DNA from: a virus | Taxonomy: Duplodnaviria; Heunggongvirae; Uroviricota; Caudoviricetes | Reading direction: 5' to 3' (one strand) | IMG/VR virus record: IMGVR_UViG_3300024333_000003 | DNA: 64,000 nucleotides | In this document: one piece after another, positions 1 to 64,000 of the stretch | How the letters are laid out: each line of letters opens with the position of its first letter | Position numbering within the stretch: position 1 is the stretch's first letter | Translations under genes and position numbers: made by a program | Notes under the pieces: model-generated | Database searches by the model: none | What the model saw: only the letters and a program-made list of their open reading frames with translations | Told to the model about the DNA's origin: nothing

Positions 1-651
1 AGTTTTATGTAACTTACGTGATATTTGTTGTAAGTTTAACTTCGGGGCCCCACCTATTCCAAACCAATACTCTATGACTTTTTGTTCTTCGGGGGTACTA
101 CTCCAATATACAAATTCTACGAGGTCTCTACTTGAATCTGTCATATTCAATTGACTATCAAAGAACGCCTCTTCCTTACCTTGTATGACGTTTAAGTCGG
201 CGCGTAATTCAGCCTGCATACGTTCTACTTCTGCAGGCGACCACTGTAGTTCATCGGCCAGTTCTATTACTGTTGGCTCACGATTTAGTGATTCGGTTAA
301 GTTGGCCTTTATATTTTTAAATTTACTTATGGCTATACCTCGGTTTTCGGGTATTTTTCCAACGTTTTGATACTCAAGCACATATCTATGTAAATGCTTT
401 AACTCATGACCAACATGCGTATTTAATTGCGTACCCATCGTCGGCTTAAAGGTGCTAAACGCCTTTAAAGCCAAAATACGTGCCTGGCTTTCAATTGCGG
501 GTCTAGGTAACGGCGCACCAGTATATTTATTTACATATGATTGTAAAAATGGATCCATTGAACGCAACAACTGATTGGCGAATTGAGGATCACCTGTATG
601 CTTCCATCGCTTCCAAATTGCTATCTCGTTTTGTTTTAAATTATTACTCAT
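1..651 (-). CDS. RNA polymerase sigma-factor-like protein (5' part; runs off window start)
   Basis: Reverse-complement ORF starts ATG at 651-649 and is open to position 1. Translation begins MSNNLKQNEIAIWKRWKHTGDPQFANQLL... It has sigma-70 region-2-like and region-4 HTH-like (EEQKVIEYWFGIGGAPKLNLQQISRKL) segments. Absent from the ORF track because no stop lies in the window. Confidence 0.45.
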   Translation of the reverse strand, partial: MSNNLKQNEIAIWKRWKHTGDPQFANQLLRSMDPFLQSYVNKYTGAPLPRPAIESQARILALKAFSTFKPTMGTQLNTHVGHELKHLHRYVLEYQNVGKIPENRGIAISKFKNIKANLTESLNREPTVIELADELQWSPAEVERMQAELRADLNVIQGKEEAFFDSQLNMTDSSRDLVEFVYWSSTPEEQKVIEYWFGIGGAPKLNLQQISRKLHKT

Positions 652-1630
652 TTTTTAGTGCTTTTCTATATTCATTCAAATATGCAGAATATGCTGCATC
701 CCGGTCTTTCTTCAACTTATCTAGTTTATCATCTGTCATACCTGTTCCTGCTTCGATGCCTATCGCTGCCTCGCGCTTTTCAGTAATTAGTTTAGCTTCG
801 GCTTCCGTTACCTGAGCAACTAAATCATTGTATATCTTTAATAAATTATTCAAAGTTGTTTTTAAAGTCTTCGATGTTGCTATTCCTGGAGTATACTGAT
901 TACGAACATAAGCGTTATAAAAGTTTTCTTCCATTACAGCCCAAGTCATTTGAAACTGTACCAAATACTGATTATTGGTATCTCTAGTTAATTGTAATTG
1001 TACCGGATAACCAATAATTGATGACCGTTCAAAAAACAAGCCTGCTATATTATTCTGTTCCACTAGTTTTGTACCGCGCAACTGCTCATCGTAAAACATT
1101 TGAAATGAGGTAGACCAACGATACTGATCGCGAGTACGCAAAGAAAACATTCTGTCGACATCGGCCAAGCCCAATTCGACCGCCATTAATTCACCGTATA
1201 TGTTGTCATTTGTATAACTTGAGTCTAATGCCTCAATAAGCATACCTTGAATTGTATATACCTTAGTACGCTCGCCGAAGAAAAATAATTTCGATTCTCG
1301 AAATGTCTCAATTATTTGAAATCGCTCCAATTTAGGTTTTGTTATACTTTGCAGAAAGAAATTTTTAGTCATATATTTAATACGACGATCAGTAGCATTA
1401 AATATTGATATAACTGCCGGTTGTTTTATCTCCGATAAATTTATTGTATGAGATTTTTCATTTTGTTCTGTTGAAATCGTTAAAGCATCGTCTGCATCTG
1501 GAGTAACCTGACTTTTTTCGGGTACAGTCATTATACTATTAAGTGAACCACCGGTAGCAGTAACTTTTGAATAAGTATTACTAATTACCGCAGGTATATA
1601 AAATAATGGCATTATTCTAATCCTTTCCAA
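644..1630 (-). CDS. virion structural protein (hypothetical, 328 aa)
   Basis: Long minus-strand ORF co-oriented with and overlapping the adjacent large structural ORFs; no recognisable motif. Confidence 0.5.
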   Translation of the reverse strand: MERIRIMPLFYIPAVISNTYSKVTATGGSLNSIMTVPEKSQVTPDADDALTISTEQNEKSHTINLSEIKQPAVISIFNATDRRIKYMTKNFFLQSITKPKLERFQIIETFRESKLFFFGERTKVYTIQGMLIEALDSSYTNDNIYGELMAVELGLADVDRMFSLRTRDQYRWSTSFQMFYDEQLRGTKLVEQNNIAGLFFERSSIIGYPVQLQLTRDTNNQYLVQFQMTWAVMEENFYNAYVRNQYTPGIATSKTLKTTLNNLLKIYNDLVAQVTEAEAKLITEKREAAIGIEAGTGMTDDKLDKLKKDRDAAYSAYLNEYRKALKNE

Positions 1631-3984
1631 ACAGCTACGGCCGGGTTTGTAGCTTTAAAAATATTTAATATCATGTTTTGTCGTTCTCGTATAAAAGGTC
1701 TAGGAGAATCCATGTCAACTTGCCCTACGAAGTAAGGTTTTCCTGCGGAGTCACATAGTGATCTAGCGGTTAGTTTATCTACTGCATTTGATAATCCAGA
1801 CATTAATTCTTTTAACGTAGCTAATCGTCGATATGTCAAATCATCTGTGAACTTTTTTAGGGTCGCCGTATCTTTTATAACATTGTATTTTTCTTGTAAT
1901 TTTGCGGCGCATTTACTTGTAGAAAGTGGATCTATATCTTCGCCCCTAGCGTTTAATTGTAAATTATTAACACAATAATCATAAACTGAACTATCTGAGC
2001 GTCCAGTCAAATACACGTATAACCTTCCACCAACTTCTTTAACATTAAATTCAGATAATGTCGGTGGCAATATGTCTTTATATGGATCAAGGAAATCGGC
2101 GTAACTTTCTGTCGGTAGAGATGTATCAACACAAGATACGTGTGATAAATTTATATTTTGTACTGCTTCTCCTTGCGCACTGATATTTATAATATTTGTA
2201 GTAATTACACCAGTGAGTGGACCAAAGTCTTTTAACAATAATAACGATTGTGCACCACACACTCGATATGGCGAAAAAGTAACACGCAAAGCAGCGGTTC
2301 TGCCTATACGACGCTTCTCTACGTAAATAGTTTCAGCAAGTTGCATTTTATAATTCATTAATGCTTCAGAACCATTACCCATATTCATGCGATCAAATAA
2401 TTTTTTATCTGTATCTATCTTTTCGAAATTTTTATCAGAAGAAATTGCTGCAGGAGATTCAACTTCGGTAGATAACGAATCTTTTACCGCATTCAATAGG
2501 AATGCTTGTTCTAAAGCGCTATCATCTTTTTCCACCAATGACACGACACCACGCATTGCCTCTTCATTGGTGTATTTTAATATATCAATAACATCTTTAT
2601 TTAATACGGCATTATCATTAGATATAGTTTTATTTTGTGACAAAGTTTTAATTTGCTCATTTTCAGTGCTCGCTAATCCAATAGTTTTCTGGTTTTTAAA
2701 AGATTTTATATATTTGTCAAATGTATCCACAACCCAACGTTCGGATTCTTCAGATTTCACGGCGCCTTCTCGCAACGCTTTTCTTGAAGACGCAGTTAAC
2801 TTTGAAAGTTTATTTATTACATCACTGACCAGTATTTTTGCTGGCACAATAATAGCCAACATAGCATTTATAATGATGTTGCCGCTTTCGTCTTTGGTTG
2901 GAATTGTATTGGAAGTATAAATCAATCTAGTTGGTTCATTTCTCCAAGAACGATTCATTTGTATTGTTTCGACGTCATCATCGAAAAATACATTATTGGA
3001 TATGGGCGCCAACAGATTACATTCTGGTGCAACAATAACTTTAGACAAAGTTAATTCAGCAATGTCGCTTAAAGCATCGATTGTTAGAACCGGCGCCGCA
3101 AATTCCTGAAAAGTATATTTAAACGGCTCTAAAATTTTTCGGATAGCTGATGAAACAGGCATTGATCCTGAACTTGCGATACCACGTATACGTTCTTTTA
3201 GATATGCTAGCACGGCAGTACTCTTTGCAAGATTTTCCATAGTGCCAGACCCGATATAATTTATCATTGAATCAAATAATAAACTTTGCATCAAGCCATT
3301 TAAAAACGGGCCATACTTAAACAAAAAGTGATTTATAACTAGTGCAATTCTTGCACGCAATTTTGTACCGCGGTGAAATTTAAAATCCGGCCCCTCCGGC
3401 GGATTATTTTTCCAATATGCTTTTAAACCTGCCATTAATTTATTACGACTATTTGTCGAGCCTAAAACTTGTTCATAATCTTTTATAGTTTTGTCGTCTT
3501 TGGTTGTATCCATAAAGTTCACAAGACTAAGTAATAGTGAAGGAAACTTACTATAATATATCCCCTTTCCATCTGCCCCAGTATTAGTAAAATAATTTAT
3601 ACCGAGCATAACGGATTCAGCTGCCGTTGGGATAGTAGCATCTATCGGTACTATCGGATTTGTATCCCAATTACCTGTAAATCCAGTAAATGTTAACTGC
3701 ACTTCGGATGAGGTCGCTGTACGATTCAGCCCGTTATCAGTGTATTCACCAAAAAATATAACCACTTCTTCATATACAGGTATTCCATCTTTATAACTTT
3801 TAATTTCTTCCAAGGTTATAACACAAATAGTCTTCGGTAAAATATTAAAGATATTTTTTATAGGAACCACATTTATGATAGCGGTTGGTGGTGTTCCGAT
3901 TTGTTCGATTATATGTATATTTGAAAAATCAATTTCTACATTTTCAAGATATACATGACATTTTATTTTTGATGCTGATAGCAT
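1612..3984 (-). CDS. large virion structural protein (790 aa; baseplate/tail component candidate)
   Basis: 790-aa ORF immediately downstream of the tape measure gene on the minus strand, the usual place for distal tail or baseplate proteins. Confidence 0.5.
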   Translation of the reverse strand: MLSASKIKCHVYLENVEIDFSNIHIIEQIGTPPTAIINVVPIKNIFNILPKTICVITLEEIKSYKDGIPVYEEVVIFFGEYTDNGLNRTATSSEVQLTFTGFTGNWDTNPIVPIDATIPTAAESVMLGINYFTNTGADGKGIYYSKFPSLLLSLVNFMDTTKDDKTIKDYEQVLGSTNSRNKLMAGLKAYWKNNPPEGPDFKFHRGTKLRARIALVINHFLFKYGPFLNGLMQSLLFDSMINYIGSGTMENLAKSTAVLAYLKERIRGIASSGSMPVSSAIRKILEPFKYTFQEFAAPVLTIDALSDIAELTLSKVIVAPECNLLAPISNNVFFDDDVETIQMNRSWRNEPTRLIYTSNTIPTKDESGNIIINAMLAIIVPAKILVSDVINKLSKLTASSRKALREGAVKSEESERWVVDTFDKYIKSFKNQKTIGLASTENEQIKTLSQNKTISNDNAVLNKDVIDILKYTNEEAMRGVVSLVEKDDSALEQAFLLNAVKDSLSTEVESPAAISSDKNFEKIDTDKKLFDRMNMGNGSEALMNYKMQLAETIYVEKRRIGRTAALRVTFSPYRVCGAQSLLLLKDFGPLTGVITTNIINISAQGEAVQNINLSHVSCVDTSLPTESYADFLDPYKDILPPTLSEFNVKEVGGRLYVYLTGRSDSSVYDYCVNNLQLNARGEDIDPLSTSKCAAKLQEKYNVIKDTATLKKFTDDLTYRRLATLKELMSGLSNAVDKLTARSLCDSAGKPYFVGQVDMDSPRPFIRERQNMILNIFKATNPAVAVWKGLE

Positions 3985-3993
3985 ATATCCTCG

Positions 3994-6765
3994 TTACCAA
4001 TGTACTTTAACATTTATATAACCAGTGGCTTGATCAGCAGCTTTTTTCAGCGTAGCTGTGTTTGTAATAATTTCTTTCAATGCCGCTGCCTGCGCAGCGT
4101 TACTTTGTGCTTGCATCGTTGCTTCAGGACTTAGTCCTCCAGTCATACCTATTGCGCCGAACTGTTTCATTTGTTTTGCTATTAGATCCAGTTGGTCATT
4201 TACCTTTTTTTGATCTTTCAGCTGATCGTCTACTTTTGCTTTCTCGGCACTAATTCCTGATTCTTGTAATAGATCACTGGTTTGAGAATTGAAAGTATCG
4301 GCACCAGTACCTCGTCCGATAAGCTCGGCGGCGCCACGAGCGACCACAGCGCCAGCGCGGTTTAATGTGGCTGTCAGCCATTTATTTGCTCGAAATGTCT
4401 TACTAACTTCAACACGCGATGCAATATCTTCACGTTCTAGCCCCCATTCATCTAGCCCCCGCGCTATTCCTCGTAAAAAAGAAACTTGCGGGCCTGCTAA
4501 TATATCACTTACTGTTTGCTCTTCTTGTGCCGCAGTAGTTTTGTTATACAATTGTGTTATTCTAGTTGCTTCCCCCTTAGTCATCCCGGGTTTAGCAAAA
4601 TCTTTTATATTTGACACCAACTTTTCATTTATAAGAAGTTGCATTTTTTCTTGTGTCATTGGCTCGGCAAGTCGTTCTTGCAGCGTCTTCTCCGCCGCCG
4701 TGGTTTTTGAATCAACTTGACGTAATTTATTTAAATTTCGATTTATAAAATATTCTCGTGCAAGAGTTGTTTGTTTGTCATTTGCGTCAGACACACTTTC
4801 AAGTATATTTTTTCGTTCATTTTCAGAAGCATATATTAAGTCGACCACCGCTTTTTCAGATCCAAGAACTTTTTGTAAATCATCGAAACGTTCGTGATCT
4901 ATTCCAGTGAACAGGGCGTTTATAGCAGAAGTGCGTGTACGTGTTATATAATCAGGCTCTCTCAATGTTGCGTTACCAAGTACTTTTTCAGCGTATTGTT
5001 CTAATCCTCGCAAAGCCGTAGGTAATCCTAGAAAGTTTCCTGTAGCAGCCATTGTATTACTAATGACATTTGTAAAACGATCAGACATCTGGGCAAGTGT
5101 CGATGGAGCCATATCAACCGCTGTTTGATAGCCGGTATTACGTAGTTTAGCTATATTAACCGTTGCACCTCCTGTAGCCATTCGATATGATGATTCGGCA
5201 TCTGGTAACGACACCCCTAGTGTTGTCTGCGCAAATCCCATAAAATTTTCCATTGTAGGATTTATATTTAACATCTTCATAACTGATGCTATATCTAATC
5301 CGCGCATAGCCGCAAGGACTGTGGGATTTTCATTACTGATTAATTTACCCATACGACCCTGCATTCCCAATATGCCTTCGATTCCCCCGGCACTAAGATT
5401 TGCAACTGCGGTACCAATCGCTTCTTGTGGACTCATACCAACGGTACCCATTAATCCGCCCGATGTCATACCCGCAGCAAAACGAGTAAAGCCATTCATA
5501 CTATTAGCCCATTCGTATCCCATACGAGTTGTATTTAATGTATATTGTTGTATTCCACCATACTGTTGTATTAGTTCCATCGGAACGGTGCCTGCTTCGA
5601 CAAATGATTTAGTACGTAATAATGCATCCATTCCTCCCGCAAACGCTGACCCTAAATTTATCCCGGTACCACGTACCATCTCCGCAGCTTGTTGTGCAAA
5701 TGACATAAATTCTTTTGGTGTATAACCAGCAGCATATGCCATTGTAGCTGTACCTATTGCTGAATTACCGGTTATAGGTCGTCCATACATTTGCATGGTA
5801 TTCATATACTGTAAAGCGTCTTCTTCAGTAAGACGTAATATCTGCATTACTTTGCGATGATTCTCAATCATATCTTTTGCACGAGTTCGATATTCTTCTG
5901 CTGATCTTACAGTATCGAACCCACCAATAGCGGTATATTCCTGCATTACACGTTGTACATCAGTATTTGTAACACCATATCCAACCAATGCCTCGCTTCT
6001 TGCTACAGTTGATAAATCCTGGCCAATCTGTAAAGCTTGCTGTCTTGTGAATCTTCCAGCAAATGTACGCCAAGAAGTATTATATGCAAAATCACGGATT
6101 GCGCTTGCTTGTTCGTAATCTCGTAATATGGTAGTTCCTGCGACATCATATGCCATATCACCTACCATACCTCCGAGTACAGTTCCAATAACACTTCCAA
6201 AAGGTATTGGAGTTAGGCTTCCTGCTATACCACCAAGCATTGAACCGCCTATTCCAAATGTTAACCTGCCTGATTGATTAGCAAATTCATAGCCTGCGCG
6301 TCGTCGGAACTCTCCTGGCGTAAGTGACATTGATGGGTCATATCCCAAACCAATAACATTGGCGGTTAAGTTTTGAAAAACACCGCGGTTATGAAATGAC
6401 GGTATTGGCGCACCTTGTGCAGATGCAAACATGGGTACATCAACCTGTGATAAATAAGATGTCATTACATCGTTATTAAATTTCTGAAATCCAAGACGCA
6501 TGGATTGCATTGCACGATGTACATCGTTCTGCGCATTCTGTGCCGCGCTTATTGTATTATTTATATCTTGCCCTAGCGATATTTGTGCATTTGCCAGCGC
6601 TTGCTGCATTGGGAAAGCAAAAGCTGCGGGTTGTGTTGAAGGAGTAATTGTATTAAATACTTGCGCACCGAGGGCCTGGTCGATTTGTGCGCGTACCTGT
6701 TGTAGTTGAGAAGCTAAATCACTTGTGTCTATTTTTAGTCTATATTCAAGATCTTGATCTGCCAT
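3994..6765 (-). CDS. tail tape measure protein (923 aa)
   Basis: Very long ORF with Gly/Ala-rich hydrophobic core (GGIAGSLTPIPFGSVIGTVLGGMVGD) and extended coiled-coil-like N and C regions. It follows the frameshifted chaperone gene. Confidence 0.6.
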   Translation of the reverse strand: MADQDLEYRLKIDTSDLASQLQQVRAQIDQALGAQVFNTITPSTQPAAFAFPMQQALANAQISLGQDINNTISAAQNAQNDVHRAMQSMRLGFQKFNNDVMTSYLSQVDVPMFASAQGAPIPSFHNRGVFQNLTANVIGLGYDPSMSLTPGEFRRRAGYEFANQSGRLTFGIGGSMLGGIAGSLTPIPFGSVIGTVLGGMVGDMAYDVAGTTILRDYEQASAIRDFAYNTSWRTFAGRFTRQQALQIGQDLSTVARSEALVGYGVTNTDVQRVMQEYTAIGGFDTVRSAEEYRTRAKDMIENHRKVMQILRLTEEDALQYMNTMQMYGRPITGNSAIGTATMAYAAGYTPKEFMSFAQQAAEMVRGTGINLGSAFAGGMDALLRTKSFVEAGTVPMELIQQYGGIQQYTLNTTRMGYEWANSMNGFTRFAAGMTSGGLMGTVGMSPQEAIGTAVANLSAGGIEGILGMQGRMGKLISNENPTVLAAMRGLDIASVMKMLNINPTMENFMGFAQTTLGVSLPDAESSYRMATGGATVNIAKLRNTGYQTAVDMAPSTLAQMSDRFTNVISNTMAATGNFLGLPTALRGLEQYAEKVLGNATLREPDYITRTRTSAINALFTGIDHERFDDLQKVLGSEKAVVDLIYASENERKNILESVSDANDKQTTLAREYFINRNLNKLRQVDSKTTAAEKTLQERLAEPMTQEKMQLLINEKLVSNIKDFAKPGMTKGEATRITQLYNKTTAAQEEQTVSDILAGPQVSFLRGIARGLDEWGLEREDIASRVEVSKTFRANKWLTATLNRAGAVVARGAAELIGRGTGADTFNSQTSDLLQESGISAEKAKVDDQLKDQKKVNDQLDLIAKQMKQFGAIGMTGGLSPEATMQAQSNAAQAAALKEIITNTATLKKAADQATGYINVKVHW

Positions 6766-7050
6766 TGCGTTTTACATAGTTTTTAGGAAACTTCTTTTCA
6801 AGCGCGGATAATTTTTTTATTTTATCTTCAAATTCCTGCTTGGGTAACTTCGTTTTTTGGTATCGTTCGGGAAATGTCAGCTCATCCAAGTGTTGTTGTA
6901 TCTCATTTAGATTTTTTACTTCAGCCGCATTTTCACGATCTACTATTGCCGCATATTTTTGCAGCGAACTATGTATATACGCTAATAGATCTTGTCGTTG
7001 TAATTCATTTAACAGTACATATTCCCGTACTGATCCTTTGCCCCCAGGAT

Positions 7051-7491
7051 TTATACCTTTGATGTAGAGTTGGAGTCTGCGCCTGTTCCTGGGGTCGTAG
7101 TAAAATTTTCCTGTAATGTCTCCGGGGTAATTAATTGCTTCAATTCTTTTTCGAATTTAGTTTGCACTTGTATCATTTCATCGATAACTGCAGTAGGGCG
7201 GTTTTTTACAAACTCCAATGCTACTGCTGTACTGTCGAAGACGGTCTTTTTATCCTTTGTTTCATAAGCTTTTAATACCTGTGCCAACGTTTGAATCGCA
7301 AAAGAATGCAAAACATACACCGAAGCACCTTCAGCCGGTATAGCTTGTTCAATTGCCAGCTGTGTTCCACCTACTAATGAGGCGATAGTTATCTTGGCTA
7401 AACCGCGAATTATTTCTTCGGTAGTAGTTGTTTGACCGTTTATAACAAGATCTTCTAACCACTTTTGTTGTTTTTCTGTTAATTGTGTCAT
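7051..7491 (-). CDS. tail assembly chaperone (G-like); -1 frameshift would extend product to ~6746
   Basis: 146-aa acidic ORF directly upstream of the tape measure gene. Slippery heptamer A AAT TTT in frame (plus coords 7102-7108). The -1 frame stays open ~115 codons with no Met, to a TGA at 6748-6746. Confidence 0.6.
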   Translation of the reverse strand: MTQLTEKQQKWLEDLVINGQTTTTEEIIRGLAKITIASLVGGTQLAIEQAIPAEGASVYVLHSFAIQTLAQVLKAYETKDKKTVFDSTAVALEFVKNRPTAVIDEMIQVQTKFEKELKQLITPETLQENFTTTPGTGADSNSTSKV

Positions 7492-7601
7492 GTATTCTCC
7501 TTATGATATGATTATACTGTTTTTTATAATCAAATGCAAGACTATTATGGTATAAGATTATTGAGTTTCAGGTGTTTTATTATTATAATTAATGAAAAGA
7601 A

Positions 7602-8221
7602 TTGATGAATGTAAATATAAGTGGTGAATTAACCATAACCGATTACACAGAAGACGAGGCACACCAGATAAAAGCGAGCCTTGTGACCGAAAATCCAACC
7701 TGGGTAACGGCTATGAGTATGAACAAAAGTCTGTGGGGGATCGAACCAAAGCTTCGATTTTACACAGAAGCAAACAATACAATAACCGCCCCCGTTGGTT
7801 TCCTTTCGTCATTGAAGATAATAAATCCTAATTTACAGATTGATGATAATCGCTATTATAGCAAAACTCCTATACAAATAGAATTTACCGGGGAGTTACG
7901 AGATTATCAAAAAACTGCAGTAGATGTATTAAGTAATACAACAAACGGGGTTTTATGCTCTATCACGGCTTCAGGAAAAACCGTTATAGCCTGTGCGTTA
8001 CTTGCAAAACTAAAACAACCTACATTGATACTGGTAGATACTATAGAACTTGCGCATCAATTTATTGCGCGATTAAAACAGTTCACCTCAGTAAAGAATA
8101 TAGGAAAAATCGGCGCGGGCGAAAGAAAAATAAAACCAATAACTGTAGGGCTATTACAAAGCGTAAAAAAAATTGATCAATCAGAATTAAATAAATTCGG
8201 AATGATAATATGCGATGAGGT
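7602..8221 (+). CDS. SF2 DEAD/DEAH-box helicase, exon 1 (ends inside motif II DEV|H)
   Basis: Walker A-like TASGKTVIACAL and motif II ...IICDEV. The ORF as tracked runs on into intron sequence (…LTRSTYYV*). Confidence 0.6.
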
Positions 8222-9227
8222 ATTGACAAGGTCCACATATTACGTATAATAACTTATGAAAAATAAAATTAAGATATTATATAAAAGTGGGTTGTCGGCT
8301 TATCAAATAATGCAAAAACTACACATTGCTTCAAAAGAATTAGTATACAATGTTATACATGAAGAAAAATTAACTAGGGACTACGAAGAATGCAGACACC
8401 CTGGTTTGAATAGTCGTTATTTTAAAAATATAGATACAGAAGAAAAAGCGTATATACTTGGATTAATATTCGCCGACGGTTGTGTTAGAAAAAATCGCCC
8501 AGGCATGACCTTAGCACTACATCCGAATGATCTGTACATGTTGCGACGGATTAAAGATATTTTAGGAACCAAGGCAAAGATTCAAATATCAAAACAACCT
8601 TTAGCGGTGTATTATATAAATAATAAACAAATGAGATTAGACGTCATAGCTAAAGGGTGCTTGCCACAAAAATCTCTACGAGGTGGAAAACCCAAAAATA
8701 TTCCTATAAAATACACACATCATTTTATTAGGGGTATATTTGATGGTGATGGTTCGATATATATAAGAAAAGTTCCTCATCTTAGATACTGTTTTGACAT
8801 ATCTGGCAATATCGATGTTGTTTCTTGGTGCCATAAAAGATTAAAACTTTATACTAAGATAACAAAACACCGCTCAATATTTAGATTAGAGACGACTAAT
8901 TTAATTGAAGTTGTTAGAATATTTAATTATTTATATAAAGACAGTACAATTTTTCTAAAGAGAAAAAAAGCATTATTTGAAAAAGCTTGTGCCGCACTTG
9001 ATCGTAAGATCAAAGGTGTAAATCAAGGAAAAACGGTAAAAACCCGTGATGGGCAATACCGTGCTAAACGCAAGGATAGCAAACAGGCCCTGCGCAGTGT
9101 AGAGCATAGGAATTGAATAAATATAATATTCCCAAGAGTCCTTGACATCCTTATAGGATGAAAATATATGCCGAGCTACAAAGTAATTTGTAGAAATTGA
9201 GATAACAACCTCAATGATAACAAAATG
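8222..9227 (+). mobile_element. putative self-splicing (group I-type) intron carrying a LAGLIDADG homing endonuclease
   Basis: Joining gt(8220-8221)+a(9228) restores codon GTA, giving ...ICDEV|HIVPAKTYAEVISKIPAKYKYGLSATPER (motifs II and III). 5' exon ends in U, intron ends in G (9227). An in-frame TGA sits immediately before exon 2. Confidence 0.55.
8256..9116 (+). CDS. LAGLIDADG homing endonuclease (intron-encoded)
   Basis: Two LAGLIDADG motifs: ILGLIFADGCV and IRGIFDGDGSI. Confidence 0.8.
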   Translation: MKNKIKILYKSGLSAYQIMQKLHIASKELVYNVIHEEKLTRDYEECRHPGLNSRYFKNIDTEEKAYILGLIFADGCVRKNRPGMTLALHPNDLYMLRRIKDILGTKAKIQISKQPLAVYYINNKQMRLDVIAKGCLPQKSLRGGKPKNIPIKYTHHFIRGIFDGDGSIYIRKVPHLRYCFDISGNIDVVSWCHKRLKLYTKITKHRSIFRLETTNLIEVVRIFNYLYKDSTIFLKRKKALFEKACAALDRKIKGVNQGKTVKTRDGQYRAKRKDSKQALRSVEHRN

Positions 9228-9924
9228 ACACATCGTACCAGCAAAAACATACGCTGAAGTTATTTCAAAGATACCAGCAAAATATAAATATGGATTATCA
9301 GCCACACCAGAACGAGCTGATGGTCTTACTAAAGTAATATTCTGGTTAACCGGCCCATTGGTACATCAGGTTCCAGATGCCGCTGTTGCAGATAGAATTG
9401 TAAAACCTGTATATGAGTATATAAAAACTTCATATACGTATCCATTATTTGATACGTCAGAATATGGTATCATGATAACGGATATGGGTACTAATGACAT
9501 AAGAAATAAATTAATAGTTGACACCGTAAATAAATATAAAACACAACAATGTGTTCTATTGTGTCATAGACAAGAACATGCTCAGAGACTGGGTGCGTTA
9601 CTACCGGACTCCGTAGTTTTATTATCCAGTGTAAAGAAAAAAGATCGCGCCGCTATTATGCAGCAACTTGAAAGCGGTAAAAAGCGTATTGTTGTTACTA
9701 CCTGGCAATTGTTTCATAAAGGCATCGATCTGAAGGAGCTTGAGATCTTATTTATATGCGCACCAACACGAAGTAAAGTGTGGTTAAAACAAAGCGCCGG
9801 CAGACTAATGCGAGTTTCAAATAAGATAAAAAAGAATCCAGTCATTATTGATTTTGCGGATGTAAATATAGATTTACTAAAATTCCAATGGTATGCAAGA
9901 AAGAGAGTATTTACACAACTATGA
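9228..9924 (+). CDS. SF2 helicase, exon 2 (motif III LSATPER plus helicase C-terminal domain)
   Basis: Frame open from 9229 with no stops. Contains GLSATPER and C-terminal helicase motifs (VVTTWQLFHKGIDL, QSAGRLMR). Confidence 0.6.
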
Positions 9925-10116
9925 TTATGACCAAGTACAGACGCAATTTTACAACATGCAAAATAATATTGAAACCAGAAGAATCACACTGTTTATTAAT
10001 ATATATTCTTTACTTTCTTGGAATAAAAATTACTACTATAAAAGAAACATATAACACGTTATTGGACGCTGAAAATGCGTATGATTATTTATGTAAATAT
10101 CATGAAAGGTTAAAAT

Positions 10117-10560
10117 ATGGTTGTGTCGATAAATAAAGCAGATAACGAGGCACAATTGCGGATATTACGAACACCAGCTACTCGTGGTGAAGTGGGCCCA
10201 GCGGCCTTGTTGGCAGTAGATTTAATAGACACCGCTAAGAACTATGAAATATGTATGGGGCTGGCAAGTAATCAAATCTGGACAAAAGAAAATGAGCCCA
10301 TACCGCATGTATTTGTAGTAAATATTTCTGATAATTGGAAAGTATTTATAAATGCAACGGCAAAAAGATCGGGTAAATACTTCTCGTTTGAAGAAGGATG
10401 TATGTCAAAACCCGGGTATAAGAAAAGATGTATTCGTCGAGAAATCGTTACCGTATCATATATGGATGAGGAAGGTACTCCACACGTTGATAAATTTGTC
10501 GGTATGCCGGCAATTATTATACAACATGAGTTGGATCATATGACCGGAAAATTAATTTAA
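10117..10560 (+). CDS. def: peptide deformylase
   Basis: GLASNQIW (GxGxAAxQ-like), EGCMS (EGCLS) and QHELDH (HExxH) motifs. Confidence 0.8.
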   Translation: MVVSINKADNEAQLRILRTPATRGEVGPAALLAVDLIDTAKNYEICMGLASNQIWTKENEPIPHVFVVNISDNWKVFINATAKRSGKYFSFEEGCMSKPGYKKRCIRREIVTVSYMDEEGTPHVDKFVGMPAIIIQHELDHMTGKLI

Positions 10561-11780
10561 GGACTTAAATGACTGAAATTATAAAAGAAGTATTAAGAAA
10601 ATATCCGACTGCAAATTTAGCGTCAGAGAGCACTATCGAAGAAATAGCGGATAAGATCGAAGCAAGATTTGACGAGTTATTACAAGACAAAAGCAATATA
10701 CCAAAAGCAGTATTTACGCAACAAATGTTATATGTTTTCAAACAGGTGGCGCAACAACTAGAGAATGCAAATCAATTAGACGCTATAAAGGTTCTTTATG
10801 AGGAACTAGTACAAGTCTGTAAATATTATAATAACGGACAGAATTTATTAGGACTTTCCGAAGCATTGTCGGAATTAATAGCCACAGCTGCCGAAGCCAC
10901 ATCAGAACTAGAATCATGCGCTACGAACAAAAGCTAACAAGTGGAATTGTTTTTTATTACGAGATAACCGGCAAACAGGTAGATAAGTTGTTTGCCGTTT
11001 ATTTTAGTTACGGCAGCGTAAAAGATGAGACAGATTTTCAGTTTCACCAAGAATTTTTAAAGCGAGATTCGTTTAGTAGTATGCAAAGTACTATTGAAGA
11101 ACTAAAAAAATATTGTACTAATAAAGGATTTAAACATGTCTCTACCAAACACTGATTATACGCCGCCAGGGTATCAGGTCGCTAGAGCGTGTGGCAATTG
11201 TTTATATTATAGAAAAGTAACTGTTTCACACGGCACATGTCGACTAGAAACACTAGCTAACCCGACAGCTCCAAAGCGACCGACGCATCTAATTTGTACT
11301 TGTGATGCGCATGTTTTTAAAAATCACAGCGTGACTATACATAGGATACACCATGATTTCAATGCAGCCATTCCAGATGACAGACAACTATGACTGCTTT
11401 CAGTTTGCATTCAGAGATAAATTTGATTATGTAGCGAAACAACTCGAGATTGCTACAGCATTGGACTCCAGTAAAATCTCCGTGCCTTTCTCCGTTGTAC
11501 ATTTAAATAATTTTTGGTTATTCTTACCAAGTACACAGCATGATGATACGCATCATATGATTATTACAAATGTAGTTTCATCGCTCGCACATGTATTTTT
11601 ATCAAGAATACGTATGCGTGTACATTACACAAGACCACAGTCTATCAATGTCATAGGAATTATAGAGGGCCATATTGGATTGAATTCACGACGATTATTT
11701 AATTCTATAAGTATGCAACCAGATATGTTTATGAAAGCACCGACATATGAAACTATGCGAGAAGACTTAAGAACCGGTTT

Positions 11781-12848
11781 ATGGATAACAACTTAATCTT
11801 TGCTATTGAAAAACTAGGGGCCACGATCTACTTATTTGGTGAATGTGTTTGGGCAACAGCATTAAAAATAAAAGTGCAGTATTATAAGTTAGCTATAATT
11901 GGAGTAACCCGCGAACAGGTAATTCCATTGTTAGATAACTATACATTGCACAGAACAAAACCAACACTGCAGATAAGTGACGGTGACACAACATATGAAT
12001 TGTATTTTTTGAATAGTATAGATAGTGTACCATTTGATCCTATATCGATAAACAATGCTATTCTCAGTCTGGATGGCAAGGTATTTCGCGCCGATGATTT
12101 AAAGAATAAACTCATTCGTGCCAATACCTCCACATTTCTCGATTACCCCGAAGAGTTATTACGGATATGTCGCATTGCTGCGCAAACCTCTTTTGCCGTA
12201 GATGTCCCAACGTGGGTAACAATGTACGAACATTCACGATTGATCAAGAATGTAGTAAAGAGCAACCCAGCATATATTGGAAAACAATTGCAACAAATAA
12301 TTATGTCAAAAAATCCGGGGCATGGTTTTCGTTTGATGTTAGAGACCAACGTACTACAATATATTTTTCCAGAGTTAGCACGTTGTAACAATATTCGTCA
12401 AACACGTCGGGGCGAAGGCATCAATGTATTTGAACACATATTGTTGGCTATAAATGCGGCAGCACTTGAAGAAGAAATCAGATGGACTATGTTATTTCAT
12501 GATATGGCAAAACCAACTACTATGGATATTACTTCCGATGGTAAAATGCATTTTTTCAAACACGAATTTGTAGGCGCCGAGCTCGCTGTAACATACATGA
12601 CAAAATATAAATTACCGCCGTCTCTAATACAAACTGTAAAGATATTAATAGAGAATCATATGTTTGACGCGGACCCGAAGTTAACCGTAAAGGGCGTGCG
12701 TCGTCTAATTAAAAGAGTCGGCAAAGAAAACATATATCAACTTATAAAAGTGCGAGAAGCGGATAGACGTGGTACCATGGTTCCACCGTCAAATGATAAG
12801 ATAGAATTGTTAAAAACCAAAATCGAAAAAGAATTATCAAATGTTTAA
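11781..12848 (+). CDS. CCA-adding-enzyme-like protein with degenerate nucleotidyltransferase head and HD domain
   Basis: FLDYPEELLRICRIAAQTSF resembles the EDPLR(I/M)LRA(I/A)RF motif. HD motif MLFHDMAKP. The GGxVRD...DxD head motif is replaced by GECVWATAL. Confidence 0.5.
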   Translation: MDNNLIFAIEKLGATIYLFGECVWATALKIKVQYYKLAIIGVTREQVIPLLDNYTLHRTKPTLQISDGDTTYELYFLNSIDSVPFDPISINNAILSLDGKVFRADDLKNKLIRANTSTFLDYPEELLRICRIAAQTSFAVDVPTWVTMYEHSRLIKNVVKSNPAYIGKQLQQIIMSKNPGHGFRLMLETNVLQYIFPELARCNNIRQTRRGEGINVFEHILLAINAAALEEEIRWTMLFHDMAKPTTMDITSDGKMHFFKHEFVGAELAVTYMTKYKLPPSLIQTVKILIENHMFDADPKLTVKGVRRLIKRVGKENIYQLIKVREADRRGTMVPPSNDKIELLKTKIEKELSNV

Positions 12849-13263
12849 CACCTATATCATAATTATTGTTACAACGTTAATTATTGCCTTAATTTATACG
12901 GCATTCTTTTACAGGGTGCAATATTTAAAGATATATCGACAAAAGAAAGCATCAGAAGTCCGCCTGGGACAAATAGCCGAACATTTGGTTCCGTATCTGA
13001 AACATTTTCAATATGATCCAAAAAGAGCTCATTTTTTAGGGATGCCTGTAGATTATATTGTATTTGACGATAATGCAATAATATTTTTAGAAATTAAAAC
13101 TGGAGCGTCAGGACTAAATCGTACACAACGCAACATAAAAAAATTAATTGATGATGGTAAGGTTAGATGGGAAGAATTACGATTAACTTCGAATTCTATG
13201 TATCCTAAAGACGACCAAAAACATAGCTTTGACTTATTAAAAAGAGCAGGAGTAGAATTATAA
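12841..13263 (+). CDS. PD-(D/E)xK-type nuclease-like protein with N-terminal TM segment
   Basis: VDYIVFDD...IFLEIK (D...ExK pattern). Confidence 0.35.
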   Translation: MFNTYIIIIVTTLIIALIYTAFFYRVQYLKIYRQKKASEVRLGQIAEHLVPYLKHFQYDPKRAHFLGMPVDYIVFDDNAIIFLEIKTGASGLNRTQRNIKKLIDDGKVRWEELRLTSNSMYPKDDQKHSFDLLKRAGVEL

Positions 13264-14003
13264 GTTTAATTTGCTTTTAATACACAAATTTAGTATATTT
13301 AAGCAATGACAGACTTTAGTAAATACTTCGACAAATATATAGTTTTAGTGACAAACTACACCACATCTCCCCAAGAATTAAAATCATTAAAAAGCGAACA
13401 ATACGATATAAAAATAGTTAAATATAACGATAAGTATGTATGCGTACGCAGTTTGAAAGAAGATGATTTGCGGGATGAAGACTATGTTATTTGGCTGCAA
13501 ACAATGTGGCAAATCGAAGAAGACATAACACTTTTCTTGAGGAATAGCAAAGAATGGATCGAAAAAGATCTAGTCAGAACATCACAAAAACAGCCTTAAA
13601 ACCATACACACGCCTAAAACGCAAATATCATTCAGTCCAGGTACAAACTTTTTTGATAATGGTAACCACGGAAAACGTCGAATCAGACGCAAATAAAAAA
13701 TTTGATCATACCGGCTTTACATTAAAAGTTGTTGAAAGAGGTATCGATAATTACTATGGTGTGCGCACACAAGAATTATCGTATACCAAAAGCGGTCATG
13801 TTGCATATCCGATTTTCACTGATTTTTCACGAACTACCGTTCTTGATACATTGCGTACACTAGGAAATACACCGTCTCCTGTAATACACCGCTTGATACG
13901 AATAGGATTAAGCGCCAGGCAAATAGGTCAAATACGAAGATGGCATATTTCCGACTGGCGGGTATTACCCGTAAAAATACATTTTAGTAAATAGGATTAA
14001 GTA

Positions 14004-14753
14004 ATGAAAATATTACCTGTGGGTTCCTCGAGTTCCGGGAACTGCACATTAATTTATAACGATAATACACGCATCTTAATCGATTGCGGTATATCGGCAA
14101 AAAGGGTTTTTGAGAAAACAGGGCACAAGGAATTCAGCGCCCTGTTTATTTCTCACGAACATAGCGATCATATTGTTGGCGCAGGCCCTGTTGGGCGTAA
14201 AACCAAAGTTCCTATATATATTCATGAAGCTGTTTTCAAAGCAAAAGAAACAGATTTAAATGATTGTGAAATCAAATATATAAATGAGACATCTGTACTG
14301 CAAATTAAATCTTTGATAGTTAAACCTTTTTCAACAAAACACGACGCAAAGTTTGCACTGGGTTTTATAATTGAAGAGCCCGCTACAAATACGTTTCTCT
14401 GCTATTTAACCGATACTGGCAGCATCAGCAAAACTATGCGAGAACGTACAAAACATTGTAACGCCTTTTTCATCGAATGCGATTATGACGATGAATTATT
14501 GGCAACTTACGACGGATACGACCAATTATTAAAGGATCGTATTAGCTCCAACTTTGGTCACCTTAGTACATCACAGGCTTTAGAATTTTTATCTGAGTTT
14601 GATTTGACTAAGACAAAGGGAATAGTTATTGGTCATATAAGTCCAAGGACTAATTCGCCCGAAAAAGTTAAGGAGCATTTTATGAAGAAATTTGCAACAC
14701 TTGAAAATAAATTTCATATTGCTCCATTTGATGCCCCCTTAGAATTGACATGA
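14004..14753 (+). CDS. metallo-beta-lactamase-fold hydrolase
   Basis: HEHSDH (HxHxDH) motif. Confidence 0.6.
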   Translation: MKILPVGSSSSGNCTLIYNDNTRILIDCGISAKRVFEKTGHKEFSALFISHEHSDHIVGAGPVGRKTKVPIYIHEAVFKAKETDLNDCEIKYINETSVLQIKSLIVKPFSTKHDAKFALGFIIEEPATNTFLCYLTDTGSISKTMRERTKHCNAFFIECDYDDELLATYDGYDQLLKDRISSNFGHLSTSQALEFLSEFDLTKTKGIVIGHISPRTNSPEKVKEHFMKKFATLENKFHIAPFDAPLELT

Positions 14754-15086
14754 TATATAAAACATTCTTTAAATCGGTTTATTCACTTGGGCAACATTCC
14801 GACGACTACAAAAAGTTGATTGGCAAACGTGTCGGCAAAGTATACGAATATACATCATCGTCAGACACCATTATTGTGCATCTTGGCAATACCTATCTTC
14901 ATATAGCAGTTGGTAAAGATGTTCAGGCGCCGGTATTAAAGAACTTAATAAGCGTTGCATTAACCCACAAGAAACCAGTGAAGTTGGAATTCTGTGAAAA
15001 CTTGCAGAACCTTCAGATGGTGGATCAGGTAGTTTTAAAAATAAATGAGTATTTAGGATTTCAAGATATTTTAATATAAGGTATAA

Positions 15087-15755
15087 ATGGTTTTTCAAAA
15101 AGATACAACTGTTTTTAATAAACAATTAGCCTTCGACATCGAAACCATCCCTACGCGGGATGTTGTGCCCGATGAACTAGAAGAACTGATAACACGTAAG
15201 ATAGAAAGGGCACAGAAGTCAAATCCACTGCTCAATGTTACAAGCGAACGCCGTAAAATTATGGCTACTGATCCTTTGTTAGGACAAATTATTTGTATAG
15301 GTATGTATTACTCTACAAGTGACACAAAAGTGGCACTCACCGATTCTTCTGAAAAAGTTATTTTAGAAAAATTTTGGAAAGCAATTAGTGTATTTAATGG
15401 TGTTTTCGTTGGGTTTAACTCAGTTAGATTCGATGTCCCCTTTATTATTAGACGAAGTATGTTACATAGGATAATACCTACGAATTCGTCTTTTCTGCAA
15501 TATACACGCTTTGATCCATTTCCTCCTCATTTTGATGTAATGCTTCAATTGTCTGGACGAGACGGATTTTTAAGTTTAAAAAATGCATGCGCGGCATTCG
15601 GTATTCCATCACCAAAAAACGGCAAGATACACGCAGAAAATGTCGAACAAGCATATAATGAAGGAAAAATAAAAGAGATCGCCGAGTATTGTTTAGGCGA
15701 TGTTGTGGCTACTCACAAGTTATACGAAATTATAATCGATTATATAGTAAAATAA
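15087..15755 (+). CDS. DEDD-family 3'-5' exonuclease
   Basis: LAFDIETIP (Exo I) and YCLGDVVATHKLY (Exo III YxxxD). Confidence 0.6.
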   Translation: MVFQKDTTVFNKQLAFDIETIPTRDVVPDELEELITRKIERAQKSNPLLNVTSERRKIMATDPLLGQIICIGMYYSTSDTKVALTDSSEKVILEKFWKAISVFNGVFVGFNSVRFDVPFIIRRSMLHRIIPTNSSFLQYTRFDPFPPHFDVMLQLSGRDGFLSLKNACAAFGIPSPKNGKIHAENVEQAYNEGKIKEIAEYCLGDVVATHKLYEIIIDYIVK

Positions 15756-15758
15756 TTA

Positions 15759-16280
15759 ATGAGCTTATTTAAAAAACCAACTAAAGACGATAGACGGTTA
15801 AAGATGTATGTATTCGGCGAAAGCGGTGTTGGGAAAACGCTAACTTCGCTATACTTTCCATCTCCTGCCGTAGTCGACATCGAAGGTGGCACACATTTTT
15901 ATGTCGACAAATTTGAAATGACGCGATTACTTACAACGGATATAGATGAAATAAATCGAGCCGTCGATGAGTTAATCGAAGATCCCACAGGAATAAAAAC
16001 ATTTGTTTTGGACAGTATGACCGCATACTGGGACTTGTTGCAAGACAAACACCTAAAACGTCTAAGGGTGAAAAAGGCAAAGCCTGATTATACATTTCAA
16101 CCGATGGATTATCGGTTGCTTCAGGCTGATTTAAAATCCTTTATAAACAAGTTGTTAGCATTAGATCTTAATATCATTGTAACAGCTAAATCAAAAAATG
16201 AATATTCTGCAGAGAGCAGTGAATTCATGAAAATAATTGGTAAAAAACCAGACGGTCCAAAGGAAGTACCGTTGACATGA
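15759..16280 (+). CDS. P-loop ATPase (RecA-fold, Sak4-like annealing protein candidate)
   Basis: Walker A GESGVGKT and Walker B FVLDS. Confidence 0.5.
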   Translation: MSLFKKPTKDDRRLKMYVFGESGVGKTLTSLYFPSPAVVDIEGGTHFYVDKFEMTRLLTTDIDEINRAVDELIEDPTGIKTFVLDSMTAYWDLLQDKHLKRLRVKKAKPDYTFQPMDYRLLQADLKSFINKLLALDLNIIVTAKSKNEYSAESSEFMKIIGKKPDGPKEVPLT

Positions 16281-17391
16281 AAAGAAAATATACTGGTCCA
16301 ATTCGTTTTTAAAATAAATATGTTTATCTTGAAATTACAGATAAAAACACGAATATTGGATAAAATAGCGGCCTATGTAGAGAAATCTTATAGGAAAATC
16401 GGGAATAACGGAGAAACTCCTTAACCAGTAAGGACAATTCCGTAGCGGAAACGCTCGAACGACTGACAACCGACTTCAAGTATGAAGATGATACAGTCTG
16501 CTCTATAGATATATATAAAACTATAGCTAACACATGGATTTATTTGACATAGTCCTTGAACTTATGTTTGGTCCAAATGATACCAGAATAGCAAAAGTTA
16601 TAAAAGATCGTACTAACACATTACCAAAAGAGTTTGAATACACATATCAAGAGTTAACGAAGTACTTGGATATGAAAGAACTAGAGCGTGAACCTGTTGC
16701 ACTCCGTGCGGTACAACGCTTGAATCAAGTTTCTAACCGTACCGTTGCTATAACACTAGATGGTCAAACCGTGATGACCGGCGGTATAACAGTAGAAACT
16801 TTCACAAAACTTCGTGACATTATTCCACATTTTGAGGAACGGGAATTAAAAGATAAATTACAGGAGGACTATTATGTTGGTTCTCTACTCGATCTGAAAG
16901 AAGACGAGGCAAAGCAGTTCCTTACTGATCTACAAGCAAAACTAGGTATTAATAATTAATGAGCTATAACTTACGCGATGTTAAGGGATCGAGTTTTGAT
17001 CCTATTCCAGAAGGCCGTTATAACCTAACGGTGGATAAAGCAGAGTTAACAACTGCAAAAGATAGTGGTAATCCTATGATCAAAGCGACTTTGAAGATTC
17101 TCGATGGAGACTTTAAAGGTCGTTTAGTATGGGATAATTTTGTATTAACAGATAAATCCCTGTGGAAGTTAAAGGGAATTCTAGAAGCAATTGGTAGTAA
17201 TATTGCTGAATCTGTAAATGCTACTGAACAAGATATAGCCAATGCATTACAAGGTGCAAAGGTGAATGCTTGGTTAGAAATTCGTATTGGTCCAAACGAT
17301 CAAACATCAAATACAGTAAAAAACTACGCCAAAATAACCGAAGAAACGGTTGCAAGCAAAAAGAACAGTCTTTTAGCTTAATAGCTTTATT

Positions 17392-17413
17392 GGCCTCGGT
17401 AAATATCGAGGCC
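17392..17413 (+). terminator. hairpin terminator candidate
   Basis: GGCCTCG-gtaaatat-CGAGGCC immediately after the ORF ending at 17381. Confidence 0.35.
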
Positions 17414-17423
17414 TTCATGTATT

Positions 17424-18146
17424 ATGGATAAATTCATACAAAGAGCTTTAACACGTTCACAAATAAATGAGATACTACAATTTTTGTCGTATCATTTAGG
17501 GTATACGCCGCCGCAAAAGTTTACTATAATTTTTGCTAAGACTCCAGAACAATTCGCAAAGTTGCATGGAACAGAGCCGGGCCAAACGACGGTAGAGGAA
17601 ATAAATTCAGCTGTACCTACGTTACCGGCAATATTTGATCATGGAACGAATACGGCGGTATTTCAAGGATTTTCTTACGTTCAAGGTCTTGCGGTACCGC
17701 ATTTCATAATACCTATGGCCACAATCTTACATGAATGTATACACTTTTACCAGTATTCCGCCGGAAATTTTGGGTCGTGGCAAACAATGTACGAAGGAAC
17801 CAGCGAAATATTGGCTTGCTTCTTTGCCGATGATTACCAGTTCGATTACAAGAACGAAGTCATATATAGCTTTAACTTGGCAATGATCATCAACGATAAT
17901 AATTTCTGGGAAGCAATGAACTGGATAAAACGCTACACTGTTCATAGTGATAAAAATGGATTCGTAGCACGTAGTATTTTACAGACACCCACATTTGCAA
18001 AATTTAGACCGACTAATTTGATGCGGTGGTTAGATGCTAATACGTTACATAAGATTAAAAACGAAGAGATACGAAATTTATTTACAAAGTACAATCTTTC
18101 GTATATTAAAAAACAATTACATAAGAATCGTCAACTAATTTCATGA
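17424..18146 (+). CDS. HExxH zinc metallopeptidase-like protein
   Basis: LHECIHF (HExxH). Confidence 0.4.
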   Translation: MDKFIQRALTRSQINEILQFLSYHLGYTPPQKFTIIFAKTPEQFAKLHGTEPGQTTVEEINSAVPTLPAIFDHGTNTAVFQGFSYVQGLAVPHFIIPMATILHECIHFYQYSAGNFGSWQTMYEGTSEILACFFADDYQFDYKNEVIYSFNLAMIINDNNFWEAMNWIKRYTVHSDKNGFVARSILQTPTFAKFRPTNLMRWLDANTLHKIKNEEIRNLFTKYNLSYIKKQLHKNRQLIS

Positions 18147-18152
18147 GGTAAT

Positions 18153-18389
18153 ATGAAGCTCACGATGCCATGCCCGGGCGGATGTAACGGTACAGGAAAA
18201 ATAAAAGCATTACGAAGACGATGTGGTACATGTCACGCAGAGGGAGAGATCACTCTGACAAAATATCATAAAATACTAGGTAATTATACAGAACTTAGGA
18301 ATGTATTAGCTTTTGAAGAATTCCTGGCTGATCAAAAACGAAAAAAGCATGAAATTTCAGTACAAGATAAACGGCAACCACAGGGGTAG
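18153..18389 (+). CDS. DnaJ-type zinc-finger protein
   Basis: CPGGCNGTGK and CGTCHAEGE (CxxCxGxG repeats). Confidence 0.45.
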   Translation: MKLTMPCPGGCNGTGKIKALRRRCGTCHAEGEITLTKYHKILGNYTELRNVLAFEEFLADQKRKKHEISVQDKRQPQG

Positions 18390-19137
18390 CCGTGATACAA
18401 AGGATAGTGCGATAAGAGCAGCCCGAAAAGCTGCTCTTTCCATTTCAGACAGAGGTATAATTCATGTAGAGGTAGTAGACGAAGCTTCTGAAAATGTCAT
18501 ACATAGAGACATGGTTTTAGATGAAAATATAAAATCATTAGAAACAGATGATTTAGCTTCGATCGGCATGATAGTACCTGGAACATACAAAATAAATAAC
18601 GACATCAAACCAAAAGCTGCAGAAAAATTATTTAAGATTGGTGACTATACAAAGTTAAATAATGAACTGTATAAAATAATATCAGTATCGGAATCCTGCG
18701 CTCGCGCGCAACCGGTATTAAAGAAAAAAGTAAAAATAAAAGATAAACTTACAGATAAAGAACGAGAGTTCTCCATAACTCGCCGTGCTGTATCATTAGC
18801 TCCTTCAGCAACAAATGTTTTAACTACGGAAGAAGTAGAAAAAGAATTAAAAAGAATAAAGGAATTAGAAAATGGAAATAGTAACACAAATAGTGGAGTC
18901 GATCGAAGCAATAGTAAACTCATTGCACAGCCAAAAGGAAAAAATTCTGGAACTGGTGGACACAGGAGTAAAAATAGCAGAAAAAATAAAGTCCGAGGAA
19001 AAAGATGAACGACTTACTGATCCAAATTAAAGTTATAGAGGACGCCGCTGACTTTGTCACTAATCCTAATACACAAAAGAAACTCTTGGATATATTATAT
19101 AAAATATTCCAAGATAGAGGAATCGTAGTATCAATCG

Positions 19138-19650
19138 ATGTCAATGAATCAACTAGAGAAGAGGATACAACAAGCCAATCTTAAGTACCGCAAAAATAAA
19201 GTTGCGGTAATCAATAAGGTTGAAGTTCCTATTCTCCTTACCAACCAAGGGCTCATACCAAAACAAAGTACAGTAGATTTCACAGGTATTTATAAAAGAT
19301 CAATGAAAGAACATAATAAGTACTCTTCCATTGATTATGACGAAATCGTTGTAGGGCAAGGTATAGCCTTTGATGCAAAAGAAACGTTAAGTAAAACTTC
19401 GTTTCCTCTAAATAATATTAAACAGCATCAATTAATATTTTTGGAGTATTTTGAAGACTGTGGAGGAACAGCCTTTTTTCTGATACATTTTAAGAAACTA
19501 CATGTCGATCATGCGTTTGTCACGCCACTTGCTTTTGTCAAAAAATATTGGTATGATGAATCCTCACGCCGAAGCCTTCCTTATGCTGAATTCGACCAGA
19601 AATGGCTTACGGAAATCGATAATTATTTAAAGTATTTTAATGACATTTGA
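19138..19650 (+). CDS. recU: RecU-type Holliday junction resolvase
   Basis: FDAKETLSKTSFPLNN closely matches the RecU core FEAKETKNKTSFPLQN. Confidence 0.7.
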   Translation: MSMNQLEKRIQQANLKYRKNKVAVINKVEVPILLTNQGLIPKQSTVDFTGIYKRSMKEHNKYSSIDYDEIVVGQGIAFDAKETLSKTSFPLNNIKQHQLIFLEYFEDCGGTAFFLIHFKKLHVDHAFVTPLAFVKKYWYDESSRRSLPYAEFDQKWLTEIDNYLKYFNDI

Positions 19651-19850
19651 CACTTTTAACAATGAATGTTTAGGTATTGTTATACAAGATTGGCCACACA
19701 TGTCTATTGGTATGTTTATGGCTATAGATGTAGAATGGGGAAAATTATCTCCGATTCCAACAACTAATCCACTATCGAAAGAATGGGCCTGTGTTGATTC
19801 CGATCTTTATATACGCTTAGACAAAATAAAATTAATTAAACATATAAAAT

Positions 19851-20315
19851 ATGCAGAAAAACTCAAACAAGAAACAAAAAGTATCTTCGACGATAACAGT
19901 CCCGGTAAAAGTGCTATCGGATAAAGCTATATTACCAACTAAAACACATGATACAGACGCATGCTACGATTTGTATTCTGTAAAGCAAATCAGACTAGCT
20001 GCGAATGGCTTTGATGCCGTTCAGACTGGGATCGCGTTCAATATTCCAAAAGGATATTTTGGCAAAATATATGAACGCAGTGGAGTATCGTTACAACGTC
20101 CTATAACAGTGAAAGCTGGGGTTATAGATGCTGGATACACCGGTGAAGTAAAGGTGATCGTACACAATCACGGTGATTATCCAGAAATGATCGATGCTGG
20201 TACAAAATTGGCGCAAATTGCGTTTCATGCGGTACCTGACATCGAATTAGTTAAGGTAGATGAATTTAAAATCACCGCACGTGGTGATAAAGGATTTGGT
20301 AGCAGCGATCAATGA
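19851..20315 (+). CDS. dut: dUTPase
   Basis: ACYDLYS, GVIDAGYTGEVKVIVHN and C-terminal RGDKGFGSS dUTPase motifs. Confidence 0.75.
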   Translation: MQKNSNKKQKVSSTITVPVKVLSDKAILPTKTHDTDACYDLYSVKQIRLAANGFDAVQTGIAFNIPKGYFGKIYERSGVSLQRPITVKAGVIDAGYTGEVKVIVHNHGDYPEMIDAGTKLAQIAFHAVPDIELVKVDEFKITARGDKGFGSSDQ

Positions 20316-22435
20316 ATTATTTAGAGGAATTATCCAATTTTATTTTTACGAGCAAATATGCTCGTTACAATGAAAAAGCTGGTCGTAGAGAGTCTTGGGA
20401 AGAGGCTATAAAACGACTTGAATCCATGCACAAAAAACACTATTCATTTCTATCTGATGAAGATAAAAAAGAAATCGAATGGGCTTTTGACCTTGTGCGT
20501 GTAAAACGTGTAGTACCGTCAATGAGATCAATACAATTTGGTGGCAAAGCGATTGAAGCACATCAATCACGTATTTTCAATTGTGCTTGTCGCCATGTTG
20601 ATTCTCTTCGTGCGTTTTCGGAGATATTTTATTTGTTATTATGTGGTAATGGCGTAGGAATTGGTTTATCAAATATGTTTCTTAGCCGATTACCTAATTT
20701 AGTAACTGAAAAAGACAAAACAGGCACAATCATTACTTACGCAGTAGAAGATACCATCGAAGGATGGGCCGACAGTTTAGAAGCGTTGTTGAACTGTTAT
20801 TTTAAAAATACTGCATACACAGGTAGAAAGATTGTGTTTGATTACAGTAAAATACGTTCTGCCGGCACTCCGTTAAAAACGGGTGGTGGCCGTGCTCCCG
20901 GATATAGAGGTCTAAAGAATGCTCATAAAAAAATAAAACTTTTATTAGACCATATTATCGAGGATTTGCATCAATTAAATTTAAAATCTATCAATGCATA
21001 TGATATATTAATGCATGTAGCCGACGCAGTAATAAGTGGAGGTATTCGTCGAAGTGCTACGTTAGTATTATTCGATAAAAACGATATTGATATGATAAAT
21101 GCAAAAGCATTCTTTACTGTACATAAAAAAGGTCGTTTTGAGCTAAACGCGAAAACAAATAAACACGAAGGTTATGTAATACTAGAAGATCCTGCATACC
21201 CAGGCAAACAAAAAATCGAGGTAGAACTAGATGACTGGGCTTTATCTGATTTGCAACAGAATCAACGTATAAGTTGGTTTGATGTTTATAAACATAGAGC
21301 AAGAAGTAATAATAGTGTTTTGTTACTTCGAGACCAGTTAACTTCAGAAGAGTTTAAAGAAATATTCGAACGAACAAAAAATTTCGGTGAACCCGGGTTT
21401 ATATTTGGTAACCATCCATGGATGAGTACTAATCCATGTGCAGAGATCGGCTTTATTCCGGTAACTGATGATGGTGTTTGTGGCGTACAATTTTGTAATT
21501 TAACTTCCATTAATGGTGCAGAAATACATACACTAGATGATTATTTAACTTGTGTAAAAGCTGCCACAATCATTGGGACACTACAGGCCGGCTACACATA
21601 TTTTCCTTATTTATCACCGGCCGCAAAAAAACTAACTGAAGATGAAGCATTGCTGGGTGTATCAATGACCGGTATGATGGATAATCCTCAAATATTATTG
21701 AATCCTGCGTATCAAAAACAAGCTGCGCAATTAGCAGTTGCAACAAATAAAGTGTGGGCAGAGAAACTTTATATAAAACAAGCTGCCCGCGTGACGTGTA
21801 TAAAACCAGAAGGAACCGCAAGTTTAGTATTGGGAAGTGCGTCTGGTATACATGCACATCATGCAAAAAAATATTTTCGACGGGTGCAAGTAAATAAACT
21901 TGATCCGGTATATATGCACTTCAAAATCGCAAATCCGCACATGAGCGAAGAGTCGGTTTGGAGCGCAAATAAAACAGACGATGTAATCACCTTTCCTATA
22001 GAGGTTCCGGAAGGGGCGATAGTAAAAAAAGATCTAGATGCCATAGCGCATTTAGACCTCATTAAATCAACACAACAAAACTGGGTATTACCAGGAACCA
22101 GTGTTGCTAATAGAAAAAATGTTACGCATAACGTATCATGTACAGTCATAGTAAAAGCTGATGAATGGGACAAGGTGCGTGAGTATTTATTTAATAACAA
22201 AAATAATTTCGCCGCTGTAGCATTGTTGGCACAAACAGGTGATAAAGATTTCAAACAACCGCCACTTGAAGCTGTGATAACAGAGCAAGATAAACAATTG
22301 TGGGATACTATTATAACTTCGTTCAAATCTGTAAATTACAAGACACTAAAAGAAGAAGAGGATAGTACTACATTACAGCAAGAATTAGTATGCGCAGGCG
22401 GACAATGTGAATTACCAATTTTAAGTAACGGATGA
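20312..22435 (+). CDS. ribonucleotide reductase large subunit-like (NPCAE active-site loop; class II-like)
   Basis: 707 aa with STNPCAEIGF (NPCxE motif) and Cys-containing N-terminal region. Confidence 0.5.
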   Translation: MNYLEELSNFIFTSKYARYNEKAGRRESWEEAIKRLESMHKKHYSFLSDEDKKEIEWAFDLVRVKRVVPSMRSIQFGGKAIEAHQSRIFNCACRHVDSLRAFSEIFYLLLCGNGVGIGLSNMFLSRLPNLVTEKDKTGTIITYAVEDTIEGWADSLEALLNCYFKNTAYTGRKIVFDYSKIRSAGTPLKTGGGRAPGYRGLKNAHKKIKLLLDHIIEDLHQLNLKSINAYDILMHVADAVISGGIRRSATLVLFDKNDIDMINAKAFFTVHKKGRFELNAKTNKHEGYVILEDPAYPGKQKIEVELDDWALSDLQQNQRISWFDVYKHRARSNNSVLLLRDQLTSEEFKEIFERTKNFGEPGFIFGNHPWMSTNPCAEIGFIPVTDDGVCGVQFCNLTSINGAEIHTLDDYLTCVKAATIIGTLQAGYTYFPYLSPAAKKLTEDEALLGVSMTGMMDNPQILLNPAYQKQAAQLAVATNKVWAEKLYIKQAARVTCIKPEGTASLVLGSASGIHAHHAKKYFRRVQVNKLDPVYMHFKIANPHMSEESVWSANKTDDVITFPIEVPEGAIVKKDLDAIAHLDLIKSTQQNWVLPGTSVANRKNVTHNVSCTVIVKADEWDKVREYLFNNKNNFAAVALLAQTGDKDFKQPPLEAVITEQDKQLWDTIITSFKSVNYKTLKEEEDSTTLQQELVCAGGQCELPILSNG

Positions 22436-23488
22436 TTAGTGAGATATGAATGTGTACGGGATGATATTCCTGTAAAATGGCATGAATTGGATTTACTACC
22501 CGGATTAAATAACGAGTGGATACTAATTCAGTCAAACGGTATCGTAGATCCTTCTAAAACAGAATTAATTAGGAACCAACCGGCTGCCGAGTTTCGTGGA
22601 ACCTTTGAACAAGCTAATATAGAATTAGAAAAACGTATAAAAACGCTTGAGCAGCTAGGTTACGTTAAAGTCGAAAAAAAGACGGATGATACAGAATTAT
22701 TACAACCTTAAAATAGGTTGTCCATTAAAAAAAGTAACAATTGAAAACCTAGAAATACGCCGCCCTATGGGGCGAAATAAGTTATATCTTAAAGTAACTG
22801 ATGGGCAGCGCTCATTCACTGTAAACGAAATATGGTGTAAAGATGATAACAAACCTACACAAGGCTTATGGATGGATTTTGACCAAGACGGTCAAATTTT
22901 TGCTACAAGCGACTTGGCTCGATTACTTGCTTCTTTGGATATTAGTTCAATTGGCGAATTAATCGGCAAAGTTATAACAGTGAAACCAAAAAATAATGGA
23001 TTTCTTTGTGTAAAAATAGGTGCCTGACAACAGGCACCACCAAAAAAAATGACTATACAAAAAGCTATTACGTTGATTCCCGATGAAGAGTTGAGAAAAA
23101 TGTTTTATACCTTTCTTGACAAACATAAACTTCTTGATCATGAAGTAATTACTTGTTACCAAAACATGGGCGGGATTATATATATTGAACCATTTACTGC
23201 AATCGTTAAAAATAATCGTACAACACTTTCGCCTGTTCCATCATATCATGTATCCGGAGGATACCATGGGCCGAATCAGGAGTTAATGTGTTTATATGGT
23301 TTGATGTCGATTTTGCTTGACACTAAATAAAAAATTACGTATATTAATACATGCAATTCTTCGAACAAAAATATCGCACATTTATTGTAGGACTTGATAA
23401 CCCATCTGTCATGCCCTGTGGGTGGTATTTATGTTCACCATCCAGACCCCATCTATGGGGCGTACTGACAAGGTCCGTGAACTAAACC

Positions 23489-23561
23489 GCCGCTATCATC
23501 TAGTGGCCCAGGATATAAGATTCTCAATCTTAATACACGAGTTCGAATCTCGTTAGCGGTA
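23489..23561 (+). tRNA. tRNA-Glu (anticodon CUC, tentative)
   Basis: Cloverleaf with acceptor GCCGCUA/UAGCGGU, T-loop UUCGAAU and anticodon loop UUCUCAA. Confidence 0.65.
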
Positions 23562-23837
23562 CAAAAATTACAAGAGAACCCGTTACACCACGGTGAGGAA
23601 CTTCAGCTCATACAAAGAAGCGAGTGGGAGAAGAATGTGACCAAGATATACTGAGGAAGTTTGTGGCTATCTTTCCGAACGTAATTCAAAGCCATCACAT
23701 TATTCGTTCGCACCACCAGCAAGTATGCAACTCAAACAGACCCAGGACGGCACGCTTCTTGTCTAATAACGGTCGGGTAGAGGCCAATAGAGAAATGACG
23801 GGATAAAACAAAAAGCTGGGTAAGCTCGGTAATAAAT

Positions 23838-23910
23838 GGCGCTATCGTCTAGTTGGTTAGGACACGACTCTTTCAAGGTCAAAAGGCCGGTTCAATCCCG
23901 GCTAGCGCTA
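23838..23910 (+). tRNA. tRNA-Glu (anticodon UUC)
   Basis: Acceptor GGCGCUA/UAGCGCU, T-loop UUCAAUC, anticodon loop CUUUCAA. Confidence 0.65.
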
Positions 23911-24416
23911 CTAATGAAACAGAAAGAACCGAATTTCATAGCTCCGAAGTTTAAATGTACTTGCGGACAAAAATTAAAAGCAACAGACCCCGAAGCATTC
24001 TTTAATACTGCATATACATATATTTATAAATGTCCGGTTTGTGGAATAAAGTGGATAGTAACCTGCGAAGAATCTGGAAATGATTATGAAAATGGTATTA
24101 ATCTTTTGACAGGTGTTATAGAAGAATAATATTAATGTATTTACAAGATGAAGAACTTCAAAAATGGATTTCACAAAAAACAGGGCTTGCTTTTGACTCA
24201 ATAAGTGAAATCGATTTATTACAAATTATACATAAAAAACATTGGAATTGCTATGTAAGTACGATAGGATATGCCAGCGAGGCGCGGGTTGATGTTGCAC
24301 ATCTTTATTCTTTATTAATGGATCCTAGACAATATTATTATCGTATTTTAACCTGTACGGGCGTACAAATTTGTCATTATAATAAATTATTTCCATGTTT
24401 GGTACATGGTGCAATT

Positions 24417-24490
24417 GGGGCGTTAGTGTAATTGGTTAACACGCCTGCCTGTCACGCAGAAGAGTACGGATTCGAGTTCCGTACGCCCCG
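24417..24490 (+). tRNA. tRNA-Asp (GUC)
   Basis: Acceptor GGGGCGU/ACGCCCC, T-loop UUCGAGU, anticodon loop CUGUCAC. Confidence 0.8.
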
Positions 24491-24715
24491 CATGAAACAC
24501 AACAGAGACAAAGATGAATTAAAGGTTTTAAAACGTAAAAGAGTTTGGGATAGATTTAAGTGGTGGTATAATAATCAAACGAATAGGTTGTTTAAAAATC
24601 ATTGGTTGAAAGATAGTTGTAGTATGTGTAAATATGAACAAGCTATCAAATATCGCGAACATACTATACAACGCAGAAAAGATAAAAAAGTCATTAATGA
24701 ACAATTAAATGACAT

Positions 24716-24789
24716 GGAGACATAGCTCAGTCGGTAGAGCTCTAGGCTGAAGACCTGGGTATGCACTGGTTCGATTCCGGTTGTCTCCA
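24716..24789 (+). tRNA. tRNA-Phe (GAA)
   Basis: GGAGACA/UGUCUCC acceptor, D-arm GCUCAGUCGGUAGAGC, anticodon loop CUGAAGA. Confidence 0.85.
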
Positions 24790-24796
24790 CAATAAA

Positions 24797-24871
24797 CGAC
24801 GCGTAGCTAAATTGGTGACGGCAGCCGCCTTATACACGGAAGATATGTGGGTTCAAGTCCTACCGCGTCGA
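24797..24871 (+). tRNA. tRNA, anticodon unresolved (loop contains UAU)
   Basis: Perfect 7-bp acceptor CGACGCG/CGCGUCG and T-arm GUGGG-UUCAAGU-CCUAC. D and anticodon arms irregular by eye. Confidence 0.5.
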
Positions 24872-24889
24872 CTAAAAAATACAATAAAT

Positions 24890-24961
24890 TCAGCAGTAAC
24901 TCAACGGTAGAGTGCCTGGCTGTTAACCAGGATGTTGAAGGTTCGAGCCCTTCCTGCTGAG
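24890..24961 (+). tRNA. tRNA-Asn (GUU)
   Basis: Anticodon arm CCUGG-CUGUUAA-CCAGG, T-loop UUCGAGC. Confidence 0.85.
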
Positions 24962-25101
24962 CTAGCGGGTCGATAGATGTTAGTTATCGGTTAAAGCATA
25001 TATCTCAAAAATATAACACTCTAGGTTCAAGTCCTAGCGCGTATGAAAATACGTAGTAGCTAAATTAAAAACACTGACGTCGCTTAAATTACCCGCGATA
25101 T

Positions 25102-25184
25102 GTATCTGTTGAGCAACTGGCTGGCTCGCCTGACTGTAGATCAGGTCCCCTTTGGGCGTGGGGGTTCGAATCCCTCCAGATACA
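25102..25184 (+). tRNA. tRNA-Tyr (GUA), class II
   Basis: Anticodon arm CCUGA-CUGUAGA-UCAGG with long variable arm; acceptor GUAUCUG/CAGAUAC. Confidence 0.8.
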
Positions 25185-25186
25185 CT

Positions 25187-25261
25187 GTGGCCGTAGGACA
25201 ATTGGCTTAGTCCGACAGGTTGTGGCCCTGTACGTTATGGGTTCGAATCCCATCGGTCACC
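25187..25261 (+). tRNA. tRNA-His (GUG)
   Basis: Anticodon arm ACAGG-UUGUGGC-CCUGU, T-loop UUCGAAU. Confidence 0.8.
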
Positions 25262-25318
25262 TACATTCCCCTTGTGTCCCTGAAGAAATTCAAACCTTGG
25301 GTAGAAAGGAAAAACATC

Positions 25319-25985
25319 ATGAGTAACATTTTATTGGAATTACAAGCTGGCGAGGGTGGAGCGGATGCAAAACTCCTCGTCGAGGATCAATTAAGTATTT
25401 ATTTAAAAGTCGCGTATAAACACGGACTTTGAGGCAATTCCAATATATGTTAGTGATGGGTTTGCTTCAGTTCAGGTTATCGGACAAAGAGCAAAGGAAT
25501 TATTTGAAAACGAGGGTGGTGCGCACCAATGGCACAGAGTTCCTCCTACAGAAAACCGAGGACGAACACATACCTCTGTTGTAACAGTTGCAGTGTTGGA
25601 TCTTATAGAACTTCCCGAGGTCAGTATAAATTTTAATGACGTTGAAGTTACAACCACTAAAGGAAGCGGTCCTGGAGGACAGAATCGTAATAAAGTTGAA
25701 ACAGTTGTTGTATTAAAACATAAATCAGGGTTAACTGTTCGTTGCGGTTCCGAAAGATCCCAGTACCAAAACAAACAACTTGCTTTTGAAATATTATATT
25801 CTAAGTTACAACGTATCGCTAAATATAATCATCAAAAACAAGCGGCCCAAAATAAACGATTGCAGATGGGGTCGGGACATCGAGCAGAAAAAATTCGTAC
25901 TTATATGGTAAAACATAATTTATGGATTGACCATAGAACAAACGAGCGACGCGATCTGAAAGCGTGGATAAAGGGTAAATGGTAA
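25319..25985 (+). CDS. class I peptide chain release factor-like protein (RF/PrfH-like, lacks domain 1); needs programmed +1 frameshift at CUU UGA G (25427-25433)
   Basis: Frame 0 (25319-25432) gives MSNILLELQAGEGGADAKLLVEDQLSIYLKVAYKHGL* (RF domain-2 start). The +1 frame continues ...GGAHQWHRVPPTENRGRTHTS...SGPGGQNRNKVETVV... with GGQ, through to 25985. Confidence 0.7.
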
Positions 25986-26240
25986 TAGCATAGACATAAT
26001 GACAGACATTATATCTACGTTACGATCTTTGAAAATAGAGTACCAAATATGTTTGAATCAATGTTGCGCATGGTTTGCCCAGCAATATACATTGTCGTAA
26101 AAGGTACAAAGCTATAATAGCTACTCGTGCATACGCATAAAAATATAATTAATGGACTGCGGCTTTAATTGAAGTATTTTATGCCTGGAAATGAAACGTT
26201 CCATTAAGAGTAACCGCAGAGTCACAGCTATTATAGTTAT

Positions 26241-26315
26241 GGGAGATTAGCTCAGCTGGTTTAGAGCGTCGGTCCTACAAACCGAAGGTCCACGGTTCGA
26301 TCCCGTGATCTCCCA
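26241..26315 (+). tRNA. tRNA-Val (UAC) with C at position 33 (tentative)
   Basis: Anticodon arm UCGGU-CCUACAA-ACCGA, T-loop UUCGAUC. Confidence 0.6.
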
Positions 26316-26837
26316 CACATATGGAAAAGACAGACAATACAATCACTGTCGATATGCGCAAACATTTTAGCAGGCGTCTTCGAGAGGCTGCTAATAAAAA
26401 ACTTGCTTCCATAAAGCAAGAGTACGGCGATCTCGACAAACACATGTACGATTATAAGGATGAACGGGACACGGCTGCTTTATTACCATTAATCCTAAGC
26501 AAAGAAATTACGGTTGCGGATATAGATATATCCAAACTAATCAATCCTTTAAAAGAAGCCATAGATGAAATTTATTCTCCAAGTATCGATATCCTCGATC
26601 TTTTCGGTTCCACGGCATCGGCAAAAATAAGTAAACAAGGAAAGCAGTTACTACTTAAACATAAGGCGGCATTAGCTGAATGTGCAAAACGTGAAAATGC
26701 CGTCGAGAAGGAAATAGCCCGTATTGAGGATAAATTATTTTTTGGTGGAAGCGGAAAATCATTATTAAAGCTTCTAAAAGAGTTCATTGCAAAAAAGTTT
26801 TAAATAACAACCGACAACATCATTGATGTTGTCTTAC

Positions 26838-26911
26838 CGGAGTGTAGCGTAGTTGGCTAACGCACATGCCCTGGGCGCATGGGATCGCTGGTTCGAGTCC
26901 AGTCACTCCGA
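26838..26911 (+). tRNA. tRNA-Pro (UGG) (tentative)
   Basis: Anticodon arm CAUGC-CCUGGGC-GCAUG, T-loop UUCGAGU. Confidence 0.6.
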
Positions 26912-27801
26912 CACTATAAATAACTAATGTTAAACAATTTCTTGGTTTAATTTGACAACTTATAAGAAAACCGTTCATGATTTAGAAAGACGTTTTAAGG
27001 TAGCAGAAATTTTTATATCTACATTAAATGCACATAGGTATCATGTCACAAAAGAATTAATTCCGTCGTTATTAGAGGTTGGAACTTATTTTGAATATTA
27101 TGGAACAGTTTTGGGACATACATTATTGTTAGGAATATTTCGACACATTAGTGGAGCAGCTACGTATGATGTAGAATCAGGTGAGGATAATTTTCAATTT
27201 AGTCAGGCTAATTTTTTAAGAACGTGTGTTTTTGCAGCTAGATGTTTATACAGGTCAGATCAAAAAATAAATTACAGGTACGAAATTCCCGGTATTCCGG
27301 AAACTTACTTCTGTCAAACAATTCATTGTTATTCTATAGCAGATATAATAAAGGCGATTGATGATAATCATGCATTTAGACGACCACTTTCAGCGGCTGC
27401 AAATAAACGTGGTCTTTACACATTAGAAGATCGAAAACGTGTTGCACCTGAATGGTTTGATAAGCATCCTCACGAAGAATCCGTAATTTTAGCGAAAGAA
27501 AAATATGTAAAGACCAAGATGCTTATTATTACTGATACACCAAAAAAAATTATATCAGCACCAGAACTTCTTATGGATGCCGAATTATGTGATTCGCTGG
27601 AAAGAATATATCCAGATCTTGAATTAATATTAAAATTCACAGGTATTGAATCCCCATTCATACGAAAAGGATTTGATGCTAAAAAAAGTGAGGACGGAAA
27701 ATTAATAATCGCTAGCGGAGAAGGATATTTCAATTTTCATGCTGATGAAATGATTCGTGCATTAGTCCAATTAAAAGAACAGGGGCTGTTTTAAAATTAA
27801 A

Positions 27802-27876
27802 CGGAATATGGGCCAATTGGTAGGCCACCAGTTTCGGGAACTGGACATCGTGTGGGTTCAAGCCCCACTATTCCGA
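27802..27876 (+). tRNA. tRNA-Pro (CGG)
   Basis: Anticodon arm CCAGU-UUCGGGA-ACUGG, T-loop UUCAAGC. Confidence 0.7.
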
Positions 27877-28294
27877 CAAATGCCAAAACAATACAAGATA
27901 TTGACAAGCCGAGGTATACATTTATCGTTTAGAAAAGGCATACTTGCGGGAAATAGGAAATTAAAAATTTACGGAACATTAGATTGTTATAGCGGCAAAC
28001 GTATGAAAAAAAAGAATCGAGTATTTTTTCTTACAGAACTAGATGCATTACAATGTAGTTATCGCCCCTGTAAAATTTGTATGTATAAATGAATTATTAT
28101 AAACAAGTAAAAATACAATATGATGATGGTGCATTTGAAATATGTTGGATACCTGAAGAATTTGCACACAAGCATCGCCGAATTATAGTAGATGATAAAT
28201 ATGCTAGAGTATTAATAATCTATATGGACATTCGTTTGACTGAAGATCTTATTGAAATAAATCAAAAATTTCCGTTACGGAAAGCAACCGATAT

Positions 28295-28903
28295 ATGAAA
28301 CAATATCCAGAAATTCCTAAAGATGTGCCATCTTTTAATGCACACGTGTTCGATAAAATAGATGGTAGTAACTTACGTTTTGAATACAGCAAAAAACGTG
28401 GTTGGTTTAAATTCGGTACGCGCACAAGATTATTTGACCAATCAGATGACGTATTTGGATCAGCAGTTCCTTTATTTCACGAAACGTTGTTATTCCCGCT
28501 TACCCAAATTATGATTGATAACCGATTTGAACATGCGGTAGTGTTTGCAGAATTTGCTGGGAAAAGAAGTTTTGCTGGACAACATGAAAAAGATGATGTG
28601 AAGACACTGACGGTGTTTGATGTGGCCTTAGATAAAAAAGGATTCGTATCTCCTAAGATGTTCATAAAATTATTTGACGGTAAAGTACTGATACCAAAAT
28701 ATCTTGGATATTATCGCTGGAATAAAGAATTTACCACTAAGATCTATTATAATGAAATAGAAGGAATCACTTTTGAAGGAGTCGTCGGCAAAGATGGGGA
28801 GGGGACGCACTACAATATGGCAAAAGCTAAGACATTGCAGTGGTTAAATAAAGTACATGCTTTATATTCAGATAATCTAGCAGATAAGATAATAAATAGT
28901 TAA
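28295..28903 (+). CDS. RNA-ligase-like nucleotidyltransferase (KxDGxN motif I)
   Basis: DKIDGSN (motif I), EGVVGK (motif IV), KAK (motif V). Confidence 0.55.
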   Translation: MKQYPEIPKDVPSFNAHVFDKIDGSNLRFEYSKKRGWFKFGTRTRLFDQSDDVFGSAVPLFHETLLFPLTQIMIDNRFEHAVVFAEFAGKRSFAGQHEKDDVKTLTVFDVALDKKGFVSPKMFIKLFDGKVLIPKYLGYYRWNKEFTTKIYYNEIEGITFEGVVGKDGEGTHYNMAKAKTLQWLNKVHALYSDNLADKIINS

Positions 28904-29463
28904 TGGAACAACTAATCTGCGGTAAAAACCATAAGAAGATCGGGGTAACTCCTTCGATCGTACTAATTAATCCTAAATATCCAAGAAACGTTGGCGCAAT
29001 AATACGTGCTGCATCTTGTTTTGGTATAGCCCAGGTTTGGTACACCGGCAATCGTGTATCAATGACACCAACAAAAGATTATCGTTTACCAAGAGAAGAA
29101 CGGATGAAGGGTTATAAAGAAGTTACACTCACACAATTTGATTATCCGTTTGATATGTTTGAAAAAGCAATTCCTATTGCAATTGAAGTGCGAGAAAACT
29201 CTGAAAACTTATTAGACTTTGAACATCCATATAATGCAGTGTATGTTTTTGGTCCAGAAGATGGTGGTATTGAACGAGTACATATGCAACACTGCCATCG
29301 AATTGTCACTATACCCACGAAACATTGCACAAACTTGGCAGCGGCTGTTTATCTTACTTTATATGATAGATATGCCAAACGAGTACGTGCAGGAAAAGAT
29401 CAAATATTCAATATAGGAAAAAATGAACAACGAGGTTATGAAGAAGGGGCTGAATTTGGATGA
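28903..29463 (+). CDS. SpoU/TrmH-family RNA 2'-O-methyltransferase
   Basis: NVGAIIRAASCFG and YVFGPEDGGI SPOUT motifs. Confidence 0.7.
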   Translation: MEQLICGKNHKKIGVTPSIVLINPKYPRNVGAIIRAASCFGIAQVWYTGNRVSMTPTKDYRLPREERMKGYKEVTLTQFDYPFDMFEKAIPIAIEVRENSENLLDFEHPYNAVYVFGPEDGGIERVHMQHCHRIVTIPTKHCTNLAAAVYLTLYDRYAKRVRAGKDQIFNIGKNEQRGYEEGAEFG

Positions 29464-29945
29464 TACCAAAAGAAATTGAATATAAATTTTTGTTCTTTGA
29501 TGAGAATGTTGTGCTTCCACAGCTGGCTCAAGCTAGTAAATCAATAAAATTAATGCAGGGTTATACAATAGATGGGATTAGGTTTACTCAACGAGTACAT
29601 GAAGATAATACAAAAGATTATAAAATAAATTATAAATTAGGAATGGGTGTAGTTCGGGACGAAGCACAATGTCAAATAGATGAAAATGTGTTTATTGCAA
29701 TTTGGCCCTTAACAATTGGTCGACGTGTTTACAAAACACGTTATCACTTTCCACTGGAATCTGGTCTTATATTAGAATTAGATGTATATCAACATTCGAG
29801 GAAATGGCCATTGATCACTGGAGAAATAGAGTTTGCTACGGAAGAGGAAGCAGATAATTACTCAGACACTGAATTGGGGCGCTTCGGCAGTTTTTTATAT
29901 GTAACTGGCGACTCTGAGTATCTGAATATAAACTTAGCCTGTTAA
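29460..29945 (+). CDS. CYTH-domain (triphosphate tunnel) protein
   Basis: N-terminal EIEYKF (EIERKF-type) signature. Confidence 0.45.
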   Translation: MIPKEIEYKFLFFDENVVLPQLAQASKSIKLMQGYTIDGIRFTQRVHEDNTKDYKINYKLGMGVVRDEAQCQIDENVFIAIWPLTIGRRVYKTRYHFPLESGLILELDVYQHSRKWPLITGEIEFATEEEADNYSDTELGRFGSFLYVTGDSEYLNINLAC

Positions 29946-29953
29946 TAAATTAT

Positions 29954-30027
29954 GCTCTCGTACATCAATTGGACAGAGCTGCGCCTTCTAAGCGTGAGCG
30001 TTGCGAGTTCGAGTCTCGCCGAGAGTA
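29954..30027 (+). tRNA. tRNA-Arg (UCU), irregular D-arm
   Basis: Anticodon arm UGCGC-CUUCUAA-GCGUG, T-arm GCGAG-UUCGAGU-CUCGC. Confidence 0.55.
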
Positions 30028-30070
30028 CAAGATGCCCCTTAGCGTATTTTCATTCATAAGGAGAAAATAT

Positions 30071-30523
30071 ATGCTACCTATTTTAAAAAGAGACTTTGCC
30101 TCTGATATAGAATATTGGCTTAATGATATTAGAAAAGCCTTTGAGGAGGCAGCAAATTTGGAACTATGTTTTGAACCTATTGGTCGAGCATTTCCAAAAG
30201 TAAACATTTCCGAAACAGACAAGGAATTTGTCATAGAAGCGGCTTTGCCTGGTTATGGAAAAGATCAAATTAAATTAGAAGTTACAAATGATAAAGGAAG
30301 AAAGTTTCTTACTGTAAAAGGTGAGAAATCTGGGAAGGCTTCTAAGAAAGATACACGTTATCTTGCTCAAGAAGTACATTTTTCCTCGTTTCATCGTTCC
30401 TGGGCGCTTCCAGCCGATGTAGATGTAGATGCCATCAAAACTAATATGGATAGTGGAGTTCTTACTATCGAACTTCCAAAAACAAGTCCAAGCATCGACA
30501 AAAAAGAAATAACTATTAGCTAA
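30071..30523 (+). CDS. Hsp20/alpha-crystallin small heat-shock protein
   Basis: Alpha-crystallin domain FVIEAALPGYGKDQIKLEV...GVLTIELPK. Start ATG 30071 preceded by AAGGAG; the track ORF start overlaps the tRNA. Confidence 0.7.
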   Translation: MLPILKRDFASDIEYWLNDIRKAFEEAANLELCFEPIGRAFPKVNISETDKEFVIEAALPGYGKDQIKLEVTNDKGRKFLTVKGEKSGKASKKDTRYLAQEVHFSSFHRSWALPADVDVDAIKTNMDSGVLTIELPKTSPSIDKKEITIS

Positions 30524-30546
30524 CTACGCTCAAGGGGCATCACTTT

Positions 30547-31158
30547 ATGACAATACATATAATTGGTGATATACATGGATTATACACAGAAATATATTTG
30601 CCTATGATCAAGAAGATTGATGGACCTTCAATTCAATTAGGCGATATGGCCCATGGATTCCCAAATACATTTTTACCTGAGTTGCCGTCTCAACATAAAT
30701 TTATCCGCGGTAATCATGATAATCCAGAACTATGTAAAACACATCCTAATTATCTTGGAGAATTTGGATATATCGAAGAATGGGATATATTCTATCTAGG
30801 GGGTGGTTGGTCGACAGATTGGGACAGTAGAATTCCTGGTGTATCTTGGTGGTATGATGAGGAACTGTCAATGCGACAATGTTATGAAGCCTTAAAATTA
30901 TACGAGGTGTCAAAACCACGAATAGTGCTTTCACATGATTGTCCGGAAATAGCAAAGATAAGTATGCTGATATATTTATACGGAAAACATGCGTATAATC
31001 AACCTTCCAGAACAAATCAATTATTGCAAGCCATGTTTGAACTTCATAATCCATCTTATTGGTGTTTCGGTCATTTCCATCATACACGAAAATTTATAAT
31101 TCACAAAACTGCCTTTCAGTGTTTAGGAAAGGCACAATACACAACAATAGAGGTTTAA
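30547..31158 (+). CDS. calcineurin-like metallophosphoesterase
   Basis: GDIHG, GD...GNHD motifs. Confidence 0.65.
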   Translation: MTIHIIGDIHGLYTEIYLPMIKKIDGPSIQLGDMAHGFPNTFLPELPSQHKFIRGNHDNPELCKTHPNYLGEFGYIEEWDIFYLGGGWSTDWDSRIPGVSWWYDEELSMRQCYEALKLYEVSKPRIVLSHDCPEIAKISMLIYLYGKHAYNQPSRTNQLLQAMFELHNPSYWCFGHFHHTRKFIIHKTAFQCLGKAQYTTIEV

Positions 31159-31160
31159 CA

Positions 31161-31877
31161 ATGCACGAACTAGTAAAAAAGGCACGAAGCTTTGCAGAGA
31201 AACGACATGCAGGACATAAATATGGTACATTGCCAGTGGATATTATAGTACATCTTGATAACGTTTATCATGTTTTAATGGAATTTGGCGAAACCGACCC
31301 ATCGATGTTAGCGGCAGGATTCTTACATGATATATTAGAAGACACAAAAACTTCGCAAGAGGAACTGCAAGAAGAATTTGGTATGATAACTACTGCATTG
31401 GTTTTAGCGGTTACTGATGGAGAAGGTAAGAATCGTAAGGAACGCAAAGAAGCAATGTACAATAAAACGGCGGGTCATTTGCGATTCACACGTTTAAAAT
31501 TAGCTGACCGTATAGCAAACATGCGGTATTCCAAGGCTGAAAAGTCTCCGCAGCTGACAATGTATATGAAGGAGTATCCAGAATTTAAAGCTCGCTTATT
31601 CTTTGCGAACGATGGTAACGAAAAAATGTGGGAAACATTAGACGCTTTAATGAAAAGTGTGATTCCACGGACATTCAAATTGAGTCGTGAAAAAGATGTT
31701 AGCGGTGTTTCTGGAAAAGGTATAGTAGGAGAAGGAGTTATATTTACAAACGGTAAATGCGTAGTAACATGGTATGGAAAAATAGCATCAGTCACTGTTT
31801 ATAACACATTCGAGGATTGTGAGCAAATACATGGACACGAAGGAGCAACAAAATTTGTATTCGATAACAAGTTTTAA
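31161..31877 (+). CDS. Rel/SpoT-type HD hydrolase (small alarmone hydrolase-like)
   Basis: RHAGHKYGTLP...HLDNV...AAGFLHDILEDT matches the (p)ppGpp-hydrolase HD domain. Confidence 0.6.
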   Translation: MHELVKKARSFAEKRHAGHKYGTLPVDIIVHLDNVYHVLMEFGETDPSMLAAGFLHDILEDTKTSQEELQEEFGMITTALVLAVTDGEGKNRKERKEAMYNKTAGHLRFTRLKLADRIANMRYSKAEKSPQLTMYMKEYPEFKARLFFANDGNEKMWETLDALMKSVIPRTFKLSREKDVSGVSGKGIVGEGVIFTNGKCVVTWYGKIASVTVYNTFEDCEQIHGHEGATKFVFDNKF

Positions 31878-32307
31878 GGACGAGTGGGAATTCTTATCAA
31901 ATTTCTATCCAGCCCCCATCACATATGATGGCGCTGAATATCCTACGGTTGAACATGCTTTTCAGGCGGCCAAAACATTGAATCCTGCGCAGCGCGAAGA
32001 AATTCGAGTTGCACCGACTCCGGGTAAAGCAAAACAGTTAGGACGAATAGTTGATCGTCGTCCTGATTGGGAACTTATAAAACAAACTGTTATGGCCCAG
32101 TTGTTGGCGGCCAAGTTCACTAATTACCCCGAATTACGAAAAAAGTTAATAGCGACGGGTAATCTTTTTCTTGAAGAAGGTAATACTTGGCATGATAATT
32201 ACTGGGGAGCATGTACGTGTGATTACTGCAAAACTCAATACAAGTATAATATTCTGGGTACGTTATTAATGACAACTAGAGTATTTTTGCAATTGGATTT
32301 GGCATGA
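31819..32307 (+). CDS. NADAR (YbiA-like) domain protein
   Basis: FLSNFYPAPI...YPTVEHAFQAAK hallmark. Confidence 0.7.
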   Translation: MSKYMDTKEQQNLYSITSFKDEWEFLSNFYPAPITYDGAEYPTVEHAFQAAKTLNPAQREEIRVAPTPGKAKQLGRIVDRRPDWELIKQTVMAQLLAAKFTNYPELRKKLIATGNLFLEEGNTWHDNYWGACTCDYCKTQYKYNILGTLLMTTRVFLQLDLA

Positions 32308-32329
32308 AAGGATTGTGAATAATATTAAA

Positions 32330-32403
32330 CGGCATCTAGCTCAACTGGTTAGAGCATTGGTCTGATAAGCCAAAGGTTCTGGGTTCAACCCCCAGGGTGC
32401 CGA
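32330..32403 (+). tRNA. tRNA-Ile (GAU)
   Basis: Anticodon arm UUGGU-CUGAUAA-GCCAA, T-loop UUCAACC. Confidence 0.75.
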
Positions 32404-32601
32404 CGATGAAAGCAAAAATCACATGGAGTATGGACGTTTATAAAGATCTCGACAAATTTGTAGACAGGTCCGCAAAAAATATTACGGACGAAATAGACAA
32501 AGCCTTTGTTAACATAATTACACGAGAATATTACAAAACAAATCCATTAGTATTTAAATTAAGTTACAGAACAACCTCTTTACAAGAATTCTTGAAAAGC
32601 A

Positions 32602-32675
32602 GCACTCGTAGCAAAACTGGATAATGCAGCGGACTTTTAATCCGTTAGGTGGAGGTTCGAGTCCTCTCGGGTGCA
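32602..32675 (+). tRNA. tRNA-Lys (UUU)
   Basis: Anticodon arm GCGGA-CUUUUAA-UCCGU, T-arm GGAGG-UUCGAGU-CCUCU. Confidence 0.7.
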
Positions 32676-32680
32676 CAAAT

Positions 32681-32815
32681 TATTACGGCGACAAAGGAGC
32701 GAGATAGAGTGCCGAAGGTCTGAAGTGGGTGAAAGGTAACGCAAGCAGACTGCTCAAAGCTCATAAGGGATAATGACTTTCACTACCCCCGATCCATATT
32801 TGAGCGCCGTAATAA
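32681..32815 (+). ncRNA. candidate structured small RNA closed by an 11-bp terminal inverted repeat
   Basis: AUUAUUACGGCG ... CGCCGUAAUAA flank a ~115-nt ORF-free segment between tRNA-Lys and the next ORF. Confidence 0.3.
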
Positions 32816-33055
32816 ATTATAAATTATGCTAGAACAATATAAACAAGAGGTGCGCAAGTATTTAACTTGGTGCTATAATTTAAAAGTTTCATATGGCTGG
32901 AATCCAGCATCAAAACTTGAATTCGATCAGTTCGAATTAAGTCCAAGAGATTATTTAATACTCCTTGAAAAAAATGCTTATCTAAAAGGTATGGAAGCAT
33001 TATTGAATCTTAATAACATAGATATTAAAAAAATATATGCAGAAGTAGAATTATC

Positions 33056-33136
33056 CGGGGGATGGTGAAATTGGCAGCCACATGGTCCTTAAAAGGCCAC
33101 GCGAACAGCATGAGGGTTCGAATCCCTCTCTCCCGA
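33056..33136 (+). tRNA. tRNA-Leu (UAA), class II
   Basis: Anticodon arm UGGUC-CUUAAAA-GGCCA with long variable arm. Confidence 0.75.
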
Positions 33137-33199
33137 CTATTAGGAGTTGCACAATAAGTGCACCTAATGCAACAAAACAACATAAAGGATCAAAGCAAC

Positions 33200-33406
33200 A
33201 TGGAACAAGGCACAGTCAAGTGGTTCAATAATGCCAAAGGTTATGGTTTCATAACCCGTGCCACCGGTGAAGATGTTTTTGTACATTACAAGGCAATCAC
33301 GGGTGATGGTTATAAATCACTAAAAGACGGCGAAGCGGTTAATTTCGACGTCGAGCAAGGAGAGAAAGGTCTCCAAGCGAAAAATGTTACAAAAGCAACT
33401 TCGTAA
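33200..33406 (+). CDS. cspA: cold-shock protein (CspA family)
   Basis: [15 protein letters not shown]...DVFVHY...KGLQAKNV. Confidence 0.85.
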
Positions 33407-33430
33407 CGACTGGTGGGAGTAATCCCACCT

Positions 33431-33511
33431 CGTCTCTTGGTGGAATTGGTAGACACAACGCGTCCAGAACGCGTCGCGAATAGCATGAGAGTTCGAGTCT
33501 CTCAGAGACGA
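33431..33511 (+). tRNA. tRNA-Leu (CAG), class II (tentative anticodon)
   Basis: Anticodon arm ACGCG-UCCAGAA-CGCGU; long variable arm. Confidence 0.65.
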
Positions 33512-33513
33512 CT

Positions 33514-33957
33514 ATGGAATGGTCTAAATATTTTTTTGATTTAGTAACTGTTATTAAAACAAAGTCCAAGGATCCCTCTACAAAGGTTGGATGTGTTATA
33601 GTTGGGCCGTATAATGAAATTATATCTACGGGTTTTAATGGTATTCCTAGATTAGTAAATGAATCTCCAGAACGATTCGAACGCCCGGCTAAGTATATGT
33701 ACACAGAACACGCCGAAAGGAATGCAATTTACTTAGCAGCACGTCGTGGCGTATCTCTAGATGGTGCACGTATTTACTTAAGTTGGTATCCATGTGCAGA
33801 ATGTGCCAGAGCTATAATTCAATCAGGTATCTGTGAAGTTTATATCGATAATACACGATGTGAAGATAACCCCGAAGCTAACGAGCGTTGGGGCGAAAAT
33901 TTTAAAGCGGCGTTAATAATGTTGAATGAAGCAAAAATACCGATTTATGTTATATAG
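33514..33957 (+). CDS. dCMP/cytidine deaminase
   Basis: HAERNAI and PCAECA zinc-binding motifs. Confidence 0.8.
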   Translation: MEWSKYFFDLVTVIKTKSKDPSTKVGCVIVGPYNEIISTGFNGIPRLVNESPERFERPAKYMYTEHAERNAIYLAARRGVSLDGARIYLSWYPCAECARAIIQSGICEVYIDNTRCEDNPEANERWGENFKAALIMLNEAKIPIYVI

Positions 33958-33963
33958 TGTTAA

Positions 33964-34043
33964 GGCCTTGTGGTGAAACTGGCAGACACAACAGATTCAA
34001 GATCTGTCGCGAAAGCATAAGAGTTCGAGTCTCTTCAAGGTCA
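33964..34043 (+). tRNA. tRNA-Leu (CAA), class II
   Basis: Anticodon arm ACAGA-UUCAAGA-UCUGU. Confidence 0.75.
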
Positions 34044-34360
34044 CTATGAAACAAATAAATCTAAAACCAAAATGGTTAAATAAGTATTCGCAAACTCCTT
34101 TACATAAAAAACTCTATGGCGAAGAAAAACAATATGACCATATGATAATTTGTAGTGCAGACCGTCGAAAACCAATAGGGTGTGATCTCTGTATATGTCT
34201 AAAATTTTTAAGAAAGGATGTAAAATGTTAGAACTATTACAATTCATTATGTCAGATTTTTGGATATGGTTAGGTACTTGTTTATTAATATTAGCTATAG
34301 GTGTTGCTATAAATAATATAATTGTCGGTTTTAAAGGCAAATGTGTAAATTGGAATTTCT

Positions 34361-34440
34361 AGCCTCTTGGCGTAATTGGCAGCCGCGTACGGCTTAGGAC
34401 CGTATTCTTCGGAGTAAGGGTTCGAGTCCCTTAGAGGCTA
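34361..34440 (+). tRNA. tRNA-Leu (UAG), class II
   Basis: Anticodon arm UACGG-CUUAGGA-CCGUA. Confidence 0.75.
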
Positions 34441-35082
34441 CACTATGAAAAAAATAAAAAATATATGGCCAGAGACTAAAGGCATGTCCTGGCGAGGTAA
34501 ATTATATGAATGGTGGTACTGGTTTATTGCTTGGAGACACCCCCATAATATACTGATTTTAAATCGACCACCAACATGGTGCGATAAGGACGAACTTATT
34601 CGTTTAGCAGTATTTGAATATCTCGTACGTTTCATTGAGGATGAGTTTGCAATGAATCGTGTTGATTGGGACAGTGATCCAAAACATCAAGAAGCTGCAA
34701 AGGCTTTATTAAAAGCATATAAATGGATAAAAGAGGAACGTCCCAAAGCAGTAGAAAAATACGAGACATTACTACACAATGTTTTTGGCAGTATTTCGTG
34801 GGAGGAACTAGATAAAATAAGCAAAAAAGATGCAGAATCTGTGCATAAAGCAGAAAGATTTTATGAAGCTAAAGACCAAGAAATTTTACATTTAATAATT
34901 CAATATCGATCTTACATGTGGACATAATATGAACCAATCAATAGATACCTACGGATGTTTTGATATGGATTTTAATTCACTCGAAATATCTAATAAACAA
35001 ATTATAACCGGTGTGATAATCGGCGTGACACTTTTAGGGTTAGGTATATTCCTTTATTATAAGTCACACAAATGAATATATG

Positions 35083-35154
35083 GCCGGAGTAACTCAGCGG
35101 TAGAGTACCTGCATGGTAAGCAGGAGGTCATGGGTTCAAGTCCCATCTCTGGCT
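35083..35154 (+). tRNA. tRNA-Thr (GGU)
   Basis: Anticodon arm CCUGC-AUGGUAA-GCAGG. Confidence 0.8.
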
Positions 35155-35421
35155 CATGAAAAAAATAAGTTTCATATATACCAACTAATTCCAATCATAT
35201 AGTAATAAGGAAATCTAATGATACGTGTTGATTTACGTTTACCTGCTGGTAATGGCAGAGCTGTACTACATCAGTGTTTGCTTCCTGATACATGGGCGGT
35301 ATTAGGTAAATTTATTGATATAGAACTTGGTGGAGAAGTTAGGCATGTTGAAATATATAATATACATCAAGCCCTAGAAAAGTTTAAAGATAATAATGGA
35401 ATATTAATTCCAGATAATTAA

Positions 35422-35494
35422 GCATCCGTAACTTAATTGGTAGAGTGCCGGTCTCTTAAACCGGAAGTTACAGGTTCAAGTCCTGTCGGATGCA
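35422..35494 (+). tRNA. tRNA-Lys (CUU)
   Basis: Anticodon arm CCGGU-CUCUUAA-ACCGG. Confidence 0.85.
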
Positions 35495-35535
35495 CCTAAC
35501 TCACAATTTTCAAAAAATATAAAAGGAATAACTCA

Positions 35536-36411
35536 GTGGAAAATCAACAAGATGCGTTGTTAGATACTTCTAACACGTCATTGATTAACATGGCCGATAC
35601 CAGACCTATAGCTTTTTGGGCCGATAACAAAAAGAACGAATTCTTAAAAACGTTTAAAGAACGTGTTGAAGTGGCAGCGTGGTTATTGGAACATACAGCG
35701 CACGTAATTATAGATAAAGCGATTGATCGCAAATTTATAAGTAACAAACATACAAGAAATATACAATGTGTGAGTGCAGTTATTACTAATAGTAACTGCG
35801 GTTCTTTGCACGGTAGAAATTGGGATGAGTTACAAAAAATTGCCGAAGAACGTGCCAATACCGTGCTAAAAAAACTACCGATCTTAAAAAATGCCATTAA
35901 AGTAGTTGATGCAGAAACATTCAAACTATTGGAGCAATATGATAGAGATCAAAAATCCCTACAAGAAAAGAAAGATACGTTGGATGAATTGTCTGGTACA
36001 ATAGATATGAATGAGCTAGATCAAAACATGACAATCGGTGCTTTCAGAAAATATGTCAAAAAGATCGAAGCTGATCGTGCTTCATTATTGGCTCAGCTTT
36101 CACGGGAAGGACGTGCTTTGCAAGAATTAGATGTTACTATTTCTAAACGACTATATGCAGGTATTCCTGGAATATCGGAAGCTATCATTAAAGTTATAAA
36201 TCAACATTATGAACGTATCACTGCGTTGCAGGCTATGACACGGCGTGTGGAAGAGCAAGTGAAATTCGGTGACAGTGCACAAGCTCTAGAATTATTAAAG
36301 CATTTTGAAAAAGATGAGGCAATAGTTTCCGATACAGTACAGGCGGAGTTTGACGAGGCGTTGAAGAAATTAGCGTTGTATAAAAAACCTAAAACAAAAG
36401 GTAAAAAATGA
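35536..36411 (+). CDS. hypothetical protein (291 aa, coiled-coil rich)
   Basis: ORF flanked by tRNA-Lys and downstream ORFs; no motif recognised. Confidence 0.4.
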   Translation: MENQQDALLDTSNTSLINMADTRPIAFWADNKKNEFLKTFKERVEVAAWLLEHTAHVIIDKAIDRKFISNKHTRNIQCVSAVITNSNCGSLHGRNWDELQKIAEERANTVLKKLPILKNAIKVVDAETFKLLEQYDRDQKSLQEKKDTLDELSGTIDMNELDQNMTIGAFRKYVKKIEADRASLLAQLSREGRALQELDVTISKRLYAGIPGISEAIIKVINQHYERITALQAMTRRVEEQVKFGDSAQALELLKHFEKDEAIVSDTVQAEFDEALKKLALYKKPKTKGKK

Positions 36412-36637
36412 CTTATTGTTTGGATAATGATAAATTCACTGACTGCTATAAGTCCATGGTGCGCCCCACGGGATACGAACACCACAACTTCGACGCTCCT
36501 TTTCATATCACACACAAGGGTAATGTAAAAGCTTTCATACGTGGCACCACCGTAGACAGTGATGGTGAAGTGTGTAAGAGTAATGCCATTATTGAGCATA
36601 ATTGGTTATATAATACACAAATAATAAGGATAAAAAT

Positions 36638-38035
36638 ATGAACTACGGGTTATACACAGATATGTATCAACTTGTTATGGCACAAGGATATTTCCAGATG
36701 AGCCGCCATAATGACCGAGCCACGTATGATTATTTTTATCGACGTAACCCATACGGCGGCGGTTATGCATTATTTGCCGGATTAAGTGAGTTGTTAGATA
36801 TCTTAAAGAATTGGAAATTTACCGAAGAAGATACAACGTATTTATTTCATCAAGGAATTTTTCACGCAGGCTTTTTGAGTTATTTACGTGACTTTCAATT
36901 CAAAGGCGATATCTATTCTGTGCGTGAGGGCGAAGTTGTTTTTCCAAATGAACCTATACTGCGAATTGAAGGTGGTTGGCTAGAGTGTCAATTATTAGAA
37001 ACTCTGTTGCTCAACATTATCAACTTCAGTACATTGATCGCAACTAAAGCAGCACGTATAAAACAAGTTGTAAACGAACGACCTATAATTGATATGGGAT
37101 TACGACGTGCACAGGGGTTGGGAGGTATTTTGGCGAGTAAAGCCGCTATTATTGGTGGTGCAACTTCAACTTCTAATGTTTATGCCGCAAAGAAATACGA
37201 TCTCTTAGCGGTAGGTACAATGGCTCATGCCTGGATACTTGGTTTTGAAAACGAGTTAACTGCATTTCGTGCGTTTGCTAAAGAATATCCGCACAACACA
37301 GTGTTGCTAGTTGATACTTATGATACATTAAAAAGTGGTGTGCCGAATGCAATAATCGTAGCTAAAGAACTTGAAGCCAACGGATGTAAATTACATGGTA
37401 TCCGATTAGATAGCGGCGACTTTGCGTACCTAAGCAAAAAAGCAAGAAATCTTCTTGATGAGGCCAATTTGTCTTATGTAAAAATAGTTGCATCTAATCA
37501 ATTAGATGAATATGTAATTCGTAGTCTAGAAGAACAGGACGCTCCTATTGATATTTATGGTGTAGGCACAAATTTAATTATCGGTGCTGGCGCTGGAGCT
37601 CATGATGGTGTATATAAACTATCATCGATTCAAGGACAGCCGAAAATGAAATTTTCAGATAATCCTGAAAAAGCTACATTACCCGGACCAAAAGATCTGT
37701 ATCGTTATTATAATAACGACGGCACTTTTTATGGCGACGGTATTACTTGCGCAGGAATGCCTCCACCGAAGAAGTTGTATGATCCTGTTTATCCAGATAG
37801 ATTATCAGATGTTGGAGATCTAAAAAACGAAGCGCTTTTAATAAAGTGCGTGGAAAATGGAAAGGTTGTAATAACTAATCCTATCGTACGTACATCAAGA
37901 CTTTATGCGGAAAGTCGTCTGCAGAGCTTAGGAAAAGAATTCACTAGATTTGAAAACCCACATATCTATAAAGTAGGTGTAAGTGATATATTACTTAAGC
38001 ATAAAACAGATATGATTGCCGCACTTAGAAAATAA
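36638..38035 (+). CDS. nicotinate/nicotinamide phosphoribosyltransferase (PncB/NadV family)
   Basis: 465 aa; N-terminus TDMYQLVMAQGYF and overall length match the NAPRTase/NAMPT family. Confidence 0.6.
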   Translation: MNYGLYTDMYQLVMAQGYFQMSRHNDRATYDYFYRRNPYGGGYALFAGLSELLDILKNWKFTEEDTTYLFHQGIFHAGFLSYLRDFQFKGDIYSVREGEVVFPNEPILRIEGGWLECQLLETLLLNIINFSTLIATKAARIKQVVNERPIIDMGLRRAQGLGGILASKAAIIGGATSTSNVYAAKKYDLLAVGTMAHAWILGFENELTAFRAFAKEYPHNTVLLVDTYDTLKSGVPNAIIVAKELEANGCKLHGIRLDSGDFAYLSKKARNLLDEANLSYVKIVASNQLDEYVIRSLEEQDAPIDIYGVGTNLIIGAGAGAHDGVYKLSSIQGQPKMKFSDNPEKATLPGPKDLYRYYNNDGTFYGDGITCAGMPPPKKLYDPVYPDRLSDVGDLKNEALLIKCVENGKVVITNPIVRTSRLYAESRLQSLGKEFTRFENPHIYKVGVSDILLKHKTDMIAALRK

Positions 38036-38062
38036 ATTTTACGAGCCGAAGTATATCGTTAT

Positions 38063-38105
38063 CAAAGAACTGTGTGTCGTAGGTCCGAATCCTACTCTCT
38101 CCACC
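38063..38105 (+). pseudogene. tRNA 3' half (anticodon-stem 3' strand, T-arm, acceptor 3' strand and discriminator)
   Basis: ACUGU-GUGUC-GUAGG-UCCGAAU-CCUAC-UCUCUCC-A-CC. Acceptor and anticodon-stem strands are complementary to the 5' half at 38206-38237. Confidence 0.5.
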
Positions 38106-38205
38106 CTGAAAGATAGTTGGTCCCTTTTGTTGAATGATTAAATTCATTTTATGGTATAGGACATGACAATATAAAAGAAGCCTCCTATAACTATCTTTCT
38201 GGTTG

Positions 38206-38237
38206 GGAGAGATAGCTCAGTCGGTAGAGCAACAGTA
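38206..38237 (+). pseudogene. tRNA 5' half (acceptor 5' strand, D-arm, anticodon-stem 5' strand) located downstream of its cognate 3' half
   Basis: GGAGAGA-UA-GCUC-AGUCGGUA-GAGC-A-ACAGU, then no T-arm follows. Pairs with 38063-38105. Confidence 0.5.
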
Positions 38238-38375
38238 TAAAGATGGTATATGACCATTTGCTCGTAATTTAATTTTATTATGGCTCATTCTCTAAGGTAA
38301 GCTGTAACGAGCACGCTTCAGCCATAGATAGCTATCTATGTTAAATCAAAGCACGCATATGGAATGAGTTATTTC

Positions 38376-38447
38376 AGGGCGTTCGGTTAATTGGTAAACC
38401 AACGGTCTCCAAAACCGTGACTACGGGTTCAAGTCCTGTACGCCCTG
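38376..38447 (+). tRNA. tRNA-Trp (CCA)
   Basis: Anticodon arm ACGGU-CUCCAAA-ACCGU; acceptor AGGGCGU/ACGCCCU. Confidence 0.75.
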
Positions 38448-38611
38448 CTATGAAATATCACTTATATGAAGAAAAAACTGTGTGTTGTGGAACAACAGTC
38501 ATACGGAAATTAAGTGCCAACATTTGTTGTAATTGTCGTAAAATTTTAACTCTTTCAGATACTTATATTACTTTAGCAGTACGTAAATTCACATTAACAA
38601 AAAGAAAAGAT

Positions 38612-38684
38612 GTCAAGTTGGCCGAGTGGTTAAGGCATAGGTCTGCAAAACCTATATGCGTCGGTTCGAATCCGACACTTGACT
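38612..38684 (+). tRNA. tRNA-Cys (GCA)
   Basis: Anticodon loop CUGCAAA; T-arm GUCGG-UUCGAAU-CCGAC. Confidence 0.75.
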
Positions 38685-38712
38685 CATGTAAAACTAATTA
38701 GGACATGATTTT

Positions 38713-39813
38713 ATGGGACGAAAAACTATTAGCCGACTGCAAGAAAAAATGCGTAGGCTAGCTTCATTCGATAACACGCTAAAAACATATAAATCGGTCA
38801 AACCAGCAAAAAGTAAAAAACTCACTGGTGAAGAAGTATATAAATTGATGCCAGCTTTGACAAATTATTCGAAATTTTTCATAAATAATCTTTCTTTATG
38901 GAAATGTCCATCATATAATACAGATCGGCAGAAAACCAGTCTCATACGATTTTTGCTTTTTAAATATCCGGTACATGATATGTTTATCAATGCTTTCTTA
39001 ACTACCCCAAAAGAAATAAATACGTTCGTTCAAGAACTATTCTATTGGGCGATAGATCTCGGCCAAGGGCGCTCTATAAAAGATCGAGTGAAGGGAATAT
39101 TTACGGCAAAAGAGCTGCATTGGTTTTTAAACGGGCCTAAAAATAACGTGTTCTACAACAGTTGGTATGCAAAATGTAGGGCGCGTCATTGGCCTACTAA
39201 TCTAATTAATTCGTTTGCCAACCGGTTAGGTCCATTTCCTATACATGATTGGAAAGAAGTTGCTTATTGGGACAAAATAATACAATTCTTTACAAACTAT
39301 TTGGAAGAGTTGGACTCGGATATGTTATCTGAACTGTTGGATTTTATAAAATATGCCCATGACTACGAAAATTTTCAAATTGAGGGACGTACATTATCGT
39401 CCCTTATACGATTTTCTAATCGTTGGCATATGGGTCGTAGATTAACCGGCAAGTCAATTATTGAAGGCACATGGATGCCAATGAATATCCCGACATGGGA
39501 ATATTATGATAAGGTCACGAAGATACATTGGAAGATTCATCAGTTATTGACCGGAAAAGATCTTGCATATGAAAGTAAGATACAACACCATTGTGTATGG
39601 TCGTATTCTCAGGCATGCGTGCGTGGACAAAGCAGAATATTCACTTTGCATAGTATCGATGGGATAGGCGACGAACGAAAGCATCTTACCATAGAAGTGT
39701 CTCCACAAGATAAAATGGTCAGACAGGTCCGTGGAAAATTAAACCGTAGGGCGACCAACGGAGAAAGAAATATTTTGTACAAATGGATTGATCAGTATAA
39801 ACTAATTTATTAA
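38713..39813 (+). CDS. hypothetical protein (366 aa)
   Basis: ORF with RBS-like GGA upstream; no motif recognised. Confidence 0.4.
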   Translation: MGRKTISRLQEKMRRLASFDNTLKTYKSVKPAKSKKLTGEEVYKLMPALTNYSKFFINNLSLWKCPSYNTDRQKTSLIRFLLFKYPVHDMFINAFLTTPKEINTFVQELFYWAIDLGQGRSIKDRVKGIFTAKELHWFLNGPKNNVFYNSWYAKCRARHWPTNLINSFANRLGPFPIHDWKEVAYWDKIIQFFTNYLEELDSDMLSELLDFIKYAHDYENFQIEGRTLSSLIRFSNRWHMGRRLTGKSIIEGTWMPMNIPTWEYYDKVTKIHWKIHQLLTGKDLAYESKIQHHCVWSYSQACVRGQSRIFTLHSIDGIGDERKHLTIEVSPQDKMVRQVRGKLNRRATNGERNILYKWIDQYKLIY

Positions 39814-39820
39814 GGATAAA

Positions 39821-40411
39821 ATGAAACCTACTGAAATAATTGTTGTAATCGATCGCTCGGGATCGATGTCTGGATTTGTGGCTGACACAATAGGTGGTTA
39901 TAACACATTTATTGATGAGCAGAAAAAACTCCCTGGCGATGCAAAAATAACTACTGTTTTATTTGACACTGAATATGATGTATTTGAAGATGGTGTAGAA
40001 TTGCAAAAAGCTGTACCACTTTCACGTATATCTTATGTGCCAAGAGGCAATACTGCATTGTTAGATGCCATTGGTGATGCCGTGAAACGCGTTGAGGATC
40101 GTCAAGCAAAACTTCCGGACGATCAAAAAACTGATCACGTGATTATGGTAATCATAACCGATGGGCAAGAAAACTCAAGCGTGAGGTTTTCGAAAGATCA
40201 AATTAAAGATATCATTACGGCAAAAACAGCGCTTGGATGGAAATTCGATTTCTTCTCAGCAAATATGGATGCTATAAATGATGCTACACGTTCATATGGA
40301 TTTGATAGCAAAAACGTATTGTGTTTTGCAGCAAACACAGATGGTTTTCAGAAGAGTTATAAGTCAATGAATATCTCTACAAGTAATTATCGTTTGGACA
40401 AAGATTCATAA
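39821..40411 (+). CDS. von Willebrand factor type A domain protein
   Basis: MIDAS motif IVVIDRSGSMSG and ...ITDGQENSS. Confidence 0.65.
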   Translation: MKPTEIIVVIDRSGSMSGFVADTIGGYNTFIDEQKKLPGDAKITTVLFDTEYDVFEDGVELQKAVPLSRISYVPRGNTALLDAIGDAVKRVEDRQAKLPDDQKTDHVIMVIITDGQENSSVRFSKDQIKDIITAKTALGWKFDFFSANMDAINDATRSYGFDSKNVLCFAANTDGFQKSYKSMNISTSNYRLDKDS

Positions 40412-40420
40412 TGTCCAAAT

Positions 40421-40494
40421 GCGGGTATCGCCTAGTCGGTATGGCACCACGCTTCCAACGTGGAATAAGGCCGGTTCGAGACCGGTTACCCGCT
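40421..40494 (+). tRNA. tRNA-Gly (UCC)
   Basis: Anticodon arm CCACG-CUUCCAA-CGUGG. Confidence 0.8.
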
Positions 40495-42110
40495 CTATGG
40501 AAACAATAAAAAAAGCATTGCAGCAGCCATGCAAACGATGTAATGAGGTTAAACTTGCATATATTTCGGCAAGATGTAAAGACATGTGTTTCTTTATTAC
40601 GTATCAAGACTCTTACGAAACTGTAAACGAGTTTAGTAGTTTTGAAAGTTACCCACCAAGGGATGTAGGTTTAATGGGGGATGGTGATAACGTAACATTT
40701 ATTTATTGTCTAAATTGTGGACAAATACAAGGACAATTTCCAGTATGACCTACACAATATATTTAAATTGGTGGTATGGTTCCCAGGAAGAGGAATCAGT
40801 GTTAAATCGCAGCGGTTATCCCGTACGCACAGAATTCCAGACTGACGAAGATCCATTCGAGATTGCGAGAAAATTATATGCAAACAATGTGACTGTTGTT
40901 ATACATAAAGTACAAGAATTATATCATGGGTCGAAATATGTAATTTCGGTATGTGATGATTCTAGACCAGGACAAAGATGAGATCCATCGTTTTTCATTT
41001 TCCAACTGAATTACCATATAATGCAATCAGATATGAATTAAAATGTGATTGGGGTTTGTATTACAAATGTCGCACACAACAAGAATTTGAACAATTAGAT
41101 CCGCACCTGATAATACAAGAAGGTTGTTTGATTCAGGCAATAGGTATTGATGATAATGTTATTGCAAACTGGCACTATGAGAAGAACAAATGGATAAAAA
41201 ATTAGAATTTGTTTGTTATTTTCGGTATACAAAATGGTATTTTATCAGTTTAGGACTTCATTTGAGTTTAAAACCATTTAATATTGAAATACATTTACCT
41301 GCAGGATTTATACGTATAGGAGTGGAAGAACGATATCCAACAGCACCGATAAATTGGCAAGAATGTGATAAAAAGTGTTTTGGAAAAAGAATAACATATT
41401 CTCTAAACGAAAAAGAACTAGTTACTAAACTACACGCGTTTATTCTTGTGCAAGATTCTCTGTCTTCAATAAAGGACGCGCGAAAACGTCATAGCGATGC
41501 TATGGAACTATTGCATAGATATAAAATGCTAGAACGGGAATATTTACAAAATAAATATTCTGTGCCCAATGAGTTAATAACTGCAAAGAACTTTTTACTT
41601 AGAGACGAACTAGGAGTACAAATTTGTCAAACTTAAAAGACGATATCGATTTACCATTGGTAAAAACCATTGCTTATTTAAACTTATTAGGTATCAAAAC
41701 ACTTTGGTCGTGTTGCGGATATAATTATCCTGAACAACCTGCGCATAAGGCGCACCAAATCGGTCAAATAAATATTTCAATGGAATTTTCTGATAAGGCG
41801 GCCTCAGTCGGTATTTATATTTTACAACTTAATTATGAATGGGCTTTAAAATGTCAATTAGTGAATCCTGCTCCATTACGAGCATATATTATATATAGTG
41901 ACATTAAAAGATTTCATCCTAATTGGGATGAAAACTCCGTACATTATCATGAGCATCCTTCACAGATGATTAATGGGTTGGAAAAGCGTTTGTATAAACT
42001 AAAGGATCAATTTATGGATGAAGTAGTATTAACTGATACAAACCACGCATCAAAACAAGCAAATCCCTATTGGGCTTATCCAGGGAGTGATCCATGGGTT
42101 ATACGAAAAA

Positions 42111-42458
42111 ATGATTTTATTTGTTGATGATGAAAAACAACCGGAGTGGTTTGATTTAAACCGCACCAATATTCATGTAGCCACAACATTTGAAGATGCG
42201 TTGAAATTAATTCAGAAAAATGTATATGACATTATTTACATGGATCATGATCTTGGAGATAGTTGTCATGATGGTTCTCATTTAATAACCGAATATGGCA
42301 AAGCAGGTAAGTCAATACAAAAAGTTTGTTGTATTTCGTGGAATCCACTTGGAGTAGAACGAATACGACTTGCTTGTAAAGATTTTAATATACCTTTCGA
42401 ATCACATGGTATGCGTATATTTGATTTGTTTCCAGTTATAGATGGACAATCTCACTAA
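42111..42458 (+). CDS. stand-alone CheY-like receiver domain protein
   Basis: MILFVDDEKQ...DIIYMDHDLGD acidic pocket pattern. Confidence 0.45.
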   Translation: MILFVDDEKQPEWFDLNRTNIHVATTFEDALKLIQKNVYDIIYMDHDLGDSCHDGSHLITEYGKAGKSIQKVCCISWNPLGVERIRLACKDFNIPFESHGMRIFDLFPVIDGQSH

Positions 42459-42851
42459 ATTTTCAACTTTTATAAAGGATCACATATATGAAAACATATT
42501 TTAATAAGATCAAATTATTTAAAAGTAATTCTGACAGCCCGGAAAAAATATTAAAAGAAGTAACTGAATTTGCAGCTACTCAAAATATTTCGGCACATAG
42601 CTTAGGTGTGGAATATGTAGAACCCCTTGATCAACTAATTATCAGTTTGGGATACAGAGAAGAAGACGATCCCACATCGATAGAAATAATTCAACATACT
42701 ATCGGAAATATATCAACCAACAGTTTGGCTGAGCTGGAGAGTAACTTTAAAAAGATACTTGATACTTTTGAAAAACCTATCTGTCATGAATTTTTCGTAA
42801 ATAACGCTTTCGATCTTATCGGAATCTTTATGATAGAAAAGTAATAATTAG

Positions 42852-42925
42852 GCGGTTGTCGCATAGAGGCCTAGTGCGTCTGCTTGCCATGCAGAATCTC
42901 GTGGGTTCGAATCCCATCAACCGCT
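42852..42925 (+). tRNA. tRNA-Gly (GCC)
   Basis: Anticodon arm UCUGC-UUGCCAU-GCAGA. Confidence 0.8.
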
Positions 42926-43371
42926 CTATGGTTCAAATAATATATGTATTTCTCGCAGCATTTGTGCTCGGCTTTTTATATTCATATTATATACGACGCA
43001 CAGCACATGCGCAAACTTTAAAAAAACAACTACAAGCGGCAAGCTCCGGTTCAGTATTATATTTGCTTGGCGCGGTAATTGTTATATCATATGTAAGTGA
43101 CCCTTGGCTATTAATTCCCGCCTGTGTGGGGGATTGGCTAGGATCCCTACTACAACTAAGGATCGATATGAATAAAGAACAATACGAAGAAAACTTAAGA
43201 CGAATCCAAAAACAACATTTGGAAAATATTCAAAAACATACACATTGGCAGCCATGCATGCACGACCAATGTACAGAATGTCATGGTACTGGTATGAAAC
43301 TAGATGGGACTCCCTGTGTACACGGTATAAGTTGCCCATGCCCAAAATGTAGTCCACGATGTAACACCTCC

Positions 43372-43446
43372 ACCCTCGTAACTTAAATGGAATAGAGTCA
43401 GTCCCTCCTAAGGACTTGTGTGTGGGTTCGACTCCCATCGAGGGTA
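43372..43446 (+). tRNA. tRNA-Arg (CCU)
   Basis: Anticodon arm AGUCC-CUCCUAA-GGACU. Confidence 0.7.
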
Positions 43447-43449
43447 CAT

Positions 43450-43523
43450 GCTCCTATAGCTCAATTGGATAGAGCGCTTCGCTACGAACGAAGAGGTTGT
43501 AGGTTCAAGTCCTATTAGGAGTA
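43450..43523 (+). tRNA. tRNA-Arg (ACG)
   Basis: Anticodon arm CUUCG-CUACGAA-CGAAG. Confidence 0.8.
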
Positions 43524-44098
43524 CTATGATAGCACAATTACTATTTCAAATACTACAGTTTATAGCTATTTCACTTTTTGACTTGTGGCAAATGGCTAAA
43601 AAAGAATTATTATATTGGGAAGCAATAATGGATACATTACCGTTTTTACCTCCCGACGTTGAAGAAGATACATTAATACTAAAAAACACTGCATCAGAGA
43701 ATATATCTGTGGGCCAATTTATATTTTGGTTTGCTGAAGTCGCATTAATGTTAATATTCTGGAGTGGTTATACATTTGTATCGCTTGTAATGTTTCTATG
43801 TACGGTATTTTTATTCTATGCGGGGGTTGAAGACTTAATGTTCTTTTTGTTTTCTCGTTGGATAAAATTACCGGAAAGTTGGTGGCGCTCTCGAGAAGTT
43901 ATTCACATTCTAGGATTTCGTTTACCAAAATATATGCCTTGGTTACCAAGAACGCGCCAAATCGGAAAGTTAAAAATACCTAGTTATTGGATGAAATTTT
44001 TCGGCGGAGAGGTTGGTGATACCGTTGAATTATATAAAGGTGGAATTATTGCTTGGATATTAGTTATTGCTATAATAAGTTTGGTATAAGATAATTAT

Positions 44099-44172
44099 AC
44101 CCCTATAGTCTAATTGGATAAAACGTCGCGCTTCGGACGCGAATAGTGCGGGTTCGAGTCCTGCTGGGGGTA
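44099..44172 (+). tRNA. tRNA-Arg (UCG)
   Basis: Anticodon arm UCGCG-CUUCGGA-CGCGA. Confidence 0.75.
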
Positions 44173-44711
44173 CATGTTTAAGGCATATGAACAAATAGAA
44201 TTAGCAGTTATTACTACCGCTGCTATAAAAAAATTATTCTTTGACGATTACTCAACTCTCACTTTCACAATCAAACCTATGGAACAACATATAACAGATA
44301 TAGAAAATTTTATACACAATGCTACAACAGACAAATGTGTAGAATTGTTAAGGACGTTGTCCAAAGATATAGAACTTGCTATTAAACCGGACGCCATACA
44401 TGTTAAACTGAGGGCGTTGGCGCTAGAAATGGATTTAGAAGATTACCGAAAATTATTATTAACACAGTTACTCAATTCAATGGCCGCCGTAAAAAGCAAA
44501 TTACATACTAATTTGGGAATTAAAGAATGAGAAAAATAACAGTAGAAAAAGCAGATAATACCAGACATTGTCATAAATGTCAAGCAAAGATAATAAAAAA
44601 TGAAAAATTTGTACTTTGCACTAATGATGCTTATATACCTGTTTATTGTAATATTTGTTCAATTTGTATGACAAATCTAACTAATAAGGTGCTCGGATTA
44701 AAAAATTAACT

Positions 44712-45926
44712 TTGTACCAAAAAAGCAAAACAGGAAAAATTAAAGTATTAGAATTCTGGACTGTAAAAGAAAAATTCTATACTCGTTGGGGGCAATTAAA
44801 CGGTAAACAGCAAGAAACTGTGAAGGTATGTGTGGGAATGAATATCGGTAAAGCTAATGAAACTACACCTGCAGAGCAGGCATTGGCAGAGATGGAAGCC
44901 AAGATCGTAATTAAGAAAAAAGAAGGTTACGATACAAAGATGCCTTCAGTTACCTCATCAATAGTGCAAACTGTTATTGATCTGGATAATATACCAGAAG
45001 CATTTTGTCCTAATAAACCTATATCTAAAACACCACAATCAATTATTGATGGTAAAAATACGTATGGACAAAGAAAATTCGATGGGCATTGCTTATTCTT
45101 GGTTAAAGGCAAAACTACCGAAAAAGTATTTTCACGTCGTATGGAAGATCGTACAGACGTATTAATACAGTTACCGCCTATAAAAAAATTATTGGCTATA
45201 CTACCAAGTGAAACGTTTTTATTAACCGAATTTATATATTATAACAACACAACAAAACGTGAATCGCCTAGACATGTAGCGCAGGTTGTTCGTAAAGATG
45301 ATGCTGCGGAGGCTATATCGCGTTATAACGAGTTATCAAAAGATGGACAATTCAACTGTATCCCCTTCGATGTCCTATTCTTCAAAGGAGATTTTGTCGG
45401 AAATAGAGAATATACTAAACGATTCGAATTACTCAAATCTATCAATATCAACGTGCCCCCCATATACACAGATTGGAAGGAGCTACTTCAATTTGCCGAA
45501 GAAGAAAATTGGGAGGGTTTTGTCCTTCGTGTGCCAGGTGAGAAATCATATATCTCTTATACAATGGATGGAGAAGCACATCGAGCGGGAAGTTATAAAT
45601 ACAAATTTCTCAAAACTGATGACTTTTTTGTCACAGAATGGCTTAAGGGAAAATCCGGAAAACACGCCAATTTTTATGCGAAGTTTGCTGTGGCACAATA
45701 CGACTCCAAAGGCACCATTATCGATCGTGGATATGTCGGCCCTGGTAAACTAACTCACGATGAACTAGCACAACTTACAAAGGATCTAAATTCTGGTAAA
45801 GTAAAAAAGAACTTTGTAATCGAAGCTGAATATCAGGATATTCAAGATTCTGGAAAATTACAGTTTGGAATAATTCAGCGACTACGACCAGATAAAATAC
45901 ACACAGAATGCGTGGTTGAAGAATGA
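44712..45926 (+). CDS. ATP-dependent nucleotidyltransferase ligase (DNA or RNA ligase)
   Basis: KFDGHC (motif I KxDG), EGFVLRV (motif IV), YKYKFLK (motif V). Confidence 0.6.
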   Translation: MYQKSKTGKIKVLEFWTVKEKFYTRWGQLNGKQQETVKVCVGMNIGKANETTPAEQALAEMEAKIVIKKKEGYDTKMPSVTSSIVQTVIDLDNIPEAFCPNKPISKTPQSIIDGKNTYGQRKFDGHCLFLVKGKTTEKVFSRRMEDRTDVLIQLPPIKKLLAILPSETFLLTEFIYYNNTTKRESPRHVAQVVRKDDAAEAISRYNELSKDGQFNCIPFDVLFFKGDFVGNREYTKRFELLKSININVPPIYTDWKELLQFAEEENWEGFVLRVPGEKSYISYTMDGEAHRAGSYKYKFLKTDDFFVTEWLKGKSGKHANFYAKFAVAQYDSKGTIIDRGYVGPGKLTHDELAQLTKDLNSGKVKKNFVIEAEYQDIQDSGKLQFGIIQRLRPDKIHTECVVEE

Positions 45927-46086
45927 ATGGAAAACGAGCTAAGGCTTTGCGTAAGAAAGCCTATAAAATAACAAAAGATGCGCCTTGGGTAGAATATTAC
46001 GATAAAAAATCAGTTCCATTAGTAATGAAACCCACTTGCACAAGAAAAGTGTATCAACTATTGAAAGCCAAATAATTGGCTTTCTT

Positions 46087-46173
46087 GGAGAGTGTCCGGT
46101 TTGGTCGAGGAACCAATCTTGAAAATTGCGCGCGGCATTATGTCCGTCTGGGGTTCGAATCCCTAACTCTCCG
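46087..46173 (+). tRNA. tRNA-Ser (UGA), class II
   Basis: Acceptor GGAGAGU/ACUCUCC, anticodon loop CUUGAAA, long variable arm. Confidence 0.75.
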
Positions 46174-46177
46174 CATA

Positions 46178-46266
46178 GGAAAGTCTGACCTCATTGGTGC
46201 GGGGCCTGGTCTCGAAAACCAGTAGGCGTGTAGTGCGCCATAGGAGTTCGAATCTCCTACTTTCCG
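46178..46266 (+). tRNA. tRNA-Ser (CGA), class II
   Basis: Anticodon arm CUGGU-CUCGAAA-ACCAG. Confidence 0.75.
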
Positions 46267-47006
46267 CATGAGACAATATCTTATTATAAAAACTAAAACA
46301 AATGGTATAGTGGCAATAGTAGCCTCGGAAAATAATGTATTACGTGTAGTATTTGCATATACTAATAATTTAAGAATTGCGTTGGAAGAGACTATTAAAC
46401 ATGGTCTACATAAAAGAAGATTCGTCACGAAAACTAAATTGATAACTATTAATGCATCACCAAAAGACGCCGACTTTTTGAAAAAGCTAAAACAATATTT
46501 AATATTGTCGTTTGATTATGACGTAAAATTAATGGAGATAAAAAATGAACATATACAGCATGACGACAGAAAACATGACTGAGTTTGCAAACCAAGTAAA
46601 GGAAGTGCTTGTTAACAATCTATTAGAAAATAAAGTTATAACTAAAGAACAACATGCACTCGTATCAGAAGATTATTGTGTAGTAGTTACACCTAAAGAC
46701 ATATTAGGACGAGTTTTTGATAAAGTACGAAATCGGAAAGATACAGAAAAGCTACTAATAACTGTTTTAAAAGGACAGCATGTAAAATGAGTACATTGTT
46801 GGCTACATTTCATAAACCAATAAATTGTCGGGCGATAAATCCAAAATTCCAGGACGAAGAATCTGCAAAAGTGATTGCAATACAAACAGAAACGGGCACC
46901 GACAAAAATGGTACATTAAATATTTATACTTCATATTTAGTAGTATTTCATAATATGAATTTGTGGATGGATAGCATAGAAGTTAAACTGCAACCTTAAA
47001 ATAAAA

Positions 47007-47088
47007 GCGCAAATGGTGGAACTGGCAGACACACCATCTTGAGGGGGTGGCGGAGAAATCCATAAGGGTTCGAGTCCCTTTTTGCGCA
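47007..47088 (+). tRNA. class II tRNA, probably Leu (GAG)
   Basis: Acceptor GCGCAAA/UUUGCGC, anticodon arm CCAUC-UUGAGGG-GGUGG (one G-U pair), long variable arm. Confidence 0.55.
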
Positions 47089-47641
47089 CAATCATAAACT
47101 AAATAAAAAGGTATATTATGGAAAGCAAAAGATTGTTATTTCAACGTGAAATAGAAACATCTATCAACGATATTCGGGATTACAGTGATTTTATATTTGC
47201 AGTTGGTTTGGATATAAAGGAACTCACACCAGAGGTGTTGAAACTAGATATTATACCAACAATGATAATTTCAACATCCGCGTTTAACGCATTGGCCAAA
47301 ATGAATATCCCAAAAGATTTTCTGGATAAATTAAAACAGGCTTCAATGTATACTTGTCCTTGGACTGAAAATACGTATTTCGGTACATTACCGATAGCAG
47401 TGGCAACATTTAATAAAAACAATTATAAAGACTTATTAACGGATTATCAATTAGACACCGAATTTCATCTCAGTATGAATGGCGGCGATGTTAAGAAATT
47501 ACTTATTCCAAACCTTGTAGAATTATCATTTATAGGGCATGGTTATACGTCTGCAACACTTCCCAGCGATGGTTCCCATACACTAGTACTTTGTACGATT
47601 GAATTACCTAATAAAGATTTTGCTATCTGTTTAACTTATGC

Positions 47642-48355
47642 ATGGCACAACAAATGATCAGAATATTTCAAGTTGGTGGTAGTGTTAGAGATTTAATATT
47701 ACGCGTTAAGTCAAAAGATATTGATTATGCAGTAGTAGCAGTTTCTTGGGAAGAAATGAGAAATTATATTCTTGCCAAAGGCAAAATATATCTCGAGACC
47801 CCAGAATACTTCACTATCCGTGCTCATATAGATGGTTTTGGTGATGCTGATTTTGTGTTATGTCGAAAGGATGGTAACTATTCAGACGGTCGTAGACCTG
47901 ATACTGTTGAGTTGGGCACATTGTATGACGATCTAGCCAGACGTGATTTCACAATGAATGCTATTGCGATCGACATGCAAGATCCAAAGCGTCCTTTTAT
48001 TGACCCGCATGGTGGGTTGATTGACATACAAAATAATCTCATTAAATGTGTTGGTAAGCCCGAAGATCGCTTCAATGAAGATGCTTTACGCATGCTACGC
48101 GCGTTAAGATTTGCCGTAACCAAAAAAATGCAGATCGACTTATCAGTAGAAGCATGTTTTGGTAATCGTGAGTTATTAAACAAATTGAATAATCGTATTT
48201 CTTGGGAACGTAAAAAAGACGAATTGTTTAAAATGTTCAAAACAAGTACAACACGAACTTTTGAATTGTTTGATCGATACCCATCAATGCGCGACGTATT
48301 ACTTTCTGATGACAAACCTTTGTGGCTTGAACCAACTTTACGAGCACGCCCATGA
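47642..48355 (+). CDS. tRNA nucleotidyltransferase (CCA-adding enzyme head domain)
   Basis: GGSVRD...DID nucleotidyltransferase motif, RRDFTMNA, EDALRMLRALRF. Confidence 0.7.
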   Translation: MAQQMIRIFQVGGSVRDLILRVKSKDIDYAVVAVSWEEMRNYILAKGKIYLETPEYFTIRAHIDGFGDADFVLCRKDGNYSDGRRPDTVELGTLYDDLARRDFTMNAIAIDMQDPKRPFIDPHGGLIDIQNNLIKCVGKPEDRFNEDALRMLRALRFAVTKKMQIDLSVEACFGNRELLNKLNNRISWERKKDELFKMFKTSTTRTFELFDRYPSMRDVLLSDDKPLWLEPTLRARP

Positions 48356-48918
48356 AACTAGGAATATTTGGTGGCAGTTTTGATCCGCCGCACGCTGGAC
48401 ATTTATGGTTGTGTAGAAGTGCTCAGGAATTATATCATTTGGATAGTATAGCTATGGTGCCTAATGCGCTTTCTCCATTAAAGGATCATAAACATACAGA
48501 AGCTCATCATATAGTCGCTATGACACGATTAACGGCGTTCGAATGCGAAAGTACTTATTGTGATACAACAGAGATTTGCCGTGATAAGGTATCATATACT
48601 ATAGACACTGTAAAATTATTTAAAGATCATTATCCAGAAGATGATTTATATTTGCTGTTAGGTGGTGATTCATTATTAGATTTTTACCGTTGGAAGGACC
48701 CTAATGAACTTGTAGAGATTATCGGGCACGAACATATTTTAGTGGCTGAACGAAGTACTGCACCTCTGATGGCACATAAGTTTCGGTCGCTACCTATGCC
48801 CTACATACAAGTGAGTTCAACGGATATTCGTAATCGAATAAAAAATCATTTGACAATAAAAGGATTAGTAGTTGATTCGGTGCGTGAATATATAATCGAA
48901 CGTAAGCTGTATCTATAA
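48352..48918 (+). CDS. nicotinate/nicotinamide mononucleotide adenylyltransferase (NMNAT/NadD-like)
   Basis: GGSFDPPHAGH (T/HxGH) motif. Confidence 0.75.
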   Translation: MKLGIFGGSFDPPHAGHLWLCRSAQELYHLDSIAMVPNALSPLKDHKHTEAHHIVAMTRLTAFECESTYCDTTEICRDKVSYTIDTVKLFKDHYPEDDLYLLLGGDSLLDFYRWKDPNELVEIIGHEHILVAERSTAPLMAHKFRSLPMPYIQVSSTDIRNRIKNHLTIKGLVVDSVREYIIERKLYL

Positions 48919-48922
48919 TTAT

Positions 48923-48996
48923 AGAGCTATCGTACAATTGGTTTAGTACACAAGACTTTGGATCTTGGAATCGGAGTTCGAATCTCTGTAGCTCTG
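48923..48996 (+). tRNA. tRNA-Gln (UUG)
   Basis: Anticodon arm CAAGA-CUUUGGA-UCUUG. Confidence 0.8.
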
Positions 48997-49003
48997 CATT
49001 TTT

Positions 49004-49076
49004 TGGGATGTAGTTCAATTGGTGGAACGTCAGTCTCTGGAACTGAATGATAAAGGTTCGAGTCCTTTCATCCCAG
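49004..49076 (+). tRNA. tRNA-Gln (CUG)
   Basis: Anticodon arm UCAGU-CUCUGGA-ACUGA. Confidence 0.8.
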
Positions 49077-50125
49077 CGTATGAAACAAATTTTATATTAT
49101 GAAATGGACTACATGGAATTTGATAAATTAGTTAATAAACATATTCCAGCGTTTAAAGGTGATTACGAATTTGTGGCCTGTCATGAAGCAAATAATTATG
49201 CAGCATATACTTTTAATGTTGAAATGCCTAAAGATGACAAGTCATATTTAGATATTGAGCGTAAAATCCTATTAGGAGAAGATCGATATACGCGTTATAT
49301 ATTAATGTATTTGGTAAAACTCGGTGTACTGGCGCCAGGAAATTATTTAATAAACGTATTTTGGTAATTGCAAAAGATCGTCTAATATGAATAAGACAGC
49401 GGAGTACATCCGCTAAATAGTAGATTCAAAACCTACCTTTTGCTTCATGTATAATTTTAAACGTGGTGATAAGGTTGTAGATATATTAGACGGTCAGAAA
49501 GGCATTGTTATGCGTTATGCTTCTGAAGACCGTGATAATTATACTTATGTACAAGTAAGATGGGAAAATGGTGATACAACAATAATAAGAGAAATGGAAT
49601 TAGTATATGATAAACACTAAACAATCCTGCGGCGAAGCAAAGGCTACAAACATAATGGAAGGTAGTTTGTATAAACTGCAGACATTACAAGATGAAACAC
49701 AGGCAATAATTAACACGATCGCAGAAAAAACCGAGTCAATTCGGCAACAATTGCCGAAGGAAGCTATATTGGATATGGGATGCAATAAAGGTATAAATAC
49801 TTCAAAAATACAAAATATACTACAAGATCGTATTAGTCAACAAGATCTTATCGTAAAATTATTGCAGGAATTACTTTCAGAGTTAATTATATAATACAAT
49901 ACATAGAATACGAGTATAGACGAACTGGAAAATTTCTCGTAGCGTAGAGTCACTCCATAACGCCCAGATATACACGGAATCTGGGGTCGCGGTCAAAGCC
50001 CTAAATGCAATGCATACCTGAGTCCAGTTAGGCTGTAATTAGATAATGGTTATAATTACAATTGACAGGCCAATAGGGAGGAGAAAACCTTTTCACGGTG
50101 ACATCGGAAATCCGTGACTATGTGT

Positions 50126-50197
50126 GCCGGCTTAGCTCAGCGGTAGAGCAGGGCACCTGTAATGCTCAGGTCGGGGGTTCAAATCCCTCAGTCGGCT
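50126..50197 (+). tRNA. tRNA-Thr (UGU) with C33 (tentative)
   Basis: Anticodon arm GGGCA-CCUGUAA-UGCUC. Confidence 0.6.
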
Positions 50198-50219
50198 CAG
50201 AAAAATATACAATTGTATA

Positions 50220-50292
50220 GCCAGCTTAGCTCAATTGGTGGAGCAGTGCTTTCGTAAAGCAAAGGTCAAGAGTTCGACTCTCTTAGTTGGCT
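50220..50292 (+). tRNA. tRNA-Thr (CGU)
   Basis: Anticodon loop UUCGUAA; T-loop UUCGACU. Confidence 0.7.
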
Positions 50293-50629
50293 CGTTATGA
50301 AATTCCACATACCAAAAGAAAACATACCTTATCGTATTATGCGAGATATTGAAATAGAATTAGTGGGTCTTGATAGTGATAGTCGAAAGAAAATGCAGAC
50401 GCGTGGATTTCAAGAGACATTTCACACTGATCCTTTTTACTTACATGCGAAAGATATAATAAAAATCACTACTTGGAGCAATAAACAGGAATATGTGAAG
50501 ATTCGTATATTATCCTCTAGTGATAAACTATATGAAAAATTATGTGGATATGTTCGAGATCCTTCGAATGATCCAAGTTCAACATTTGACTTTTTAAATG
50601 ATGTTGAAATAGAAGAAATTCCGGTATAA

Positions 50630-51190
50630 GATTATGTGGCAGAGGCGACTCTACCGCACTTGCGTTTAATGTATTAATTTAGTATATTAATTTGGGCTCG
50701 ACAGGAATCGATTGAATGAGATGTAGTATAAATGCATAGCGTCAGTGAACCGATGACGTAAAATCCGTTTAAACAATAAGTGCAGAAGAAAAATCTGACA
50801 TGACTTTTGAACAGGCTTTGGCACTAGTCGAAGTACCTGTAGCCGTAATGGCCTAATCGCTGACAAGAGAACTCGATAGCAAGGCCCCAATTGCTATGAG
50901 TGCGATAAACGGGGATGTAGGCCACTTGTCCGAATACAAGTAAGTCCTAAGTATGTAGTTGTAGCAGACGACCGACTAAAAATACAACTAACTATGTGAA
51001 TGAATTTTTATTAAATCCATGCAAGACCGGGGTTCGACTTAGTATTAGGTCGCTTATATAGAAATATATATGACAAAAGAAAGCTCAAACGGCGAAACCC
51101 CTGCTAATAGCGAGGTAACACCGTCGGGTATGTAAAGAAATTTAACAGCTCGCTATCGACTTATAGAACTCTAAAGTATAAAAACTATGA
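50630..51190. ncRNA. ~560-nt ORF-free structured region (candidate ribozyme/ncRNA)
   Basis: Stops in all frames and many local hairpins. AAUUGC and CCGACUAAAAAU / UAGGUCGC motifs loosely resemble group I P and R/S elements. Confidence 0.3.
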
Positions 51191-51194
51191 GTTA

Positions 51195-51641
51195 CTAGGA
51201 TAGTTGGAAAAATTCTTTTTCAAATTGTTTTTTTCGTCGTATTTGTTCTTTGGTGTATTTACCGTTGCGAACAGTCAATTTAGCATAATATCTTATAATG
51301 AATTTCATCCGACGTGATTTCTTTGGATGTCTAATATAAGGCAATAATTTATGCATTACGTCTATTGCATCAGCACGAGTTATTTTCCAACTATATGCAA
51401 TCATGTAATTTCGCTTTTGACGGCCATGATTACAAATAATTCCGCCAAAATATCGTTGTAACGGTAATAAAATTTCTAAACACGTATTAGCTACAGATAA
51501 CACAGGTGATCTGTACTCTCCGGAGTGATTATGTGTTAATGTAACTGAACCCTCACCATCGACGATGCCGGCGGTCCAACTATAAATGCTTTCTATCTTC
51601 GTAGTCTTTTTGGACATGGTAATCTTTTCTCCTATATCCAA
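51195..51641 (-). CDS. LAGLIDADG homing endonuclease (free-standing, single motif)
   Basis: AGIVDGEGSV motif. Confidence 0.7.
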   Translation of the reverse strand: MDIGEKITMSKKTTKIESIYSWTAGIVDGEGSVTLTHNHSGEYRSPVLSVANTCLEILLPLQRYFGGIICNHGRQKRNYMIAYSWKITRADAIDVMHKLLPYIRHPKKSRRMKFIIRYYAKLTVRNGKYTKEQIRRKKQFEKEFFQLS

Positions 51642-51784
51642 AATATACTAAAAGATAAGGGAATAGTCAAGTCTAAAATGAAAATTTTAGAGTTACTGCC
51701 CCGCGAGTCCACCAAGGAGGTTTCTTTTCGTAGTACGTTATACTTCCTCCGTTCAAAATAAATAAAGGAAAACGTACCAAGACT

Positions 51785-51857
51785 GCGGGGTACGTTGGAA
51801 ATGGTCCCCACGAGAGTCTCATAAGCTCTGCATGCAGGTTCAAGTCCTGTCCCCGCT
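51785..51857 (+). tRNA. tRNA-Met (CAU)
   Basis: Anticodon arm AGAGU-CUCAUAA-GCUCU; acceptor GCGGGG/CCCCGC. Confidence 0.65.
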
Positions 51858-52565
51858 ACAAATCGGCCGGATCGAGATTGTTATCATAGATTCGACTTCT
51901 ATTTCTCCCGCCAAGAAAAAATTTGGGAGAAAGCGCAATGGACGCACTCAGTCTCACAACATTGCCGATCTATTTTTAAGGAAAATAAATGACTGCGTTA
52001 TTCGTTATTTTCACTATAATTGTTTCAGTGCTTATTGATCTGGCTGTTCAAGCACATCGTAAACATAAATCATTAAAAACAAAGCCAGAGATTTATTTAC
52101 ATGATCCAACACTCACTATGTGTGATGGCGGACAATTAAAGGAACAAGATATGAAATAGGGCTATATCAATACCTCGTAAACTCACCAGTTTATAATATT
52201 AATAACCGCGACAATAAGTCGCTATATATTTTTACTAAAACTGGAGTTTACAATGACAAAAGAACAATACAATCAACTAAAATCCGAGCTTAAAATCTTA
52301 GCTCAATTTCTTCATTACGACAACTATAATTCACGTGCCTACCAATCACAAAATGCCGGTGGCAAAAAGAAACCAAAAGAAATACCAGAACAATTAGAAA
52401 AGCAATTTAAGGAATTAAATATAAGTCCTTGGAGAGCTCACTATGAGTATAGACATAAACACATATTTATGTCTTTACAACGTGGTAAAAAACGTGAACA
52501 AATCGAAAGACCAAGACAAGGTAACGAACCCGATGAAAATTACATCAAAAAACTTGTGGAGCAGT

Positions 52566-52865
52566 ATGAAACAGTTGAACAGACTGTATGTGTTAGTGCG
52601 TGAAGACTTAAATCTTACATACGCTGGAGTTCAAGCTGGACATGCAGTAGCAAAATTTATGTTAGAATTCCCAGGTATATGGTGTAATACTACACTTATA
52701 TATTTGCGGATAAAGAATGAGGATAAGCTTATAGAATGGCGTGACAAATTAATTGTCAGAGGTATTCCGTATGCTTTATTTAGAGAACCTGATTTAATGA
52801 ATCAGGCAACTGCCGTCGCTGTATTGAGCGATGGTAATATATTTAAAAATGTAAAATTATTGTGA
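52566..52865 (+). CDS. Pth2-family peptidyl-tRNA hydrolase
   Basis: YVLVREDLNLTYAGVQAGHAVAKF matches the PTH2 core LVVRTDLxMxxGKxAAQCxHA; ATG 52566 with GGAG upstream. Confidence 0.55.
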   Translation: MKQLNRLYVLVREDLNLTYAGVQAGHAVAKFMLEFPGIWCNTTLIYLRIKNEDKLIEWRDKLIVRGIPYALFREPDLMNQATAVAVLSDGNIFKNVKLL

Positions 52866-52949
52866 CAGTAAAAAATGAAACTATGCAGTTAAAACCACCA
52901 AATGGGCCGGGGATCCATAGCCTCGTTAACCTCCTTTGGGCTGGCGTGT

Positions 52950-53700
52950 TGCCCATTAACCTTATTGGTTAGCTATGAACAATCATAGTACTGTTCGCCA
53001 GAACTGCATTCCAGAATGATTTAGGTTAATTGCGAAAGCCCCTGGAACAGGGGAGTCCTACGCATACTTACCCGTCGTAGGTGAGCCTGTCTAATTATGG
53101 GTTAGACCCAGGGTCGATCCAAAAGGTAAGCTCGATCGAAATTAACTATTGTCTGCGTGGCCGAGAACGAAATAAGCACTAGTCTCTAAAACTAGTTACA
53201 CGGGGTCGTTCCCCGTCGCAGACACTTATTCCTCTGTGGTGAAATGAAAAGAGATGTATATTTGTTACGTATTAATATACATTACTAAGTCACTAGATTG
53301 AATTAGTAGGTGACAGCATCGAGTTACCAGTATAGACTGTTCTTTATGGTCAAGTTCAGAGCAAGTGTATTGGAAGAATAACTAGGATGAAGCGATTAAA
53401 CCAATTGTCATGCGACGAACGTTTAGTTGCGTAGCGGCTGAATATTCAATTGAAAATTAGAATGGGATCTTTACTACTCCCTGTCGAACGCTTACAAACG
53501 GAACTGACTGTCAGTAGACTAAAAGTAATGCTGCAGGTTTGAGTCCTGCCAGAGGGATAAATTTTTATCCGGACGGCGTATTATTCTCTCGACGCCTAAT
53601 AAATATGGGGAGATTATCAGTCCTGTCATAAACAATTCCGCTCAATGAGCACCGGAGCCATTTGATAGGACTTTTGCATTATATATGGCTCCGCCACGAT
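52950..53700 (+). ncRNA. group I intron-like ribozyme core in an ORF-free region
   Basis: P4-P6-like UUAAUUGCGAAAGCCCCUGGAACAGGGGAGUCCUACGCAUAC (~53024-53065). R-like CAGUAGACUAAAAG (~53515-53528) and S-like AUUAUCAGUCC (~53609-53619) can form P7. Confidence 0.45.
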
Positions 53701-53728
53701 TACAAAAAACTTTATATCAGGAGATATA

Positions 53729-54397
53729 ATGAATGTACTAAAGAAGGCGCTATCCCCGTTCTGGAATTTTGCTCCAGATTCTGGGCAAGAAACCCCTTCT
53801 GCTGATGAGCAGCTGGCCACGCCCGAAAAAATGGCAACGCCCGCACAAAAAAGTATTAAGCCTGGACGTCAGACAGTTGATGAAGAAATTCTGCAACAAA
53901 TAGTTGCAGATGTTGATAAAGCAACGCCATCAGTCCTGTCGGATTTTTATGGTCTTGTCGAGTCATTATCGGAAGCTATTGCCGATGAGTCTGCTAGATT
54001 TAAATCTGCTTTTATTGCTTTGCAAAAACAAGGAAAAGCAAGTGTAGAAATTTTATTAAATGCTATTACCGCAAAATTCAGTGCTGTAGATGCGGCATCG
54101 GAGCAATTTGATGCTGAATTGTCCGAATCGCAAAAAGGTATTGATACAAAAAGACATCAAGCGGCAAAGATCGATGATACCATTGCAGAATTAAATGATC
54201 AAATCGAGAAGCTAAAAGTACAAGCTAATGATTTATTGGTTGGTGCCGCACAAGAGGAGCAACAATTGTCTGCGCAAAAAGATGTATTTACTGCTACGCT
54301 CGATTCGGTACGTACTGCAATTAGAGAGCAAGAAACAAAAATAAAAACATATCTAGCAACACAAACAACTTCAACGCAAAAGAGAAAGGCACGTTAA
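53729..54397 (+). CDS. coiled-coil protein (222 aa)
   Basis: Strong RBS AGGAG 8 nt upstream; heptad-rich sequence. Confidence 0.5.
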   Translation: MNVLKKALSPFWNFAPDSGQETPSADEQLATPEKMATPAQKSIKPGRQTVDEEILQQIVADVDKATPSVLSDFYGLVESLSEAIADESARFKSAFIALQKQGKASVEILLNAITAKFSAVDAASEQFDAELSESQKGIDTKRHQAAKIDDTIAELNDQIEKLKVQANDLLVGAAQEEQQLSAQKDVFTATLDSVRTAIREQETKIKTYLATQTTSTQKRKAR

Positions 54398-55440
54398 TGA
54401 CACCAGGATTATCTGATGGTCTCGCGAAGTCATTCTGGCAACGCAAAGAGGGCACATTTGGTATGATTGTCGCAGTAGCATTAGCGGCGGCAGCTTTATA
54501 CGGACTAAATCTAGCATTACCATTTATTATTGGTTTGTTAGAAAATACATTAACGGCAGCGTTTCTTTTTATGACTGTAGTTATTGTAGGTACGATCTTA
54601 ACAAGTAAGCGATTTTGGACCTTATTTTTTGGTTCATTTAAACTTATTATGCGTTGGGTCACTGGGATTTTCATTACTATTGATCCGATCGGTATATTAA
54701 AAAATTATGTAGATAAATTAGCTGATAAACTTGTCTTAATTGAAAAACAAATAAAGAATCTCCGAGGTCAGATGGGGCAATTAAAAGTCACCATTGACAC
54801 CAACGAGAGAGATCGTCAGCGGTCTATTTCGATGGCAAAGGCGGCAAAAACTTCTGGTAAAAAAGCGGCATTAGTATTAAATGCACGTAGTGCTGGAAGG
54901 TTGAAAGAATCAAACATCACGTTACAGCAGCTCTACACAAAGCTGGAGAGTTTGATGCGTATGTTGAACAAGATGCGAGAAGTCTCTGAATTTATGTATG
55001 AAGACATCAAACAAAATGTAGATACTCTCGAGCGACAAACCGCGGCAGTAACCACTGGTCACAAAGCCATGACTGCGGCAATGTCCTTTATTCGCGATGC
55101 ATCTGATGATAAAAAGCTATATGATCAAACAGTTGAAAATCTACTCAATGATTATGGGCAGAAACTTGGAGAAATCGATCAATTCATGGAAGTTGCAACT
55201 CCATTTATTGAGGGTGTTGATCTAGCTAATATGGCCTTTGAAGCAGACACATTAAAGGAACTTGAATTATGGGAAAGCAAAGTAGATAGTTTGTTGCTAG
55301 GCGACACAAAAGCATTACTTGTCGGTAATGAAGAACTCGCTCCTTTGTTAAACGAATTACCCTCGGCGCAACAAGTGCCAATAGAATCAAAATCACAATC
55401 AACCACAACATCCAAATATTTACGAAAGAATCGATCATGA
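54397..55440 (+). CDS. membrane protein with coiled-coil C-terminal half (347 aa)
   Basis: 2-3 N-terminal TM segments then a long coiled coil; translationally coupled to the flanking genes. Confidence 0.5.
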   Translation: MTPGLSDGLAKSFWQRKEGTFGMIVAVALAAAALYGLNLALPFIIGLLENTLTAAFLFMTVVIVGTILTSKRFWTLFFGSFKLIMRWVTGIFITIDPIGILKNYVDKLADKLVLIEKQIKNLRGQMGQLKVTIDTNERDRQRSISMAKAAKTSGKKAALVLNARSAGRLKESNITLQQLYTKLESLMRMLNKMREVSEFMYEDIKQNVDTLERQTAAVTTGHKAMTAAMSFIRDASDDKKLYDQTVENLLNDYGQKLGEIDQFMEVATPFIEGVDLANMAFEADTLKELELWESKVDSLLLGDTKALLVGNEELAPLLNELPSAQQVPIESKSQSTTTSKYLRKNRS

Positions 55441-57227
55441 ACGAAGGAACCGGAATACGCCCAGCCGGAAGGCTGCTTATTATTATGGCAATAGTTGGAA
55501 CATTATTCTATTTGTTATTTTTTGGACCTCTTAACCAATATATTCCCGGCAAAGAACCCGCCAAGGCAGTTGTAGCAAAAAGGGTAAATCTGGGAAATAT
55601 TGCAAATACAAAAAGTATTGCAGCGGAACTTCCGCTTCCGTCGGCAGACCCAGCACCTGCTACAAACACAACTTTCAAGTATGAAATAATGGCCTGGAAT
55701 TCACAGTTTTCTCTGATGCTTGCCAATGGTGGTATTGTTACCACATCGGGGTCGCTTATGGAAAAGTACGGGGTTAATATTACACTAGAGCGACAAGATG
55801 ATTGTGAAAAAATGAAGGCAGACCTAGTGGCATTTGCAACTGAGCTCAAAGACGGAAATCCATATCCATCAGAAAAACCTGCATTTGTTGCTGTAATGGG
55901 AGATGGTGCTGCACAATTTATAGCCGCACTCAATCCAGTACTAGAAAAACTCGGCACTGAATATCGTGCTAAAGTCATAGGTTCAGCCGGTTATTCTTAT
56001 GGTGAAGATAAATTGATGGGGCCACCGGAGTGGAAAAAGAATCCTGGGTCTATGCGCGGTTGTGTCATATCCGGTTATCTACGAGATGGCGACTGGAATA
56101 TTGCAATGAAATATACTGGTGACAACGGCATTCCAAATAATCCTGATGAAACCACTTACGATCCTAATGCTGTAAATTGGGTTGCTGCTAATGACTTTTT
56201 AGATGCGCCAGCTAAATTAATTGCGGGATATGAAGAAGATCGTCCAGTAGTTATTAATGGCAAGAAAACTGGAAAAACACAACGTATCAAAGTTCAAGGT
56301 ACAGTTACTTGGACTCCTGGTGATGTGAATGTCGTCGAACAATGCGACCAAGATATCATAAATATCGTAAGCACACGTGAATATGCGGGGCAAATGCCAA
56401 ATGCTATTATTGGGATCGATGTGTGGTGCAAAGACAATCGTAAAATGGTTGAAGGAATGCTTCGAGCTATTGGCGAAGCCGGAGATCAAATAAAAAGATA
56501 CGATGCCGCAAAACAACGCGCAGCAGAAATCTCGGCCAGTGTATATAAGGAGAAGGATGCTGAATACTGGTTACGATATCATGATGGTACAGAAGAACTA
56601 AATAAACACGGTTCAGTAGTGCAATTAGGCGGTTCAAAACCAAACAATATTGCAGATATGGTACTTTTGTTTGGTCCTTCGGGATTATTTAAATCTACCT
56701 ACGTCGCATTTGGTAATGTTGTAATTCAGCAATATCCAAAACTTGTACCAAGCGTACCAGCGCCAGAAATCGCTATCGATGGTTCGTATGTATTAGCTGT
56801 TGCAAAAGAAACCAACACAAATACCTCTACGGCAGATCGTTTTACGTTCAAAAAGGGAAGTACCTTAAAAGAAGTTGTCGGCAAACGTAAATATAGTATT
56901 CAATTCGAAATCGGTAGATCAGCTATACGTGCAGGCCAAGAGAACACTCTCGAAGCATTAAAAGATGAGCTTGCGGTCAGCTTGTCATTGAAAGCTGTAA
57001 TTCATGGACATACTGATAATACTGGTACTCCTGAAGGAAATATGCGTTTATCGGCAGATCGCGCACAAGCTGTACAGTATTGGCTTGAAGGGAAATACCA
57101 AGATTTATTCCCGGAAGGTCGATTAAATATTGTTGCACACGGTCAAACCCGGCCAGTGGCTGACAATGATACAGAGACAGGACGTGCCAAAAACAGACGT
57201 GTCGAAATAGTAACTGGCACAGAGTAA
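55437..57227 (+). CDS. membrane-anchored substrate-binding-like protein with C-terminal OmpA/MotB peptidoglycan-binding domain
   Basis: N-terminal TM, a central region resembling NitT/TauT-family periplasmic binding proteins, and C-terminal NTGTPEGNMRLSADRAQAV...RRVEIV OmpA-like motif. Confidence 0.5.
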   Translation: MNEGTGIRPAGRLLIIMAIVGTLFYLLFFGPLNQYIPGKEPAKAVVAKRVNLGNIANTKSIAAELPLPSADPAPATNTTFKYEIMAWNSQFSLMLANGGIVTTSGSLMEKYGVNITLERQDDCEKMKADLVAFATELKDGNPYPSEKPAFVAVMGDGAAQFIAALNPVLEKLGTEYRAKVIGSAGYSYGEDKLMGPPEWKKNPGSMRGCVISGYLRDGDWNIAMKYTGDNGIPNNPDETTYDPNAVNWVAANDFLDAPAKLIAGYEEDRPVVINGKKTGKTQRIKVQGTVTWTPGDVNVVEQCDQDIINIVSTREYAGQMPNAIIGIDVWCKDNRKMVEGMLRAIGEAGDQIKRYDAAKQRAAEISASVYKEKDAEYWLRYHDGTEELNKHGSVVQLGGSKPNNIADMVLLFGPSGLFKSTYVAFGNVVIQQYPKLVPSVPAPEIAIDGSYVLAVAKETNTNTSTADRFTFKKGSTLKEVVGKRKYSIQFEIGRSAIRAGQENTLEALKDELAVSLSLKAVIHGHTDNTGTPEGNMRLSADRAQAVQYWLEGKYQDLFPEGRLNIVAHGQTRPVADNDTETGRAKNRRVEIVTGTE

Positions 57228-57296
57228 TTCACAAGTAATCAAAAATTTCGGGCAACCGTCAGTAATCCTGGCGGTTGCTCTAATTCAAGGAATAAA

Positions 57297-58082
57297 ATGA
57301 ACCTTACATTGGAAATGTTTTCACCAAACAAGGTTATGTCCAAATCAATTATGACTTCTATGGCAGCAATTCAACTTGCCATAGCTGTTGCAGTATGGTG
57401 GATTTGGCCCTCATACGTGGTTCCTAAACCATTAGAAGTTTTAGCTAGCTTTAGCAAGATATGGTACAATGGTTTCGGGCAAGAACTTATCACAAGTTTT
57501 ATTTTATGTTTGCAAGCGATAGGTATTACATTGATCGTTTCATTAGGATTGACATATGCAACAGTAATGCCTTTTTTCAGACCTATAGCAATGTTTGTGA
57601 CAAAAGGTCGTTTTTTAGGACTAGTTGGTTTTACATTTTTATTTACGTTAATCGCTAGTGGTGGGCACCAACTTAAATTGATGTTGGAAGTATTTGGTAT
57701 GTCCGTGTTTTTCGTCACTTCAATGATGGCGGTTATAGAAGCAATTCCAAAAAGTGAGTTCGACTATGCACGTACATTACAAATGAACGAATGGCGCGCA
57801 GTATTTGAAATCATTGTTTTGGGGCGCGCTAGCGATGCAATCGAGGTATTACAACAAAACTTTGCTATGGGATGGATGATGCTTACTATGGTTGAAGGAG
57901 TTGCTAGATCCGAGGGCGGTGTAGGTAAATTTTTACTTGATAGTAACAAACATTTTGAATTAGCAGATATTTTTGCTATTCAAATAACTATCTTTGTATT
58001 AGGTTTATTTATTGATTATGCTATCGGTGCTCTAAATAAAACTATTTGTCCATACGCATTTATTACGAGGGAAAGAACATGA
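57297..58082 (+). CDS. ABC transporter permease (multi-TM)
   Basis: 261 aa with ~6 hydrophobic segments; 4-nt overlap with the downstream ATPase gene. Confidence 0.5.
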   Translation: MNLTLEMFSPNKVMSKSIMTSMAAIQLAIAVAVWWIWPSYVVPKPLEVLASFSKIWYNGFGQELITSFILCLQAIGITLIVSLGLTYATVMPFFRPIAMFVTKGRFLGLVGFTFLFTLIASGGHQLKLMLEVFGMSVFFVTSMMAVIEAIPKSEFDYARTLQMNEWRAVFEIIVLGRASDAIEVLQQNFAMGWMMLTMVEGVARSEGGVGKFLLDSNKHFELADIFAIQITIFVLGLFIDYAIGALNKTICPYAFITRERT

Positions 58083-58873
58083 AACGGATAACAAAAGAAA
58101 CTTTGCTTCGTATAGAAAACGTTTCTTTAACATACGGCAATCGACAGATTCTCAAAAATGTAAACGGCGAAATTAAAAATAACGTCGGACATGGGCAAGT
58201 TGTAGGATTATTGGGCCCATCAGGAATAGGCAAAACTCAACTATTTCGTATACTATCTGGTCTGCAGAAGCCCACGACAGGAACAGTTCGTATCACTGAG
58301 AAAAATATAGAAGTAACCCCCGGCAGTGTTGGCGTCGTAGCTCAGAACTATCCTCTCTTCGCACATCGCACAGTTATTTCCAATTTACTGTTGGCTGGGC
58401 GAAATAGAAAGGATACTCCTGAAAAAGCACGTATATTTCTGGAGCGGTTTGATTTAAAAGCACAGACACATTTATACCCATCACAGTTATCTGGAGGACA
58501 GCGGCAACGAATAGCCATCATACAACAATTACTATGTAGCGAACATTTTTTATTGATGGATGAACCCTTTTCTGGACTTGATCCTTTAATGATAGATGAA
58601 ATCTGTACATTAATAACCGAAGTCGCAAACCTACATGAATTAAATACCATTATAGTAATCACACACGATCATCGGGCAGCTATTAAAGTCTCCGATATTC
58701 TGTGGTTAATGGGGCGCGATCGTGATGAAAACAACAAAGCAATACCAGGAGCTTATATTAAACATACTTATGATCTTGTAGAAAATGGGTTGGCCTGGCA
58801 AACAGATTTATCATCTTCGCCAGTATTCACGTCATTTGCGAAGATGATAAAAGAACAATTTAAAACACTTTAA
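58079..58873 (+). CDS. ABC transporter ATP-binding protein
   Basis: Walker A GPSGIGKT, signature LSGGQRQR, Walker B LLMDEP. Confidence 0.8.
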   Translation: MKRITKETLLRIENVSLTYGNRQILKNVNGEIKNNVGHGQVVGLLGPSGIGKTQLFRILSGLQKPTTGTVRITEKNIEVTPGSVGVVAQNYPLFAHRTVISNLLLAGRNRKDTPEKARIFLERFDLKAQTHLYPSQLSGGQRQRIAIIQQLLCSEHFLLMDEPFSGLDPLMIDEICTLITEVANLHELNTIIVITHDHRAAIKVSDILWLMGRDRDENNKAIPGAYIKHTYDLVENGLAWQTDLSSSPVFTSFAKMIKEQFKTL

Positions 58874-58909
58874 TAAATAGCGAACAATAATCATTATATA
58901 AGGAACAAT

Positions 58910-59548
58910 ATGAAACGCATATTTATTTTTTTATTTTTATTGTTATTTATATCTATCGGACAAGCGCAATTTAATTCTGGTGCTTGTTTCAAATCACAGT
59001 ATGTAATAAAAGGTATACAGCTGTGTGCAACACCTACAATTGGAGGCTATCTTGAATATTCTACCAAAAACTTTATCGCCAATATTACCGCAGATGCAAG
59101 TATATCTGAACGCTTCTCCGAAAATACTGTTACATTCGCTTGGAGTTTGGTCAATGACGGGTCAATTTGGCTTTGCGACTATTACTATCCGTATCCCGCC
59201 AATAAATATGGGAACTTTGCCAATAAAAATCTGGGCGCACATTTTATTGAAATCGGAGGAAGGTACAATTATGCGGGGTTTGAATTTATGGCGACAGGTA
59301 ATGTTTACAACGACACTACACACAGCAAATACTTACAAATCAACCGAATTATCCGATTACCTGCCGAATCCGGCCAATTATCCTTCTTTATAGGTGCCGC
59401 CATAGGAAAAGCCTTTTTCTATAATACTGAAAAAGGATTGCATGTTATAAATGTTGGAATGAGCCATCAATATAAAAAACTTGTTGTTACATATTATGTT
59501 AATCCAACTGCCGAAGAAAGCAGTGTTATTGTTACTTACAATCTATAG
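58910..59548 (+). CDS. secreted/outer-membrane beta-barrel-like protein
   Basis: Signal peptide MKRIFIFLFLLLFISIGQA, alternating aromatic/hydrophilic strands, C-terminal ...VTYNL. Confidence 0.4.
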   Translation: MKRIFIFLFLLLFISIGQAQFNSGACFKSQYVIKGIQLCATPTIGGYLEYSTKNFIANITADASISERFSENTVTFAWSLVNDGSIWLCDYYYPYPANKYGNFANKNLGAHFIEIGGRYNYAGFEFMATGNVYNDTTHSKYLQINRIIRLPAESGQLSFFIGAAIGKAFFYNTEKGLHVINVGMSHQYKKLVVTYYVNPTAEESSVIVTYNL

Positions 59549-59562
59549 TTTATATATTTATT

Positions 59563-59644
59563 AGAGGTATGTGGGTAACTGGGCATCCCAGCAGAATCAT
59601 AATCTGCCGCGAAAGCCTTGAGGGTTCAAGTCCCTCTACCTCTA
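59563..59644 (+). tRNA. class II (long variable arm) tRNA with CAU anticodon, A73
   Basis: Acceptor AGAGGUA/UACCUCU, anticodon arm GCAGA-AUCAUAA-UCUGC, 12-nt variable arm CGCGAAAGCCUU, T-arm GAGGG-UUCAAGU-CCCUC. Confidence 0.55.
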
Positions 59645-59660
59645 CGAAAGGAGAAATCAT

Positions 59661-60290
59661 ATGTCAATAATGGACAAAATTTTAGTATTAAAGTTAAATA
59701 GATCTTGGATGCCCGTAGGATTTTCTACGATCGCTAAGGCTGTTGTAGATTTATGTGCTGACATAAACTGTTATGCACTTGACATTCAATATGAACTTGT
59801 TGAAGGTCAACCAGATCTCGATAAGCCTATAAGTATGAATCCTGTTACATGGGATAATTGGATACAATTACCCGTACGACCATGGGACATACCACTGCAT
59901 TCACCAAGTATTACTGTGCGGGCACCAACGGTTCTTATAGCAAGACATTTTGACGCCATGCCTATTATTGCATATGGTACTTATCCTACCACACGTCAGA
60001 TCCAAGAACGAGATGAATTTACTGATCAATACACCGGAAGGAAACTCGCTCCCGCTGAGATGTCGATAGATCATGTTGTGCCAGTATCGAAAGGTGGTAA
60101 ACATACTTGGGACAATATGGTATTAACACATAAAGATATTAACTTTAAAAAAGGTAATAGATTAAATAAAGAAGTAGGTTTAAAGTTAATAAAACAACCT
60201 GCCAAGCCCAGGCCTGTTGCTATAAGTTCTTTGATTCGTGAAGTACGACATGCGGATTGGAAGCATTTTTTGTTGCACAAAATAAAGTAA
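59661..60290 (+). CDS. HNH homing endonuclease
   Basis: IDHVVPVSKGGKHTWDNMVLTHKDINFKKGN (HNH). Confidence 0.7.
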   Translation: MSIMDKILVLKLNRSWMPVGFSTIAKAVVDLCADINCYALDIQYELVEGQPDLDKPISMNPVTWDNWIQLPVRPWDIPLHSPSITVRAPTVLIARHFDAMPIIAYGTYPTTRQIQERDEFTDQYTGRKLAPAEMSIDHVVPVSKGGKHTWDNMVLTHKDINFKKGNRLNKEVGLKLIKQPAKPRPVAISSLIREVRHADWKHFLLHKIK

Positions 60291-60395
60291 TGGTATAAGA
60301 ATTTGTTGTTTCCTAGTTTATTAAAACTAGGTGGCGGCGGGGAGTAATCCCTCCGGGTTGTCGACGTTTCCTGCAGCTTGACTGTTAAAAACGTC

Positions 60396-60475
60396 GTATC
60401 CACGGATCGTTTAATTGGCAAGATACTGGCATTACCTGTCAGAGACTACATGGTTCGAGTCCTGTTCCGTGGACA
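60396..60475 (+). pseudogene. tRNA-like element with defective T-arm
   Basis: Acceptor UCCACGG/CCGUGGA and UUCGAGU T-loop, but flanking T-stem strands CAUGG/CCUGU do not pair. Confidence 0.25.
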
Positions 60476-60904
60476 ATGAAACCCTACCGAAAATTTCGTT
60501 TATTCCAAATAAGATGGAAAGAAAAATTAGGATATCCTGACTGTCCATATTTACATAGATGGACATTATTAATATTTGGATATTCTGTACGATTACACCA
60601 TTGGATGAAATCTGATGACAGGAGATTCTTTCATGATCATGCATGTAATTTCATATCGATAGTATTAAAAGGTCATTATACTAATGTCACACCAGAAGGT
60701 AGTTTCAATGTAAAAGCCTTTTCAATTTGGAAATCTACTGCGTTAAAAAAGCATTATCTGGATATACCAAAAGGTGGTGCATGGACATTATTACTATGTG
60801 GACGACCTTATCATAAATGGGGATTTTATGTTAATGGCCATAAATGGAGACCATTGCGATATTTCCATAAATTTGGTATTATACAAACAAAGGATTATCA
60901 ATAA

Positions 60905-60995
60905 GGAGAGTTGAGTGAGTCCGGTTTAAACTAACGGTTTGCTAAACCGTCGCCAGTCGAAAGACTGGCCACAGGTTCGAATCCTGTACTCTCCG
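60905..60995 (+). tRNA. tRNA-Ser (GCU), class II
   Basis: Anticodon arm ACGGU-UUGCUAA-ACCGU, long variable arm. Confidence 0.8.
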
Positions 60996-61003
60996 CAAGC
61001 ATT

Positions 61004-62947
61004 ATGAGTAAAATATTAATAAAAAACCTACAGATTTATAACGACATTTATGGCCTTAATATAACAGAAATAGAGCGTGATTTATTTGACGCTTTATTCA
61101 CAATGTTTAAAGGCTCAAATCTTACATATATTTATAACTCCGGACCAAATAATAAGGATTTGGTATTACGTTTTAACGGGTATGATGATGCCTTATATCT
61201 TGAACTACCGGACGCAACTGCTAAAAAATTTGGATATAAATTATTTAAATTACGCAATGCGCGATATTATTTAAAATTCGTACCAAAGCAGGAAGATATA
61301 AAATATATTAATATTATCGGGGACATTGGAAATAAAGAACAACAAGCAAAAGAGTTTTCGACCCTAGACGATCTAAAACAACACATTCTAGATAATGACT
61401 TACCGTCATTTCTTAGTAACTTTGCTTTGACACAAATAAAAATAGAAACTCTATATTGGCTTTGTAATAAACTAGATCAATATAAACCATCATTATTTAA
61501 TGATCCTAATAAATATGAAAAATTGCCTGACTACATTCATTATATTGTAGACGTTATACAATTAATGGATGATACCAGAATAGCTTTATATGCAGAAGTA
61601 AATCATGGCTGTAGAACAACTATGATTGGTTACTCCATAAAATTCTATATTACAAAACCGGATAATGCTTCATATAATTGGACTGACCCTGATAGGTATT
61701 GTAGTAATGAGAATGAGAAGACTGGCCAACCTAAGGTATTCTATATTGGCCCCGATCCTGAATTTCCCGAAGAAGAAGCATTAAATAAATATATACGTGG
61801 CCATGAACATATTGTAATTGAAAATTCCACTCTAACTATGATAGCAAAGCGTGATGAACGAAAGAAAATAGAAGATGCGGTAGTAGAAAAGGCACAAGCC
61901 GGAATACAAAAGAAACTCACTGATAAGATAGCTGAATTAGAAACTGGTGGAGAGTTCACGTTTAATGACGTAACATTTAAAGCGCATTCTATTGAATATG
62001 AATCTCATATAATAAAAAGTAATAATGTGAAAGTTAAATATCTCCTTGGTAACTTTATACGCAATCTTCGGGATGATTCGTTCAATTTTGAGAATATATT
62101 TACTGCATTCTGCAAAACAGTAATTACGGAAGCACAAAATTCCGGCAGAGTGAAAATGCAGATTGGGAACATTAATGTTACTTTGGAAGTTCGTAAAAAG
62201 GTAAATTCAGCCGGAACCACAATGGTCACCAACTATATAAATGACTACCGCATAAATAAAGACGAACTTGTCGACGTATTACCGAGAGCGCTATGTTACA
62301 ATAAAGATGAGGACTACGATAACTACCTGGAAAGCGTTAGTAAGTGTTCACTAAGATATCATCGCGCGATAGCAGCCGGTATAATATTACAAGCACTCGA
62401 CGAAATAACTGGGGAAACCGTTGACTTCAAAATTGGATTGGAAAGAGATAAAAATAGAAATTATATCTCATTTGGAGACAAATCAAAATATGTGGTAAAA
62501 GACTCCAACAAGCTGCTCAATTTGATCGGTGTAACCTCAATGAGTCGAATAATTGATATATTAGTAGATCCGGATATAGTAGGAATTACTGGATCCGACA
62601 TCAAATATATTATCGAGACTGGGCGTAAGGTATGGGCTGAGGAACGCACTAAAGAACAAGAAATGCTTTCACAGACTATTGCTTTATTTAACTGTCAAAA
62701 AATGGAAGATGCTTTACTAGACAACGGGCGGGTCGTCAGTGGTTACACTGTTAAAGGTAAATTAAGAGAATATATTGTAGAGACTTCTACAATAAGAGTT
62801 TTTGAATATCCAAGTGGGAAATATTTATGCATGGTTGACAAAGGACAAAATGAGCATGCAAATATCGCACGATTAGTTAATAGAATGTTTGCGTTAGCAA
62901 ATGATTCTAGATTGGCTAATGAAATTACAACTTTACAAACTAAATGA
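61004..62947 (+). CDS. hypothetical protein (647 aa), first gene of an operon with the GG-ended small protein and E1-like enzyme
   Basis: Stop overlaps the start of the next ORF (ATGA). Confidence 0.45.
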   Translation: MSKILIKNLQIYNDIYGLNITEIERDLFDALFTMFKGSNLTYIYNSGPNNKDLVLRFNGYDDALYLELPDATAKKFGYKLFKLRNARYYLKFVPKQEDIKYINIIGDIGNKEQQAKEFSTLDDLKQHILDNDLPSFLSNFALTQIKIETLYWLCNKLDQYKPSLFNDPNKYEKLPDYIHYIVDVIQLMDDTRIALYAEVNHGCRTTMIGYSIKFYITKPDNASYNWTDPDRYCSNENEKTGQPKVFYIGPDPEFPEEEALNKYIRGHEHIVIENSTLTMIAKRDERKKIEDAVVEKAQAGIQKKLTDKIAELETGGEFTFNDVTFKAHSIEYESHIIKSNNVKVKYLLGNFIRNLRDDSFNFENIFTAFCKTVITEAQNSGRVKMQIGNINVTLEVRKKVNSAGTTMVTNYINDYRINKDELVDVLPRALCYNKDEDYDNYLESVSKCSLRYHRAIAAGIILQALDEITGETVDFKIGLERDKNRNYISFGDKSKYVVKDSNKLLNLIGVTSMSRIIDILVDPDIVGITGSDIKYIIETGRKVWAEERTKEQEMLSQTIALFNCQKMEDALLDNGRVVSGYTVKGKLREYIVETSTIRVFEYPSGKYLCMVDKGQNEHANIARLVNRMFALANDSRLANEITTLQTK

Positions 62948-63153
62948 TAAAATATCAACTTATAACATCAACGGGTATGGATATCCGTGAAAAGAACGAT
63001 GAAGAAGCTCTTAAAGATATACAAACAATAGTAGAGCGTAACCATCGTTGGCTGTTTTTGGATGGACAGGAAGTAAATGCAAAAACAGTAACATTGGAAC
63101 AATTGCAGCAAGCACAAATAATAACACTTACTCATACAACATTAGGCGGTTAA
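62944..63153 (+). CDS. ThiS/MoaD-like ubiquitin-fold protein ending in Gly-Gly
   Basis: 69 aa ending ...ITLTHTTLGG*; stop is immediately followed by the E1-like gene ATG. Confidence 0.55.
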   Translation: MIKYQLITSTGMDIREKNDEEALKDIQTIVERNHRWLFLDGQEVNAKTVTLEQLQQAQIITLTHTTLGG

Positions 63154-63759
63154 ATGCCAAAGCGTGTAAACGTTATGATAGCTGGGGCCGGAGGTATAAA
63201 TTCTTGGCTTATACAGCTAATAGCGGATTTGATCACGAAAGAACAAATACCGTTATTTTGGGAATTTACCGTATTTGATGGTGATGAGGTAGAAAAGAAA
63301 AATTTACCTTATCAAAATTTTCAATTTGAAGATCAATTGGAAAATAAAGCCGAAGTACTGGGTAAGCGTTATGGCATGGCATTTAAGAAAAAATATATAA
63401 ATACAAAAAAAGAGTTCGATCCTTACGACTTTGTTATCTGTGGTGTAGATAATCGGGAGTTCCGGGCGATGTTATTTGAATACATGGATGAGCATACTGA
63501 TAAGCAATGGATAGATCTAAGATCAGAAGGAAAATCAATAGCAGTCTTCGCAAAAAATCCGAAAAATACTTTAGCTGAACTTAAAAACACCTTAGGTTCG
63601 GCAGAAGATTCGGGTTCGGGAAGCTGTCAATTAGCTTTCGAACTATCAGCCGGTATTGTACAACTGGGTAATCGTATAGTTGCTAATATCGGGGCTCAAT
63701 ACCTCCTTAATGTGGTCCGCGGAGAGCAAAATACCGCTTCCTTTGTGAGACGATTTTAA
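63154..63759 (+). CDS. E1/ThiF/MoeB-family adenylyltransferase-like protein (short)
   Basis: VNVMIAGAGGINSW Rossmann loop and FDGDEVEKKNLPYQNF (DxDxVExSNLNRQ-type). Confidence 0.6.
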   Translation: MPKRVNVMIAGAGGINSWLIQLIADLITKEQIPLFWEFTVFDGDEVEKKNLPYQNFQFEDQLENKAEVLGKRYGMAFKKKYINTKKEFDPYDFVICGVDNREFRAMLFEYMDEHTDKQWIDLRSEGKSIAVFAKNPKNTLAELKNTLGSAEDSGSGSCQLAFELSAGIVQLGNRIVANIGAQYLLNVVRGEQNTASFVRRF

Positions 63760-64000
63760 GGAAATCCTTTATATAATTGGAACAAGTTGAATATATTTGT
63801 TGGGTTGCCGCCAACAAAAAAAATTTTCACACCTATTAGGTTATAACGCTTGGCGGACTAATTTAGTTCGCCAAGTCATATTATATAAAGTTTATATATA
63901 AGAGGAGAAAATGGCAACTAGACTTAAAATAATTTTAATTATCTGTGCATGTATTTTGGTAACAGCATTAGTGATATTTGTATCAACATCGAATACAACA

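Follow-up and report, generated by a model that had tools for sequence, protein, structure and literature searches.

We analysed a window of 64,000 nucleotides of viral DNA, in which a tRNA gene with a CAU anticodon, here called tRNA(CAU), lies between two protein-coding genes. The genes and the parts of the tRNA, numbered by tRNA position where letters carry a number, are as follows.

58910-59548, + strand: gene for a 212-aa protein upstream of tRNA(CAU) (ORF list; synteny)
59563-59644, + strand: tRNA(CAU), tRNA positions 1-73 (ARAGORN, Rfam RF00005, family model R1, syntenic orthologues)
59563-59569, + strand: 5' strand of the acceptor stem, AGAGGUA, pairing with UACCUCU at 59637-59643 (sequence)
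59570-59572, + strand: UGU linker between the acceptor and D stems, 3 nt against the standard 2 (hand parse)
59573-59590, + strand: D arm with a GGG/CCC stem and the loop AACUGGGCA, which holds G18G19, followed by A26 (sequence, R1 alignment, family covariation)
59591-59607, + strand: anticodon arm GCAGA-AUCAUAA-UCUGC (sequence; Rfam alignment)
59608-59619, + strand: variable region CGCGAAAGCCUU, 12 nt, with a 2-bp GC/GC stem, a GAAA tetraloop and then CUU (sequence)
59620-59636, + strand: T arm GAGGG-UUCAAGU-CCCUC (sequence; T stem 100% paired across both family and clade)
59661-60290, + strand: HNH endonuclease gene, starting 16 nt past tRNA(CAU) (Pfam HNH_4, HNH and HNH_5; synteny)

ARAGORN called the gene as tRNA-Met(cat) at 59563-59645. 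No CCA is encoded, with CGA following directly after A73 (59644). The acceptor stem has seven pairs (A1-U72, G2-C71, A3-U70, G4-C69, G5-C68, U6-A67 and A7-U66). The ARAGORN drawing of the D/T junction was distorted and the D stem was therefore re-parsed as three base pairs (G10-C25, G11-C24 and G12-C23), the second of them a purine:pyrimidine pair, with U13 facing U22. The 3-nt linker of this parse is backed by the placement of A14 and A21 and by covariation of positions 15 and 48, the last U of the variable region being position 48 and forming the Levitt pair with A15. A 4-bp D stem lacking nucleotide 26 was rejected, since position 14 would then be U, which disrupts the pattern of A14, A21 and the Levitt pair, as was an 8/4 arrangement of the acceptor and T stems, in which the eighth acceptor pair would set U opposite C. 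The CAU anticodon, at 59598-59600, is surrounded by A32, U33, A37 and A38, in agreement with the Rfam alignment. In initiator tRNAs the successive pairs 29-41, 30-40 and 31-39 are all G-C; here only G30-C40 is a G-C pair, flanked by A29-U41 and A31-U39.

The acceptor stem, A73, the anticodon arm and the 12-nt variable region with its GC-GAAA-GC hairpin were all found where a sequence-only reading of this DNA had placed them, and the combination of a long variable arm with a CAU anticodon that it pointed out was borne out. According to textbooks, a long variable arm is found in bacteria only in tRNA-Leu, -Ser, -Tyr and -Sec. The variable region has class II architecture (more than 10 nt, with a stem-loop), but CAU is not an anticodon of a class II isotype (Leu, Ser or Tyr, or Sec), and the rule that a long arm means Leu, Ser or Tyr fails to predict this tRNA.

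RF00005 scored tRNA(CAU) at 27.8 bits in a 2.5-kb search and at 29.2 bits in a 131-nt search, relative to a gathering score of 29. These scores are low because the UGU linker and the long variable region depart from the standard cloverleaf. The alignment to the model was nonetheless full-length, and the anticodon, whose displacement by a covariance model was looked for, stayed at CAU; pseudogene status, the other outcome that the earlier reading had considered, is argued against by conservation and covariation. The gene was also identical across independent assemblies, and Logan contigs of 0.2-1 Mb contain the phage genome. The locus is thus a genuine phage tRNA gene with a CAU anticodon.

Nucleotide searches of deposited phages with the 6-kb flank and with tRNA(CAU) alone gave no match, and neither an exact 27-mer nor the 647-aa neighbour had a match in IMG/VR; relatives came from a large protein database only. 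The long-arm CAU tRNA is kept at the syntenic site in the related huge phages L017, L018, L020 and L334, whereas in L019 a normal-sized CAU tRNA occupies this site. In the relatives the tRNA is bracketed by the 212-aa gene, for which we found no Pfam match, and by the HNH gene, which has the same location in all related phages and whose GGAG ribosome-binding site abuts the 3' end of tRNA(CAU). One promoter-like site lies just upstream of the tRNA, in a scan whose total of sites was below chance expectation. In the clade alignment, 97.7% of cells were paired and compensatory double changes were found at 13 of 22 pairs. All seven acceptor pairs were maintained across six orthologues, double changes occurred at five of these pairs, and 1-72 was always paired (A-U in three, G-C in two and C-G in one). 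The L018 orthologue carries C33 instead of the near-universal U33, and tRNA(CAU) departs from the consensus of its wider family in A3-U70, A32 and the single G-C pair of the lower anticodon stem, so that an altered or relaxed function is possible.

That family is large. IMG/VR holds at least 83 distinct long-arm CAU sequences, nearly all in phage tRNA arrays, at more than 116 loci. The genomes of 185,579 species contained 27 copies, 24 of them within tRNA arrays and none lone. The family is phage-specific. A covariance model (R1) built from 44 long-arm CAU tRNAs, with the window copy and that of L018 left out, scored tRNA(CAU) at 75.8 bits (E 5e-17), while the next best tRNA of the window reached 48.7 bits and its Leu tRNAs 37-49 bits. 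Conversely, a model built from phage Leu tRNAs (R2) gave tRNA(CAU) 44.3 bits, on a par with ordinary Lys and Pro tRNAs, versus 72.6-78.7 bits for the five Leu tRNAs of the window. The Leu-type body put forward in the sequence-only reading finds no support in this separation of about 30 bits each way. The features that define the family, a 3-nt linker, a variable hairpin of the form N-GC...GC-CUY and CAU, are all present, and tRNA(CAU) belongs to the phage long-arm CAU family and not to the Leu tRNAs.

With the 3-nt linker included, the family cloverleaf was paired in 95.8% of cells, compared with 72.4% in shuffles, with double changes at 20 of 24 pairs and a covarying D stem; positions 15 and 48 covaried as well (G-C in 56 members, A-U in 8). 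Among 81 distinct members, 38 had a mismatch at 1-72 and 26 a weak A/U pair there, G2-C71 was found in 69, C3-G70 in 60, A73 in 76 and a purine:pyrimidine pair at 11:24 in 58, and the pairs at 29-41, 30-40 and 31-39 included three G-C pairs in 12 and two in 37. Since the mismatched or weak 1-72, G2-C71, C3-G70, A73 and purine11:pyrimidine24 are formyltransferase determinants (PMC9976931), the family most likely descends from a bacterial-type initiator tRNA-Met. Among the normal-sized relatives that share the D loop of the family, 59 of 71 show a mismatch at 1-72. The CAU anticodon was invariant among all recovered members, two of the three search patterns having demanded it.

The 3-nt linker was present in 38 of 43 long-arm tRNAs and in 16 of 71 normal-sized relatives (Fisher p = 4.6e-12). 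A GNRA loop caps the variable hairpin in 45 of the 81 members. Two invariant G-C pairs of the variable arm in one alignment (A2) were imposed by the search pattern and are no evidence; we re-tested the arm unconstrained. In a scan with the variable region left free the N-GC...GC-CUY form recurred, and when unconstrained by the search the variable stems of related members were 2-5 bp long and covaried. These comparisons indicate two coupled insertions in the family, a nucleotide in the acceptor/D linker and a small, usually GNRA-capped variable hairpin, which most likely gave its members a class II-like shape although their bodies are not of the Leu, Ser or Tyr type. A full-text literature search found no published description of long-arm CAU phage tRNAs, and the family is apparently undescribed so far; in deposited phages, a typical member matched only normal-sized initiator-like tRNAs of two huge phages.

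Two further tRNAs of the window bear on the function of tRNA(CAU).

51784-51858, + strand: second CAU tRNA, normal-sized (R1 46.4 bits; sequence; structure-based finder)
24797-24872, + strand: tRNA-Ile(UAU), which already covers AUA (ARAGORN)

The second CAU tRNA, missed by ARAGORN, combines a U1xU72 mismatch with G2-C71, C3-G70, G4-C69, G5-C68 and A73, and has a 4-nt variable loop and an unusually long D loop. The structure-based finder detected U1xU72 counterparts in L017 (1144-1226) and L018 (2366-2454), and no third CAU tRNA in the window. This tRNA is likely the initiator partner of tRNA(CAU). Across the family, the cross-tabulation of 1-72 state against companion CAU tRNAs was limited by loci of mostly a few kb.

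We consider it probable that tRNA(CAU) is an initiator-descended long-arm tRNA that is charged with methionine and serves here as an elongator, while the tRNA at 51784-51858 initiates; both its amino acid and its use in elongation are what we infer for tRNA(CAU) from the sequences. The CAU, A73 and closed 1-72 of an elongator tRNA-Met are all there, and methionylation itself is a prediction. The transcript would be excised from a polycistronic RNA and, because the gene encodes no CCA, would receive it post-transcriptionally. Host MetRS would then charge it with methionine by way of the CAU anticodon and A73. Class I synthetases approach the tRNA from the side where the variable region faces solvent, and MetRS should therefore tolerate the extra arm. 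When a tRNA-Val body is given CAU, E. coli MetRS charges it no less well than native tRNA-Met (PMC9976931), which makes ordinary Met decoding the default expectation. The charged tRNA would enter the ribosomal A site with EF-Tu and decode internal AUG codons, and the tRNA with U1xU72 would take initiation. This A-site use is the most likely one because 1-72 is always closed in the clade and the G-C triplet has been lost; one change that closes 1-72 turns an initiator into a working elongator (PMC9976931). In many other phages, the long-arm tRNA with a mismatched 1-72 would probably itself be the initiator.

The descent of the family also suggests a different division of labour, in which tRNA(CAU) would be charged with methionine, formylated despite its weak A1-U72 and used at start codons, alone or alongside elongation, as the phage's own supply. 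The family overall is initiator-like, and tRNA(CAU) keeps, besides the weak 1-72 pair, the minor formylation determinants A73, G2-C71, G4-C69 and G11-C24. A peptide deformylase is among the proteins encoded by the phage (81.8 bits), and the C33 of L018 would be better tolerated by a tRNA confined to the P site; some eukaryotic initiators carry C33. We nonetheless regard such use as unlikely, as the mismatched 1-72 that is the major formyltransferase determinant (PMC9976931) is replaced by A1-U72, and the pairing in all six clade orthologues, with covariation to G-C and C-G, points to selection on pairing itself. Moreover, A3-U70 stands in place of C3-G70, one of the three anticodon-stem G-C pairs is left, and the same genomes hold the separate CAU tRNA with the conserved U1xU72. 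A CAU anticodon could instead belong to a tRNA-Ile2, with C34 modified to lysidine by a host or phage TilS, charging by IleRS and reading of AUA. The U36-A37-A38 context and the paired 1-72 suit tRNA-Ile2 and a Met elongator equally, and unmodified tRNA-Ile2 resembles tRNA-Met for sequence-based tools (PMC9976931). With 36.9 occurrences per 1000 codons in the window, compared with 19.9 for AUG, AUA is the commonest Ile codon of the phage, which would thus benefit from another tRNA that reads AUA. The lysidine reading is improbable, however, because tRNA-Ile(UAU) is present in the window and in 27 of the 113 arrays that contain a long-arm CAU tRNA, and because of the initiator descent of the family, whose mismatched 1-72 and initiator-type acceptor are foreign to tRNA-Ile2. 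A search of the window for a TilS gene found none. The 38-tRNA island, which holds both Ile(UAU) and Ile(GAU), would have no elongator tRNA-Met if the long-arm tRNA did not serve Met elongation. E. coli TilS uses C-G pairs at 4-69 and 5-68, a host-specific feature; both are G-C in tRNA(CAU), although the E. coli rule may not be that of the host.

The sequence-only reading had raised mis-decoding, through a Leu- or Tyr-type class II body that would bring the wrong amino acid to AUG or AUA. Such a body would account for the long variable region, A73, A15-U48, G18G19 and the 3-bp D stem with 13-22 unpaired, and bacterial LeuRS is blind to the anticodon (PMC9976931). Furthermore, tRNA(CAU) is 71% identical to tRNA-Leu(CAA) of the window, the two sharing the CAGA/UCUG core and resembling each other in the variable arm. 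Given this identity and three of the four E. coli LeuRS elements (A73, A15-U48 and G18G19, but C rather than A at 20a; PMC9976931), in a set that may not be that of the host, some leucylation is possible. Recent derivation from tRNA-Leu(CAA), prompted by the shared core, the CGCGAAAGC arm and the identity, was rejected because of the reciprocal covariance-model test and the syntenic orthologues with typical family sequence. The same R2 score of 44.3 bits, the absence of A20a and a purine11:pyrimidine24 pair where Leu tRNAs have U11-A24 argue against a Leu body, and Tyr identity requires A73 with U35 and G34 (PMC9976931), whereas tRNA(CAU) has C34 and A35, which argues against the Tyr-type alternative. 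In addition, CAU is a dominant MetRS determinant (PMC9976931), the syntenic orthologues form a gradient towards typical initiator-like members of the family and, at the L019 site, a CAU tRNA of normal size, and substitution of Leu for Met across the proteome would be costly. Mis-decoding by a Leu or Tyr body is thus extremely improbable, as the acceptor, the 11:24 pair and the nearest normal-sized relatives are all of the initiator tRNA-Met type. Hardly more probable is that tRNA(CAU) does not decode at all and is instead a decoy or sponge for a host tRNA-targeting nuclease, a homing target of the HNH endonuclease or a decaying copy. The HNH gene always adjoins it, the Rfam score is borderline and L018 has C33; some defence nucleases are known to cleave variable loops or type II tRNAs (PMC13096335, PMC13462974). 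Yet the four stems, the Levitt pair, G18G19, the T loop, A73 and CAU are kept with compensatory changes in divergent phages, and the anticodon was invariant in recovered members even if largely demanded by the search; these are the needs of a translating tRNA and more than a decoy would require.

Seen against known tRNAs, the Met elongator that we favour is a composite. With initiator tRNA-fMet, including the normal-sized ones of Prevotella phage Lak-A2 (L022, 3000-3072) and uncultured phage LR756504 (L023, 2991-3064), it shares CAU, A73, G2-C71, G4-C69, G5-C68 and purine11:pyrimidine24, and the family at large adds a 1-72 that is mismatched or weakly paired, C3-G70 and the D loop AGUUGGUA, with the bottom of the anticodon stem frequently containing two or three G-C pairs. 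The family differs in its variable region of 12-14 nt with a hairpin (5 nt in initiators) and in its 3-nt rather than 2-nt linker, and the window copy alone differs further in its paired A1-U72, A3-U70 and sole G30-C40. Elongator tRNA-Met has the same CAU, A73, closed 1-72, U36-A37 (a t6A-type context) and 7/5 acceptor/T stems, but neither a long variable arm nor an additional nucleotide in the linker, and the ancestry of tRNA(CAU) is of initiator type, unlike the G1-C72/GCUC-GAGC type of the normal-sized CAU tRNAs in other arrays. CAU, A37, A38, A73 and the paired 1-72 are common to tRNA-Ile2, from which initiator-type ancestry, the long arm, G-C instead of C-G at 4-69 and 5-68, and Ile(UAU) in the same island set it apart. 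The stem-loop variable region above 10 nt and the 3-bp D stem with 13-22 unpaired recall class II Leu, Ser and Tyr tRNAs, and A73 and A15-U48 recall tRNA-Leu in particular; the minimal arm (2-3 bp), CAU, the failure of the Leu model, the initiator-like acceptor and 11:24 pair and the extra linker nucleotide do not. Nematode nev-tRNAs, attributed to Hamashima et al. 2012, reportedly have a Leu-type body and are leucylated. Like these and the allo-tRNAs of Mukai et al., tRNA(CAU) joins a long arm to an anticodon outside Leu, Ser and Tyr, but it has no Leu-type body. Allo-tRNAs are of Ser identity, have acceptor and T stems arranged 8/4 or 9/3, and occur in phages and tRNA clusters (PMC5389517), whereas tRNA(CAU) is 7/5, with a 7-bp acceptor and a 5-bp T stem in place of the 12-bp 8/4 or 9/3 arrangement, and has no Ser-type body. 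In contrast to both, it would be expected to decode its own codon correctly.

At least 83 distinct phage tRNAs predicted to serve Met decoding or initiation thus carry a long arm and a coupled linker nucleotide. If so, this architecture is tolerated by MetRS and probably also by the formyltransferase, by IF2/IF3 or EF-Tu and by the ribosome. It would then offer nature's own starting point for the design of orthogonal or tagged initiator tRNAs, and it raises the idea that phages structurally mark their own tRNAs. Since generic tRNA models score such tRNAs at or below threshold and ARAGORN missed one, phage tRNA censuses probably undercount or mislabel them. More speculatively, and with considerable doubt on our part, phages, notably huge ones, may systematically rebuild class I tRNAs as class II-like by inserting a variable-arm hairpin that acts as a phage mark. 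The Met/initiator family would then be the largest example of such insertion, supplying the phage with a private initiator/elongator pair, and the arm would be a handle that sets phage tRNAs apart from those of the host. It could help to evade host tRNA-cleaving defences or a phage-encoded nuclease directed at host tRNAs, or alternatively allow selective recognition by phage enzymes.

A conserved tRNA(CUA) had prompted us to consider TAG recoding, which was rejected, TAG making up 3 of 52 stops; none of the three TAG-terminated ORFs of the window showed readthrough to a long frame. The arrays with long-arm CAU tRNAs also contain a long-arm tRNA-Ile(UAU), the variable loop of which has a conserved YAGAU motif, as well as long-arm Asn, Lys, Thr and Trp tRNAs.

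The tRNA at 59563-59644 on the plus strand reads AGAGGUA-UGU-GGGU-AACUGGGCA-UCCC-A-GCAGA-AUCAUAA-UCUGC-CGCGAAAGCCUU-GAGGG-UUCAAGU-CCCUC-UACCUCU-A. The sequence-only reading of a long-arm tRNA with a CAU anticodon at this position was borne out by the sequence, by ARAGORN, which labels it tRNA-Met(cat), and by the Rfam tRNA covariance model, which aligns with it end to end and places the anticodon at CAU. The Rfam score is low (27.8-29.2 bits; gathering score, 29) because a 3-nt linker between the acceptor and D stems, versus the standard 2 nt, and a 12-nt variable region with a GC-GAAA-GC hairpin depart from the standard cloverleaf. In the ARAGORN drawing the D/T junction is distorted.

The same reading had proposed a Leu- or Tyr-type body. 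An alignment of the long-arm tRNAs in the window first hinted at kinship with its tRNA-Leu(CAA), with 71% raw identity and a common CAGA/UCUG stem core and CGCGAAAGC arm, but this was overturned by two covariance models. Model R2, trained on 36 Leu tRNAs from other phage arrays, gave the window's five Leu tRNAs 72.6-78.7 bits and the CAU tRNA 44.3 bits, a score at best on a par with ordinary Lys or Pro tRNAs and lower than that of Tyr (59.5). Model R1, trained on 44 long-arm CAU tRNAs from other phages with the studied tRNA and its closest relative left out, gave the studied tRNA 75.8 bits and the window's Leu tRNAs 37-49. The body is thus not Leu-type. Nor did the Tyr-type body hold, since Tyr identity requires U35 (PMC9976931) and position 35 here is A.

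We searched IMG/VR with a pattern made of the anticodon loop, the GCGAAAGC arm and the T loop. It matched 13 contigs, every match being an 81-85 nt tRNA(CAU) within a tRNA array, and relaxing the arm loop raised this to at least 119 loci, many of them on 100-450 kb contigs, with at least 83 distinct sequences. Among 81 parsed members, pair 1-72 was mismatched in 38 (UxU 29, CxA 5, AxA 2, others 2) and otherwise weak A/U (26), strong G/C (16) or G.U (1). Position 2-71 was G-C in 69/81, 3-70 was C-G in 60/81, A73 was present in 76/81, 11:24 was purine:pyrimidine in 58/81 and 30-40 was G-C in 63/81. The anticodon loop was CUCAUAA in 70/81, the linker 3 nt in 53/81, and a GNRA tetraloop capped the arm in 45/81. 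The formyltransferase determinants of bacterial initiator tRNA are a 1-72 mismatch, A73, G2-C71, C3-G70, G4-C69 and R11:Y24 (PMC9976931), and many members of this family carry them. Covariation supports the cloverleaf with a 3-nt linker: pairing held in 95.8% of cells, compared with 72.4% after shuffling and 40-53% with partners slid, 20 of 24 pairs had double changes, and only 1-72 was unpaired (23/44 sequences). The tertiary pair 15-48 also covaries, with 56 members having G-C and 8, the studied tRNA among them, A-U. Among deposited phages, the nearest matches were normal-sized initiator-like tRNAs of Prevotella phage Lak-A2 and the 636-kb uncultured phage LR756504. Across the genomes of 185,579 species the pattern matched just 27 such tRNAs, mostly in Bacteroidota assemblies; none stood alone and 24 lay in dense tRNA arrays, and the family is therefore phage-borne and no host's regular tRNA.

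Because these patterns had fixed the arm's two G-C pairs, we rescanned for the family D loop, CUCAUAA and GGTTC and placed no constraint on the variable region. From all loci collected by then, 114 distinct tRNAs were read. A 5-nt variable loop was found in 71, of which 59 have a mismatched 1-72 and which are thus plainly phage initiator tRNAs, and a 12-19 nt variable region in 43, nearly all N-GC...GC-CUC. The four long-arm tRNAs in loci new to the rescan have different arm stems, which covary (GUC/GAC, CCC/GGG, GCAUC/GAUGU). The extra linker nucleotide accompanies the arm, occurring in 38/43 long-arm versus 16/71 normal-sized tRNAs (Fisher p = 4.6e-12).

The window (37% G+C) derives from a huge phage; genes identical to its own were found on assembled contigs of the 0.2-1 Mb class, and related contigs have genes for phage tail-sheath domains. 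The relevant features of the window are as follows.

23489-60996: tRNA island of 38 tRNAs, 37 from ARAGORN (23.4-61 kb) plus 51784-51858
10117-10560, 11781-12848 and 28295-31158, plus strand: translation and tRNA-maintenance gene set
50701-51040, plus strand: tmRNA-like gene (Rfam RF00023, 37.4 bits; gathering score, 47; E 9.5e-13)
51784-51858, plus strand: second CAU tRNA, normal-sized, found by R1 and missed by ARAGORN
53151-53225, plus strand: amber-suppressor tRNA, anticodon CUA, labelled 'Pyl' by ARAGORN
59661-60290, plus strand: HNH endonuclease gene directly 3' of the studied tRNA

The island's tRNAs cover nearly all amino acids, but tRNA-Ala is missing. The 112 nt that separate a gene for 212 aa with no assigned function from the HNH gene contain the studied tRNA, whose 3' end abuts the ribosome-binding site of the HNH gene. 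The island ends just past it, as the next 10 kb downstream hold no further tRNAs. Homing endonucleases are described within other phage tRNA clusters, T4 SegB being one example (PMC13096335), and the HNH gene resembles these; it keeps its position in L017-L020 and L333-L335, contigs of related phages. Homing-endonuclease-like ORFs also interrupt split genes at 7602-9924 (plus strand) in the window, 15702-17771 in phage locus L001 and 14769-17888 in L018. Among these, a LAGLIDADG-like ORF divides the N-terminal part of a DEAD/ResIII helicase from its Helicase_C part, and the DNA polymerase A gene is broken into two or three parts, and in L018 an HNH_3 ORF lies within it. The maintenance set beside the island comprises peptide deformylase (81.8 bits), RNA ligase, SpoU methylase, a CCA-enzyme-like HD/RNA-binding protein and a metallophosphoesterase, which suggests functions in tRNA repair or maturation; the 64-kb window holds no aaRS, TilS or formyltransferase gene. 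ARAGORN did not call the tmRNA-like gene here, and it called tmRNAs with tag peptides in L017, L019, L020 and L021. The CUA tRNA is conserved across the clade (L017 2742-2815, L018 3243-3318, L020 2030-2103). Within the window we saw no TAG read-through ORFs, and TAG is a rare stop (3/52 ORFs).

A neighbouring 647-aa protein has 16 homologues (37-65% identity), and we compared eight of their contigs. L017-L020 and L334 keep the gene order around the tRNA, and L335 begins too near the site to show it; in L021 and L333 a CAU tRNA was not found at the syntenic site. A long-arm tRNA(CAU) occupies the site in L017 (GC-GUAAA-GC), L018 (GC-AAUUAA-GC), L020 (GC-UUCAU-GC) and L334 (GC-UUAG-GC), and the tRNA(CAU) of L019 has an ordinary 5-nt variable loop. 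Across six orthologues, 97.7% of cells were paired, with double changes in 13 of 22 pairs, and 1-72 was paired in all six and covaried (A-U three times, G-C twice, C-G once). The closest orthologue, L018 9119-9203, has C33 (loop ACCAUAA) where U33 is near-universal; all its stems are intact. The window's second CAU tRNA is initiator-like, with U1xU72, G2-C71, C3-G70, G4-C69, G5-C68, A73 and a GCGGGG acceptor stem; its 14-nt D loop is aberrant. It has U1xU72 counterparts in L017 and L018: the one at L017 1144-1226 follows the tmRNA directly, and the one at L018 2366-2454 has a variable arm of 20 nt. The clade therefore carries two initiator-derived CAU tRNAs, one keeping the mismatch and the other the pair.

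MetRS identity rests on CAU, a tRNA-Val body with CAU being charged as well as native tRNA-Met (PMC9976931), and a closed 1-72 is reported to let an initiator work as an elongator (Seong and RajBhandary 1987, as cited in PMC9976931). On these grounds we think that host MetRS would methionylate the studied tRNA, which would then read internal AUG codons, with the tRNA at 51784-51858 presumably serving initiation. Met identity is probable, and an elongator role for this copy is slightly favoured. A structure-based finder gave no CAU tRNA in the window beyond these two, so that the island would have no elongator tRNA-Met without the studied one. In some other phages a long-arm tRNA with mismatched 1-72 lies beside a normal elongator-like CAU tRNA, and there the long-arm tRNA is probably the initiator; initiation or dual use in the window's phage is unlikely.

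About equally doubtful is a lysidine-type AUA reader. AUA is the commonest Ile codon in the window (36.9 per 1000, versus 19.9 for AUG), but the window already has a tRNA-Ile(UAU), of 113 arrays that carry the family, 27 have such a tRNA too, and the studied tRNA is of Met descent. Mis-decoding by a Leu or Tyr tRNA is very improbable, for although three of four E. coli LeuRS elements are retained, the covariance models set its body apart from that of Leu tRNAs. A decoy or decaying copy would hardly have maintained its stems, tertiary pairs and anticodon, and we give this reading very little credence.

A full-text literature search turned up no Met or initiator tRNA described as having a long variable arm. 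The closest published types are distinct from it. Nematode nev-tRNAs have a Leu-type body. Allo-tRNAs have Ser identity and an acceptor branch arranged 8/4 or 9/3 (PMC5389517). Long-arm tRNAs for Ile(UAU), Asn, Lys, Thr and Trp occur in the same arrays as the family, a hint that phages may add arms to class I tRNAs more generally.

L012 10083-10175, L030 7347-7440, L066 8888-8982 and 17 further phage loci: long-arm tRNA-Ile(UAU), 87-96 nt
L113 2690-2870, L123 1250-1433 and 4287-4372, L023 5173-5353, L019 1875-1958 and others: oversized tRNA-Lys, Asn, Thr, Trp and His, 82-93 nt

In the long-arm tRNA-Ile(UAU) the acceptor and T stems keep the standard 7/5 layout, the variable arm has 4-5 bp, and YAGAU is present in almost every arm loop. 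It looks like another long-arm type outside Leu, Ser and Tyr, and the conserved motif in the loop suggests an element that is specifically recognised. Among 53 long tRNAs other than Met, 40 read ANN codons; these are raw counts from a sample biased to arrays with CAU tRNAs.

What the first reader, a model, noticed from the sequence alone, without database searches (positions are those of the whole stretch)
61004..63759. GG-ended ThiS/MoaD-like small protein next to an E1/ThiF-like enzyme
A 69-aa ORF ends in …TLGG*. A 201-aa ThiF/MoeB/E1-family protein follows immediately (GAGG Rossmann loop plus DGDEVEKKNLPYQNF). A 647-aa unknown ORF sits upstream and is translationally coupled. This looks like a minimal ubiquitin-like or sulfur-carrier activation pair. 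In this genome's context it could supply sulfur for tRNA thiolation or conjugate the Ubl to a target, possibly the 647-aa protein.
Basis: partly seen in the sequence, partly recalled or inferred. Interest (0 to 1): 0.7.

Follow-up and report, generated by a model that had tools for sequence, protein, structure and literature searches.

The report
Phage ubiquitin-like protein activation cassette
A large, uncultured, tRNA-rich phage carries a three-gene operon: a tiny ubiquitin-like protein ending in Gly-Gly, a miniature E1 activating enzyme, and a 647-residue unannotated partner with one cysteine conserved in 151 of 151 relatives; hundreds of viral contigs carry related genes, usually with a JAB peptidase as well, so it looks like a virus-borne ubiquitin-like tagging system that I found described in no paper I searched or read.

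Summary
The three ORFs sit exactly where stated, they are coupled, and they are real genes.

- **E1:** the 201-aa protein passes Pfam ThiF. It keeps the Gly loop, Asp, Lys and Asp, and has an invariant Cys158.
- **Not a minimal pair:** among the 33 non-redundant loci that carry the 650-aa protein, 29 read 650-aa protein, Ubl, JAB peptidase, E1. Four lack JAB, including this window.
- **JAB and the Ubl tail:** every Ubl with residues or a fused domain after GG has a JAB. The four JAB-less loci end exactly in GG.

Best reading (about 0.55): a phage-encoded Ubl conjugation-type module, E1 to cysteine-bearing partner to unknown target. The main rival is a sulfur carrier (about 0.25). tRNA thiolation has no support. 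This is a new variant of a known kind.

The parts
61004..62947 (+). 647-aa conserved partner protein. It belongs to an unannotated viral family of 600-870 aa. Its C-terminal region (about residues 530-647) reads helix, four strands, invariant Cys609 (codon 62828-62830, motif Y-L-C-M-V-D-K), helix with R627/N633/D634. It is a candidate E2-like or cysteine-dependent transfer enzyme.
62944..63153 (+). 69-aa ubiquitin-like beta-grasp protein ending in Gly-Gly (GGC GGT at 63145-63150). Its start overlaps the stop of the upstream gene (ATGA).
63154..63759 (+). 201-aa miniature E1/ThiF-family adenylating enzyme. Features: GAGGIN loop, D42/D44, K65, VDN (D99), DLRSEG, invariant Cys158 (codon 63625-63627). 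Tyr53 stands where E1s have the Arg of NLxRQ. No CxxC zinc motifs.
   Evidence: Pfam ThiF 4.8e-10. NCBIfam nearest is PRTRC_ThiF at 6e-12, below its cut-off. Alignment A2. Profile against PDB. tblastn of plasmids finds PRTRC ThiF.
63848..63876 (+). Hairpin with a 13-bp stem downstream of the E1; likely the end of the transcription unit. It is not followed by a clear T-run.
60905..60996 (+). tRNA-Ser(GCT), ending 8 nt before the start of the 647-aa gene. It is the last gene of the tRNA block and is probably co-transcribed. This is context, not part of the conserved cassette.
22686..23027 (+). Homologue of a roughly 130-aa gene that lies directly upstream of the 650-aa gene in most relatives. 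Here it is displaced by the tRNA/accessory block at 23.4-61 kb. It is a syntenic neighbour and a functional link is unproven.
   Evidence: HMM E 9e-22

Best explanation
This is a phage-encoded module that activates and transfers a ubiquitin-like protein. It is a reduced, JAB-less form of a cassette conserved in a clade of uncultured jumbo phages.

**Proposed steps**
1. The 201-aa mini-E1 binds ATP and adenylates the C-terminal Gly69 of the 69-aa beta-grasp protein. This follows from family membership and conserved residues.
2. The activated Ubl is probably captured as a thioester on the invariant Cys158. This is inference, from the position of the cysteine after the DLRSEG strand.
3. The Ubl is passed to the invariant Cys609 of the 647-aa protein. 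Its C-terminal part has a UBC/RWD-like layout, and its large N-terminal part would select the target. This rests on a weak fold signal plus conservation.
4. The Ubl is attached to a still unknown phage or host protein.

**Role of JAB in relatives.** In most relatives a JAB/JAMM metallopeptidase sits between the Ubl and the E1. It must trim Ubl precursors (GG+1 to GG+11 residues, or Ubl fused to another domain). Because it is also kept where the Ubl already ends in GG, it probably also removes the Ubl again. In this genome the Ubl is made in mature form. No JAB gene lies in the 61 kb upstream of the cassette or the 10 kb downstream of it.

**Expression.** The genes are translationally coupled and lie in the replication and nucleotide-metabolism module.
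For: **Ubl**
- Beta-grasp model, pLDDT 82.
- GG is invariant.

**E1**
- Pfam ThiF above threshold.
- Aligns to UBA3 across the Gly loop, the Asp, the Lys and the Mg-binding Asp.
- G11/G13/G14, D42, D44, K65, D99, R104, D121, R123, E125 and S157-C158-Q159 are invariant in 24 sequences.

**Linkage**
- All 33 non-redundant loci that carry the 650-aa protein have 650-aa protein, Ubl, E1 in that order; 29 also have JAB.
- The JABs keep the JAMM motif HxHx(6-7)Sx2D and hit Pfam Prok-JAB at 4.5e-13.

**JAB correlates with the state of the Ubl tail**
- 10 of 10 loci with an extension or fusion after GG have JAB.
- 4 of 4 JAB-less loci end exactly in GG.
- Two loci have the Ubl fused to another domain with GG kept at the junction.

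**Conjugation-type affinity**
- Relatives' JAB and E1 hit CBASS Cap3 JAB models (8e-8) and Cap2 E1-E2 models (2.5e-8).
- In the profile search of PDB sequences (E<=0.01), the named hits are UBA3, MccB, SAE2, Cap2, TcdA, Uba1 and UBA5. No chain named MoeB or ThiF from the classical pathways is listed.

**Partner**
- AF2 pLDDT 88.9.
- Cys609 is conserved in 151/151 and lies just after the fourth strand and before a helix.

**No sulfur-transfer partners in the window**.
Against: **The E2-like call is weak.**
- Foldseek against PDB gave nothing (all probabilities below 0.1).
- No Pfam, NCBIfam or PADLOC E2 model hits the family.
- There is no HPN motif. A second region (362-458) has the same helix, four strands, helices layout, so the fold match may lie there.

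**The E1 is unusual.**
- It has Tyr where E1s have a conserved Arg (NLxRQ).
- It lacks the zinc motifs.

**JAB does not settle the chemistry.**
- JAB with a mature GG carrier also fits sulfur-carrier cycles such as CysO/Mec+ and HcyS/HcyD. That point is from my own knowledge.

**No target is known and no experiment exists.**
Confidence: 0.55

Rival explanations
1. Sulfur-carrier system. The E1 adenylates the Ubl. A host desulfurase or persulfide converts it to a thiocarboxylate. The 647-aa protein, using Cys609, is a new sulfurtransferase that puts the sulfur into a small molecule, a nucleotide, or DNA or RNA. In relatives, JAB matures the carrier or releases a carrier-product adduct.
For: - NCBIfam also gives a weak ThiS-adenylyltransferase hit (2.5e-6).
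- The genome is rich in tRNAs.
- Sulfur-flavoured neighbours occur in this lineage. A relative has an ABC transporter with an NMT1-type binding protein. The window has a PHROG 'cysteine dioxygenase' cupin.
- An invariant cysteine would suit persulfide chemistry.
Against: - No rhodanese domain on the E1. No PP-loop, rhodanese or NifS motif in any window ORF.
- The transporter and the cupin are not conserved with the cassette.
- The tRNA block is an insertion specific to this genome.
- No ThiS, MoaD, ThiG, MoaE, CysM or TtuA family hit for any cassette protein.
- The JAB and E1 score against conjugation-type CBASS models.
- The fold hits of the partner are to Ubl-handling domains, not to sulfurtransferases.
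Confidence: 0.25
2. The 647-aa protein is the substrate, not an enzyme. The E1 alone attaches the Ubl to it, with no E2, as in archaeal SAMP/UbaA or Urm1. This switches its activity, and JAB in relatives reverses the modification.
For: - Strict adjacency and translational coupling of the partner and the Ubl.
- No recognisable E2 by sequence.
- E2-independent conjugation is known for SAMPs and Urm1 (PMC9574740, as listed).
Against: - No lysine is strictly conserved. The best, K613, is at 90%. A cysteine is conserved in 151/151.
- The UBC/RWD-like fold signal suggests a Ubl-handling role.
- A target does not need to be encoded next to the modifier.
Confidence: 0.12
3. The E1-like enzyme does not act on the small protein. 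It acts instead as a TcdA-like tRNA t6A dehydratase or an MccB-like peptide-modifying enzyme, and the GG-ended ORF is incidental.
For: - TcdA and MccB appear among the PDB profile hits.
- One homologue is labelled a tRNA t6A dehydratase by its source.
- The genome is rich in tRNAs.
Against: - GG is invariant and the Ubl fold is confirmed.
- The Ubl co-occurs with the E1 in every locus of the clade, and also in a second, archaeal-virus-like lineage.
- JAB presence tracks Ubl C-terminal extensions.
Confidence: 0.03

Closest known systems
Bil (bacterial ISG15-like) operons, BilA-D; the '6d' operons of Iyer et al. 2006 as I equate them from the shared gene content (PMC1779556; PMC11601603)
   Same: Same parts list in the full cassette of relatives: a free Ubl with a C-terminal Gly, a JAB/JAMM peptidase, an E1, and a fourth protein with a conserved cysteine and a possible E2-like fold. 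BilA is among the structural hits of the Ubl.
   Different: - Carried by a virus, not by a bacterial defence island.
- The E1 is only about 200 aa.
- The fourth protein is about 650 aa with large extra domains and no sequence similarity to BilB or to any E2 model.
- The Ubl has a single beta-grasp and belongs to a new sequence family.
- This genome lacks JAB.
- The only PADLOC matches are to models named JAB and E1-E2; no other defence-system model hits any cassette protein.
Type II CBASS Cap2 (E1-E2 fusion) and Cap3 (JAB)
   Different: - CBASS has no separate Ubl; the CD-NTase C-terminus is what gets conjugated.
- There is no CD-NTase or effector here.
- The E1 and the E2-like function lie on separate proteins.
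PRTRC (ParB-related, ThiF-related cassette) of plasmids and ICEs
   Same: It holds the nearest cellular relatives of the E1. NCBIfam TIGR03736 hits at 6e-12. tblastn hits cover nearly the full length at 24-31% identity. The viral E1 HMM hits a Shewanella PRTRC ThiF at 2.7e-22. PRTRC also contains a small roughly 73-aa protein C that ends in Gly.
   Different: - The score is far below the family cut-off (45 against 145 bits).
- No ParB gene was seen near the cassette.
- None of the other PRTRC proteins matches the 650-aa, Ubl or JAB profiles.
- I found no functional study of PRTRC among the listed papers.
Sulfur-carrier pairs ThiS/ThiF, MoaD/MoeB, TtuB/TtuC, CysO/MoeZ/Mec+
   Same: A small GG-ended beta-grasp with a single-domain E1. 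In the CysO/Mec+ type, a JAB peptidase acts on the carrier.
   Different: - No sulfur donor or acceptor enzyme is present.
- No sequence-family membership for the Ubl.
- The E1 lacks the zinc motifs and a rhodanese domain.
- The partner is unrelated to ThiG, MoaE, CysM or TtuA.
Lambda/T1 tail-assembly Ubl (TAPI) with JAB-NlpC (TAPK) (PMC1779556)
   Same: A phage-encoded beta-grasp with a conserved C-terminal Gly, together with a JAB peptidase.
   Different: - Those systems have no E1 and sit in the tail module.
- This cassette has an E1 and lies in the replication and nucleotide-metabolism module.

Membership tests
E1 / ThiF / MoeB superfamily (Pfam PF00899) | Profile score above the curated threshold | tested here: met
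   39.4 bits against a cut-off of 28.1, E 4.8e-10
E1 / ThiF / MoeB superfamily (Pfam PF00899) | Rossmann GxGxxG loop, ribose-binding Asp, phosphate-binding Lys and Mg-binding Asp | tested here: met
   GAGGIN, D42, K65 and D99 are invariant in 24 sequences and align to the same positions of UBA3
E1 / ThiF / MoeB superfamily (Pfam PF00899) | Conserved Arg of the NLxRQ motif | tested here: not met
   An invariant Tyr53 (NLxYQ) occupies that position in all 24 family members
E1 / ThiF / MoeB superfamily (Pfam PF00899) | Cysteine in the crossover loop (ThiF C184 / E1 catalytic Cys position) | tested here: inconclusive
   An invariant S157-C158-Q159 lies between the DLRSEG strand and the following helix. 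The equivalence to ThiF C184 rests on my own knowledge of that sequence and was not aligned or modelled here.
E1 / ThiF / MoeB superfamily (Pfam PF00899) | Two CxxC zinc motifs of MoeB/ThiF | tested here: not met
   There is no CxxC in the 201-aa sequence
Ubiquitin-like beta-grasp modifiers and carriers | Beta-grasp fold | tested here: met
Ubiquitin-like beta-grasp modifiers and carriers | Exposed C-terminal Gly-Gly | tested here: met
   GG is invariant in alignments A4 and A5. The tail has low confidence, so it is likely flexible.
ThiS / MoaD sequence families | Match to the Pfam or NCBIfam ThiS/MoaD models | tested here: not met
   No family hit for the window protein or for any of 23 homologues
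E2 / UBC superfamily (for the 647-aa protein) | UBC fold (helix, four-strand meander, helices) | tested here: inconclusive
E2 / UBC superfamily (for the 647-aa protein) | Catalytic Cys after strand 4; HPN motif | tested here: inconclusive
   Cys609 is conserved in 151/151 and lies after the fourth strand. There is no HPN motif and no sequence similarity to E2 profiles.
Bil system | Ubl + E2 + JAB + E1 in one operon | tested here: inconclusive
   Ubl and E1 are present. JAB is present in 29 of 33 related loci but absent here. The E2 is unproven.
PRTRC system | ThiF above the TIGR03736 cut-off, plus ParB and PRTRC proteins A-F | tested here: not met
   45 bits against 144.75. No PRTRC model hits the Ubl or the 650-aa family. 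No cross-match to a real PRTRC locus except the ThiF.
Sulfur-carrier pathways (ThiS, MoaD, CysO, TtuB types) | Sulfur donor (rhodanese or desulfurase) and acceptor enzyme in the genomic context | tested here: not met
   A motif scan of all window ORFs found no PP-loop, rhodanese or NifS signature. The neighbours in relatives are replication genes. Host enzymes could still serve.
Sulfur-carrier pathways (ThiS, MoaD, CysO, TtuB types) | Thiocarboxylate formed on the terminal Gly | not testable with these tools
   Needs mass spectrometry

The most novel reading that the evidence does not exclude
A complete ubiquitin-like protein conjugation system is native to viruses. It consists of a new Ubl family, a 200-aa minimal E1, a JAB deconjugase or maturase, and a 650-aa E2/E3-like enzyme of new sequence type. 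It is inherited vertically in a large clade of jumbo phages. The Ubl-E1 core is shared with archaeal viruses. The phage would use it to tag host or phage proteins, for example for takeover or counter-defence.
Probability: 0.4. Interest if true: 0.8.

Novelty: new variant of a known kind. Interest (0 to 1): 0.66.

Why it matters
**What is known.** Ubiquitin-like conjugation in prokaryotes has so far been shown for bacterial anti-phage systems: type II CBASS, Bil and Bub (PMC11601603, PMC11601596).

**What would change.** This is the same kind of machinery on the virus side.
- It sits in a core, syntenic position of a whole phage clade.
- The E1 is about half the usual size.
- The partner protein has no recognisable sequence family.

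**If it conjugates.**
- It would give a tractable three-gene minimal system: 69 + 201 + 647 aa, with no processing step needed.
- It would assign a function to about 500 clusters of unannotated viral proteins.
- It would raise the question of what phages tag in their hosts.

**If it is a sulfur carrier instead.** It would point to an unknown thio-modification made by phages.

**Prior description.**
- A comparative review of 224 jumbo phages contains no ThiF, E1-like, beta-grasp or sulfur term, and mentions ubiquitin only in an unrelated context.
- The 647-aa protein has no tblastn match in 50,697 deposited phage records.
- The E1 has only weak, partial matches there.

Tried and rejected
- **Nucleotide search of phage records** with the region (blastn, distant mode): no match.
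- **tblastn of the 647-aa protein against phage records:** none.
- **Viral-contig scan with the single 647-aa protein:** none.
- **Viral-contig and genome scans with alignment A3:** The scans with A1 gave only a few loci.
- **PDB sequence searches with profiles of the 650-aa family:** full length and C-terminal domain gave only noise.
- **Foldseek of the 647-aa model against PDB:** nothing; the top hits were MHC and Mediator at probability below 0.1.
- **NCBIfam and PADLOC on the Ubl and the 650-aa family:** nothing.
- **Structure prediction with locus-derived Ubl sequences:** It was redone with database homologues.
- **The 142-aa cupin and the ABC transporter as part of a sulfur module:** rejected, because neither is conserved with the cassette.
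- **The variable 230-270-aa genes between Ubl and JAB in some relatives as a core component:** rejected. They are not mutually homologous across loci and show only weak HTH hits.
- **Membership in PRTRC:** rejected.
- **PDB entries 9egb, 9egc and 9egd (best E1 hit):** no paper found.
- **DUF7737:** no literature found.
- **Burroughs et al. 2009 (PMC2732565):** not held in the library.
Full report
**1.

The ORF list gives 61004-62947 (647 aa), 62944-63153 (69 aa, ending TLGG) and 63154-63759 (201 aa), all on the + strand. The DNA shows ATGA overlap between the first two genes. The third gene's ATG follows the TAA directly. tRNA-Ser(GCT) ends 8 nt before the first ATG. A hairpin with a 13-bp stem follows the third gene at 63848-63876, and no terminator-like site lies on the + strand inside the unit.

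The window is part of a roughly 215-kb contig of an uncultured tailed phage.
- It has about 36% G+C.
- It has 37 tRNA genes, including a CTA-anticodon suppressor.
- It encodes a class II RNR, NAPRTase and DNA ligase.
- In the same genome, an SLT, a sigma-70-type factor and a split PolA lie just downstream. In related genomes these are followed by a gene with a weak phage tail-sheath match.

**2. The small protein is a ubiquitin-like beta-grasp.**

- It has no hit in Pfam, PHROGs or NCBIfam, and only a marginal PADLOC hit (E 0.014).
- It does have a family. The loci fetched with the E1 gave 23 homologues, and a profile search gave 29 clusters.
- GG is the only strictly invariant feature besides one Gly in the first hairpin.
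- Against the homologue in another roughly 215-kb contig, pN is 0.23 and pS is 0.81, so the ORF is under purifying selection.
- AlphaFold2 with 25 sequences gives pLDDT 82 and the order strand, strand, helix, strand, strand, short helix, strand, then a floppy tail.

**3. The 201-aa protein is a miniature E1.**

- It passes Pfam ThiF.
- Its nearest curated family is PRTRC_ThiF, far below that family's cut-off.
- 166 homologues, nearly all 180-230 aa, were found by the word-indexed search.
- 311 viral-contig loci encode a relative.
- In 24 diverse members these residues are invariant: G11, G13, G14, D42, D44, Y53, Q54, K65, D99, R104, D121, R123, E125, S157-C158-Q159, G172-N173.
- The profile aligns to UBA3 so that the Gly loop, the Asp after strand 2, the Lys and the Mg-binding Asp coincide. 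The Arg of NLxRQ is a Tyr throughout this family.
- There are no CxxC zinc motifs.
- Cys158 lies where I recall ThiF C184 to be. That equivalence is inference only.

**4. It is not a minimal pair.**

The context of distant E1 homologues shows 650-790-aa protein, 75-88-aa Ubl, Prok-JAB, E1. A script over 84 fetched loci plus the window, with redundancy removed, gives these counts for the 33 loci that carry the 650-aa protein:

| Cassette content | Loci |
|---|---|
| 650-aa protein, Ubl, JAB, E1 | 29 |
| 650-aa protein, Ubl, E1 (no JAB) | 4 (window, L001, L045, L088) |

- The JABs keep the JAMM signature and hit Pfam Prok-JAB at up to 4.5e-13.
- Ten loci have residues after GG (N, K, C, Q, NAN, an 11-residue tail) or a fused 160-aa domain with GG kept at the junction. 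All ten have JAB.
- The four JAB-less loci all end exactly in GG.
- Nineteen loci keep JAB although the Ubl is already mature. Maturation therefore cannot be its only job.
- In this genome no JAB lies in the 61 kb upstream of the cassette or in the 10 kb downstream of it.

**5. The 647-aa protein is a conserved enzyme-like partner.**

- It has no significant family hit and no PDB sequence relative.
- It has no tblastn match in 50,697 phage records.
- An exhaustive profile search finds 499 cluster representatives, of which 171 are at E<=1e-30. The 150 listed are mostly 600-870 aa, apart from fragments.
- The C-terminal half is the best conserved part.
- In 151 sequences with pairwise identity down to about 20%, Cys609, Gly459 and Asp634 are invariant. 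R192, D228, G585, Y590 and N633 are at 99%.
- AlphaFold2 gives a confident model, pLDDT 88.9 and pTM 0.72.
- Two regions have the matching order of helix, four strands, helices: 362-458 and 530-637. In the second, Cys609 follows the fourth strand and precedes a helix that carries R627, N633 and D634.
- Against this, Foldseek finds nothing. Profile comparison with E2 sequences finds nothing. There is no HPN motif. The only recurrent Pfam signal is the uncharacterised DUF7737, hit by 12 of 65 members with a best E of 4.5e-5, over residues 582-621.

I therefore treat 'E2-like' as a lead, not a finding.

**6. Conjugation or sulfur transfer.**

For conjugation:
- JAB is kept with mature Ubls.
- The relatives' JAB and E1 score against CBASS Cap3 and Cap2 models.
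- The named hits in the E1 profile search of PDB are conjugating or peptide-modifying E1s, not classical MoeB or ThiF.
- The partner has an invariant cysteine and a fold signal typical of Ubl-handling domains.
- No sulfur donor or acceptor lies in the 64-kb window.

For sulfur transfer:
- The single-domain E1 with a GG carrier is the ancestral sulfur-carrier layout.
- A JAB can also act in a carrier cycle, as in CysO/Mec+ (my own knowledge).
- This lineage carries an ABC transporter with an NMT1-type binding protein and a cupin filed under a 'cysteine dioxygenase' PHROG.
- However, neither of these travels with the cassette.

The tRNA idea loses its basis. In relatives a roughly 130-aa gene lies directly upstream of the 650-aa gene. 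Its homologue here is at 22686-23027, right after the RNR. The tRNA and accessory block at 23.4-61 kb is therefore an insertion between them.

**7. Comparison with known systems.**

- The parts list of the full cassette equals that of Bil operons: Ubl, E2, JAB, E1 (PMC11601603, PMC1779556). Here it is viral, with a half-size E1, a new Ubl family and a 650-aa partner of new sequence type.
- The nearest cellular E1s are PRTRC ThiF proteins of plasmids, at 24-31% identity over the full length, with an HMM E-value of 2.7e-22. Nothing else of PRTRC is shared.
- The literature searches found no description of this cassette.
- A review of 224 jumbo phages contains no ThiF, E1-like, beta-grasp or sulfur term.
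- A 2026 paper reports ThiF alone on archaeal extrachromosomal elements, proposed to use host ThiS. That is a different case.

**8. Verdict.**

| Claim | Confidence |
|---|---|
| Ubl plus E1 form an activation pair | about 0.9 |
| The 647-aa protein works with them | about 0.85 |
| The chemistry is conjugation-type | about 0.55 |
| Cys609 sits in an E2-like domain | about 0.4 |

This is a new variant of a known kind, of good interest. It is a widespread viral Ubl system with no prior description that I could find, and it offers a compact three-gene version that is ready for biochemistry.

Noticed in passing
window 23489-60996: There are 37 tRNA genes, including a CTA-anticodon (amber suppressor, labelled Pyl) tRNA at 53151-53225. 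The whole 23.4-61 kb block of tRNAs and accessory genes lies between two genes that are adjacent in related phages (the p138 homologue at 22686-23027 and the 647-aa gene). It therefore looks like a large insertion.
   Followed up: partly
window 55437-58873: The phage carries ABC transporter genes: a 596-aa protein with a C-terminal OmpA domain, a permease (57297-58082) and an ATPase (58046-58873). In a related contig the first protein also shows a weak NMT1 (sulfonate/nitrate-type binding protein) hit.
   Followed up: partly
window 60476-60904: A 142-aa protein matches a PHROG labelled 'cysteine dioxygenase' (8e-26). It sits between two tRNA genes. It has no homologue in any fetched related locus, so it is not part of the cassette.
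   Followed up: yes
window 59661-60290: An HNH endonuclease gene lies between tRNA-Met and tRNA-Val. It is conserved (69% identity) in a related 215-kb contig.
   Followed up: no
window 63154-63759 (E1 residue 53): All 24 aligned members of this viral E1 family have Tyr where E1 enzymes have the Arg of the NLxRQ motif. Whether R104 or R123 compensates is unknown.
   Followed up: partly
L048-L084 (IMG/VR contigs), e.g. L080 68-274 and 5989-6558: A second viral lineage has TFIIB-like genes next to the E1, so these are probably archaeal viruses. It carries a 185-aa E1 of the same family and, a few kb away, a homologous 66-69-aa Ubl ending PAIVGG plus 0-2 residues. No 650-aa partner lies within 6 kb.
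   Followed up: partly
L034 4747-5454 and L047 4716-5432: The Ubl is fused to a roughly 160-aa domain, with GG kept at the junction (..LEGG|AEQY..). A short homologue of that domain is a separate ORF after the Ubl in L045. This implies JAB-dependent release, as with polyubiquitin or the BubAB fusion.
   Followed up: partly
L018, L022, L029, L030, L033, L036 (between Ubl and JAB): Variable 226-273-aa genes are inserted between the Ubl and JAB. They show only weak helix-turn-helix hits and are only partly homologous to each other.
   Followed up: partly
L089 (PWNH01000053.1, binned as a Methanomassiliicoccaceae MAG): A 9.9-kb contig binned as an archaeal MAG carries the full cassette, with the JAB split into two ORFs. 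It is probably a viral contig placed in the bin by mistake.
   Followed up: no
L003 488-4702: In a related phage the ribonucleotide reductase gene upstream of the cassette carries two inteins with LAGLIDADG domains. Its PolA is split by a LAGLIDADG gene.
   Followed up: no
L090 (Shewanella aestuarii plasmid pPN3F2_1): The PRTRC cassette next to the nearest cellular E1 relative is flanked by two IscB RNA-guided endonuclease genes. Its 'protein C' (73 aa) ends in ..KTKG.
   Followed up: no
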